A stretch of 64,000 nt of DNA, taken from NCBI GenBank assembly GCA_964187785.1, contig OZ076414.1:68138001-68202000 (forward strand), in the 5' to 3' direction. Numbering within the stretch: the stretch's first letter is position 1; the number at the start of each line of letters is the position of its first letter. The notes under the pieces are model-generated. The model saw nothing but the letters and a program-made list of their open reading frames with translations. It was not told where the DNA came from and searched no databases. The stretch comes from Amphiscolops sp. MND2022 (lineage: Eukaryota). The position numbers were made by a program, and so were the translations under genes. This document shows, piece after piece, positions 1 to 64,000 of the stretch.

Positions 1-1875
1 AATGATGAACGATTCATGCGAGAGTCTTACAAATTTCGCAAGACGTGGTGAGATTTTTCCACAAAATGCAAGTGTAACATTTTATAACCTATGAAACCTT
101 ACAGATTCAAAATCTTGAAAGAAACACATTTTGCCTCATTTTGGGTTTCTTCATCTTCGTTCACTGACTGAGAATCTATCGAAAAAGAGGCCTTCAGAGG
201 AACCCCCATTAGTATTCGAATATCTCCCACATTTGACCAAGGAAGCTCAAGTGTGATTGATCCATTCACCCACGAGTGATCCATTGAACAGTACGATGGG
301 AAGTCGCGACCGTCAAAAATATATTCGCAATCTTCACATCCACTGATGCCATTGATTGGTAGAAAATCACGATATTCTGTACAAAATAGAAAGAGAAACT
401 TTCAATTGCAAACTACGGAAAATATTTAAGCTGTTTACAGTAAAATGACTAAAATCCATAAGAATAATAGTCTTGTTTATTGATGAAATATGATCCTGGT
501 CACAAAATGATATAAATTTGATGCTTGTGATCCAAATAGCGTTTTGAAGACTTGCGCTTTCCAGATTTGAAAATTTCTGATCAAATTGGATGACAACGAC
601 GATTAAAACACAAAAATATCACCTTTTAGACACCTGTAATATGAAGATTCAGTGGTCGATCTTTCAAATATTAAACAACCAAGTGTCGCCAATAGCAAAG
701 CAAGAACAATCAGTGTAGAAATACGAGATTGAACTAACCTGTATACAGGACTGACTCTGTGTATTTCGGTGACTGAAGCACAAGACTCAAATTTTTACAA
801 GAAACTTTTTTTTTTTACAAAAAAACGATATTTCTGAGCACTGTAAAAGCAGCAAGGGCAATTTTACCCGATAATTTTAACTACACAAATTATATTATTT
901 GGAAAGCGAAACTCAGAATGGACCTGTTATTCTGAAAATGCGAAAAATGCCTAACTCAGAATGCAAAAATATGCTATTTTCTTGTGAAACTGGAAAATAT
1001 AGCTTACTGGTCTTCCAAGCCTACCGCTGGTTCGAAAGCACTTTTGTCCGCTCGTCAATACGGTTAATTTGATGAATACCGGTAAAGATTATAGGTATCA
1101 ATGCTTTAGTAGCTCTTGAAGTTTCTGTATGAAATCATCTGCAATCTTTGACCTTTTTTTTCAATGGCATTGCTGAAACTATTCAAGTATTTTGGAAAAT
1201 CAACTCAATTGGGACACCCAAGCCTATTCTCATCATAGAAATTAGTTTGATTGTTCCTCTCATGGTGAACTGAAGAACCGCTTTTTGTCAATTCACTGAC
1301 TCCTTAACGCCAATGCATCAAGTTACTTCTTGCCAGCTTTCCTATGGGAACTTTTTATCCATTACAGTTATTATCCACTACATAACCTATCATCCACTGC
1401 AGTTGATTAAAATAACACAACAAAATGGGAAATTTGCAACTTGATAAAACGAACCGACTCTACTCCAACTGCTTTCTAAAAAGAGCAAAAAAAAACTGGA
1501 TTACACTGCCTAAAGCTATCAAAAAATGAATTTTGTCTATGCTACTGTCTAAGTCTAGTAATCATTTTTACCCAATAAAAATTACAAAATGGAATACAGT
1601 GTTTGTTTGAATCAATGCTTTGAAGCAAAGGTGTTTTTTTCTGAAAAACATTTTTTCAATTTTACTAGTACAAAAAGATGTAAGATTTTACCTGAAGTGT
1701 TTTGCTCCCTTTTCAAAGATTTTTATATTTCATTCGATGCATTGATTGAAGAAATTTTTTGGTTTTCCTCGAAAAAGAAACGTAGAACTCGCCACTAGAA
1801 CGAGTCTCATCTGATAACTTATACATATTTGATCTCGAATGAAGCCATAGATCTAGTGCTTAAAAAAGGGGATGA

Positions 1876-2393
1876 TCCTAGTTGAGACTGCTGGAACTTT
1901 TTACATGCTGCAGGCCTACATGCAGGGCAATTTTTTTTATAAAACCTAGAAAATTCAGTAAGGTTACGGTGGTAAATCTTGTAGAATTACACTGCATTTC
2001 CATAACTGCAATTAAATTTGAAAATATTTCCCAATTCACACATTGATTTCTCAAATACTCATCCAATTTAACCACCGCTTCTCAAATAGGACGCTGAAGA
2101 TGACGCTAGTTTGCTGTTTACATTGAAGTTAATTTGCATTAAAATGGCGGCAAAATTGTTGACGTCTCAGCTGCATTTAAAATTAGAACTGATGCATATT
2201 GAAACTTGCAGAACTTCACGGCTTGAAATTGCCGCCAAAACTTTGATGATTCTTTAAAACAGCTTGATAAAAGTCGGTGACAACAGGGAAATATTAACGC
2301 ATTAAAGTTTCCGTAAGATATTTAGATTATCATAATAAAAGTTGCTGGCAACGTTAAAGTACATGTAAAGAGTTCAAGCATGTTCAACAAGGG
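1876..2393. mobile_element. Non-autonomous DNA transposon (MITE), CACTA/EnSpm (CMC)-like, solo copy
   Basis: Imperfect TIRs (T/C)CCTAGTTGAGACTGC ... GCATGTTCAACAAGGG; 2-bp direct repeat GA on both flanks (1874-75, 2394-95); the same ~520-550-bp sequence recurs at 53799-58472. CCCTA termini with 2-bp TSDs fit the CMC superfamily. Confidence 0.8.
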
Positions 2394-2821
2394 GAGGCAA
2401 TAAAAGAGAAAATTATTACTCGGGTTGATACCTTTGATACCGTGACTCATACTTGGCTTTTCATCCCGGATGGCGCTTTCAATTGGCGTTACTTTCGAAA
2501 CACGACATTCACCACGCTTCTCATCACATTGGAACCATGGCTAATCATACATGGACGTTTCCGCACTACATTCGAATTATTTCATTTTTGATGTAATCAA
2601 AAAAAGTACTTAAACATCTGGAGGTTTCGCGTTAAAAGCAGTAACATAAAAGAGCAGTTTTCGAAAAAAGCAGTAATATAAAAGTGGAAATTTCCACAGT
2701 GTTCCTTACTGAGTCTTCGCAAGCAAAATTGTAGTATTCACTCTTTCTTGCGGTAATTCTTCCTAAACTTTGAATGAGTTTCTCAAATAAAGTACATGTT
2801 TTGAGATAAATACGCTCTCAC

Positions 2822-3031
2822 TTTTTTTACAGTGCACACTTTTCTTTGGTGGGTTAATGAAATATGTAACTCACTGCTCCGAAAACTTTTTCGAAGGTCG
2901 TCGCCATTGCGATGAAGAATAGCACAACAACAACTGCTATTGAAGAACACAGAAGCAATCTCTTCTGGTTCTGTGACAAATTGGAGCAACTTCTTACCAT
3001 GTTCGAACAACCACAGGTATTCCTTTATTGC
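2822..3031 (-). other. Possible isolated exon of an unidentified host gene or pseudogene
   Basis: 210-nt stop-free stretch (AIKEYLWLFEHGKK...VCTVKK) bounded on the minus strand by ttttttgcAG and GTgaga, both in phase 0; no family recognised. Confidence 0.3.
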
Positions 3032-3545
3032 CTGCAAAAAACAGGTAGTATCTGATATATCTTGACAGTTTTTAAAAAGTTTCGTTGCTATGGTGTAATG
3101 TATTTTCTCCTCATCTCCATTCCTTTCTCTCGTATTTCAGACTTGTACTAGGTGACCCGCCAAAACGACACTTTTAAAATTGTTGCAACCTTAGTATCAT
3201 AAACATTTGTCAAAAAGATGTGTAACGTTCCATTACAGTTCATTTTGTTGGACGTAATTCATTCAAACCAACATCCGACCTAGTTACAACATTCGAGAGG
3301 TTTGGCAAAGACTTCGATTTCGTGGCGTTTTTGGATTGGCAACTCAGTTCAGACTGGAACATTTTTACGAGACGCATTTTCATGTGAACAAAAAAAACGC
3401 ACGAGAAAGTTTCGAGTTTGCAACTCTCAAAATTGCAAATGTTTGTCAACAAACGTTTCGAAACACTTTTGAACTCAGCTGTCAATCATTCGATTCGATT
3501 CAGCATCTTTCACGCTTGAAAAGACTGGTCAAGGCGTTTATACTA

Positions 3546-4266
3546 TGTAATGGAAAGCGCTGAGCGTTTATTCGCTACAAGAGATGGAGGAACCGAAGCT
3601 ATGTGTCAAGATTCGGGACTAATCACCACAACTCCAGTCCATTTTGTCCTCCTAAGGAATGCCGTTCCCGAGAAGGGAGAACCAACTCTAGGGATGCTTT
3701 CTGACCTCTTCCGGTCTGTAACTGCTACTAGTCACATGAAATACGCTTTTGCTTCGTACCACTGCGTAAATAGCCTGTAAAAAAGGGGTCAAGTTGCATA
3801 GAACTAAATTAAACAATCCAGGTAGGAATCTATCGTAAATGACATCAACATTAACAAGGGTAGCTCTCGAATCAAGAATTCATCAAACAAATCAATAAAC
3901 ACATCAAAGAAGAGTTAAAATCCAGTTTGGCGAATTGAGTCTAGGTGGCATGGCACTGGTTCTCGGGTTCGGCACAACCCTGGGTCCGGATATTGCAATT
4001 ACTCGGACATGCTGATTCTGTACGAACTGCGATGGGCACCGTGGAAATTTGCGCACAGGCTACGGTTTTTCGGTTCCGTGACGTTTCAAGCACTTTTTCG
4101 ACATTCCGTTTTTTCCGCCTCGCGGGCTCTGCTCGCGCACCTTCTCTATGATTTTGCGGGACTGGTACCTCGTGAACTCATGTTTGAGGACCACGTCACT
4201 TTTGAACAAATTTTTCAGAAAATTGTCAAACTTCGAAAATTTTGTTGATCACAGGGTGCCGTTACA
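3546..4266 (-). repeat. 3' LTR of element A
   Basis: TGTAAT...GTTACA ends; direct repeat of 21942-22664 (about 5% differences by eye over the first ~170 bp); minus-strand AATAAA at 3567-3572. Confidence 0.93.
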
Positions 4267-4280
4267 TCCACTCCCTGGGC
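4267..4280 (-). promoter_or_regulatory. Polypurine tract of element A
   Basis: Minus strand reads ...CAGGGAGTGGA directly before the TG of the 3' LTR. Confidence 0.6.
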
Positions 4281-4911
4281 TCCTGGCTTTTCGTCCCTGG
4301 CAAGCATCGTGGGTTCTCATTTGAAGACAGGATACTGCCCATGTTGTGGATACATCTTGAAGTTGACGTGCCGTTGCATAGAACAGCCACTTTGAAGACA
4401 TCGCCTTTTTGGATCTTATTGCTACTTTACTACAAGACCTAGTATTTTTACAAAAAAATCAAGACGTTTGTTGCACCAGCTTGAGAGCTAGAATTTTTCA
4501 GGATGCCTGAGCAATCTTGAGCACTGGTGATGACTAAAATGTCTTTTGCGGCAAGTACCAGCTAAAATGTCTTTGCAACGATTTGTTTCTTACAGTTTTT
4601 TTTACTAAAAACATCTTTTTCTCAGGAGCGTATAAGCTTCGTTCAGTGAATAGACAGTCGATAGAACGTACAAGACTCAACTAGAGAACGACAATTCGAT
4701 TTAAAAGATTTTTTCCAACTTCGCTGTGCTTTCGCACCTGGATTTCTTCCTCGGGCAACGCCAAAAGCGTTCGTTGAAAGAGAACAGTGTTTACTTGATT
4801 ATTTCTTTTTTAAAGAGCTTTGTTAATGCATTACTGGCACAAGGGGCAGGTGCACTCGATGACCATACACCCGAGGCATAAAGTCAAATCAAAATGTCTA
4901 ACTGATAACAG

Positions 4912-7900
4912 TTAACTAAAATTGCACAAATTGAATGCAGCACCGTAATAAGGCTGTAGAGTTTTCTCAGAGTTTCGTTGGAGAAGGCCTAGCTGCTTCC
5001 TTCGATTGGTTGGTGAGTCCGCAGATTCACTAAGGCAATGACAGTTCATTTGAATGGTTGGATCATTGAATAGCAGACTTATACCTTCTTCGAGGAGAGA
5101 CTTCTCGTGGAGGTGATGCATCGCTCACAGACGCTCGTCTGACTGGTGAAGGCACAACAGTTTCGGCATCGGTATCGATGGTGAGTTCACCAATGGGTTC
5201 AGCCAGCTCTACGTTGGGAGTCAGCTCTGCTGCATGTTCGCCGGAAGGGCTAGGGGTCACAGGCATAGCTGTTTCGTCTTCTGCAACCTCCGCTTCCATT
5301 GGATCAGCATTTACTGTCAGTGGTTGCTCTAGTGACATCGCCTTAGTAGGAGGCTGTGACATTTGCGGAGCATACCGCGCGGCGCGCTCCTCTTCAGCAC
5401 GGTAGTTAGCTGCTAGGGCGACACGCTTTGATATCCAGCCGGTTTGCTTCCAAAGTGTACAAGCTTGTTTCCATATGTCGAAGTTGCTGACTTTAAGGTT
5501 GAGGCAACCTCACTGAGTGCAAGAATCTAGAAAAACATTTCATTCCACTTTTGTCAATTCTTGAAACGCATGTGTTATAATACATTTCAAGAATCCACAT
5601 AAGACTACCACAGATTTGTTGCAGTCACCGTTTTTCCCCGATTGGCGTCGTAATGCACCCCTCAGCTTTTCTCATCCCATTCAGCGCGCATTTCCGCGCC
5701 TAATACCTGGTTCACTATGTCTAACAGTGGCATGTCTCCAGACATAGTCATGCGTCCTTGTGGGCGCCAGACAGGCTCATATTGCAGGGGGGCCATTCGA
5801 CGCGACAGGTTGCGATTGCGTATTTGTGCCGCCACACTGATCCATTTGGGCACATTGGCTACGTCTAAGTGCCGTAGTTGGTGGTTCAGTAGTTGCTTCC
5901 CAGGTCCAATAGGGCGCGCACGAGGATATCCCACTGGTTCCTTCCAGTAGCGATTGGGCACCTGGATGAATTTGAATTGGTAGTCCGAACGGACATGTGG
6001 GCTAATTCGTAGGCATGAGTCTATCACTTTCTTGATAAAGTCTGATGACCAGGGGAATCGGAACGGTTGTCCATAGAGGTCAACTGGAGCGTTGTACCAG
6101 TTGATGGGACCGTATTCCCGTGGTAGAACAGCGGCTTTGCGCGAACGGGCACGGACAACGGCCATCATGTTCTCTTCCGCTTGTTGCTCGGTTTTGATGG
6201 TGGTATATGCTTGGGGCATTTCGCCACTAAGTGTCTCCCGTATCATCTGATCGTAGTTCATGGGTGGGCTTCCTTGAAGGTACGTGAAGATAGACACTGT
6301 CGCCATGTGTACCGCTAGGGACACAGGCTTGGTTGGATAGCGCAACAGTCCTAGAGGTCCAAAGATTGGATTTAAGACAGGAGCTACTACTGGGACTAGA
6401 TCTTCACCTCGGCTAGCGTCAGGTCCGCTAGTTGCTGCGGCATTGGAAAGCCGGGATTCTCACGAGGCAGTTGCGCATCTGAATCGTGTAGTGGTTGAGC
6501 TTGGTCCACTCCTACAAATAAGCCTGATGCATAGACCAGTGTTGAATAGAGCCAATGTTGCACTGAAGTTCTCATTCGGAACAGGTGCTCAGTGTAGTTG
6601 TGTCCGTTCTGCAGGAAGAGGATTTCTCCACATTCAAACAGGCTGGTTAGCTTTCCTTGAGCCAGAACTAAATTTGTATAAAATCCAACACCCCACTAGA
6701 GGTAACCAAGTCTACAACAAAGGCTAGAGGACCAGCCACAAACTTGGTGGGGCCAAGGGCTAGCGCGAGGGCTAACACCTCGTTCACTGAAGTTCCGTTG
6801 AGTACATCAGTAAATTTTTGTAGGTGTCCGTCAGTTAGGTTGAAATCGTCTGCAATGACGTCCATGTGCCAACCCAACCCGAAACTCGTTAACAGTGCAT
6901 GGAAGGAAACGGACAATGTTCGGGCTGCCTTTTCTAGGGTAACCGTGACTAGGCGGTCGTTGTTCCAGTCTCCGTATGTGGCCTCTTTGACTTGCACCAG
7001 TTTATTGAGAGTGGCACCAGCGGCATTTTGATGATTTCCGTGTTGTCGGCAAATTGAATTTGGGGAATGGTTCGTTCCACCTCACGGTTAAGTGGCCATC
7101 TGCCTAGCTGGTCCCAGACTGCCGCGAGGTCTACCTTAATGGTGGTGGGGTGTGCTTCACGCACTAGCCAGTTGTATCTGCGCATATTCTCGAATTCTGT
7201 TTTGGTTGCTTCTGGGCTAGTTCGGTTCCCCGTTTCATCGAAGGTTAGCGTGTCTAGACGCATTCCATGGTAATAATATATCGCATCATCCCATGTCAGT
7301 TGGCCATTGCCACCGCGTTCCACAGGTTGTAGCAGGCGTGATATTGCTGCCAAGTACGCGTGTACTGAAACTGCAGCAGGGCGCAAGTCGGCTTTCACGA
7401 AGCGCAAGTTAGGCGAACACAAATAGAATTCGGTGCTGTGGGCACTGCAAACTTCTGTCAGTATATAGACGAACTGTTGAAACATCCCTCCCCAGTACAG
7501 CATTACAGGGGGAGAGACAAACAATGCCAGCACCTTCAGGTGGGTACGGAGCAATTCTGCCGCACGTTCCATTGCAGTTGCTACTCGGTGCAACACTTCA
7601 ACTACCTCGTTCCTTGCCGCTTCGTTGGTTGACATTTCGCGCAGTATACGGGGCAGGCTTTCTAGTAGACCTTCGCAGGCCATGTGGTCCATCAAATTGG
7701 CAAAGATAATTCGCCTGGGTGGTGGTTCTCTCTGAGGGCCTTCGGGGTCTGGAGAGAACATGGCAATGGCCACCTCTACCATTTCGGGCAGTCGTGACAA
7801 AGGCATGGTCACGACCAGTACGTCGGGAATGATGTAATCAAGTGGACGGTCGCATGGCACCGTTGAATCAGTCATTACGCAATAGCGCGTGCGATGAATT

Positions 7901-9580
7901 GCCTCTTTTGAAACTAGTTTTTTTGCTTCCAGACTTCTGGGATACTGACTATGGGTTTCCCAGGTTTCGCCAGGATGTAGCGAGTATCTGGCGCTTTATT
8001 GCTCGTGTAGATCATTCTGCATGGGGCGAAGATAGTTGTCATGAGCTGTTGTCAATCGTCTTACCACTCGTTGTTCCCATGCCGCCTCGCCGGTAGCAGC
8101 GTTGAAGGGGCGCAGAGTTCGTGATAGATGGACGATTATTGACAGTTTTCTCAGTTGAGCTTGATTGACGCCTGTTGGCGGCACTTTTTGGCGGTCACGG
8201 AATTGTCGCTCGTTCAATCGAGGGGCGACCTGCCAGATGCGATTAGCAATCCTCGTTACCACGGATCTTGACACATTGTCCGATTGCGGATAGTACGGAG
8301 GGCCCGTGAACTTCTTTCCAGACTTTGCAGTCGATGAGTCGACGACGGCACAGAGTTGTCAGTACTCTCAGGCACGGTGGCGGGGCTTTTAGCGTACCGC
8401 TCCAATACTTCACTCATGGCCATTCGAGGTTCGGGTACGCCTTGGTAGCCCACTTTTGGTGGCTCTTGAATCACCACAGAGCGAAGCACGCTATTTCGTT
8501 TGTCTGGCGGAGGACGGCTCGTTGGGCTGTCGCTGTTGCTATCCGATTGAGTCAGGTCATGTGGCGAGGCCCTCTTGCGACCAAGTTCCTCGTCAGAGAC
8601 GGTTGATAATCCTGGAATTGGCGAAGGAGCTCGATTTCTGGTCGCGCTGGTACCAGGAGTGGTTGGATCGATGCTTAGACCTCGACTTTCCCTTGTAGTC
8701 AGGCAGCCTTCAGGTTGTCCTGTAGTTACCAGGAGGTTCTGTAAACCTGGCATTTGTCTGGACACTGTCTCAACGGAATATCTGGACTCGGTGTAGTTTG
8801 CTACCGCTTGCAATGCCTGAATTACAGCTTGCTCGCTGGGAGTCCTGTGCGACATGTCAGGTGCAGTTACACCAGGGCGCGTGGAAGGTGGTGCAGAGGA
8901 TTGTATGGATTGTACTCTAGCACTGGAGTTCTCTGGATCCAATCGAGGGGAGCACTAAGAATCATGTGCGGCGCATGGGTCGCGGGAGCACTGGCATAGG
9001 GCGCTACTTGGGTTGAGGGTGGTGCCACTGCTTGTGCACTTGGGAAGTACATTGGCTGAGTTCCCGCTTGCGGGATTACTTGCGCTTGAGGCTGAATCAC
9101 TAGATGTGCTGGAGGCAAGGGCTGTGGCATTGGCACATTTGCAAGCGGAATTCGCAGGAATGCCTCCTGCTCGATGGTTGTCTGCACACTGGGACCTCTC
9201 ACTGCAGTAGATCGGTCATCTAAGAAAGGGTGGGTTAGGTCATAGCCATCCCATACTCCATTTCGACAGGTCATAGTGCGCTTATATCCTGCCACAACGG
9301 CTACTACGGATACGGCTAAACTAGGTAAAGTGGGCTGGGTCTCCAACTGCGCTAGGAGAGCAGTGATTCCGGCCACAGCCGCCGGCGAAGTGCCATTGCG
9401 CAGCCTCTCTTCAATGACCTGCACTTGATTGATTCGCTGTGTTCGAGCAGCGTTTTGACTAGGCTGGGCATGGGCAGGCATAGCTGCAGGGGCCGTGTGA
9501 TGGAATGCCATCTTATCATGGGTCCAAAAGTAGGTGTTCATTAAACCTATCATACGGATGCTGATTAGCGCCGGTTCCAT
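4912..9580 (-). pseudogene. Accessory ORF2 of element A (~1500 codons, frameshifted), contains an SGNH-like domain
   Basis: Chain of same-strand ORF pieces 8867-9580, 8256-8942, 7996-8274, 6949-7875, 6668-6997, 5662-6345, 5063-5362, 4912-5121; the gaps I translated continue as coding in shifted frames; no env-like signal peptide or TM helix seen. Confidence 0.7.
7330..7890 (-). other. Degenerate SGNH/GDSL hydrolase-like domain
   Basis: Block-I-like YCVMTDS (in-frame extension upstream of the called ATG), block-III-like PRRIIFANLMDH, LFVSPP, and block-V-like DLRP followed by AYLAAISRLL. Confidence 0.55.
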
Positions 9581-9804
9581 AAGGGAACTCGTCAGAGGAA
9601 AACATGATTATGAGTAACGATAAACTAAATGCAAGAATGCTGAAGGCATCCTTGACCAGGTTTAAATAAAGTGAGTAATGACTAAGTTAGGTGAATAGCA
9701 CAGTAAAACCATCTGGAACAACCATAATTCACGGTTGGTTTTTACTTGGGAGATGGCAACAAGGTGGTCTAACACCTACTTCAATGCCTAGAATAGACAC
9801 ATAC

Positions 9805-10240
9805 ACGCGGTTGTGTAGTACTACGTGAATGTTCGTGTCTACGAACAAGTCCATCATCACTCGATACAGATTAGCTAATGAGTTTACTGGTCTTTCAGGG
9901 TCCAGTAAGGGAACGTGGACCTGAGAAACTCCTCTGTCCTCCAACCATGCCACCAACTTCCTCAAGCATAGTAGGAAGTCATCAGCTATGAACGGTGCAC
10001 GCTGATTTGCGCGCGTGATCAGCAGGTGTATCGTTTGGGCGGGTTTATTGGTAATCGTGGGGGTCAGGGTAAGTATTTCTGCGACTTGTGGGCGCAATGA
10101 GAACACTTGTTCTTTGCCACATTCCCGTAGCACGTAGCGCAGCGCTGCCGAACTCGTTTCCAAGTCCGCTGGACACGTCAGGGCAATATGCCCTTGGGCT
10201 TGCAAAAAATCAGTGGTATCGTATGAGATATATTCCACCA
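9805..10240 (-). other. Macrodomain copy 2 (TARG1/OARD1/Poa1p-like), divergent
   Basis: VEYI..D / HIALTCPADL / CG..QV / IHLLITR / FLLCLRKL...GVSQVHVP / MDLFVDTNIHVVLH align in order with recalled TARG1 ITYVKGD / SLAHCISED / FG.VQE / IYYLITK / LQKSLEAM..NGVTDLSMP / EEVFEATDIKITVY. Confidence 0.75.
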
Positions 10241-10440
10241 TTTCGGGAAGTAAACTACCTGGATACACTATTTGCCGACCAGGTCCGTTGTCCTGTGGTA
10301 TACACACACGTCGGGTGTGACCTTGTATCGCAGCTAGATCCTGCCATACAGAGCGTGGTAGTGCTTGGTTGTCTACGTTCGCTCGAACCCAGGTGTCCAG
10401 CGTGCTTACCGCTGCCTTAACTCGCAAGGGTTCCCCAAAA

Positions 10441-13400
10441 GGGTCCATTCGTCTAGCAGACGGATTCACGGGTAATCAGTGAAACACGTGTTGATTAGCT
10501 CCAACCACCAACGGAACTTCACCTTGCCTCAATAACAGTCTATCAAGTGGAAGCAGAGAATCAAGTTTTCCGTTGTAGAAGTCCTGAGACTTTCTAAGCA
10601 CAGTTGCAAATGTTGTGGATTCACCAATGCGTCAACGCGTGCGGCAGTTACCATGAGCCACCAGTTCGGGGCTGGGCTGTAGACACCGCCAGGTTCTACT
10701 TCCACTCCATACCGATCAAGCAACAAGTCAGCAGTGATGCATCTGGCCATTTGCACCGGTTCTAATTCGAAATTAAATGGTCCAAACACAATGCTGGGAG
10801 GTACCGGAGGTACCACAGTCGCTAACGTGAACTTTAAGCCCTTGCCATTGCTGGTCCACTCTTTGAACCGGAGGCATGGTGCTTTTGCAACGCCTGCTAC
10901 GTCGATCTGTTGCAAAATCGTCTCGACTGGGTATTTTTCAGTCCGTTCCACCCCAGAGAAGGTTTTTTCTTCTCGTATGATGATGCGATGAACTAGTTCG
11001 GCGTGTTGTCGTCCCTCGTGGGGGACTCCCCGGGCTCCAGTGGGAGCATCATGTTTTTCATTCATTGCCAGCACGCATACGCAATCGCGTAGGCCACATG
11101 TGCCACATTTGTATCTGGGCTGTCGTTTGCGTCTCAGCTGGTATCGGTTCTGAGATCCCTTTGAGTGTCCCGTTTTGGTTTTCGCGCTTTGGACGGTGTT
11201 TTGCCCTGAGCTTTTTGCTGGTGGGTTTTCTTCCGAGGTCTCCCCCTCCCCCTCTTGATAGAAGGCATAGCCACTGAGGGTGAGGATGGACGGGAACAAT
11301 GCGCAGTGGAATCTTTGGCTTGATCGGGCCAAAAAGGATAATTGCTGAGGTAGTCGGTAAGGGAGGGTTGAGTCAGCAACGGAGCAAAGGTACCGGATAG
11401 GGATAGCTCCGGGGTATTATCTGACTGTGAAATTTGTGGTGAAGGGGAGCGCATTGGCTCGTGATCGGAAAACAATTGTGGGAGGCAGCCGAGCATCGAG
11501 ACATCCGATAAAGTGTCGGGTGCCGATGGATCGTTGATTGCTTCTGGAGAGGATTGGGTTTGAATTTGTTGTGGTGAATAGGTGGGGATGGGAAGCATTG
11601 CCCCGGACGTCTCTTCGTCTGTGTCGGACGTGGAGTAGTCGAATGGTTGGTAATGTTGGCGGGTTCCTCCCGCACGCAGCTTTGTGCGTAGTCTAGTATC
11701 CATCCAGTGACGCTGACGAGAAGGTAACGAAGCATTCGAGGCCTCTGAAAGTAGTTGTTCAGTTTTATAGGAAAGTTTTGAACAGTCATCATGGGAGGCC
11801 TTCATGAATTCGTTGGAGACTTCCGCCGTCAGATTCGGAGCATTTTCCGATTGCATCCGCGTGGGTGTGCCATGACGGGCAAACCACTTCTGAAGTAGCA
11901 ATCGAGAAGTGGTGATAGCGTCATACTCGTTTTGACTGCATGGGATGGCTTCGGCGAATTGTGAAAAGTGGTCGATAATGACCAAGATTCCGGTATTACC
12001 GTCATCAGTGGGAAAGAGCTTCTTGTGATTGTATTGTACCAACTCATTGAAGAACGGAAGCGTACATCCCCAGGCTTGTCTCGAACCTGTTGGCAAGTGA
12101 GACACTGGCTGACGTATTCGCCCACCGTGCGGCGTATTCCAGGCCAGGTATGGCGCTCTTGTATTCGCGCCACGACCTTACTATTGCCTTGGTGTCGCTT
12201 GGCATCATGTGCACGAAAAAGGATCTCTTGTTGATACAACTGTGGCATTACAATCATACAGGGTCGCTCGTGCAGCGGACGCTGTGATGGCGCGTATCCT
12301 ACACAGAGAAAACCATTTGAGTTCAAGAACAGTAATTCCTTCTTCTGCTTGAAGTAGTTGCGGGCAAACGCACGTACGTCTTCGGGAAAGATGTCTTGAT
12401 CTATAGTTTACCATGGACCAACTTTTTGAGTGCAAGGACATGGACATCTCGGTTTTGTGCCAGCACAAGATCCTTGATGCCATGGAAAGTGTGGGTGTGC
12501 TCGTGCAGCTCAGTGTTCACACTGCGAATGGCCATTACTGCCTGCTTGATATGGGTGGGAGCACTTTGAGGTGCCGCGCCCTCGGTGTTAGCCAAGTCAT
12601 AGGTGGTTCGTGAAGCTACATTGGTTGCGTGTGTGGGTAATAGGTATTTTATATCGGGCTTCTTCGGTCACATCTATCCAATCTTCCGGGTAATCGGGAT
12701 AGAAATCTTCGTGGGCGTGTAGGATAGGAGGTGGCGGTGGGGCAGGGGAACCTGCAGGGCCTCCTTCTGTTTAATTCGTCTTTTTTACTCGTTGTGTGCG
12801 GCGGATCACGCGTTAGACCAGACCAGGGGGGTGTGGTTGCAGGTTTTTCAAGTGTGGAGGTAGCTCGGGATGATTGGGAATCACCCGTCCCTGCCCATCA
12901 AACCAAGGTGCAGTGGGCAGCCGTTCGTACCCGTCTTGGGATAGAAACTTCCAGCGTTCTGCAACTGGTGGTAGTTTTTCGAGCTGTTGTTCTCTTCATC
13001 GGCAATCATTGGTGCGTTTGGACAAGCCATCGGCATTGCGATGTTATGTTCGTGGTCGGTGTTCGACACAGAAATGGTACTTTTCCAGTGCCATGATCCA
13101 TCTACCAATGAGGGCTTGGTCTGTAGAGTACGTTTTTAGCCTTGATAGCGCTTGATTATCCACTCTCAACGTGAACTTTTGTGGACACAAGTATCTGTGG
13201 TTCTTCACAATGAAATGATATGCCGCGTACGTTTCTAGCTTTGGCGCTCCATATTTGGCTTGGGTGGCAGTGAGTTTTTTGCTGCCATACACAATGGGGC
13301 GTAAGCGTCTTTCTCCAGGTGGGCCTTGCCACTGATGAAGTATGCCTGAAATGGCAACAGCACTGGCATCAGTGTCCAGCACAAATTCACCTCCGGAATC

Positions 13401-15735
13401 CGGTTGCGCAAGAGCAGTGGCGACAATGAGTGCTTTGTTTTATCTCATTGAAGGCCAGTTTTTGTTCAGATCCCCAGGCAAAAGTGTCCTTTATGCCGGT
13501 GATGGCATGCAACGGAGCTACCAATTTGGCATGCCAAGGAATAAACCCGCGGTAATAATGGGCGAAGCCTAGAAAGATTTGCATTTCCGTCTTGTTACGC
13601 TGAATTTCCCAGTCGCGTAGCTTTGCGACAGCTTTGGGGTCAGGTTTTATTCCTTCTGCGGACACGACACGACCTAGGTACTTGATTTCGGTTTTCGTGA
13701 AGTCGCATTAGCAACCCTCATACTGAAGCCAGCTTCACGCAAGCATTCGAAACTTCACGAAGACGTACCATGTGGTCCTCCACCGTTTCTGTGGCGATGA
13801 CGATGTCATCAATGTAGGCCATCACCATGCTACCTTCACGATTCACGATTTTGCGTAGCGCTCGGGCTCTTGCTCTTTGGAAGGTGGCAGAGGCGTTACT
13901 CATACCAAAGGGCATGCGTCGCCACTCAAACAATCCCAGTTTGCAGGCAAAGGCTGTTTTCTGGCGGTCGGCTTTTCCGACGGGAATTTGCCAGAAAGCC
14001 CAAGCTAAATCGATGCTGGTGTAGATTCTAGCTTTGCCAAACCTGGCGAGGCTCTCATCGATGCGAGGCAATGGATATGCATCCTTAACGGTGACCTCGT
14101 TCAAAGGGCGAAAGTCACAACAAAAGCGTAACTCGCCATTCTTTTTCTTGACCATGACTATCCCGCTTGCCCAAGGTGACAAGGAGGGCTGAGTCATGCC
14201 CAGTGCTAGCAAATTGCCTACCTCTTGATTGGCACGTTCTGCCTTCTCAGGGGACATGCGTCTCGCACCTTCGCGGTGGGTTTCTATTTCGACAGGATGT
14301 TTGGCAATGGTGCATGGACCAATATCAGCCTTATGTTTCATGAACAAATCGTCAAATTCAGTTAGAATATTTTCGAGCGAAGCGCTGACTTTGGGACCCC
14401 ATAGGTCCTGGATCTCTTTGAGCTGTGACTCAGGTCACTGTACTGGAGCCATGAGTTCGGGATCTGTACGCTTACGTATCTCGCGATCTGAAAGACCTTC
14501 CTCGTTGGGGTCTGTTGAGGAAAAAAACTCGAATTCAGAAGAAAAAGTTAATTGCGAATCAGATCGTAGTTCATCGTTTCATAAATTTTGTTTACAAACG
14601 CAAATCGGTCGTTATTTAGCTCAGTTTGTTGGGTAGGTTAAGGTGTAGACTGCTGTTGGATGGCCTGGTAGACCAGTGATACAGGGACTACGTTGCCCAG
14701 CCGGGTTCCTGTTCTTTTCCGCTGTAGGTTGCCGGTCAGTTTCATCACGCTGCTAAAAACATGGCCTGCTTCACTGACAGTGGCAACGCTGTCCTCTAAA
14801 AACACAATGTTATGCAGCGATGCGTCAGCGATTGCCGCATTCAGTATCACATTTTTCAATATCAATGGCTCAAGTTCATTGGTGATAAGTTTAGCTATGA
14901 CAACCGTTCGTTCGAATGGTTGTAGAACCGAGTCGCTGTCTAAAGCGACGGGAGTAGCCACAGAAGCATCACCTACCTGTGTATGTGCATGATGCCAAAC
15001 AGGTTTAACAGGCGCGCGGACCACCATCTTCATGAAGGTTAGATCCACGAGCACTTGATAGGCTCGGAGGAAGTTACGGCCCAATAGGAAATCTTCCACG
15101 CCCATGGCATCATCCACTACGACAAAATTGGTTTCGAGTTCGTAACCACCCAGCTGAAAACGGATCTGCTCGGCCAAACCAAAGGTTTTGATTGTTTTAC
15201 ACTTGGCGGCATACAAGTCAATTTGGTACGGTTTCAAAACGGTGCCTGTTTGAAAGGCTATGCAGTTGAAGGCTGAAAAGGTCAGGATGGACACACCTGA
15301 ACCAGTGTCAACAAGTCCTCGCAATGGAATTGGTGCCGCCTGGGGCACAACAAAGGAGACAACGAGTGAAGCGCGCTCGTCTATTCGTGCCTCACCAATG
15401 GGTTCTTGATGATTTTTGTTGTAGCACTTGAGTTCTTGTGGGCCCAAGCAGATGCCAGGGGGAAAGACATCCACTACTACGCAGTCTTCAGACATCACAT
15501 CTACCCCATCCATGGTGGCACAGATAGGCACGGGGGAATAAGCTGTGAGGGTGTCAGAATCACCTGGGACGTACCATTCCTTGGGGTGGGGTATTTCCAC
15601 GCGTTTGTACAAGAGTGATAGTTCGACCCAGAGTTTGGCCAATGTTAATGTCGGCCGACGCAATTGTTCTGCTGCCAACATCAAGTGAATAAAAATCAGC
15701 GTTCGTCCTTGAGGGTCAAACGTGGTTGGTTCCAA
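10441..15735 (-). pseudogene. pol: pol of element A (protease, RT, RNase H, integrase, C-terminal extension)
   Basis: LVDTGSG (14638-15735); RFCCDFRPLN, DLAWAFWQ, MPFG, YIDD (13718-14347); LDTDAS, ELETYA-type RNase H (13044-13382); H..HQG...CLTC zinc domain (11829-12326); IDHFSQF core, truncated after FMKASH near 11790; AT-hook RGRGRPRKK. Confidence 0.92.
10445..10795 (-). other. Macrodomain copy 1 (TARG1-like), more divergent, two in-frame TGA stops
   Basis: IVFGPF / MARCITADL / DRYG / EPGGV / WWLMVT / HLQLCLESLR / LIDCY*GKV...LINTCFTDYP*IRLL follow the same motif order; the TGAs are plausibly CGA>TGA changes. Confidence 0.55.
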
Positions 15736-15770
15736 GCAGGTTTGAACTTGCTTGGCACCGCAGGTAATAG

Positions 15771-18102
15771 TCAGGGGGTGTAGAACACGGGTGGTTCTGC
15801 TGGGTGTAGCATTAGCACACGATCATCTTCTAAAGGTACGGTTTGGGCAGCGACTCCAGTCGATTCTACTTCTGCCCAGCCATTGTAAGCAAGCTCCTCG
15901 TTCGAGATCACAAAGTTTCCAATACACGGTGAATCCACATGGTCAAAGATCCCGCAATGAGCACTTTGGCGGATTCCAGGATAGTTCTCCAGAACGCCAT
16001 CAGTTACGTCCTCGGCTGTTATTTTCACTCCCTCGGGTTCTGTTGCAGTTGCAGGTTTGCGAGCTTGGTCGCGGTTAGGGCAGTCTCGAGCGAAGTGTCC
16101 GGTTTGACCACAGTTGAAGCAAGCGCCTAGGGGAAGGCGTGCGGCGGGTGGTGCTGCTGCCGGATTTGCTGGGGCATTGTTAGCAGGCGGGGGAGGTAGA
16201 ACCCCGGGAGAAAGCACCATCTTGTTGGGTGGTAACGGTGCAAAAGGATGAGGCCTTGACCTCATAGCGTACCTGGGGTCATACGGTGCAGACTAGGATC
16301 TAGTACGCTGTGATTGTGTGGGTTGTGGATCGTAAAGATTCTACCGTGGGAGGTTCGCTAACAGTGGTTTCAGATGCATAAACAATGGATAATTCTCTTC
16401 GCAAGATGGGATCGCGAACGCCTTCAATGAAGCGCTGCAGGATTTCGTAACGCTTGATTGTGACGGGCTCCTCAAGAAAGCCTTGGCTTCGTAGCCCTTC
16501 CAGCGCGTCCAGATACTGCATCCAGTCTTCCCTGTCAGATTGCTGCCGAGTGGTAAAGGCTTGGCGCACTTGCATGCGGCTGCCTCCAGTCCCAAATCGA
16601 CTAGCTAGCAATTCGAATACTTTTTCCGGGGTGTCCCTTTCAGACTCGGCTTTTTGATAATGTAATTGCGAGCATCACCTTCCAAGTGTCCAATGATGCT
16701 CCAGGTTTTATCGCCAGGAGTCGCCTTGGCTTGTGTACGCTGTAAATAACGTCGCATTACGAGGGTCCAACCATCAATGGAACCTTCTTTGGACCCTCTG
16801 TAGACGCTGGGCCTAGCTTGGGTTGGGTCACGTCCAGTCAGCAGAGGGGCCAATTCTTTGGACATGGCCTTGGAAATGGCGACTGTGAATCGCAGCTGCT
16901 CTGGGGAGATTATCTCCTCTCCCTCACTCGGGGCTGGAGAGTTGTTTCGACTACCTCTGGTGGCTTGCATGGACAACTCGCCGTTCGCATTGTCCTTCTT
17001 GCGGGTACTGCTAGCGCAAGGTTTGCCTGTCAGTATTCCTTCGCTCGCGGTAAAGAACATTGAGTTGGTTCCAACGGTTCTTACCCTGGCGGTGGTATGG
17101 GCTTCATCCTCCGTACTGCTAGTGTGTGAGCCAGGAGTTGCTCTTGTGTCTGTCACGTCGATGGTCGACTTCGTGGCCGGCATTGGGTCTACTCCCTATG
17201 GAGTCATCGATGGCATTGGTACAGCGCTGAGTGAGTTGGGTGTGCACACGTGCACCTGTGTGGTTTTCTTGCCCATTAGTGGCGGTATAATCCGTTTTGG
17301 GGCTTGTTTTCAAGGTTATTGGTGGGTTGGCGGTGGGCATAGGCACCATCTTACTTGTGGATGCAACAGGTTTGGCAACCTCAGCTTGCTCAACCTCCGG
17401 AGCCACTGCATGGGATACATCACCAAGATTACGCATCTGGTCACTGAGTTCAGCCAGCTGTACTTCCATGCGGAGTTCGCGTTGGAGGAGTAAGTCCTTC
17501 ATTTTATTCAGGCGGTGACCCATGGCGTCCACCTTTGCTGCTTGCACCGTGGTCTGTTGGGTTGCGCTCCTCAGACTACATTTGACGGCGTCCTGCGTGG
17601 CTTCCAATTCTGCAGTCATGACTTTGTGTTGCTCATTGCATTCGGCACGAGTGCCGGCCAGGCGTGCTAAGGCTCGTTGGGCTTCGGCTTCTGCTTGCAG
17701 CATTGCGGTCCGCGCAGCGGCGGCCTCCTCAACAGCCCGGTATGCCGAAGACCTTCGCGACGAGGTAGTAGATACGGTACCCTCACGATACGACGACGCG
17801 TTCTCACGAGTTAGTTCATCTTGCACATAATGTTGGGGGTGCGTCCTTTGCTTGCCAGAGGTCTTTGCTCGACAAGCCTCCAGACGATACTTGGCATAGT
17901 TCATCCCACCAACGTAATTCATGCCTTCCAGGATAGCATCGGTATCTTTACTAGCGGGGCTGTCGTTGCCATTGTGTGTTCCTTTGCACCCGGCACGCAC
18001 GGGGTTCACATCCACCGCCGTTTGGTTCATTACAGTGCATAGACAAGCTTTTTCTGGCCATTTTGCGGAAACCACGACAAGGATTTGCGGAATCCATGAC
18101 AC
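15771..18102 (-). pseudogene. gag: gag of element A
   Basis: Frameshifted pieces 17119-18102, 16605-17183, 16300-16611, 15771-16265; coiled-coil N-terminal part, capsid-like YRGSKEGSIDGW...HLEGDA, CCHC knuckle CFNCGQTGHFARDC. Confidence 0.88.
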
Positions 18103-18441
18103 GCTTACGGAATTCCAATCTCTTTGATGTTTGCGGAATCTAAGAAAAGCCCTACCTCTGGTGTGGCGGAAAGTAGGGAAATCTTACTTTCCGCAAATTC
18201 AAATCGCGGCTTCCACGGAAAAATTTAATGAGCCAATTAACCGTCTTGGACTCAATTATCTATCTTAGATTCCGCAATTGAAACTGGTCCTCAATTTTAA
18301 TCAGTCAATTTAATCTCTTGGATTCCGCAAAAAAGTCTAGTCTCCTCAAATTACTAGCCTATTCTGAGAATCCTAGATCCCTGGATCTCCTTAAAAGACC
18401 TAAGATTGGTACCAAATAGAATTTTTGAGAGTTTTAATGTG

Positions 18442-18600
18442 ATTATGTTGGTATTGAAGTTCTTTTTTTGAAGAACTTTTGAAATGATGGAAACCCTTGA
18501 TTGGGACCAAATAGTTTTAGTGTCATTATGTTTGTATTGAAGTTCTTTTTTTGAAGAACTTTTGAAAATATGGAAACCCTTGATTGGGACCAAATAGTTT
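18442..18600. repeat. 83-bp tandem duplication, each unit with an AAGTTCT...AGAACTT hairpin
   Basis: Units start at 18442 and 18525 and are near-identical. Confidence 0.85.
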
Positions 18601-18841
18601 CATACAGTACATAAATGGTTTATTGGTTTTTCGGAATATTTTAGATTTTATGTAGATAGTATTTATCTGTAAATATCCACATAAATTTATAATTATTGAA
18701 TTAAAATGGATTTGAATTAAAGTCATTAGTTACAACACATTTTGCGCACAGAGTTGAAGAAAGTCCAATTTATCTTTATCGACACTGGATTACACATTTC
18801 GTTGACGGTGTCTCGGTTTCCACGAAACTAGTGGACATTAA

Positions 18842-19315
18842 TCAATTTTGCTCGTTTAAAGACATGTCTGTGGAATCTAAGGTGTTACACGCACAGAATT
18901 GTGTTTGTAGAAATTTAGCTTGTTTATGCACTGTAATGTTGGAATTGGACCACAACCCAGCCGTTTGAGGCGACGCCAATTCGCCTCGGTTGTCTTGAAT
19001 CCATTGTCCGGTACGGATAAGTTCTTCCGATACGGGTGAGTTTAAGGCCATAGCGTTTTGCTCTTCTCGTCATTGTTGATCGACAGTAACGCTGTCGCTC
19101 ATTGCTTCTGAAAAGGAGGAACCGGTTAACAATGATTCCGCAGATGGCCACTCTCTCAGACTCGCCTGACTAATAGTATCTGAACTTTCTCGTTGGGTCG
19201 AGCTTATCTCTTGCGTTTCGCTCGGATCGGTAGCATCACGTGCACTAGACTCGCTAGCTTCCTCCGCGTTACGCGTGAACAGCCGGACTATGGTTGCCAC
19301 ACTCGCCCAAAACAT
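18842..19315 (-). pseudogene. Upstream ORF0 in the leader of element A (~157 codons, one internal TGA)
   Basis: ORFs 19070-19315 and 18842-19051 share one frame and are separated by a single TGA; start context gcaccATG. Confidence 0.45.
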
Positions 19316-21908
19316 GGTGCTTCAACCGTTGACCTGCGATACGGCGCAAGATGATACACCAATATTTCAAGTTTTTAAGATATTGGGCCGTACTGCCGTT
19401 CGTCCGTACCAATCTCTGGAAGCGTTACCCGTGTGAGAGGCGCCCAACTTGACTGTGGGGTGTCCTGAGCATGCTAATTCCGTTCCCAGAGCACCGAAAT
19501 GTGTTAGACCTCCAGTCGTCCCGGTGTGGACTTAAGCAATTTTCAATCACCGTATGCTTCGAGAAGGTCCAAAGTGCTTCTAAGGGTTGTACGAGGCTCA
19601 AAATTTCACACGTAGTAGGTTTCCACCCATAAGATTGGAAAACAAGCTCAGATCTGGGTTAGCCTGTCTATGAGACGTTTGGGAAGGGTTCACAGTAATT
19701 TTTGACTTTTCTCGAACAATGCCAAAAAAACACAAGTGGCTCGTGTCCGTCACCTAGCGGTCAGAATTGGCTCAAATTTGACCAGAAATCCTACACACAC
19801 GTAGGTACACGGAACTGACTCTTGATTTGAGTCCCGATGCTTGTAAACTACCTCACCTCGGTACAGACGTGCGGTACTCCTACGTATTAAAAGGGGACTA
19901 AATGCACTCTATTTGCTCGCTATCTGGGCACTGGTTGCCAGCAGCGGTCCGATTTTTCGGCTAGCAGTGTGCCAACTAGTATCAGTTACGGTGGTGAGCA
20001 ACGATTTGTCCTCACTTTTCGGCTAAGGTGCTCGGGCACTTCAAAAAATTTTTGAAATAATTTCCTTTTTTTGTACCTGCTTTTGTGCAGTACGTTTTCG
20101 TCAATTTCTCAACGAATACTGCACCGATTGGCACGAAACTTGATACACGCTCCCAGTGGACACCCACAAGGCTGGTACCACAGCTCGATCGAAGCTCTCT
20201 GGCTTACCGGGAATCTGGGCTAGGCGTGGACAGGGTCTTCGAAAAAAAACAGTCTTTTTTGACGCTTTTTTTGCAACTCGACCAAAAGGATCTACACTAC
20301 CTAGGTTACGGCAGGATCAGGGAGTCTAACGTGTTTCGCCACTGGTTCTAGCACTGCCGTGGGCTTTCAATTAGCCGTGTTCGTCCAGCGTAGGGCACGA
20401 CTGGTCCTACGATTTTGGCAAATTTTCGCAATTTGAGCTTGCTCTGTCATCACAATGTCAGAAGGTTTTTCTCGATCTTGGTTGGCACCAGGCCCGCCAA
20501 AATCACGGTATAGGCGTCTCTTTCACTGGTGGTTGCGAAAAAGCAACTACGTTTCTGCTAGGGTTCGGGAATCTATGACCCGACCCTAACAGTTGGACAG
20601 TCCGGGTTTGTGGAAAATGAACCAATTTCAGTGCGTTTTTCCACTTTTCTCGACACTGAATGGGAATTTTCGCACGCGGTTTTCACCACATTGCGTTATT
20701 TTTATCACACAAACAAAAATTGAGAGCGCTTGGGCTCCTAGAGTTGATTAAAAGTTTTGTTAAATGAGCTTTTAATGATGTGCTCTGCAAGGCCCAAAAA
20801 CAGCCAAAATCACAAGATTTTTACCTTTTTCTGGTCTCTATACCAGCAAAACGATTAGCAAAAGCTATTTCCAGTACCCTGGGGTTGTGATTCACTCAAG
20901 AAACTGCTTTACAGCAGTGCCGCAGGCCTCTACACCTAGGTACAATAGTGATTTTTGGGCGTTTTCCACCCTTTTTTCCCAAGTTTCGCACTTTTTTACT
21001 GAAAACTCCAACTTTTTCACCTGAAAGAGTCACGGGAACCAGCTCCCTTCAGCGGTTTTTCCCAGCTCCCTTCAGATTTGAGGCTACTTCTGCCACCATT
21101 CCGGCAAAGCTAGCTTGGATTTACGGAGTACCCGTGCTCCAATAAAAAAAAACACTCAAAAAACGCGAAAATTTGTCTTTTTTGCGAAAATCTCTGTTTT
21201 TTCTTCGCTCAAAGGCGTTTCACTGGGTGACGTTACATTATAAAACAGTGTCACAGACCTTCACCAACGATTCCCCATGAAAAAAGGTGCAATCTCAAAA
21301 TTTTCGCGAACCATGACCCATCTGAGTGACATCTTTGGTCCAAGGGGGTGCATCTTCGCCACGCAATTTCTCCACATCCAGACCAGCTAGAGACTTGCGG
21401 TTTGGACCGTTACCTTTGTCAAGAGTTGTTCTCTCTGTACATCAAATTTCACCCCTCGCAGACGTCTCCACGAGAAATGGGAATTGGCGAACCCAGACAC
21501 TCCATTTTGCATCCCCTTCGCTCTGGTGGAGTATGGTTTATTCTTCAGCGGGACCTGTCATACATGGCTCAAAAAGCTGAAAATAGCTAAAAATACCGGT
21601 TAACACACGTAGCCACGTGCTACGAAGGCCATTACCTGTTAAACAAATACCCGCTGATGGACTGACATATCATGACATTTTAACACAAGCATTTACGGTT
21701 TTCTCAACCTCAAAATGCCATTTTCGCGCCTGAAAACGCATTTTCTTCGGGTTTTTCTGGGTTTCTTTCGTTTCAGCAGCCAAGAATACATACAGTCGTT
21801 AAAATAGGAGCGAAACTCTGGCTTCTCCCACGGAGTCGAAACGGTCTAGGCGCTAAACGCCGGAGAGTAAGAAATTTTAAAACCATGAAGGAAAGCTTCC
21901 CAAAGCCG

Positions 21909-21926
21909 ATCCCTCTGTGGTCGCCA
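21909..21926 (-). promoter_or_regulatory. Primer-binding site of element A, tRNA-Arg-like
   Basis: Plus strand ATCCCTCTGTGGTCGCCA resembles the recalled 3' 18 nt of metazoan tRNA-Arg(TCG); it lies 15 nt from the LTR. Confidence 0.7.
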
Positions 21927-21941
21927 AAAAATGATGTTCCA

Positions 21942-22664
21942 TGTAATGAAAAGCGCTGAGCGTTTATTCGCTACAAGTATGGAGGAACCGAAGCTATGGG
22001 TCAAGATTCGGGACTAATCACTACAACTCCAGTCCATTTTGTCCTCCTAAGGAATGCCGGTCCCGAGAAGGGAGAACCGTCTCTAGGGATGCTTTCTGAC
22101 CTGTTCCGGTCTGTAACTGCTACTAGTCACATGAAACACGCTTTTTCTTCGTATCCACTGCGTAAATAGCCTATAAAAAAGGTGGCAAGTTGCATAGAAC
22201 TAAATTAAACGATCCAGGTGGCAATCTATTGTAAATGACATCAACAAAAACAAGGGTAGCTCTCGAATCAAGAATTCATCAAACAAATCAATAAACACAT
22301 CAAAGAAGAGTTAAAATCCTGTTTGGCGAATTGGGTCTAGGTGGCATGGCACTGGTTCTCGGGGTCGACACAACCAGGGGTCCGGATGTTGCAATTACTC
22401 GAAACATGCTGATTCTGTACGAACTGCGATGGGCACCGTGGAAATTAGCGCATAGGCTACGGTTTTTCGGTTCCGTGACGTTTCACGCACTTTTTCGACA
22501 TTCTGTTATTTTCCGCCTCGCAGGCTCTGCTTGCGCACTCTCTCTTTGGTTTTGCGGGACTGGTACCTCGTGAACTCATGTTTGAGGGCCACGTCACTTT
22601 TGAACGAATTTTTCAGAAAATTGTCAAACTTCGAAAATTTTGTTGATCACAGGGTGCCGTTACA
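21942..22664 (-). repeat. 5' LTR of element A
   Basis: Direct repeat of 3546-4266 with TG...CA ends, adjacent to the PBS. Confidence 0.93.
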
Positions 22665-22967
22665 CTATATCTTAGTAAAGTAGGTGTTCTTGATGTTTTT
22701 CTTTAGTTAATATGTCTTTTAGGACGGTATCTTTTTTCAGATTGAGATTGATGATGTTGACAAAGTACCCAAAATAAAGACGCTAACAGAGCTGCATTAT
22801 CAGGCCTGGATACAAAACCAAAACTTTTGGCAAGATTTTATTTTCCATTATGTGAAGAGAGTACAAATCAAACGTTCTTTACAGTTGTTTAGAGGAGTAT
22901 GTGATGAATACAATGTAGGTTACGTTTCAATTCAAGACAAGTGCGTGGTGAACGTCTAGACGACTAT

Positions 22968-23167
22968 NNNNNNNNNNNNNNNNNNNNNNNNNNNNNNNNN
23001 NNNNNNNNNNNNNNNNNNNNNNNNNNNNNNNNNNNNNNNNNNNNNNNNNNNNNNNNNNNNNNNNNNNNNNNNNNNNNNNNNNNNNNNNNNNNNNNNNNNN
23101 NNNNNNNNNNNNNNNNNNNNNNNNNNNNNNNNNNNNNNNNNNNNNNNNNNNNNNNNNNNNNNNNNNN
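22968..23167. other. Assembly gap (200 N)
   Basis: N run. Confidence 1.
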
Positions 23168-24091
23168 AGTTGCTCTTGTGTCTGTCACGTCGATGGTCGA
23201 CTTCGTGGCCGGCATTGGGTCTACTCCCTATGGAGTCATCGATGGCATTGGTACAGCGCTGAGTGAGTTGGGTGTGCACACGTGCACCTGTGTGGTTTTC
23301 TTGCCCATTAGTGGCGGTATAATCCGTTTTGGGGCTTGTTTTCAAGGTTATTGGTGGGTTGGCGGTGGGCATAGGCACCATCTTACTTGTGGATGCAACA
23401 GGTTTGGCAACCTCAGCTTGCTCAACCTCCGGAGCCACTGCATGGGATACATCACCAAGATTACGCATCTGGTCACTGAGTTCAGCCAGCTGTACTTCCA
23501 TGCGGAGTTCGCGTTGGAGGAGTAAGTCCTTCATTTTATTCAGGCGGTGACCCATGGCGTCCACCTTTGCTGCTTGCACCGTGGTCTGTTGGGTTGCGCT
23601 CCTCAGACTACATTTGACGGCGTCCTGCGTGGCTTCCAATTCTGCAGTCATGACTTTGTGTTGCTCATTGCATTCGGCACGAGTGCCGGCCAGGCGTGCT
23701 AAGGCTCGTTGGGCTTCGGCTTCTGCTTGCAGCATTGCGGTCCGCGCAGCGGCGGCCTCCTCAACAGCCCGGTATGCCGAAGACCTTCGCGACGAGGTAG
23801 TAGATACGGTACCCTCACGATACGACGACGCGTTCTCACGAGTTCATCTTGCACATAATGTTGGGGGTGCGTCCTTTGCTTGCCAGAGGTCTTTGCTCGA
23901 CAAGCCTCCAGACGATACTTGGCATAGTTCATCCCACCAACGTAATTCATGCCTTCCAGGATAGCATCGGTATCTTTACTAGCGGGGCTGTCGTTGCCAT
24001 TGTGTGTTCCTTTGCACCCGGCACGCACGGGGTTCACATCCACCGCCGTTTGGTTCATTACAGTGCATAGACAAGCTTTTTCTGGCCATTT
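23168..24091 (-). repeat. Near-identical duplicate of the gag 5' part of element A (17136-18063)
   Basis: Identical on inspection except a 4-bp deletion (gagttagttcatc vs gagttcatc); abuts the gap. Confidence 0.92.
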
Positions 24092-24116
24092 ATATATGTT
24101 TCATTGATGTGTTCTC

Positions 24117-24308
24117 TCGCTCAAACTTGCAGTGGATTCCACTTCTACTTACAGTGGATTCCACTTTGGCTTACAGTGGATTCCACTCGTCACTCGTTTT
24201 GCAGTCAATTCCACAAGTTGAAATCGACTGTAGGCGAAGTGGAATTGGCTGCAAGCCAAAGTGGAATCCACTGTAAGCTGAAGTGGAATCGACTGCAAGT
24301 TTCAGCGA
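24117..24308. repeat. ~190-bp imperfect palindrome made of ~22-bp units containing GTGGATTCCAC/GTGGAATCCAC
   Basis: 24117-24190 is the near reverse complement of 24235-24308; degenerate units continue to ~24495. Confidence 0.8.
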
Positions 24309-24539
24309 ATTTCGCTGGAAGTTCGAATAAGGTGACGCGATTGGTTCAATTCAGTTGGCAGTGAAAAGCAGTGGATTTCGATGCACGCATTTTTACATTG
24401 GCTAGATATGTTAGTGGAATCCAAAACAGGCTACAGCGGAATCCATTGAAAATCAGTGAAATACATGTTTAACAATTCGTCAGTGGATTTCGGTGACCTA
24501 ATAGCACAAAAGTGTGCTAACCCACTTTTGGGACTGTAA

Positions 24540-25300
24540 TGGATGGGTAATGTAAGATTAAAGGTATATCGTCCGACGGTGTTCCAAAATTCGTAGAATA
24601 GCAATGTATGAGAACAGCATTTCAGGAGTTCTATGTTAAATGGAGAAGGAGTTGAGAGAGACTAATAAACTACAGGTCGGTTGAAATGTGAGTTGCGTCT
24701 GAAAGCTTAATAGAGTTTCCAATTAGAACTGTTCAGGTGATCATAGTTGTGCATAGTTGTTCATGTATCTTCTAATTTTCTTCCTTTCCTTACGTAGATG
24801 GGACAAGTGTTAGAGACACTTGATAAAAGGTGGAGTTGAGGTTAGCAGGGTTTCAGGTTAGAGTCAATATAAATAAGGCGTGAGGGTTCAGAGTTTTAAA
24901 CGTAGGTAAATCTGTACATGTGAAAATGAAAATTTGTTTGCATGTTCAACAATGTTCATGTTATTTCTCTCAGGTGGGTTCGTTTTTCAAGTGAGATGGC
25001 GCATGATGGACATGTCAAGAAGTGTTATTTTGTGAAATTGTGAACGCGACAGAGTGAAAGTTGGTTCATAAGACGCAGCTATTTTGACGAACATGAAACG
25101 TGGGCAGGAATTGAGCAAGACTCTTGTTTTTCGTTTCAACCAAGCATTGATCTTATGCATCGATTTTCCGAAAAAATTTCACAGGGAGAATCAAGAGCTT
25201 CAGCATCAAAAAGGCGGCGTGATCAAAGTTCATGCATTTCAAAACCAAAGTCAGTATTGGTCAATATTATTTCAGGAGTGGTTCGTAAAGTAAGTCACAA
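24540..25300 (-). mobile_element. Heavily decayed Gypsy integrase C-terminal remnant
   Basis: SPCEIF-like motif near 25190; sequence resemblance to the 27960-28900 remnant. Confidence 0.35.
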
Positions 25301-27236
25301 CACAAATGGCCGAAGTTGAATAAATTTAATAAAGATTCATTTATTGAAGGAGAGAGATTCAATATGTTGATTTTAGTGAAACAGTGAGGTGAGTAAGCAT
25401 ATGTTCTAACTAGAAGACTCGGAATTTGAAGTTATTGTTTTTAGAAGTGAAGTTGATGAGAAGTAAATTTTGAGAAGCCACTTTTGAGGTTTCTTTTGAG
25501 AAAACAGGAGATGAGGTTAATATAAGAATATGATTGTTTTTAGTTTAATTTACTGATACAACTTCTGATGAAAAAGCACTGAAGAAGTATTACGATACAA
25601 ATCTTTTGTACATTCATCATTTTCTTTAGTATAAGTCCGAACGATATAGGTGAAAAAAAACTGGAATATAATTGTTTTTGGTAATTTCAAACAGCAATAT
25701 TTATAAATAATGCAACATGCTCTTAGAATGAATACAATAACAATTCGTGCGTTATAGAGCAAAAATTATGACTTATTAAGAATTTATCAAGCAGCACGAA
25801 ATGAAATTTTAATTTACATCTTCTAAAGAATTCCAAAAAATTTAGTGAATTCAGAACAGTTGCATTTTGGGGATGGCAGGTCGATTGAGTTGTATGGACA
25901 GATGAGCCGAGGCCAGGGCTTTGGAGGAAAAAAGGCAGTAGAAAAAAATGATGCGATATATTTAGCGTGATTCAAACTGTTATGCTTATGGTTAGAATTG
26001 TGATAATGTTGAGATTGGGGCGAATTAAGAGATGTGGCAATATTGAGATTTTTCAATAGTAAGGGGGTGATTTTTTAGATTAGACAGCGCTGAGCGAGGA
26101 GAGGAAACAACAAGAGGGTGGCAATTTTCTTTGAATTTGCTGCAATCTTAGTGAGACCAGTTTTCTGTTTGTGTAATAACAAGTCCAAATAATTTTCATA
26201 GTTATTGAGTGCTTTAAAATTTCAATTTAATTTATGTTGGTATACCATGGAGTGCACAATTTGTTTTGTTATAGATCCAGCTTCACCTTGTGGCGTTTGG
26301 GATGCCGCAGCTTCTGGATTTGAAGATATGCTGTAAATTTGTGTACAGTGGCGCATTTCTGGAGGTCTGAATATTGGTGGGGACGTGCCTCAGATTTGAA
26401 AGGAAGACGCACAGTGACTCGGCCATCATCAGCAACATACGTCTTTGTATCGTAATGTTCCACACATTGACGATTTTCTTTGGACATCGGCTTCACTCGA
26501 GGAATCTCTTCAACTTCCCAGAAGCGAGCAAGGTCCAATTCCACTGCAACTTGGAAGGATTGACATTGGTAGGCACGCTCTTGAGACAACACTCCAGTGA
26601 CCACCCAGCCGAAGATAGACTTGCGATAGTGAACCTCATGAGCCTTCCTCCTTTCGTCCAGAAAGAGATCCTCGTACACATCCGCGCCCAACAACAACTG
26701 AAGGGGGCCGGGTTGATGGAAGTTTTCTTCGGATAATGCTACACTTTTCATTGGTTTCAATTGTTTCAAGTTAATGGATTGAGAGGGTATATTACCTGCA
26801 ATTGAGTTCAGCACTAGTGCTGTCACTGTCATTTTTTGAGGACCAATCACGAGGTTGACTGACTCCTTTGCTGCTTGTTGCCGTCCACCAATTCCTGAGA
26901 TCTTCACATCAACTGTTGAACGGGCGATATTGAGTTTCGATGCTCCATCCGTTTTGACCATGAACACGTCAGCAGCTTCCTCTGCCATCGGCTACTAACT
27001 CATTCTCGTCTTCAAAGAGTTGTTGAATCTGAGAACCCAACTCTGTCAGCATCTTGCGACGATCAATCAGGAACTCCAAAGTGGCTTGAACGTCCTCGAG
27101 CGCTCCACCGGCTTGCCGGATTGCTGTTGCCCGTCTTTTGAAGACGCGGCGATGAGCCCCTCTTGATCGCGTGAGCTGAGGCAACTTCATCTCACCACCA
27201 GAGCCGTCTGGACTTTCTGATCTATCTGCTGTTGAC

Positions 27237-27254
27237 ATCACGTCGAGGTCACCA
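27237..27254 (-). promoter_or_regulatory. Primer-binding site, tRNA-Trp
   Basis: Plus strand ATCACGTCGAGGTCACCA vs recalled tRNA-Trp 3' end ATCACGTCGGGGTCACCA (1 mismatch); 1 nt from the LTR. Confidence 0.85.
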
Positions 27255-27255
27255 A

Positions 27256-27595
27256 TGTTTCGGGGTAGCTCTCAAGGGTTCAAACTAGAAGATTGAAGGA
27301 ACTCAAAGATAGAGTTCAAACTTTGATAACGTTTATTGACGGTATGAATGATAAGGAATGATAACAGGAAACAGAAAAGGGGACTGGTTATCAGTTGGTT
27401 GTTAATCGACAAAATAGGCCATTAAAGCCAAAGGGACCACGAAAAGGTCTCAACTGGTTGTTTACACGTATATAATAACAACGCTTAAAATAGTGAGCAA
27501 TGAATGGTAAATATTGTACATGAAAATGAGCAATATTAAATGTCAGTAGTATGATTGATGAATCAGAGGTCAAGAGTAAATGAACAGATGTAACA
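27256..27595 (-). repeat. 5' LTR of the Bel/Pao element (distal boundary uncertain)
   Basis: TG at 27256 next to the PBS; minus-strand AATAAA near 27332; candidate far end ...TAACA at 27595; no second copy to confirm. Confidence 0.5.
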
Positions 27596-27672
27596 AAAAA
27601 GAGCACCGTCGCAGATTCGAACTCACGCAGACCGATTCGAAGGCAGAGATTTATCCACTATGCTAAGTAGTC
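27596..27672 (-). mobile_element. tRNA-derived SINE-like head or tRNA pseudogene
   Basis: Minus strand has A box TAGCATAGTGG, B box GTTCGAATC and a T-run terminator; acceptor and T stems do not pair properly. Confidence 0.55.
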
Positions 27673-27959
27673 TAATAATTACGGCGCGGTCATTGTGATA
27701 TCTTGCGCCAATAGATAGTGTCTAACGTACTAAGATACGGCCATTGTTTCGAAAACATGGTTAATAAAATATTCAGTCAATAAAAGTATTGGAGTCAACT
27801 TTATATCTGGAGGCTTTTCAACTGAGTGTTTCGCAAAGTTCTAAAATGGGTGTTCCCAAAGATTTTGGTGACAGAGCAGAGGTTACTTTGAGAGGGTATT
27901 CGACAAAACTTCATAGAACTGGTAACTAATATTGATTTACGAGCAAGGGGTTTATCATT

Positions 27960-28900
27960 ATTGCGTGTGAGTAAGGATATGGTGTAGAGTAAGCGGAGGA
28001 GGAAGAGTAGGGTAGGGTGTTATATCGGAAGGTGTTATATTGAATTCAGTATCTGAAAGAAAGAAGAATATTTTGTTGAGAAACTTTAAAAGTTGTTAGA
28101 GTGGCTCGTTTTATAGTTTTGGTAAGAGTAGTTTGTTGATAAAAGGTGGTGTTGAACTATATAGACAAATATATGGGAAGATGAGAGGTTTTCCAGGTAG
28201 TGTCGTAAGATTTGATAACGGTGCGTATGCAATACGGAGCCATTTCGTGCCATAAGTTCATATGTAACGTGAGATCGATGATTGATATCTTTATATGGAC
28301 CAATGCAGTGAGGTTTGAGCTTGTTTGAAAATGTAACAGGTTTAATTGGAGGGAGAGGAGTAGTATTGTGATTATAAGCATGCATTTGGGTTTCGAATGA
28401 CCAAATTATAGGAATTTGTGGAAATAATCGCAGGCGTCTACCAAGATTTCGATCGGGAGCTTCAACTAGACCACTTGTCCATGGGCAGCATTGGGTGTGG
28501 TTTTTGTTGAAGAAAGAACAAACATTCGTCTTTTCTCAATTGATATACGCAGTGCCCCGATGTGTTACCAAGTTTTGAGGTGGACCAAACTTTAGGTGAT
28601 TCAATGGTGGAGACGGGTTTGCATAGCTTATTTTGAAGAAATTTGTGGAGCAGGGTTTGTGACAATAAAATGGCTAAAAACATCAACGACAACAAAAATA
28701 TAGGAAACTTTTTGAGACGTTGGAGGAAATGGTCCTTACTGTCCATTTAAAATCGATAGTTCAAAGGAAGCGCGTTTTCGGAACTTGTAAAGGAGGAGAG
28801 GTGTTAGGAGTTTCGATAGGAGAGTGTTCGTTGGTTTGCCTGGTAATACAATCATGACAATGGCAAACCATTATCGTATGTGAGGAATGTAGTAAAACTG
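27960..28900 (-). mobile_element. Decayed Gypsy integrase remnant
   Basis: GPY-module-like KPHCIGPYKDI...VTYEL...LHTHR (28086-28385) with degenerate core upstream. Confidence 0.5.
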
Positions 28901-31219
28901 ATAAAACGTTTCAATAGGGAGTTCTTCCAAAGAATGACTATGAGAATGAGTTTTGTCGAAAGCAGCAATAAAATAATTAAATGGTAAACAAATGTGGTTT
29001 GGTTTCCCATAAAGTTAAGATTTTTGGAAAATCTCCTTATAAAGACGAGAGTTTGTCTTGTGATTTCTATGAGATGTTAGTTAGGGTCATTTTATAAATG
29101 TTTGAATTGTTTGTAATTTGTATCAAATTGAGTATGCTTCAAAGATAGGAGTTAGGTTGAAAGGGTTTTGTTTTATGTACAGCAATATACAAACAATGGA
29201 GAGGACAAGGCCATCACTTTGGGTTTGTAAAAAAATGGGTACTGGTAAGATAATGCTAGAAGTTAAGTAGTGTCAAAGGATTTTTAATGAGCAAAAATAT
29301 GAAAAAAAAGGGTAGAGATTGTATAGATGTGATTTTAATAGGAGTTCGAATAAATGCGTTTGAGTCAGGAGTTAACGTGGAGGTAGAGTTCAATGAAGTG
29401 GAGTTAGGTGTGAAAAGAGTTATTTGTGGATCTTGAAATTTTTTGTCTTGGAATTAGTTATTCTAGTATATAAATCTTGAGAAACATGAGGATCATAATG
29501 ATTTTGATGGCGAGTTTCGTGAGACATATAATCCAACGTTTGAAAATTCATGTTACAATAAATTTTGAGAGTCGATGTAATATGGAAATCTTTTCATGAC
29601 AATGAGAAAACCCATGAGTTATGGATGACTCATCGATGGAATGTCATGTCCTGTGAGCGTTGGATAGGAGAAGACATACTATCTACGAAAATTGTTCTGC
29701 TAACTCGTTCTGATGTTTTTTGATTTCTTTTATGTTAACGTTCTTGTGGTGTTACAGGCACGTCAAATCGCCAACAAATCGATCTTTGAGATATCGGTAC
29801 AGTCCATGTTTGCGTAGGATTGAAAAAGTTTGTGACAGGATTCATCTTTATCGTGTTCTTCGCAATGAAGAAAGACCGACGCAATGGAGATTCTGATGCT
29901 GTAGCCTAACGCAGATGACCCTACACCCTGAAACTTTTTGGGAAAAGCATGAATTTAGATTTAAATGTCATTTGTTTGAAAACAATGGGAAAGCTATTCA
30001 CTGTTAGTGATATGAAGTTTCAGTTACAGTTCCCTCTGTTGAATAAAAAGGGAACTTTTTTCTTCCAACATACCCTTTTAAGATGATGTTATTGCAATTA
30101 ATTATATCTCAATTGAGTTTCCAATGAAACACACGTATTAAAACACTCTTTTGTTTCGCGACCAATGCCACCGAATACCCACTGTTCTTTACATTTTTTA
30201 AAAAGTTACAGTGTTGTTTTAAAAGTGTGGGGGGGGGACAATGAGAAAGAGCCATAAAAAGTCTTCCGTCTCTATAAACTAGACATTTTCTTCGGACTGA
30301 AGCTGTAACATTTATGTTGTTTCATTCCCATATTTCGTATGAAACGCGGAAACGTTTCGGATGCAACAATTTCAGGCGAATTCTTGGCCAACGTTTGTTT
30401 TAGAAATTCTTCTCTATTCAATTTGCAATATTTGATTCATGTTGCAATATTTGAGCGACCAAAAGCTTCGTATAATTATAGAAGCCCTAATTTCACTTAG
30501 ATTTTGAGGTTTGTATCATATCTTTATTGACTGAATGAACTTCCTTAACTTTCAAATTGAAAGTTTTGATTCGAATTTTGATCCGGAGCGACGCAATAAT
30601 TAGGAAAATCGAACAATCTGGAGCCATAGGGGGGTATGGTTTTAATTATCAGGATTGAGTTTGATGGGCTGAAATTAGATACTTTGAATGGTTCATGCAT
30701 ATAGTATTCTTCGTGCCAAATTTTGCCAGTAAAAATGTTTTTTTTTTTGCAAGATGTTTCAAGGAAAACACTTCCTTGAAAGCGCTTGGTACGGAACGTA
30801 TTCTCGGAAGATCTTACATTACAATAAAAATTTCACACCAAAATTTCGCTAACTTTGCGACTGTAATTGTTGTTTCGAAACAAATATTTCAAATCAAAGG
30901 AAGACAGATCTCTAATTTAAAAAAAAGAAGAAAAATAATAGCGCCAAGCGATCATGAAAACCTCAAAGTGATTGTTTGATGGCTGATTTGAATAAAAACT
31001 AGAAATAATAGAAAAAATGATGATAGAAATGATACGAAAATAAAAAACGGAAAAATTAGAAAATTTGTTGTTTCTCAAATCTATCAATATGGTGGTCTTG
31101 TAAACTATTATTCGCCAACAATACATGATGCTTAACATCAAGAGTAACTCACGCGAAGAACCTGCAAAAGCAGATAGTGTGTGAAAAACAAACAGTTCAC
31201 ACAAGAACGACAGTTAGAA

Positions 31220-32200
31220 GTAAAACGTAAAATTGAGAATTCTCGCCATTACTTTTCAAATTTCGGTCGGCATAACCGTCAGACCATGAAAACCCGTTAC
31301 GAATCTAAACGTTGATTTTAACTCTATGCCACTAATATGAAAATTGCAATGTTTGGTTGTCAGTAGGTGTGAAGGATTTTGGCAATGTGCGAATATCAAG
31401 TCGACCGAGGTATACCTTACGTCACATTCCTCACTATTAAGTCTGTTGGCCACATTTTCTATCAAGTTTTCTAAATGCGGCGTTTGTCTCCATCAAAGGC
31501 ATTTAATTAGAGCGCTAGCGTCTGGGGCATTTTTCGCTGAGCGATCTTTCTCGATTGATTGTTTTTACTGTGGGCTGTAATGGAGTAATACTTTATTTCA
31601 TCAACATTCTTAATAAGCTCTTCTTTTAACAACCTTTCATTTTAATCATCTACTGAGTTTTGCATTTTGATTGGATTTCTTTTTGTTTCTGATGCGTTAC
31701 GTTTGTTACATCATTCATTCGTATTTTCATTCTATGATTTTTAAAATTTCTGTTTCTTGAAAAACAACTGTGTAGACCTTTTACTGTACTTTTTTGTTTC
31801 TTAAATAGGATTTTCCCGTCTTTCTCGATTACGTTTGTTTTTGACTTGCCCACTGACGGTTGAAACGTTGTGAATTTTAAGTTCAATCTTTTTTCTGCCG
31901 ATGGATGACGTCATGCCCTTTTTCGCAGTCAGAACATGTGCTTTCTTGAATTCGTTCCAACTTGTAGCTCGCAGGAAACGTTTTCCACCAAATTTTTCTA
32001 ATCTGTCATTTTGCTTTGAGTCGCAGCATTTCTCAAAATGATGATTTTTTTCCGGAGTAGTTGAAAGTTGTGTGGGCATTTGCAAATATTTGTGTGCACC
32101 GTTGTAAAATTTCGAATCTAAATCGCATCTCAAATATTCTTTCATGTTGGTTGGAGGAAATTCCAGCTCTTCATTCGCCGTCTTCAGCGGGCCGGTCATC
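31220..32200 (-). pseudogene. Old Gypsy-type pol remnant (protease tail to RT)
   Basis: APDASAL...PHLENLIENVA, YTSVDLIFAH, TKHCNF, FRFVTGFHGLTVMPTE match LTR-RT motifs of the LDL.YA..Q / TY.F.TGFYGLT.MP type. Confidence 0.65.
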
Positions 32201-32957
32201 CAATTCTTTTAGGTCTTCTCAGGCAATCTTCAAGCACAATGATGATTTCAGTGATACCATTTCCTTCCTTTACGTCTAAAACGATAAAAAAGCGCTTCAT
32301 CTGTTCATTGACATGCGTTTCAAACTAGTTTGAGTTGGCCTTTGGAACCTTCCATGCATAAATGAATGAACTAGTTAGTTTGCAAACCCGTAAAAGCCTA
32401 TTAAATTAGACTTTTAGTGTAATTTTTGTGTTTGAATCAATAAACTTTTGAATTCTCCGATTTTCAGAACTCTCAAGGGAGTTTTCCAAAAATATCCCAG
32501 TGTTATTTAGCCTCTGTTTCTTATATTCAGTTAGAGTTTCATTTCCTGAAAGTTGGACAAGTGTTAGCGAAACGAAGAATGTCCAATATGGTCTGAGTTT
32601 AGAGGGAGTATACTCCATAGGTACAGAACTGCTATTTCGGAAATGTTACTTTGGAAAAACCCTTGAAAGTTACATCGTTCTATTTATTCAACCGATCGAA
32701 TTTAAGTCTCATTTGTTTTGTTTTTCGGAACGTGATTTTTCTTCAACGTGAAACTATACGAAACGAGAGAGCATTAAGAAAAATTTGAACTCAGTTGGTA
32801 ACTTTGGATACTCATTTGAATTTGAGTTGTATCCCGCTCGTAAGCTATTTCACTTTTTTTCTAAACTTGCAGGGACTTTTTTTCAAGGTGCAGTGAAAAT
32901 TATCGAGGATTTTCCAAGATGCAGGGATGTTTTTCAAAGATTTCTCCCTGCGCGCAG

Positions 32958-33039
32958 TCTGAATTTTCTAGGTTTTTCAAAACATTACCATGCATGCAGG
33001 CCTGCAGCATGTAAAAAGTTCCAGCAGTCTCAACTAGGG
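32958..33039 (-). mobile_element. Terminal fragment of the CACTA-like MITE family
   Basis: Reverse complement of the first ~80 bp (CCCTAGTTGAGACTGCTGGAACTTTTTACATGCTGCAGGCC...). Confidence 0.8.
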
Positions 33040-33611
33040 TTGTTTATCTTAAATTTCAATTGTGAACCAAACTCGATTTTGCAAGTTGAAATAACAACGG
33101 AAAGTGTTTTGATATTCGGTAGTATTATTTAGTTTGACGAGTGGACGTTAACAAATAGCTGTTTTCAACACCCAGAAGAAACGACACGAACTTTAATATT
33201 TGTCTGTAATTCAAGGTTAGCTTTGAAAATTTGAACTCTTGCGTTTGCAATTGAGACATTGCTGTATTCACGAAGCTTTTTTCTTTTTCTAGATCAAGTT
33301 TTCGATTTCTGCGGAAAATTCGAACTTTTCAAATCCCGAGGATCTCAAATTATTATTTGAAAGCAAGAACCAAACTATCGCGTTTCCTGATCTAGATAAG
33401 GCCTGTTTCGTCATGAGAGATCGTTTTGATCATTAGCTTTCAGACTTTTCTCAACTGGGTGGGTGTTTTAGCGAACCTGGGTGCAAGCCGTTTCTGCAGA
33501 CATGTTGAACAAGAGCATGTTGCTTATTTCTATCCTATTTTTGGCTTCTGTAGATGCCAGGAAAATGTCTGTCTTCTCTATAGGTCGTCAGAACTTTGAT
33601 ATCTGTGTTGA

Positions 33612-34630
33612 CTCATGTCCTGGCAGAGCTCGCTTAATTCAATGGGTCTGGGTTCAAGACCTTCGTTCTCAGAGCTCACTCTATTTGGACCATAATTCGT
33701 GTTGCCAGGCGTTCTATCAGTCAACGAATCTATTTTAGACGTTATGTTTTCTATCATTTTAAGGATTTCCCGTTGGCCGGTCTCAGTGTCCTTACTTCTT
33801 TTACTCACCGACTTTTCAATTTTCTCCGACAATTCTGCGAAGTCCTTGTCAGAAATACTGGGGGCGTTTTCTGTTCTCATAGTCGAGGACTCAGGTGCAT
33901 CCACTGAGCTGGTAATTGACTCTCGTCTAGCTTTCCTCTTGGAACTTCGCTCAAGCATTCTACTCGGATAAGAATCTCGAAATCTTTTTAAGAATAGTTC
34001 GAACTAGCTTGCAAAAAAAGAAATTGCAGAGCGCAAAATTTCAATTATCGTTTAATTAGGAAGCAATTATTTCGCAACGAAAGGTTTTAATCAACTAAAT
34101 GGCTTCCAAATTTCAACATATTCAAATCTTTCCTCTCGGAAGGGCGGGGGAAAACACAACTACATTTCACATTTTGTTCAGCCCGGCGTCCGTCCGAGGC
34201 GGGGAAACCGGAAGCTCAGTTCCGCTTTGTCGAACTCAGACCTTCAGCTTGTTCATGCTTTCCGGAGAAAGCACGCGTCCACTTCCTGTCTGAGTTGCGA
34301 CTCCGCTTCCCTTCACCTCCAATTTCCCGCCTCTTCAAGACGCCGAAGCTGAACTTGGCAATGGCAAACGCGATGAATCACCAAAGATACTGCTGATTGA
34401 ATATAAACATTGGGAAAAGGATGACAATCTATATTTTACAAATGGTTTCCCAAGTTAATTAAAATAGCATCGATTTAGCCTGAAAATTAACAAAATCACG
34501 TACGGGATTACAAATAAATGAGTAGAACAGCGCTGATTTAGCTGAAACTATAAAGCCTTAGTCCCAGGCTATAGTGCGGAACGGACAAAATTTACTTGAG
34601 GAAAAGGAAGCAAATATTAGTGACAAATAC
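33612..34630 (-). mobile_element. Truncated family-B internal region (leader plus gag start) attached to LTR 34631-35535
   Basis: Homologous to ~50660-51697; ORF MLERSSKRKARRESITSSVD mirrors MPERSSKWKARRESITSSVD. Confidence 0.88.
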
Positions 34631-35535
34631 TGTCAGAAGCCTCGTTTAGGGAGATGGCTAACATAATTTAACAGCAACAGGTTCAGGGAACATGATATAC
34701 ATGTTACTAATGCGTACAATATTATATAACACCAAACCTGGGGCCCAGGCCATAGTCCAGGCTTGTTTATTAACTAATCACGATTTACATGCAAAAATCC
34801 TTTTATGTAACATTTTAAACAGCAACATTATTCATGATCACAGTTAAAAAGCTCCAGATTTATTTCTGAACGAAATTACAAGCAACATTAACATTTTTCA
34901 CTTTTAAGATTGTCTTGATACATATTTATTTTCAGGCCGCATCCCAGGCCGCATCCCAGGCCGCGGTATATAGTATTCTATGCAGTTAGTACAAAATTTC
35001 GATTATTTGTACAATCACACGCGTACCATCATTTGGCCACTGTAAGAGGTATCAGAGTGCTTACATGTATTCATAAAATCTTTCAATTCTATGGCGTTAT
35101 GCTTAGCAGCGTGATTTAGTCTCAGGCCGCTTGCCAGGCCAGCGCTTTGAGGACTGAATTTGGGGCCGGCCGCCAGGCCGCAGTTCCGCTATAGAATTAT
35201 TTGGCCGCTCGTTAGGCGTGTGATTCGCATATTATTAACTGCAGCACTATATTACTATTAATATTAACTGCGCCATAGCTCCGTTATGCTGTAAGTACGT
35301 ATGTATATAAGTGAACATTATTTTATAAACACTGATATGTATATATGTACATATTTATTTTTTTCAATTATTTCACATATTATATTATTTAGCGCCATTG
35401 TTTCAGGTTTATGGATTAGACTGATTATTTGTTAGTTATTTGTTTTCGTTCACTTTTCCGTCCCTTTCCTAATTCATTTTCCAAGAGCTGGTTTAGATTT
35501 GCTGCAGAAATCACAGCTCAGGTGGGGCTGTGACA
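34631..35535 (-). repeat. 3' LTR of element B, also serving as 5' LTR of the truncated neighbour
   Basis: Direct repeat of 51698-52567; homology stops sharply at TGTGACA (35535/52567); the inner boundary is inferred only from the TGTCA...TGACA termini. Confidence 0.75.
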
Positions 35536-36166
35536 GTCCCCGGCTTCTTTGCCCAGTTCTCTCGGGGAGAAGAAATTGGGAAATGGATCGTATTGGCGTG
35601 TCGAACAGAGTAGGGAGGGCATCCCTCATTGAATCATACGATCGCCAGGAAGAGCTGCTTGCCCAACTGCTGCCTGTCCAGTAGCCTTCTGAGCTGCTGT
35701 CGGTCTCGCTGATCGGGCTCATGAAGACGTCATCCGGGATGACGGGGTTTTCAGTAGTAAAGCGGCGTATAACTCTGTTTTCAGATTCGTCGTTAATTGT
35801 CTGCGGCGTTAGGTTGTCTTGAACTAAGACAATATGCTGGTCTTCTGTTTTTATAATTTCATAAATAGTAGGGCAACGTACAGGATTAATTAGCCGGTAA
35901 TTAGGCGGCTGTGTACTGGGTCTCTGTCTTGGCTGCTGCTGCTGGTCTCGATCAAGAATGAAAACGTCTTCTTTTGTTTGATCGTTGAGCTGAGAGTGAA
36001 TTTTTGTAATGGCAAACTGATTGGCAGTGGAGTTGCAGTGTGACTGATTTTCTTCGCTTAGGAAAGTTTGTTCACATGGTTTGTGTGATCTCTGTGAACT
36101 GTTCAGCTGGCAGACTGAACAACTCTCCTTATATATTAGATAACCTTTAAAACTTACTATTCCATG
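35474..36166 (-). other. ~230-codon open frame running into the 3' LTR, with a CxxC...HxxC motif
   Basis: Manual translation is stop-free from ~36166 to 35474 (…CSVCQLNSSQRSHKPC…); the ORF track calls only the last 82 aa. Confidence 0.4.
35536..35550 (-). promoter_or_regulatory. Polypurine tract of element B
   Basis: Minus strand AAAGAAGCCGGGGAC directly before TGTCAC; absent next to the 52567 LTR. Confidence 0.6.
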
Positions 36167-36292
36167 GTTTTACGCCACGTCTTCTGTTTTTGTCTATTGT
36201 TATTCCCAGATTGTTTTGAGGAGGAAGAATGTGTTCAACTGAGGAGATAGTGCCTTGTTGCATCGTAGTCGTGAACCTGAACTAGCCGAAAG

Positions 36293-39200
36293 TTGAGCGG
36301 AAGTGGAGTCTGTCATCGAGCCAGTGGAAGGAAGTGGGTGTGGGTGACGACAAGGATGAGAGTGGAGAGGCAAGTGGTGGTGGAATTGAGCCTTCTGTTG
36401 GTCGTGATTTCGGCGAGAAAGACGCTTCTGAAGATGAGGGTCCTAGCAGATCTGGTGAGGAAAGTCGTGCTGAGACTGGATCATTTCATTCAACGTGCAG
36501 TGAGGACCGCCATGATTTGGACTACCTGGTAAGAGAAGAAGGTATTCTTTCTAGGAATTGAAAGGTGGCCAGCCTTTCCTAGGTTTTTTTGAACGCGTTC
36601 TTTTTCATCTACTTTTGTAGCTTCTGATGATGAGAGTGATGAGGATTATGTTCCTTCGGGCCAGTCCAAAGCTCAGGGCTCGTCAAAACAGCGGACTAGT
36701 TGATTTCTATCCACGAGTAGTGTTCGATGCGCTAAACGGGTGCGGCAGGCTGATGTAGTGGCTGGGAACATTCCGAGGCCGCCTACCCTGGCTGATAGCA
36801 CTGGAGGCAATTTTGTTCCCCCGATTGTCTCTGCATCACGGACGCTGAAAAGTAGGTATTCAGTCTTCTTCCTTTCTTGTTAAAGGTCATTTGGAGAGGG
36901 TAGTGGTCATATGCGTTTTGTTTCTCCATATATGATTTTCCTTTGTTTGTAGTCCCTGCTCTGGAGTGCAGTGCTGGAATGCAAGCTTCTGTTGTGCCTC
37001 GGGGTACTGATTCGAGTGATAGTGATGTGTTCGTCTGTGAGGAGGCTCGTGATACCCCTGCTTGCGAGAGTGACGCTGTGTCCGCTCTTGCAGTCGAAGC
37101 TGCCCATTCGTCTCGGACACAACATGCTCGTGACGCTGTCAGATTGGAGCCTTCAGTCGTGTACAACGATTGGGATAAAGGTATAGTTGCGTTTGTTGTT
37201 GTTTTCTGATGATTGCGTCGTTGAGTGTTTGTTATTGTTTTTTTTCTTTTGTGTCTCTTGTGGGAAATAATTGGTGGTAAACTCATCATTGTGCTTTTCA
37301 GCTGGATTGAAGGCTCGAAGGTAGCCCATGATGTATCTGCTGCCCAGTGCGTGATGCTCGCCTGGAGCGCTGCCCGAGCTGAGCGAACAGAGACGCTGAG
37401 AGAGACCAAGACTCTTGCTAAGCGTAAGTTGCCATCTGAAGTTGTTTGGCTGTCATTTGTTTTGTTTTTTTTTCTTCTGCTGAGTTTGTCTTTCGCCTTA
37501 TATTTGGTTGTCGTGATGTATAGTTGCTTGGATTGTTGTTTGGCTGTCTTTCTTAGCCGTGCAATATCGGGTTAGTCATTGTTGTTGTGTGTTTTAGAAT
37601 TTGAAGAACTGTCACGGCTCCTGAAGAAGAAAGGGATCGATGCGAGTGACCCTGGGCGTATCCTCGATCCTGTGGAAGTAAAGAAGGAACGTCTTCTAGC
37701 CCGTGATGAGGAACGAAAGAAGAAACAGACCGAACGTCACGTGCTAACCAAGGCAATGGTCAATCATCCCATTACGCCTCTGTTTGTCAGCAAGCGGAAC
37801 GACAAGAGTCCCAATGGTTTCAATTGCGCCATCCGCCAGAAATATGTTTCGTTCTTGTCTCGAGGCCCCCCTGGAATTTGGAGGCACTTTAAGTGCAAAG
37901 GTCATTTCTTGAAAGATCGTCGCTACCGCCTGGATCATGAGGACATGGTGTTTACCGAGAATGTGGATGCCATCCCTGTCGCCGAGATGTCTGCAGAGTT
38001 ACGGGCTGAGATTGAGCTGACACCCCAGTCACTCTTGGAAAAATGAACAAGTTCGTGTAGGACGAGGTCGATGCACTGGTCGGCGTCCCGTCCAATGTAC
38101 CGCCGACGACTCTCGTTGGGTGTTTGTTCGAATTGTTAAGGAGTGGAGGTTCTCAAGTCTTCTTGCGCCGTCTCTGGAACCAGTTCAGGACGACTTTGCC
38201 TGTTGAAAGCTCGTATGCCTCGGTGAGTTGGAGTAAGACAGAGACTTTGGTCGTGATAGTACCCATTCCTTTGGCCGCTGTTGTCTTTGATTAAGATGTT
38301 CTTTGCCATATGGTTCACGAGGCCAGCTTTAAGTGTGTCGGTTCTGTTGATCCTCTCGCCACAGTGGAATATCTGGTGCAGCGCTTGAAGCGGGTCCGGC
38401 ATCAGGCCTGGCTTTTGAATTTGCCGCAGTTCCGATTGTGTTTGGAGTCAGGCGAGATTCCCTTTCCTTCATTGTGTGGAGTGATACAAGAGCTGATGGA
38501 CCATTGCGCCGACATGAAGATTTGCCTTTCAAATGTGACATTGTTGATGAAGAAAAACATAAATGCCGTTGATTTGGATTCCTTGTTGTGTTCCGATCGT
38601 CTTGGACTTCCTCGGCTTGCTTTATTTCATGTAGTGCTGTTGTGTTTTCAGTCCAATTGTAAGTGCCAGTTCGAGTCCGCGGGCCAGACTATGCTTGCAG
38701 AAATTTCAGTGACTTTTGCTTCTTCTATTGGAGTCTGCTAAACAAGGTGAAGAAGGTCAGTCAGTTGCCTTCTATTGACAACTGGTCGAAATACATTTCG
38801 AAGCCTGTAAACAGTTGGGCTAACATTACTGCTGCTGAGTGTCTGCAAGGGGAGCCGATTATTTTGAAGTCTCTTCGTGGCTTTGAAGATGCTCCGCGAC
38901 GTTACTTCCTGCGCGAGTGCCAGGGGTAAATGCTTGAACTCCTAAAACAGCTTGGATCCAAATCATATGCGAATTCGCGGGTTGCTCGATCACTCAGTGC
39001 CTTGAGTGTTGACAAGTTTGGCGGTGACGCGGATTACGTTTCAGATTTGTTCCAGGACCTGGTTGCCTGTCTCCAAGAATCTCGCTATCTGGATGGAGTG
39101 ATGGAGTGGAGCGCGAGGCTGCTTCAAACGAGTTTAAGTCTCTGGTCGTGGACTTGCGTCAGCGTTCCGTGGATTGCTCCCAAGTTCAGGACGTTTTCAG

Positions 39201-39759
39201 TTTCTTGGAGACTCTTGACAGTTTCCAGTGTCGTACTCATGTGAGGCAGGTCGTCCGACTCGTCCGTGCGATGGTGTGCCCTGCTCCCAAAGCTATGCTC
39301 CATGTGGAAGTTTCAACTAGTGGCTGTGCCGTGCCCTCTTCAGTAGTCCGGTCTGGGCTAAGTGAGGTTCAGTCGTTTGTGATGCAGCCCAAGTTCGTGT
39401 CAGCTGATTTGTTAACGGTGGAGTGTATTGAGGAGTTGAAAGGTAATTTATTGAATGGGCATCAGTTCCTGAATTAAGCTACGTTCGATCCTTGGGGCAG
39501 TGTTAGTCGTCATCCATTTGAGGACGTCTTTGGGAGCCTGTTCCGTTGCTATACCGCCTATTATTCTGGACAAGTGGATGAGTTGCGGGCCCGTATGTCA
39601 GTTGAGCCATCTGCCCGAGGTCGTGCTTCTGCTGCTAGTTCCGGTGTTGGAACATCTTCTGCTGTTGGGGGGTCTGCTGCTCAAGGTGCTGGAGCCAGTT
39701 CGTCTTCCCAGAAGAATAAAGGAAGCAAGAAAGCTTCCCGTCAGGGGAAGTCTTGTTAG
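36293..39759 (+). pseudogene. Spliced antisense gene in element B: acidic N-terminus, C2H2/BED-like zinc finger, helical C-terminus
   Basis: Candidate GT-AG introns 36529-36620, 36852-36952, 37181-37301, 37424-37597; FNCAI(R)QKYVSF...IWRHFKCKGH finger (37579-38046); frameshifted coding continues to ~39760. Confidence 0.6.
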
Positions 39760-40324
39760 ACTTTTCAGTATCTTGAACTCGATGATGAACTATTTACTTG
39801 AATGTATTTTGTTGTTTTCTGCTGAGTGCTGTATTGTTTATTCTTTATTGTAATTCGGTTCTGCTAGTCGGTTCCACCGTTGAAGAAAAAAATGAGTGCT
39901 CTGGTATTATGGAGCAGCTTAAAATCAGAAAAGGCAATTTGAAGAAAAAGAAAAAATTGAAGGCGGCTCAAAGGTCCATTGGGTCCGTGAATTTAATATT
40001 TAGCCTCTGAACTGTTTTCATCCGAGTTGTAGTGTAGGAGATAGTGAGAGATCGATTGTAGATTGTATAGGTATAGAATGAAAATGAATGTCAGTCGTCC
40101 AGGTGATCGCCTGAGGCGTGTTCGGTTTTCTGGTCTCAGGCCACTGTCTGGGCCAAGGTCTACCAAAATCTGTTTCAGGGCCATCGGCTGGGCCGTCGTT
40201 CCGATGTAGTCTGTTAGTCCTCGAATCTGTTCCGTAGTTGGGTGGGTGGGTTAGTAGGAGAGACGATGATCCTTCCGGGTAATTAAATATTCAGTTTTGT
40301 GAGATAGGGTCGACGTTCATCGGA

Positions 40325-43300
40325 TTATAGTACGCATAATCCTTTTTCCAGTTTGTTGGGGGGTTTTCTCGTAAATTGTATTTACTTTTCCTGGGGGAAT
40401 TGGGGGGCGGGATTTTTTCACTTTCATGATTGTTTGAATCGACATTGGGTACTGTATTTTCTGGGTGTTCATCTGGGTTGGTTACTGAGGGGCTTCTGGG
40501 TCAAGCGTTAGGGTGTCCTTTTGGGCGAGTTGTTCTTTGGGGGACTCGGGGATTGCTATGGTGGGTTCTGTCTGAAAAGAGGTGCTGGGCGTTTCGGCCA
40601 ATTCCTCGGAATCCGACTGCCATGCTTGAGCGTATAGGTCATCGTGAAAGACGTCTAGTTCCTTGTCTGGAATATAATCTTTGGGCAAGACGTGTTTTTC
40701 CGGGAGTGTTTTGTCGGTCGGGCATGGTTTTAGACGGAATCTGTGAAGGATTTGTGTATGGTTCGTCTGTAATTTCCGGATGAGGTAATTGTTATTCGGG
40801 AGCACTTTGACTACTATGTAGGGTCCTGCCCAGAGGTATTCCTTGGATGGGATTTTGGTACTTTGTGTGTTCGCTCTGGGGTGAAGTGCGTAGCAGTATT
40901 CGTTGACGTGGAGGGGATGAGCTTTCGCTTTTTTGTCGTAAAATTGTTTGTATCGTTTGTAAGATTGCAATAAATTTCTGCTCACAGTCTCTTTAATCTG
41001 TTGTGTTTTGTGTACGATGTCCTCTCCCAGATTTGTTGTTGCGGTCGATTGTCTTTCGCTTCGTATGTCAAACTTGAGACCCAGGACGTTATAAGGGATT
41101 CTCCCGTGAAACACTCGGCTAGGTTTGCACCCCAGGGCAGAGTGGTAGGACGTGTTGTAATTGAGTGTTGCTATGGCCACTTACTGGTGCCACATGGTTC
41201 GCCTTTCTCCCGTTGAGATTTTGAATGATTCGTTTGGGATGCGTGACTTTCTCTCTAAGATTCCGATGGTTTGGGCATGTTTGGTTGTAGCATGTTTGAG
41301 TTGTATGCCCAGGGTCCTGGTCGCGTCTGCCATGACTTCAGACATGAATTGGGTGCCTTTGTCGGTAATGACAGTGGTTGGAAGGTAGGCGTGGGGAGTC
41401 ATGATGTCTATAAGGACTCGGGCTACCGTTGGGGCTTCCGTTTTGACTACATTGTACGTAAAAAGGTAGCGAGAGAAGACGTCCATTGCCGTTATTTTTG
41501 CATTACAGCCCCCGGAGGGTTCGTCAAAGGGAACAATGTCCATTTGGAGGGTGTCTTCAGGGCCTAGGGCCAATTTGGACGTATCAATCATCGGTGGCGT
41601 GATGGACCGTTTGTCCGTACGTTTGGTTTGCATGCATTCGGTGCATCGGGAGATGTGGGTAGTAATACTTCTCTCGGCATTGTTGTATTACTTTGGCTAT
41701 TCCATGGTGCGCTAGAATGAATGATTCGATTAGGTGCTCAGGTAGCTGAATCTGTAGGAATTTGACTTTCCCTGCGTGATCATAGTACTGCCGGTATAGC
41801 AGTCCATCTTTTAGTTTTATTCCGCTGTCCTGGGCAATGTATCGAGCTGCGCGGGGGTCGCTTGCTAAGAGTTGCTCGTTGTAGGGTTCTTTGAGCGGAG
41901 TTTATAATTTCTCAGGACATTGTCTTGGTCTTGTTGTTGTCTCATGGTTTTCAATGGACCATCGTATTCGTTGGTGGTTTCGAGGAGAGTTCGGGTTACA
42001 AGTACTTCCGTTTGAAATATGGTAACCTCCTGGTCACTGGATGTCGTTTCGGTGATGGTGCCACCTGAGTGGGGTTTTTTATTATTGTCATCAATATTTT
42101 TTTTTCGTGCTCGCAGTTTGCGCTCGCAGATTTGTTCCTCAGTTTCCGTGTCGTCGTCGGGCATGAAGAAGAATTGATTTTCTTCTGCGACGTCGGACGA
42201 CTGGATGTTGACCTGATAGGTGTGGTGCGTATGTCGTCCCTTATCGTGAGGTGGACCTTGTCTTTTGGCTGAATGTCGAGGCGGGACAGGAAGTCCGCTG
42301 CCGTGTTCATTTTGCCCGGCAGGTGGGTAATAGTGAAATGGAACTGGAGGACATCGCATGCGTTCCATAGAGCTGGAGGGATGATTTTTGTCTAGAAAAA
42401 ACGTGTCACAGACTTGTTGTCCGTGAGGACGACAACCGGTTTGGTTGATTCCCATAGTATGTGGCTATACTCCATGAAAGCGAAGTAGATAGCCAGGAAT
42501 TCTTTTGAGTATATGGACAGATTGATCTGAGACGAAGAGAACGTCTTTGAACCGAACGCCACTGGTGCGTAGGTTTTCCGGACTGAGCTTATTTTCTCTT
42601 CTGGGTTTTCTTCAATCATGAGGGCGTAACCCGCGTTTTTAAAATTGGCATCAGTCATGAGGATGTACTGTCTGTTGGGCATGGGTTGTTTGAGCCACAG
42701 GCCACACGCATTGTCTAGGGATTTGTTGATGTTGGAGAAGCAGTCCATGATCTCGTTTGTGATCTTGATGGGTTTTTCGGTTTTGATGAGCTCGTGGAAT
42801 GGGGCTATCGTTTCGGAAAGTCTCGGGATGTAATTCCGGTAGAAGTTAACAAATCCGATGTAGCGTTGGAGGCCTTTTTTGGTTTTTGGAAATGATAATT
42901 TTTGCAAATAGTTCTGGATTTTCCCGTCTTGTGGAGCAATCCATTTCGGTGATACGGTTCGCCCAAGGAATTGGACTTCCTTGGCGCCGAACTGGCATTT
43001 GGCCATTGTCAAACGCAAACCTGCTTCTCGAACGCACTGAAAAATCTCACGCAGGTTGGTCTTCAACTCCTCGGCGTTGTGGGCGGCAATTCCGATGTCG
43101 TCGACGTACTGCACGCATTTGTCAGCTTTGATGACTCGATCGAGATATTCTCTCATGAAGCTCGAGAAGGAGGAGAGGGACCTGCTGAGCCCCTGTGCGA
43201 GTCGCAGGTACGCAAATGTTCGACTGGCGAAAATGAAAGCTAGTAGTTCTACCGACTTTTTGTCTGTCATTTGCAAGACGTGATAAGCCTGGGAGCAGTC

Positions 43301-44205
43301 TAGCTTGCAAAATAACTTCTTTCCGGCGAGGTGTTGAGTTGCGTCGGAGAGGGTGCAGACTGGGTGGTTGTTGTTCGTGTAATCGTCAGCTATTAGATCG
43401 TTGATCTTTCTAAGGTCAACTAGCAGTCAAAGTCGTCCATTTTGCTTTCGTTGAGCAAATATGGGGCTAGCGTATTTGCTGAACGGGAGAGTGGTTATGA
43501 TGCCGTAGTAGTGCATCAAAGCTAGTTCTACCGTGAGGTCTTCTCTGAGGTTCACAGGACAGGGTAGGCTCTGCGTATAAGCTGGTTGATCGTTCTTTGG
43601 GGTCAGCTTTTTCTTGAAGTCGTGGTTGACGCCTATGTCTAGGTGGTGGCGCGCGAATATGTCGTGGTATTCGACAAGAATGTTCTCGATGTCCCTTCTC
43701 TCGTGGCTGTCTAATTGGGAGTTTTCCCACTTGAAATTTTTGAGGAAATTTTGTCTGTCTTGAGGGCTGGTTGTTGGGTTGGGTTTCTGGATTTCCTCCA
43801 ATTTTTCGATCTCTCTGAGGATCCTTCTTTGAACGGGAGTATGGGTGGAGGGATCACCCGGATTGTCTGAGGTTGGGAACCAGAACTAAGGCTAAGGGTA
43901 AGGGTTTGATGTTTTTTGCTTCATTGGGGGTTGTGATGTGGAATTCGGCCACTACTGTGTTCTTCTTGATGGTGAAAGGGGTGGGCGAGGTATTCGGTAT
44001 TTGGATCGGCTCCTTCATTTCGTGGACAGTGGACAGAGAACTTGCGATTACTATTGGTTTATCTTCCGTGTAGGCTGGTATCGGGTGGATGACACCGGTG
44101 GTGTCTGCGATTGATCTGATGTTGACTTAGGCTTCGACCGTGATGCATTGGTCAGCGGCCAAAGTTGTTTGATTGAGGATGGTCACTTATTGTGGTTTCG
44201 TTGGT
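40325..44205 (-). pseudogene. pol: pol of element B, 3' part (RT, RNase H, integrase)
   Basis: LAQGL, YVDDI, LMTDA, ELAIYF-type RNase H; HHG...C..C; MDIV, DVFSRY, ITDKGTQF, ILER; AGPY; terminal YNLRENPQPN. Confidence 0.92.
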
Positions 44206-44237
44206 TGTTCGGACATCTTAAATAGTTTCCGATAAAT

Positions 44238-47200
44238 ATGTGTGATGATGAAAGTCTGGGCGCTCCGCGCCACAATTCAACCAGCGGTGGAAAGGACTAC
44301 TATCCATCTATTGACGAATTGCTGGCTGCCGACTCAAATGGCTTCAAACGACTGACTGGAAAGCTCACAAAAGACTCAATTCTTTGCCTCCTGCGTGACT
44401 CTCTTAGTCATCTCAAACAAGCTAAGTCAACTTCTGATCGCTTTTCTACATTAGAGAATAAATTAGACAATTTAATTACAAACACTGAAACAAGCCCAAC
44501 TGTAACACCCCCTTCTGCTTCATCAGGAAAATTACAATGGCCGATATCTTTAAAGCCTCTCTCGATGAAAGAGACTACAATGAACAAGCTAATAAAACCA
44601 TCGTCTTTTATAACATTGTAGAAACCAAAGATGTAAATGGCAATGTTGATCCTACAATTAGGGAAGTATTTGATGATTGAAAGTGCATACAGACTTGGGA
44701 AGAAAAGTGAATCCAATACACGTCCTCGCCCCATTGAAGTTAAGTTATCTACTGAATTCGACAAGAGGAAAGTTATGGCTAACGCAAGACTGCTAAAAGG
44801 ATCCAACTTGTTTGTTAAACCCAAACTCCTATGGAAAGAGCGCCTCATCGAGAAAACTTTGCTTAGTCTGTGTTATGAACTTACCCAAAATGGTTTCTCC
44901 AAGAATCTATTTCGTATTCGAGATCTGAAACTTTTCTACAATGGACATCATATCGACTCCTCATCTCCTATAAAAGACATCATTAAACAGCTTCCCGATC
45001 TAAACCCTGTTGCTCAGTCACTACCTACTTCTACTAAATGTTGTTTGATCAACACCCGCAGTTTAGTTTCCAGCTTTAAAAGAGCATCTCTCCTCGACTG
45101 GACAATGATTAACTCCGTGGACTTACTTTTCATTACTGAAACATGGTTTCATAACTCTATTGACAGCAAATGTCTTTCCCTTTTTGGACAGTTTGAAGTT
45201 CTTTGTCGAACTGACCGAAAAAGTGAATGGCAAGTTCAGATAATATCTGCACTGAAAGAGTTATATATTTTAAACAACGAGTTTCCAGACAATAATGCTA
45301 TCGCAGAAAAACTTCAATCTCTTGGGTTGGACGCAAGATATGCTAAGAAAAGTATGCCTTTTGCTCTAAAAGTAAAATCCGATGTGACTGCCAAAGGTCA
45401 ATCAGTTTTTGATGAGTCTACTCAGTTTTCTGGTAGACATGGCGGTGTGGCAATTTTGGCGAAAAAATCTCTACATTTGCACCTCATACCATTAGAATTA
45501 CCAGCCACATATGATTTTGCTTCCCTTCTTATCTGGTTGCAAACCTCTGGTTCAGCTCTCATCTTCCTATTGGTCTTTCTACCTCCTTCAACTAGTTCTT
45601 ACGTCATCTCTCCGCAAGAACTAAGCAATTGTATCGAACATGCTAAACAATCATCGTCATTGTTGATTCCCTCCGGCTATACCTGCAGTTTTTGTTTACT
45701 AGGAGATTTAAATTTGCCTGACACAGATTGGAACTCAATGTATTCAACTTCCTCCTTCGAGAACCAATATCTCGACATATTTGTATCTCATGGTCTCTCT
45801 GCTTCCATCAACATTCCAACTCATAAAGCTGGTAACACTCTTGATAACATTTTGCTTGAGAATGTGAATCAATTCGATGATTTTATGGTAATTAAAGATC
45901 TATTTCTTAGTGATCACTATCCAATTCTGTTCAATTGTTTGATCTCAAGCTCTTCTTCGAAGTCTACTCCTCTCGCCAGCTCATATTCTTTCAATTCAGC
46001 AAAGGAGATTTCTTCATTTATTGATTCTTGGTCTCATTTCACTTTCACAGATTTTCCTTCGTCTGCAACGGTTGACTCTTTCTATTCTCAATTGAACTTT
46101 ATTATTCCCCAAACCTTCAGTCGAAAAACAAAAAAACGCTTGAATAACCCGTTCTATTACTCCTCTCATTCAATGCATTGTTTAAACATAAAAGAAACTG
46201 CCCAAAGGAAATGTATTCGAAACCCCTCGGCTAGAAATCTTTTGATGCTTGAGCGGGCTAAGGAGGATTTTTCGATGTCGGTTGAGCTGGACAAAATCTG
46301 TTTTTTCTCTGGTTCCTTCACACAAAACACCTCTGATGCTTTCAGCCTCCTGAATTCGCTGAAAATTCAATGTCTCCCCTCCTCAATGAAATACAATTCG
46401 ACTCTTCTCACAAATGACTTAGACATTGCAAATAGTTTCAATGATTACTTCTCTTCGTCATTCAATAGCCAAACTTATCCTTCTTCAGCCCCTCTTTGTC
46501 CTTTCGATATTTTTCTTGAGGACATATTTGACTCTATGACAATTGAATCAATCTATAGGAAAATCTTGGCAATGAAATAAGCCGGAACAGTTCTCTTCGA
46601 TAACCTCCCCCCTCTTCTAGTCAAATTATGTCCCGAGTTGTTTGCGCATCTTTTGTTTATTTTGTTCTCTGCTATCATCCACACTTTAGTTTACCCTGGT
46701 TTTTGGAAAACTGCATTTATAAGACCTCTGCATAAATCAGATAGCAAAACAGATATTACCAACTATAGGCCCATTAGCCTATTACCCAAAATTTCCCTCA
46801 TTTTCGAAAAGAACATGTTTGACTTCTTGTTTACCAGAATAAAGCATAGGATTACTCCTCGTCAACATGGTTTTCAATCAAGGAAAAGTGCTGTGCTTCA
46901 GTTAATTGATTTCCTAGAGACTGCTCGGCTGAAACACTCTCCTAACCTTTACACAGTGTACTTGGATTATGCCAAGGCTTTTGATAAAGTTCCTTTTGAA
47001 GTTCTACTTCGCAAACTTCGTTTATTTGGGTTGGATGAAAACTTCCTGCATCTTATCAATTCTTACCTTTCTGACAGACAGCAAATTGTCATAGTGCAAA
47101 ACCAAATGTCTCGCCAACTGCCAGTACTAAGTGGCGTACCTCAGGGTTCGGTCTTAGGCCCTTTGTTGTTCCTCATATTTATAAATGACATGCCTTCCAT

Positions 47201-48077
47201 ATTCCTAGATGCTATTGTGTGGCTTTTTGCTGATGACCTTAAACTGCTGTTTGATTCCTTGGATTTTGAATCAGATCTTGTACGTCTCCATTCCTGGAAT
47301 ATCGCAAATGGGATGCTAGCAAACGTTCTCAAAACTAAATGTCTTATTTTCCGTGGTAATGTATCAGTTCTCCTTGGTGATGAAGTTGTTGAGAATGTAA
47401 AGCATCAGAAAGATCTTGGGATCATCATCAGTCATGATTTTAAGTGGACCAATCATTTGTCAAAGAAGTTAACCAAAGCTCAAAATTTATACTTTTTCAT
47501 TCGAAGCACAGTTCCATGGAGTTCTCCCTCTGCAATTAAATTCAATATTTACTCAAGCACTATTCTCTCTGTAATCATGTATGGCTCCCCGGTCTGGTTG
47601 GCGAATTTTAGTTTACTCAAAAGACTAGAGTGTTTCCAAAAACGTTGTTTCAAATGGATTTTCGGCTCAACATTCACTTATGAAGAGCAACTTGCGAAAC
47701 ATCAGTGTCTTCCAATTAGTCTCCATCTCGAAATGCGGACACTATTTTTACTGTTGGATATACTTGACAACAAATATCTGTTTGATCCATCAAATTACAT
47801 CCAGTTTCAGAATCTGAAGACTACTTCTAGGAGGAAAACAACGAACCCCCTCAAAGTAATTGGAATTTCACACCTTCAAGAAAGCTCTTTTTTTGTGAGA
47901 GCCGTAAACTTTTTCAACTACCTCTACAGGCATGACATCATAGATTTCCATGATCCAAGAAATAAATCCAATATAAAAAAGTTTCTGCTTGCAAAAGATT
48001 TTAACATGGATTTAAGATGCAGTTATTATATTTGCTGCTACTGTAGCTCCTGCAGACCACTGTTAAGTCTTTGCTAA
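44238..48077 (+). pseudogene. LINE ORF1 (RRM-type) fused to APE endonuclease and RT; one frameshift, one stop
   Basis: AYRLG..RPRPIEV (ORF1); INTRS, ITETWF, GGVAI, GDLN, LDNIL, SDHYPI (APE); YRPISLL, QHGF, LDYAKAFD, GVPQGSVLGP, FADD (RT); TAA at 46578 is in frame with the RT ORF. Confidence 0.9.
45222..45428 (+). other. In-frame 207-bp insert resembling the C-terminal region of cytosolic leucyl-tRNA synthetase
   Basis: Splits DRK|SGRHGG of the APE domain; SEWQVQIISALKELYILNNEFPDNNAIAEKLQSLGLDARYAKKSMPFALKVKSDVTAKGQSVFD vs recalled human LARS1 [65 protein letters not shown]. Confidence 0.78.
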
Positions 48078-48312
48078 CTAATCTCAGCATCGGTGTTCTT
48101 TCCTTGGTGCAAGCCCGTGTCGGGTTGTTCCATTAAAGTTCATCGCACGATCTTTGGGTTGGGACTTGAATATTTTAAATTTAGCGTTGTGCTTGCTTTG
48201 TGTTATTTAATATTCATGTAAAACATTAATTTATATTTAAAAAAATGTACTTCATTGCTATTCTTGGCTCTGAAAAGAGAATAAAGTCTTATATCTCTCT
48301 CTCTCTCTGTTC

Positions 48313-51071
48313 ATCAGATACAGGTTTTATTGCGTGGGTTATGTGAGGGAAGTGGAGGAGTCCCTGACAGGCATCCAGGATGGCGCTATTGGACTTTAGG
48401 AAGGTGAGGCCTGGGATGGGGCCAGTGATTTTGCTAGCTACACTGAATGCGTCCTTAAACGTCCAATCACCTATTTCAAACTGTATTTGGATTGTCTTGA
48501 TCGGGGTTTCTTTGCCGCCATTTGCGACCTGTAGTTTGAAAGGCGGCGCATCAGATTCCTGCAAGATGTTAGTGGGGCTCATGTTTTTGAGTTTTTGGTA
48601 TTCATTCTCGGGCATGCAATTGACCAAGGCTCCTGAGTAGTTGAGGGCACCTATGGAGAAGTGTTGGAATTCCATTGGTGCGAATAGCATGCGTCTCTTC
48701 TGTTTAATTGCGATTGCCAAGAATATTGGTAGGCATTGCTCTCCCCCTGGATTGTTTGTAGTGGTGATATTTGCTTCTTGGTTGGCATCTAGTTGTAATA
48801 TCATATTGTTGTCACCTTGTTGGGCATTTCTGGGCCTGGGGTTTCCATCAATGTTGGGTTGCTGGTGTTGATTGATCTCACAAGTCTGTGCCCGTTTGAT
48901 GCGTCTTGGTTTTGGTGCTGAGTTAGCGGTGATTGTAGTTGCGGGGTTGTTGGGGGGGATTCCCCAGCTTTGTGTGTGCCTGGTACGTCGGTGATGGAAG
49001 TTCCTGAGTCGATGGCACATTTCTTTTTTGGGTGTTCAGGACTTTGAGGGGATGATGGCGATGACGTCATTGCAGCCCGGATTTCGTTTGTGGCTGCCGG
49101 AACTCTTGAGGGTGACCTGTGTTTGCTCATGATGGGGGTATGTGGTTTGAGGATTGGTTGGAGAGGTATCGCAGGCGGTGGGACGATGACTTGTATCTCC
49201 TGACCTTGTTCCTCGGCTTGTTGTACGGGTGAATGACTGTCGTTGCCATCATCTCGCCTTTTGGTGTTGTCCAAATTCATGTTCGTCCTTTTGACGATGT
49301 CGTGGAAGGGTACATTGATCGTCTCTTTGAATGTTAGGGTTACTTGGTCGTATAAGTCAGGGTTGTGGTAAGGGTCACAATCGTAGTCTGGGTCATGTAT
49401 ATAAGTGAGAGAAGTGGAACTGGGTGGGAGAGGGCCTCTAGTTGTGTTGTATTGTTGGGGGTTCTCTTGATACCATTCCGGGTAAGGTAGTTTGTCGATG
49501 GTAGATTTGTTGAATTTTATGAGGCGCCTTATGAGCCATCTCCGCTGCCAATCGGTAGATGGTTCACCGGAACACTCCGCAAACATTTCTAAATCATGGT
49601 CCTTCGGGGGTTCAGATGTTGTATAGAATCGATAATCGATGTAATCCCCGAAGCGAAGACGTGGCTTTAGGAGTTTTTTGACTCCTTTTCTTGTGGTGCC
49701 ATGGTTTGTGGCTGTTGCATTGGGATAGTTTGTGGATGTTGGGCGATGGGAATATTGTTGGGTGGCGTTGTTTTGGGCGTTTTCCACCATGTGGGGCGGT
49801 TTACCCAATTCGCTCCTGAGTATCAGTCTTCCGTCTCGTGGCTCATTTTGCCGCATGTTTCTCACGGTGTGGCTTGTGTTGTTGTGTGGGTTCTTTGGGA
49901 TTGTTTGTCCCTGTTGGTTTTGCGGCAGTTTCGTAGTAGATGTCCCGGATTGCCGCACCCGAAGCATGTTCCCGTTGTTCTGGGGGGTTTGTTCTGTTGT
50001 TGCTGTAGTCTGGGTTCAAGGATGTGTACCACTGTTATTGATGTGCTGTCGGTAGTGGCGAGTCCATTGAGCTCAATTTCCCGCTCCAAGTGCTGTACCA
50101 TGGTTTCGTACGTTTCTGTTCCGAGTCTGGCCTAGTTTAGGACCTTCTTGAGGTGTGGTGGCATCTTGGCATAGAAGGAGGTTTCTATGAAACGGAGATT
50201 GTCCTCCCCGTAAGCTTCTTGAGCAAACTTTTGGTACTGCTCTAGAAATCTGGGAATGTTTGTTGGCTTGGGTTGAACGACAGATTTTCCCATTTGCAGC
50301 GTGCTGTTGCCACTGACTGTTTTCTTACATATTGTCGGCGGAAGCCCGCAAAGATATCATTCAGGTGTTCTCGTGTTGCTTCGGTCATGTTCCTGAATGT
50401 TTGTAATGCTTCGCCTCTCAGGAGAGAATGAAAGTAATGAATCTTTTCCTCTTCTGTGATATTCGGGTACACTTTGAGGCGTGTCTGAAAAAGGTCCTCA
50501 AAGTGCTTTAACTTGTCTGTTTTTCCGTCGAATGTTGGCATAGTGGTAGACATGGCGTTTGGTAGCCTGGGGACGCCTGAGTTGTGGCTGGTTGCGTTTG
50601 TAACGATTGTAGTAGTTTATCGATGATGTCATCGTGATACCTCTGGTTTGGAGGTGGCAGGCTTGATGATCGCTGATGGTTGTTGTCTTGCTGGTTCGCT
50701 GAAACTCCTGTCACCATGTGTTGACTCATGTCCTGGCAGAACTCCCCTAATTCAATTGGTCTGGGTTCAAGACCTTCGTTCTCAGCGCTCACTCTATTTG
50801 GACCATAATTTGTGTTGCCAGGCGTTCTATCAGTCAACGAATCTATTTTAGACGTTAAGTTTTCTATCATTTTAAGGATTTCCCGTTGGCCGGTTTCAGT
50901 TTCCTTAATTCTTTTACTCACTGACTTTTCATTTTTCTCCGACAATTCTGCGAAGTCTTTGTCAGAAATACTGGGGGCGTTTTCTGTTCTCATACTCGAG
51001 GAATCAGGTTCATCCACTGAGCTGGTAATTGACTCTCGTCTAGCTTTCCACTTGGAACTTCGCTCAGGCAT
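48313..51071 (-). pseudogene. gag: gag, long linker and protease of element B
   Basis: MPERSS start; MPTFDGK...HSLLRGEALQTF capsid; CFGCGNPGHLLRNC knuckle; degenerate protease ALNYSGALVN, ILGLTFL-like flap region. Confidence 0.88.
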
Positions 51072-51697
51072 TCTATTTGGATAAGAATCTCGAAATCTTT
51101 TTAAGAATAGTTCGAACTAGCTTGCAAACAAGGAAATTGCAGAGCGCAAAAATTTTTTTATCGTTTAATTAGAAAGCAATTATTTGGCAACGAAAGGGTT
51201 TAATCAACTAAATTGGCTTCCAAGTTTCAGCGTATTTATATCGTTCCGAAGAGCGGGGGAAAACACAACTACATTTCACATTCTGTTCGGCCTAGCGTCC
51301 GTCCGAGGCGGGGAAACCGGAAGCTCAGTTCCACTTTGTTGAACTCAGACCTTCAGCTTGTTCATGCTTTCCGGAGAAAGCACGCGTCCACTTCCTGTCT
51401 GAGTTCCGACTCCGCTTCCCTTCACCCCCAATTTTCCGCCTCTTCAAGACGCCGAAGCTGAAATTGGCAATGGCAAACGCGATTACTCACGTTGTTTTCC
51501 AAGTTAACTGAAATAGCATCGATTTAGCCTGAAAATTAACAAAATCACGTACGGGATTACAAATAAATGGAGAGAACCGCTTATGCGGCGTTTACAGCGC
51601 CGATTTAGCTGAAACTATAAAGCCTTAGTCCCAGGCTATAGTGCGGGACGGACAAAATTTACTTGAGGAAAGGGAAGCAAATTTTAGTGACAAATAC

Positions 51698-52567
51698 TGT
51701 CAGAAGCCTCGTTCAGGGAGATGGCTAACATAATTTAACAGCAACAGGTTCAGAGAACATGATATACATGTTACTAATGCGTACAATATTATTTAACACC
51801 AAACCTGGGGCACAGGCCATAGTCCAGGCTTGTTTATTCACTAATCACGATTTACATGCAAAAATCATTATATGTAACATCTTAAACAGCAACATTATTC
51901 ATGATCACAGTTAAAAAGCTCCAGATTTATTTCTGAACGAAATTACATAGCAACATTAACATTTTCCACTTTTATGATTGACTTGATACATGTTTATTTT
52001 CAGGCCGCATCCCAGGCCGCGGTATATAGTATTCTATGCAGTTAGTACAAAATTTCGATTATTTGTACAATCACACGCGTATCATCATTTAGCCTTTGTA
52101 AGAGGTATCAGAGTGCTTACATGTACTGATAAAATCTTTCAATTCTATGGTGTTATGCTTAGCAGCGTGATTTAGTCTCAGGCCGCTGAATTTGGGGCCG
52201 GCCGCCAGGCCGCAGTTCCGCTTTAGAATTGTTTGGCCGCTCGTTAGGCGTGTGATTCGCATATTATTAACTGCAGCACTACATTACTATTATTATTAAC
52301 TGCACCATAGCTCCGTTATGCTGCAAGTACGTATGTATATAAGTGTACATTATTATATAAACACTAATATGTATATATGTATATATTTATTGATCCAATT
52401 TTTTCACATATTATATTATTTAGCGCCATTGTTTCAGGTTGTATGGATTAGACTGATTGTTGGTTAGTTATTTGTTTTCGTTCACTTTTTCGTCCATTTC
52501 CTAATTCAATCTCCAAAGACTGGGTTAGATTTGCTGCAGAACTCACAGCTCAGGTGAGGCTGTGACA
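51698..52567 (-). repeat. 5' LTR of element B
   Basis: Direct repeat of 34631-35535 with small deletions; TGTCA...TGACA termini. Confidence 0.78.
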
Positions 52568-53013
52568 ATATCATTCATGGGCACTCAGATCAGCATGCTG
52601 ACATGTCCCAAAAAGAGTCCTCATCGAGACAAGATTAACCCACTCTTTTTCAGAAAGACATTCCTCCCAAGATTTGCGAGACAAATGGTAATAATGATTA
52701 CATAGTGGTCCTTTAGTTTGGAAAAAAAAACATTTTCACTGGCAAGTCGGTTCAGCAGTTACATACAGGAATGTTTTTCTTCTCAACTACAGAAGGGAAG
52801 CAGGATACCAAATTGCAATCATGATATTCACCCAAATCCTAAACTTTTTCCAAAAGAGTCGAATTCTATCCATATAAAAATGAAAGTTCTACATGACGAG
52901 ATATTGTGTTACTGTGCAGTTGCGGGACATTAGTACTTGGTAGTATCCATAACTGCTTGTTTGGACATGACGAAGAGCTTTGGGTTGATCTTTGATACAT
53001 CTACGTTCTGCAA

Positions 53014-56000
53014 CATACTTCAATGTGCATCAGTAAATTCACTTTGCATCAATGCACTTCGATGTGCATCAACGTACTTCACTGTACATCAATGTGCATC
53101 AAATTACATCACTGTGCATCAAATCACTTCAATTTCCTTGATAGTATTTTACCGTGAATCAATGTGTATCAATGTACTTCAATGTGCATCAATGCACTTC
53201 AATGTCAATGAGTGCACATCACTGTACATCAATGTGCATCAATACACTTCAATGTGCATCAATGCACTTCAATGTCCATGAAAGCTAATCACTGTACATG
53301 AATGTGCATCAATACACTTCAATGCGCATCAATTCACTTCAATTTCCATGAATGTATTTTACCGTGAATCAATGTGTATCAATGTACTTAAACGTGCATC
53401 AATGCACTTCAATGTCCATGAATGCACATCACTGTACATCAATGTGCATCAATACACTTCAATGCGCATCAATTCACTTCAGTTTCCATGAATGTATTTT
53501 ACCGTGAATCAATGTGTATCAATGTACTTAAACGTGCATCAATGCACTTCAATGTCCTTGAATGCACATCACTGTACATCACAGTGCATCAATACACTTC
53601 AATGCACATCAACGCACTTTCAATTTCCATGAATGTATTTTACCGTGAATCAATGTGTATCAATGTACTTGAATGTACATCAATGCACTTCAATGTCCAT
53701 GAATGCACATCACTGTACATCAATGTGCATCAATACACTTCAATGTGCATCAAATCACTTCAATATTCACGAATGTATTTTACCGTGAATCAATGTGTCC
53801 CTAGTTGAGACTGCTGGAGCTTTTCACATGCTGCAGCCCTGCGTGTAGGGAAATTTTTCATAAAACCTAGAAAATTCAGTGAGGTTCCGGTGGTAAATCT
53901 TGTTGACGTGCACTGAATTTTCCACTACTGCAATTAAATTTGAAAATATTTGACGTTTCTTTTACGGACACGATCACGTTGTATTCACACATTCATTTGT
54001 CAACTACTCATCCGATTTAATCACCGCTTTTCAAATAGGACGCTGAAATAGACGCTAAATTGCTTTTCACCTTGTGATTGAAATTTATTTGCATTAATAT
54101 GGCGGCAAAATTGTTGACGTCTCAGCTGCATTTAAAATTCGAACTGATGCATATTAAAATCTGCGAAACTTCGAGGCTTAAAGTCGCCGCCAAAACTTTG
54201 ATGATTTGTTAAAGAAGCTTGATAAAAGTTGGCGACAACAGGGAAATATCAACGCATTAAAGTTTTCATAAGATATTTAGAAAATAATAATAAAAGTTGA
54301 TGGCAACATTAAAGTACATGTAAAAAGTTCAAGCATGTTCAAAAAGGGGTATCAATGTACTTCAATATGCATCAATGCACTTCAATGTCCATGAATGCAC
54401 ATCAATGTCCATGAATGCACATCACTGTACATCAATGTGCATCAATACACTTCAATGTGCATCAATGCACTTCAATGTCCATGAAAGCACATCACTGTAC
54501 ATCAAGGTGCATCAATATACTTCAATGTGCATCAATGCACTTCAATGTCCATGAATGTATTTTACCGTGAATCAATGTGTATCAATGTACTTAAATGTGC
54601 ATCAATGCACTTCAATGTCCATGAATGCACATCACTGTACATCAATGTGCATCAATACACTTCACTGTGCATCAAATCACTTCAATATCCATGAATGTAT
54701 TTTACCGTGAATCAATGTGTCCCTAGTTGAGACTGCTGAAACATTTTACACGCTGNNNNNNNNNNNNNNNNNNNNNNNNNNNNNNNNNNNNNNNNNNNNN
54801 NNNNNNNNNNNNNNNNNNNNNNNNNNNNNNNNNNNNNNNNNNNNNNNNNNNNNNNNNNNNNNNNNNNNNNNNNNNNNNNNNNNNNNNNNNNNNNNNNNNN
54901 NNNNNNNNNNNNNNNNNNNNNNNNNNNNNNNNNNNNNNNNNNNNNNNNNNNNNNNNNNNNNNNNNNNNNNNNNNNNNNNNNNNNNNNNNNNNNNNNNNNN
55001 NNNNNNNNNNNNNNNNNNNNNNNNNNNNNNNNNNNNNNNNNNNNNNNNNNNNNNNNNNNNNNNNNNNNNNNNNNNNNNNNNNNNNNNNNNNNNNNNNNNN
55101 NNNNNNNNNNNNNNNNNNNNNNNNNNNNNNNNNNNNNNNNNNNNNNNNNNNNNNNNNNNNNNNNNNNNNNNNNNNNNNNNNNNNNNNNNNNNNNNNNNNN
55201 NNNNNNNNNNNNNNNNNNNNNNNNNNNNNNNNNNNNNNNNNNNNNNNNNNNNNNNNNNNNNNNNNNNNNNNNNNNNNNNNNNNNNNNNNNNNNNNNNNNN
55301 NNNNNNNNNNNNNNNNNNNNNNNNNNNNNNNNNNNNNNNNNNNNNNNNNNNNNNTAAAACCTAGAAAATTCAGTAAGGTTCCGGTGGTAAATCTTGTAAA
55401 AGTGCACTGAATTTTCCACTACTGCAATTAAATTTGAAAATATTTGACATTTCTTTCACGGACACGATCACGTTGTATTCACACATGTATTTCTCAACTA
55501 CTCATCCGATTTAATCACCGCTTCTCAAATAGGACGCTGAAATAGACGCTAAGTTGCTTTTTACCTTGTGATTGAAATTTATTTGCATTAAAACGGCGGC
55601 AAAATTGTTGACGTCTCAGCTGCATTTAAAATTAGAACTGATGCATATTAAAATCTGCAAAACTTCAAGGCTTAAAGTCGCAGCCAAAACTTTGATGATT
55701 CGTTAAAGATGCTTGATAAAAGTTGGCGACAACAGGGAAATATCCACGCATTAAAGTTCTCATAAGATATTTAGAAAATCATAATAAAAGTTGATGACAA
55801 CATTAAAGTACATAAAAAAAGTTCAAGCATGTTCAACAAGGGGTATCAATGTACATCAATGTACATCAATGCACTTCAATGTCCATGAAAGCACATCACT
55901 GTACATCAATGTCCATGAAAATACTTCAGTGTGCATCAATGCACTTCAATGTCCATGAATGCACATCAATGTACTTCAATGTGCATCAATACACTTCAAT

Positions 56001-59000
56001 GCGCATCAATGCACCTTGTGATTGAAATTTATTTGCATTAATATGGCGGCAAAGTTGTTGACGTCTCAGCTGCATTTAAAATTCGAACTGATTCATATTA
56101 AAATTTGCAAAACTTCGAGGCTTAAAGTCGCCGCCAAAACTTTGATAATTTGTTAAAGAAGCTTGATAAAAGTTGGCGACAACAGGGAAATATTAACGCA
56201 TTAAAGTTTTCATAAGATATTTAGAAAATAATAATAAAAGTTGATGGCAACATTAAAGTACATGTAAAAAGTTTGCTTTTTACATTGTGAATGAAATTAA
56301 TTTCTTTAAAATGGCGGCAAAATTGTTGACGTCCCAGCTGCATTTAAAATTAGAACTGATGCATATTAAAACCTGCAAAACTTCAAGGCTTAAAGTCGCC
56401 GCCAAACCTTTGATGATTTGTTGAAGAAGCTTGATAAACTTGGCGAAAACAGGGATATATCAACGCATTAAAGTTTCCATAAGATTATTAGAAAATCATA
56501 ATAAAAGTTGATGGCAACATTAAAGTACATGTAAAAAGTTCAAGCATGTTCAAAAAGGGGTATCAATGTACTTCAATGTGCATCAATGCACTTCAATGTC
56601 CATGAATGCACATCAATGTCCATGATTGCACATCACTGTACATCAATGTGCATCAATACACTTCAATGTGCATCAATGCACTTCAATGTCCATGAAAGCA
56701 CATCACTGTACATCAAGGTGCATCAATATACTTCAATGTGCATCAATGCACTTCAATGTCCATGAATGTATTTTACCGTGAATCAATGTGTATCAATGTA
56801 CTTAAATGTGCATCAATGCACTTCAATGTCCATGAATGCACATCACTGTACATCAATGTGCATCAATACACTTCACTGTGCATCAAATCACTTCAATATC
56901 CATGAATGTATTTTACTGTGAATCAATGTGTCCCTAGTTGAGACTGCTGGAACATTTTACATGCTGCAGGCCTGCATGTAGGGAAATTTTTTTTATAAAA
57001 CCTAGAAAATTCAGTAAGGTTCCGGTGGTAAATCTTGTAAAAGTGCACTGAATTTTCCACTACTGCAATTAAATTTGAAAATATTTGACATTTCTTTCAC
57101 GGACACGATCACGTTGTATTCACACATGTATTTCTCAACTACTCATCCGATTTAATCACCGCTTCTCAAATAGGACGCTGAAATAGACGCTAAGTTGCTT
57201 TTTACCTTGTGATTGAAATTTATTTGCATTAAAACGGCGGCAAAAATGTTGACGTCTCAGCTGCATTAAAATAAGAACTGATGCATATTAAAATCTGCAA
57301 AACTTCAAGGCTTAAAGTCGCAGCCAAAACTTTGATGATTCGTTAAAGATGCTTGATAAAAGTTGGCGACAACAGGGAAATATCCACGCATTAAAGTTCT
57401 CATAAGATATTTAGAAAATCATAATAAAAGTTGATGACAACATTAAAGTACATGTAAAAAGTTCAAGCATGTTCAACAAGGGGTATCAATGTACATCAAT
57501 GTACATCAATGCACTTCAATGTCCATGAAAGCACATCACTGTACATCAATGTCCATCAAAATACTTCAATGTGCATCAATGCACTTCAATGTCCATGAAT
57601 GCACATCAATGTACTTCAATGTGCATCAATACACTTCAATGCGCATCAATGCACTTCAATTTCCATGAATGTATTTTACCGTGAATCAATGTGTATCAAT
57701 GTACTTCAATGTGCATCAATACACTTCAATGCGCATCAATGCACTTCAGTTTCCATGAATGTTTTTTACCATGAATCAATGTGTATCAATATACTTAAAT
57801 GTGCAGCAATGCACTTCAATGTCCATGAATGCACATCACTGTACATCAATGTGCATCAATACACTTCAATGTGCATCAAATCACTTCAATATCCATGAAT
57901 GTATTTTACCGTGAATCAATGTGTCCCTAGTTGAGACTGCTGGAACTTTTTACATGCTGCAGGCCTGCATGTAGGGAAAATTTTTATAAAACCTAGAAAA
58001 CTCAGTAAGGTTCCAGTGGTAAATCTTGTAGAATTGCACTTCATTTTTTACTACTGCAACTAAATTTGAGAATAATTCATACTTCTTTTACGGACACGAT
58101 CACGTTGTATTCACACATTAATTTCTCAACTACTCATCCGATTTAATCACCGCTTTTCAAATAGGACGCAGAAGATGACGCTAGTTTGCTTTTTACATTG
58201 TGAATGAAATTAATTTCTTTAAAATGGCGGCAAAATTGTTGACGTCCCAGCTGCATTTAAAATTAGAACTGATGCATATTAAAACCTGCAAAACTTCAAG
58301 GCTTAAAGTCGCCGCCAAACCTTTGATGATTTGTTGAAGAAGCTTGATAAACTTGGCGAAAACAGGGATATATCAACGCATTAAAGTTTCCATAAGATTA
58401 TTAGAAAATCATAATAAAAGTTGATGGCAACATTAAAGTACACGTAAAAAGTTCAAGCATGTTCAAAAAGGGGTATCAAGGTACTTCAATGTGCATCAAT
58501 GCACTTCAATGTCCATGAATGCACATCAATGTCCATGAATGCACATCACTGTACATCAATGTGCATCAATACACTTCAATGCGCATCAATGCACTTCAAT
58601 TTCCATGAATGTATTTTACCGTGAATCAATGTGTCTCAATGTACTTAAATGTGCATCAATGCACTCTAATGTGCATCAATGCACATCAATGTCCATGAAT
58701 GCACATCACTGTACATCAATGTGCATCAATACACTTCAATGCGCATCAATGCACTTCAATTTCCATGAATGTATTTTACCGTGAATCAATGTGCATCAAT
58801 GCACTTCAATGTGCATCAATGCACATCAATGTGCATCATTGCACTTAAATGTCCATGAATGCACATCACTGTACATCAATGTGCATCAATGCACTTCAAT
58901 TTCCGTGAATGTATTTTACCGTGAATTAATGTGTATCAATGTACTTCAATGTGCATCAATGTACTTCAATGTCCATGAATTCACATTATTGTACATCAAA

Positions 59001-59077
59001 GAGTATGAATGCACTTCAATGTACATCAATGCACATCAATGTGCATCAATGCACTTCAATGTCCATGAATGCACATC
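53014..59077. repeat. Composite satellite: 10-bp-unit repeat (CATCAATGTG/CTTCAATGTC/CATGAATGCA variants) alternating with CACTA-like MITE copies
   Basis: Clear 10-bp periodicity; recurrent marker GTATTTTACCGTGAATCAATGTGT; MITE copies at 53799-54348, 54721-(gap)-55842, partials 56013-56559, 56932-57482, 57925-58472. Confidence 0.95.
54756..55354. other. Assembly gap (599 N)
   Basis: N run inside the satellite. Confidence 1.
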
Positions 59078-59709
59078 TGCCGTGCCTGACGCATGAAAAT
59101 AATTGCATACGAAAGTGAAGAAAGCTGTTGAACAAACTGCATCATAAAACTAAAACACGAAAACATTCATAGTGCATCGTTTAGATTCAATTCTCAAACT
59201 ACTAGCGTTTCATAAACATAAATCATACATTTTCCTTCATGTGATTTTTAAAATGATTCACGATATCATTATTAACGTCGTTTGTAATGTAGATGACAGA
59301 TCATCATCAGCCCCATTTTAGTCTTAGTGCATTATGATTAAATGTCCATTTTAACCATCGATACATATAACGTTGGCTGCATCACTACATAGCAATACCA
59401 TTTGTACCAAATTATACCATTCGCACCAAATTAGCTAGTCATGTTACTATGGTAACGCAACTACCAAAAGTAGACTCAAACCACGCTACCACCAACCAAG
59501 TTGCTAAATAACACAATCAAAATACTGATATGTGATTGGTCGATGTACTCAAGCGAACTACGTCGACATACTCAATAGTCGATGAAAAGGCGCCATCAGA
59601 GAATTAGTTATACAATACAGTGCAGTCGCTATTACCACATACCTTCCCGTATAATCCAACCTTTCAACCTGTTCAATTCATACTTCAAAACTATTATATT
59701 TTTTCCTTT

Positions 59710-62700
59710 ATGGTTAAAACAAGATCACAGACACTTAGAGCTAATCAGATTGAACCGAACGATATGGATAGACACAGTGATTCTGAAAGCGAATATAGTA
59801 TTCCCGAAGTCCTTACTAGGGAACAATTTATTGAATTTTTTGATGGAGATGTACTGAATTACCAAAACAATTCTGGACGAGATTCTGTTAACCAACGTTT
59901 CTCCGACATGAATAAACAAATAAACGAGTTGACAAATTTAGTACTTGCGTTGACCGAAAAGGTATCCTCTAGCAATAGAGAAGGGAACGAATTAAACACT
60001 GTCTCAAACAGTCATGAGGCACGTTCCGACATGGTGACAGGAGTTCAGACAAACAATACCCAGACGAACCCAATGCGCCCACCCACATCGCATTACCGTC
60101 AGTCATCCGCCCACCAAATTGATGACATAGTCACTGAAATACACCACCTGAGAGACACGATGACGGATACTGTACAACATCCGAAAATCCTCCACACACA
60201 GGTTCCACTCGTCAGAGGCAACAGGGAGAAATACAATGAATTTGAACACCTCCGTCTCAACCACCTCAGGCCACACCAACACAAACTGTCAGAGGAGCAG
60301 AAACTGACGTACTTTCAGAGCCTGCTTCGTGATGATGCCATCGAATTCTGGCAATCACTGAAGATAACAACCCAAACGACGTTGGCGCAAGTTTTGCGTT
60401 ACTTCAAGAAAGAATACGCAAAAGAAGACTTGAAAGAAGTGTCCAAATACAAATTTGATTAAATGCGCTATGGCCCGACAGCAGAGACCTTCAACGAATT
60501 TCTCAATGAATTTAAAAGGGTGGCGAAACAAGCGTTTGGAGATGGATCCGGCGACATGACCGAGACCTTACTGTTCACCAAACTTCCCGTTCAAATGAAA
60601 AACGAACTTGCAATGGCAGGAAAGCATGATGCTTCAATGGAGGAAATCCGAACATTCGTGCAACGCAGATGTCAGTATGCACAACTCCTCCCAACAAACT
60701 CTAGTGCACAACCATTCAACCAGAAAAATGCACCACAACCACCAGCAACTACAAAATTTCCAATCTCAACACCAACAGAACAGGGATACGAAGAGGAAAT
60801 TTGATGGCCAATGCCGATATTGTGGCATAAATGGACATAAGTGGGCAGAATGTCGAAAACGACTCCGGGAACAAAACCAAGGCAAACCAACGAATTCAAA
60901 CTCGCAACCCGCCAGCCAATCCAGCCAAGAACAACAACCCAAACCCAAATACAATTCAAAACTAGTCTGTCAGATTTGCGGAAAGGTGGGACATTCAGCC
61001 CGAGACTGTTACTAAAGGAATACTTCAACTTATACTTGAGAAACTACAAACTTCGTCATCACAAGACATTCAACTGATGTCTACACCATTAAACCGAAGG
61101 AGCTGAAACGAAGACCCGAAGTCAACAACGCAAAACCAGTACATCAAAGCAACACAATGCCTGAGTTGCCGAATGCTGTCGAACAACCAACACTCCCGCA
61201 GCCAAACAATCAGCCGAAGAAACCAAAATTCGAAATTCTTCGCCAGCTGAGTGCCACCTTGCCTTGCAACTCAACAAGAAATACAGGATGTTGTACGTAC
61301 CACTTCAATTTCGTGCATACGAAAATTTTGGCTTTTTTGATACCGGTGCAATCCAAATTGCACTATCAGAAACAGAACTCCGTGGCATCCTCTCAGCACA
61401 CCCAGCAGCCCTTCTCCAAGAACTCCCTGCCCCGGAGTTCAAGGTGCAAATCGCTAATGGCAACATTGTACCAGTGAGGTAGCAAGTTCTACTACGATTT
61501 TTCATTGGCGGAGAACTATTCATGGTTCTGCGGACCATGGGGAACGTACTCATTGGAATGTCATTATTTAAGAAATACTCCGTTACCCTTGACCTGGCTA
61601 ACAACATCGTCAAATTCAAGGACATCACCCTCCAGCTACGATCGGTTGACGGGAAATTCAAAAACTAGCTACTCGAACTGAAAACTCAGAAGATTGTCAT
61701 CCAACCCAACCAACAAGTATTCGTCCCAGTGGTGATTGATGACCCCTAAGCGACATCACTGGTACTGTGGAAGGACTACCCTCCTTTGAACGACGTTCAC
61801 ACCTCTTGGAGTCCCCGGCTCTCAGCGAGACACAGGAGGGTCGGGCACATATCCAAATCACCAACGCTCTTGACTACCAGATAACCATCAATGTGGGCAC
61901 CGCAGTAGCATCATTCAAGATCATGACACCAAAACAAGCCAAAAATCTACAACCGATGACTGAACACCAACTCAATCTGATCTCACGATACCCAGATGAT
62001 ACCGAAGTAATTTTGAATCAAATATTCCGGGATCCAACTACGAAATCAGACAGAAGGTGGTACCCTACCCCTGAGACATGTGATGACCCGTCAAAACTCA
62101 ACAAGATCGAAAGACGTATCTACGACGAGATCATCAAACTCAGGGAAGAGGAGAAATTGGATCCAACTGTGAACGAAGAACAACGGCAAGAGTTCCTGAC
62201 AAACTTTCAGTGGGAACAGTCAATCCCGAGCCAACCCGAGAAGCAAACATTTGAGGCTCTACTGGTCAAGTACCATGACAGCTTTGCCAGGCAGAGACTG
62301 GATATAGGGATCAACACTGAGTTCAAGATAAAGTTGACTCCCAAACACGACGAACCAGTCTATGCTCAAAGCTTACCCACTCCGAAGAACCTGAAAGATG
62401 ACTTGCTAGTTGAATTAGCACTGATGCAGGAGTACGGTATCATCACCAAATTACCGTACAGTAATTACTCATCACCCATCTTTGCTCAGCGTAAACCGAA
62501 TGGGAAGCTTAGAACTCTTGTCGACGTCAGACGGATCAATCACTTATTGAAGAATGACTACAACCAGCATAACCACCCAGTGACGTGCCTGAAATCACCA
62601 CTGCACAAAACCCTACATTACAAACCCTACTAGCAATTTTCCCGCGACTACATCATGAAGATGACGAACAGTACCACAGACGTATAGACGAAATCCAATC

Positions 62701-63899
62701 CCAGATGCAACCGTTTGTGGCGCCCTCTGACCAGACTCTGTTCTTCACCCGATTCTACCAAGGGATCCAGGTTCACATGGTAAATCAGGGATGCCCTTCG
62801 GAGACTTCAGAGATTGTTAAAGCCCAAGGTGAAAAAAGTGACATCCAACGTATGATACGAAGTCTTACTGTGCAAGAAACCTTCCCCCCAAACCAAGTTA
62901 ACTTTACGGGTATCGTTTTTCAAAAACTTTACAAAAACCGTAAAAGTCTAGAAGTTGTGAACAACGTGTTGTATAGGCAGTTTTTGACAAGTACGTAACT
63001 TAGCCTTTCGCCAAATTGTAGTCCCTCCAGAAACTACAGAAGCCATTATCAGGACGATGCATGACGACCCCATGCAGGGACACCCTGGCGCTTTAAAAAT
63101 GCTAGCCGAACTTAGGAAAAGGTTTAACTATGTCCCGGGTTTAACGGAAAAGGTGCAAGAATTTGTGACTAACTGTCAAACTTGTATCAAATCGAAACCT
63201 TTAAAAAATAACTCTATAACACCGCCACTCGAACCGATTTATGACCCCTGCAAAGGGCATGAAGACATTCTGGAGATCAATCTGGTTGGAGAGTTACCAC
63301 GGTCTAAGGGTATACGCACATCCTGACAGCGTGCGACTACTTCTCGAGATATCTGTTTGCCATACCACTCAAAAACCCTGATACCAAATCGGTAGTTAAC
63401 GCTCTGATAGACATTTTCACGAAACACGCCTACATCCCGAAACACATCATCACTGAAAAAGGCTCTGCCTTTACATCACAGGTGATTGAGGATTTCATAT
63501 GAAAACAATTGGCATCAAAATGCCCTATGGTACAGTAGAAGATGCCCAAACAATTGGGATGATCGAGAAATCACATCAAAAGCTGAAACAAATTCTCAAA
63601 ATTAACGTTTCAGCAGACAGACCTCAGTGGGACAGGTACGTTAATATCGCCGTAATGGCACACAACACAGCTTACCACCAAACTTTGAAATGTACTCCAA
63701 CTGAAATTTGTCATGGACGCGTACCGTACAACGCACTGGACCTCACTCAAATTTAGCAATCCTTTGAGTTTACCACGGAACGCCATTGACACCCAGTCCT
63801 TCGTCGACAATTTGAATTCCAAGTTCAAAGAAACGCACGCGAATGTTATCAAAGCCTTTCACAAATACAAAGCACACTATGACAGGAAGGCACAAGCAT
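59710..63899 (+). mobile_element. Internally deleted Ty3/Gypsy element C (related to family B); LTRs not identified
   Basis: gag from ATG 59710 with two CCHC knuckles (CRYCGINGHKWAEC, CQICGKVGHSARDC); FFDTGA protease; RT start ending at NHPV (~62583); integrase H..GHPG...CQTC, DYFSRY, ITEKGSAF, EKSH; breaks off near 63899. Confidence 0.9.
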
Positions 63900-64000
63900 C
63901 GGTTACAGCAGTGGTTACATGTGGTGATGTAGATGAAGGTGCAGGTGAAATTTGGAAATTTTTATCAAATGTTTGCGGATTTTCGTTGCATGAATTTTAC

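What the first reader, a model, noticed from the sequence alone, without database searches (positions are those of the whole stretch)
45222..45428. LINE endonuclease carries an in-frame captured piece of leucyl-tRNA synthetase
Exactly 69 stop-free codons are inserted into the short RxDR...GGV loop of the APE domain. They match recalled LARS1 C-terminal residues (W-Q, NN..PDN..IA..L.S, Y.KK.MPF, K..G..D). Likely a template switch onto host mRNA during reverse transcription (inference). If several copies share it, the chimeric LINE was mobile with a host domain grafted in.
Basis: partly seen in the sequence, partly recalled or inferred. Interest (0 to 1): 0.85.

Follow-up and report, generated by a model that had tools for sequence, protein, structure and literature searches.

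The report
LINE endonuclease with grafted LeuRS domain
A family of jumping genes (a LINE retrotransposon) in this animal genome carries, inside its DNA-cutting enzyme, a complete small domain copied long ago from the host's leucyl-tRNA synthetase, and it kept spreading with that graft to about 30 places.

Summary
Window 45222-45428 encodes 69 stop-free codons that match Pfam PF24810, the RagD-binding domain (RBD) of cytoplasmic leucyl-tRNA synthetase LARS1 (E 9.5e-14). They also match human LARS1 structures by sequence and by fold (TM 0.85).

The piece sits between the R-x-D-R strand and the G-G-V strand of the APE endonuclease of a full-length 4.1-kb LINE (window 44218-48308). Sixteen related LINE endonucleases have a clean gap there, including the closest relative found (52% identity).

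About 30 loci on 12 chromosome-scale contigs carry the same graft, at 81-100% nucleotide identity to the window copy. No copy of the family lacks it where the site survives. At least one copy keeps both reading frames open.

The grafts form one clade, nested with the LARS1 of the host and its nearest relatives. This points to a single capture from the host lineage's own gene, which is now only about 62% identical.

In the active lineage the graft changed at about a third of the rate seen in dead copies, like the flanking endonuclease.

The capture route (RNA template switch or DNA repair) and any function of the graft remain open. I found no report of a tRNA-synthetase domain in a LINE in the papers searched.

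The parts
44218..48308 (+). Full-length copy (about 4.1 kb) of the chimeric non-LTR retrotransposon.
   Evidence: It is 98% identical over 4115 bp to two other full-length copies, with the same first and last bases and unrelated flanks.
44238..45017 (+). ORF1 (about 260-270 aa, no Pfam match). This copy carries a private in-frame stop at 44619-44621.
   Evidence: Collapsed read contigs show another base at 44619.
45018..45020 (+). ORF1/ORF2 junction codon. It is TCA in this copy and TGA followed by CTA in 25 of 27 copies. ORF1 and ORF2 share one frame.
   Evidence: Read contigs show G at 45019.
45021..45221 (+). N-terminal part of the APE endonuclease, with the catalytic Glu of T-E-T-W, up to the R-T-D-R-K strand.
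   Evidence: Alignment A3, structure model and fold hits to TRAS1 and L1 endonucleases.
45222..45428 (+). The 69-codon graft: the LARS1 RagD-binding domain, a three-helix module.
45429..45950 (+). C-terminal part of the APE endonuclease (G-G-V strand, G-D-x-N and S-D-H catalytic motifs).
   Evidence: Pfam Exo_endo_phos_2. Invariant columns G141, G142, D229, N231, D298 and H299 in A3.
46578..46580 (+). Private in-frame TAA that splits ORF2 in this copy.
   Evidence: Read contigs show C at 46579. ORF2 is open for 1018 aa in another copy.
46746..47345 (+). Reverse transcriptase domain, with an F-A-D-D motif.
   Evidence: Pfam RVT_1, E 5.1e-25.
48075..48308 (+). ORF2 stop, 3' UTR with AATAAA at 48280-48285, and a (TC)n tail at 48294-48308.

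Best explanation
An autonomous APE-type LINE captured, once, the roughly 210-nt segment of its host lineage's cytoplasmic leucyl-tRNA synthetase gene that encodes the whole RagD-binding domain (human residues about 946-1015). The segment went in, in sense and in frame, at a two-residue surface loop of the endonuclease. That loop corresponds to the loop in human L1 endonuclease whose Lys70 touches the uncut DNA strand. The chimera stayed retrotransposition-competent and founded a family that was active over a long period and until recently. ORF2, graft included, is probably made by read-through of a TGA-CTA stop behind ORF1. Shown: identity of the piece, insertion point, single origin, multi-copy spread, intact catalytic motifs, retained fold and slower-than-neutral change. 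Inferred: the graft folds as an independent three-helix module on the rim of the DNA-binding face. My split on its role is about 60% a tolerated passenger kept foldable so that it does not poison the endonuclease, and about 30% a tether to a host protein or nucleic acid that affects targeting or RNP assembly. The capture route is open: two template switches during reverse transcription, or filler DNA at a break.
For: Identity of the piece:
- PF24810 at E 9.5e-14.
- Human LARS1 by sequence at E 1.4e-4.
- Fold match to 6LPF with TMq 0.85.
- Human RBD is residues 946-1015 (PMC8260868).

Insertion point:
- Clean gap in 16 insert-less LINE endonucleases (A3).
- The closest relative found, L076, has 52% identity in the APE and lacks the graft.
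- The profile alignment places the site at the L1-EN loop around residues 67-71.
- Lys70 of that loop binds strand-2 phosphates (PMC8565326).

Mobility:
- 38 matches, about 30 loci, on contigs C1-C10, C12 and C13 plus unplaced contigs.
- All have APE flanks.
- Three full-length copies share their termini but have different flanks.
- One copy has open frames of 272 and 1018 aa.
- Junction-spanning read contigs occur in two samples.

Single origin from host-lineage LARS1:
- The LINE inserts form one clade (100/99).
- That clade is nested with the host-clade LARS1 sequences (98/98).
- Old copies keep the LARS-like 70th codon.

Constraint:
- Change in the active lineage relative to decay in dead copies is 0.36 for the graft and 0.30 for its flanks.
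- 13 of 14 residues invariant across LARS1 are kept; the one changed is at the junction.

Structure:
- APE plus graft model has pLDDT 86 and pTM 0.79. The graft forms helices 69-85, 91-100 and 105-125.
- The core matches TRAS1 and L1 endonucleases.
Against: - No RNA data exist for this organism in the runs served, so expression is untested.
- Several loci are post-insertion tandem DNA duplicates that share private defects (L011/L012, L014/L015, L021/L022). Independent insertions are therefore fewer than loci.
- The constraint estimate assumes a star-like history of the old copies.
- The residue-retention test is only suggestive (Fisher p 0.09).
- Mobilisation in trans by sister LINEs cannot be strictly excluded.
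- No target-site duplications could be read with confidence.
- The family is known from this genome only. The ENA proteins that match it come from an assembly of the same genome.
Confidence: 0.9

Rival explanations
1. The graft is a functional module. The LARS1 RBD gives the endonuclease a new binding partner, such as a Rag-type GTPase, another host protein, or an RNA or DNA feature. This changes where or how the element integrates or assembles its RNP.
For: - The graft equals a complete, independently folding protein-interaction domain.
- It sits in the loop homologous to the DNA-contacting Lys70 loop of L1-EN.
- It evolves as slowly as the catalytic flanks in the active lineage.
- It keeps the LARS-invariant residues.
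- It persisted through the family's whole recorded history.
Against: - No partner was tested.
- The net charge is about -1 (my count on the translation), so it is not an obvious nucleic-acid binder.
- The three full-length copies show no common target sequence.
- The same conservation is expected if the domain merely has to stay folded.
Confidence: 0.3
2. The graft is a tolerated passenger in a permissive surface loop. Selection acts only to keep it in frame and folded, so that the endonuclease is not disrupted.
For: - The loop varies in length among LINE endonucleases, with 0-12 extra residues in database relatives (alignment A2).
- The family is small (about 30 loci) next to insert-less sister families with hundreds of 945-947-aa copies.
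- A low-confidence linker at residues 132-138 suggests a loosely attached module.
Against: A pure passenger would be expected to shrink or be lost over the time in which dead copies accumulated about 9-10% substitutions. Only one codon was lost.
Confidence: 0.55
3. The grafted endonuclease is dead. The copies were spread by segmental duplication or in trans by the machinery of sister LINEs.
For: Three pairs of copies are clearly tandem DNA duplicates. Sister LINE families with intact ORFs are abundant.
Against: - Copies lie on 12 chromosome-scale contigs, with canonical identical 5' and 3' termini and a (TC)n tail.
- All catalytic residues are present.
- A 1018-aa ORF2 is open in a young copy.
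- The coding sequence of the lineage changed at about 0.3 of the decay rate.
Confidence: 0.07
4. The resemblance to LARS1 is chance, an assembly chimera, or a transfer from the LINE to LARS1.
For: None found.
Against: - The profile score is 24 bits above the Pfam cut-off, with fold TM 0.85.
- Identical junctions occur in about 30 loci and in read-derived contigs of two samples.
- The RBD is present in LARS1 from humans and molluscs, and in Atlas LARS clusters listed as mostly Streptophyta. The LINE clade is nested inside host-clade LARS1.
Confidence: 0.01

Closest known systems
APE-type LINEs that acquired accessory domains. Examples from my own knowledge: the archaeal-like RNase H in plant L1, and PHD or esterase domains in ORF1 of CR1-like elements. 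From PMC6338049: viral SF1 helicase domains in TRAS and Jockey-type LINEs.
   Same: This is also an autonomous non-LTR element that gained a foreign protein module and kept transposing. Sister families in this genome carry a PHD finger in ORF1.
   Different: The module here is a fragment of a host housekeeping aminoacyl-tRNA synthetase. It is inserted inside the catalytic endonuclease fold, not appended between or after domains. No paper in the searched library links LINEs with a LeuRS domain.
Human LARS1 RagD-binding domain (PDB 6KQY, 6LPF, 6KR7; residues 946-1015).
   Same: Same Pfam family, same three-helix fold, and the same boundaries to within 1-2 residues.
   Different: It is not part of a synthetase. 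It is about 33% identical to the human domain and about 62% to the host's own. RagD binding is untested.
Engineered loop-exchange variants of the L1 endonuclease (PDB 2V0R, 2V0S).
   Same: A surface element of a LINE endonuclease is replaced or extended while the fold is kept. These entries are among the best structural matches of the model.
   Different: Those are laboratory swaps of the beta-hairpin that probes the minor groove. This is a natural 69-70-residue domain insertion in a different loop, the equivalent of L1-EN residues 66-72.
LINE-mediated transduction and template-switch chimeras (from my own knowledge: L1 3' transduction, U6/L1 chimeric retrocopies).
   Same: Host sequence is joined to LINE sequence, plausibly during reverse transcription.
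   Different: Those events give dead-end copies with host sequence outside the LINE ORFs. Here the host piece became a heritable, in-frame part of ORF2 of an active lineage.

Membership tests
APE-type non-LTR retrotransposon (LINE) | N-terminal apurinic/apyrimidinic-like endonuclease with its catalytic residues. | tested here: met
   Pfam Exo_endo_phos_2. E40, D229, N231, D298 and H299 are invariant in A3. The fold matches TRAS1 and L1 endonucleases with TMt 0.77-0.79.
APE-type non-LTR retrotransposon (LINE) | Reverse transcriptase domain downstream of the endonuclease in the same ORF. | tested here: met
   RVT_1 at E 5e-25 in the window copy and 3e-24 in L061. F-A-D-D motif in the translation.
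APE-type non-LTR retrotransposon (LINE) | Dispersed multi-copy family with a defined 3' end and simple-repeat tail, no LTRs. | tested here: met
   About 30 loci on 12 chromosome-scale contigs. Identical termini and a (TC)n tail in three full-length copies. Read depth rises toward the 3' end, as expected if many copies are 5'-truncated (rough).
APE-type non-LTR retrotransposon (LINE) | Target-site duplications flanking insertions. | tested here: inconclusive
   Only three full-length copies with flanks could be read. There are weak, imperfect matches only.
A named LINE clade (CR1/Jockey-like) | Placement in an RT phylogeny with reference elements. | not tested
   No reference set was available. 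The only hints are the microsatellite tail, a PHD finger in a sister family's ORF1, and generic 'jockey' names among distant hits.
PF24810 RBD_LARS1 | Score above the Pfam gathering threshold. | tested here: met
   51.7 bits against a 27-bit cut-off for the 69 aa. 46 bits within the full ORF.
PF24810 RBD_LARS1 | Three-helix fold of the solved human domain. | tested here: met
   Model pLDDT 83.6. 6LPF match with TMq 0.85 and probability 1.00.
PF24810 RBD_LARS1 | Sits between the anticodon-binding and ubiquitin-like domains of a class I LeuRS. | tested here: not met
   It is flanked by endonuclease strands, not by Anticodon_1 and ULD_3. The host gene L024 has that normal order. The graft is a homologue of the domain, not part of a LeuRS.
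PF24810 RBD_LARS1 | Binds RagD GTPase. | not testable with these tools
   No binding test was run. The host Rag sequence was not retrieved.

The most novel reading that the evidence does not exclude
A retrotransposon has co-opted a host protein-interaction domain, the Rag-GTPase-binding module of LeuRS, into the DNA-binding face of its endonuclease. It would use this as a tether that couples integration or RNP assembly to a host partner. That would be a natural precedent for retargeting LINE endonucleases by domain insertion.
Probability: 0.25. Interest if true: 0.85.

Novelty: new variant of a known kind. Interest (0 to 1): 0.66.

Why it matters
LINE endonucleases are generally treated as compact catalytic folds whose short loops set target choice. 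This is a natural case in which a whole 70-residue host domain was grafted into one of those loops and the element remained mobile for a long time.

It shows that this loop tolerates large insertions, which is useful for engineering retargeted LINE or TPRT tools. It is a clear example of a host housekeeping-gene fragment becoming a heritable part of a transposon protein. It also gives a testable question: does the LeuRS RBD bring a binding partner to the integration machinery?

It gives a dated marker as well: one capture, followed by loss of one codon, for tracing this LINE lineage in related species.

Tried and rejected
- **Word-based protein search restricted to the graft:** it found only one LARS1 relative and no other grafted LINE.
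- **Exhaustive phmmer of the 69 aa against 1.84 billion representatives:** 11 hits. The LINE-type hits all trace to ENA assembly ERZ25074608, which is 100% identical to this genome over 3.2 kb. They are not evidence from another species.
- **L059, the only host copy of a closer sister lineage (55% identity):** a small tandem repeat has replaced the region around the insertion site, so it cannot show whether that lineage had the graft. It is a singleton.
- **Plain pairwise dN/dS against the window copy:** 0.61 for the graft, 0.57 and 0.76 for the flanks. This is dominated by neutral decay of dead copies, so I replaced it with the old-versus-young comparison.
- **A mixed alignment of LINE endonucleases with LARS segments:** it misaligned the junction, so I did not use it for folding.
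- **RNA evidence:** no RNA run is served for this organism.
- **Read contigs:** they are collapsed repeats and showed no empty-site allele.
- **blastn between the graft and the host LARS1 exon:** nothing found, so junction microhomology and synonymous dating were not attempted.
- **Organism identity:** not established. Run names are coded. The best named LARS1 relative is a bivalve at 38%.

Full report
**Observation**

Window 45222-45428 reads as 69 sense codons. They lie inside a 647-aa open frame, 44637-46580. That frame, the 127-aa ORF before it (44238-44621) and the 479-aa ORF after it (46638-48077) all share one reading frame. They are separated only by single stops at 44619-44621 and 46578-46580.

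Pfam finds RBD_LARS1 (PF24810, the 'Leucine--tRNA ligase, RagD-binding domain'). The 69 residues alone score E 9.5e-14 and 51.7 bits, against a cut-off of 27. The flanks match Exo_endo_phos_2, and RVT_1 lies downstream.

**The element**

Two other genomic copies (L061, L062) align to window 44218-48308 over 4115 bp at 98%. They share the same first and last bases but have unrelated flanks.

The element starts about 20 nt before the ORF1 ATG. It ends in AATAAA, a short spacer and a (TC)n tail at 48294-48308.

In L061, ORF1 (272 aa) and ORF2 (1018 aa) are both open. ORF2 comprises the APE endonuclease, the graft, the RT and a Cys-rich C-terminus.

The window copy's two stops are private. Collapsed read contigs of the family show other bases at 44619 and 46579.

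**Where the graft sits**

I aligned ORF2 with four sister LINE families of the same genome (33-41% identity). I also aligned it with the closest relative found anywhere, L076 from ENA assembly ERZ26859043, which is 52% identical in the endonuclease and 59% in the RT. Eleven database LINEs were added.

The graft is a single clean insertion between the strand ending R-x-D-R-(K) and the strand starting (S)-G-x-H-G-G-V. Sister ORF2s are 944-951 aa, against 1018 aa here.

A profile of these endonucleases aligns that loop to residues about 67-71 of human L1 endonuclease. In the L1-EN/DNA crystal structures, Lys70 of that loop helps bind phosphates -4 to -6 of the uncut strand (PMC8565326). The graft therefore sits on the rim of the DNA-binding face.

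All catalytic residues are present.

An AlphaFold model of the first 325 residues of ORF2 has pLDDT 86 and pTM 0.79. The graft forms three helices (69-85, 91-100, 105-125), followed by a low-confidence linker at 132-138. The core matches the TRAS1 and L1 endonucleases with TMt 0.77-0.79.

**What the graft is**

The 69 residues hit human LARS1 chains at E 1.4e-4. They align to residues 947-1013 of the native 1176-residue chain. The human RBD is defined as residues 946-1015 (PMC8260868).

The captured piece is thus the whole domain and almost nothing else. A model of the graft alone (pLDDT 83.6) matches 6LPF with TMq 0.85 and probability 1.00. Nothing else scores below E 1.

**Spread**

A six-frame search of the host genome (1.07 Gb) gives 38 matches, or about 30 loci. 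They lie on contigs C1-C10, C12 and C13 and on unplaced contigs.

Every locus but one has endonuclease sequence on both sides with the same junctions. The exception is L024, the host LARS1 gene.

Nucleotide identity to the window copy runs from 81% to about 99%. No copy of the family with both flanks lacks the graft.

Three pairs are post-insertion tandem DNA duplicates that share private defects: L011/L012, L014/L015 and L021/L022. Independent insertions are therefore somewhat fewer than loci.

Read-derived contigs from two samples span both junctions. Their depth is very roughly 18-25 times that of the single-copy flanks, a figure the tool warns is not a copy number.

**Source and age**

The host LARS1 gene lies on C1 (L024). 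It has the normal order Anticodon_1, RBD_LARS1, ULD_3. Its RBD is 62% identical to the graft, and blastn finds no nucleotide match.

LARS1 from three related organisms (P0001, P0013, P0014) is 58-65% identical to the graft. LARS1 from other taxa is 31-43% identical.

In a maximum-likelihood tree all LINE grafts form one clade (100/99). That clade groups with the host-clade LARS1 sequences (98/98). The order within the group is unresolved, and the stem leading to the LINE clade is long, 0.38 changes per site.

So there was one capture, from the LARS1 of the host's own lineage, a long time ago. The direction is LARS1 to LINE, because the domain is found in LARS1 from distant eukaryotes.

Old copies (L017-L020, L026, P0003) keep a 70th codon at the position where LARS1 has one. 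The young subfamily has lost it.

**Constraint**

Old copies differ more from each other (0.19 in the graft) than from the young copies (0.14). This is a star-like pattern. Splitting these distances gives two quantities:
- Decay of dead copies: about 0.095 per site in the graft.
- Change in the active lineage: about 0.034 per site in the graft.

The ratio is 0.36 for the graft and 0.30 for the flanking endonuclease. Within this rough model, the graft has been conserved about as well as the catalytic domain.

Thirteen of the 14 positions invariant in nine LARS1 sequences are kept, and the one changed is the junction residue. By comparison, 17 of 54 variable positions differ from all four host-clade sequences (Fisher p 0.09, suggestive only).

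**Mechanism of capture**

The RBD lies inside one 1.28-kb exon of the host gene. The region is also intron-free in two relatives. The absence of an intron in the graft therefore says nothing.

Two routes remain open:
- Two template switches during target-primed reverse transcription.
- Filler DNA captured at a break in a LINE copy.

I lean slightly to the RNA route because the piece is in sense orientation. That is inference.

**Function**

Nothing here shows what the graft does. It may be a tolerated passenger that must stay folded, which I put at about 55-60%. It may be a tether to a host partner, at about 25-30%. A dead endonuclease mobilised in trans is unlikely, at about 7%. The evidence against that is the intact catalytic motifs, an open 1018-aa ORF2 and slower-than-neutral change in the lineage.

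**Comparison with known systems**

LINEs are known to gain accessory domains. From my own knowledge these include RNase H, PHD and esterase domains. PMC6338049 reports viral helicase domains.

A tRNA-synthetase fragment, and a whole domain inserted inside the endonuclease fold, did not turn up in the literature searches or among the 75 ORF2 relatives listed with their Pfam content. I class it as a new variant of a known kind.

**Limits**

- The organism is not identified.
- No RNA data are available.
- The family is known only from this genome.
- The LINE clade was not assigned.

Noticed in passing
window 45018-45023; L061:3583-3588; L063:1684-1689; L064:1674-1679; L065:1627-1632: ORF1 and ORF2 of this LINE group lie in one frame, separated by a single TGA followed by CTA, CTC or CTG. 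25 of 27 copies of the grafted family have TGA-CTA; the window copy has TCA. From my own knowledge this is a leaky-stop context, so ORF2 is probably made as a read-through fusion with ORF1. Other first readers of this scan noted the same in other windows of this genome.
   Followed up: partly
G000:C7:27228382 and 27231962; C4:27518410 and 27520908; C5:52163548 and 52165909 (L011/L012, L014/L015, L021/L022): Pairs of grafted LINE copies lie 2.4-3.6 kb apart in the same orientation and share private stops or frameshifts. They are tandem DNA duplications made after insertion, not separate retrotranspositions.
   Followed up: partly
L059 (G000:C13:33448523-33451918, minus strand): This is the single degraded copy of a LINE lineage that is closer to the grafted family (55% aa identity) than the abundant sister families. 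A short tandem repeat has replaced the region between the T-E-T-W strand and the Y-x-P-P strand, which removes the insertion site.
   Followed up: yes
L024 (G000:C1:51000164-51003370); L074; L075: The host LARS1 gene has very large exons and one intron of about 58 bp in its last 3.2 kb. In two related organisms LARS1 is called as a single 938-995-aa ORF. The C-terminal half is only about 38% identical to the best named animal LARS1, from a bivalve. The host lineage is therefore poorly sampled and fast-evolving.
   Followed up: partly
whole genome: All large contigs hit are C1-C13, and higher-numbered contigs look small (unplaced scaffolds). This suggests 13 chromosomes in a 1.07-Gb genome. The best named relative of the LINE ORF2 is from the ctenophore Mnemiopsis leidyi at 29%. 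The host's identity was not established.
   Followed up: no
window 42392-43801 (-) and 48289-51071 (-): The LINE is flanked on both sides by minus-strand ORFs that look like parts of LTR-retrotransposon gag/pol. The LINE may have inserted into, or beside, an older LTR element.
   Followed up: no
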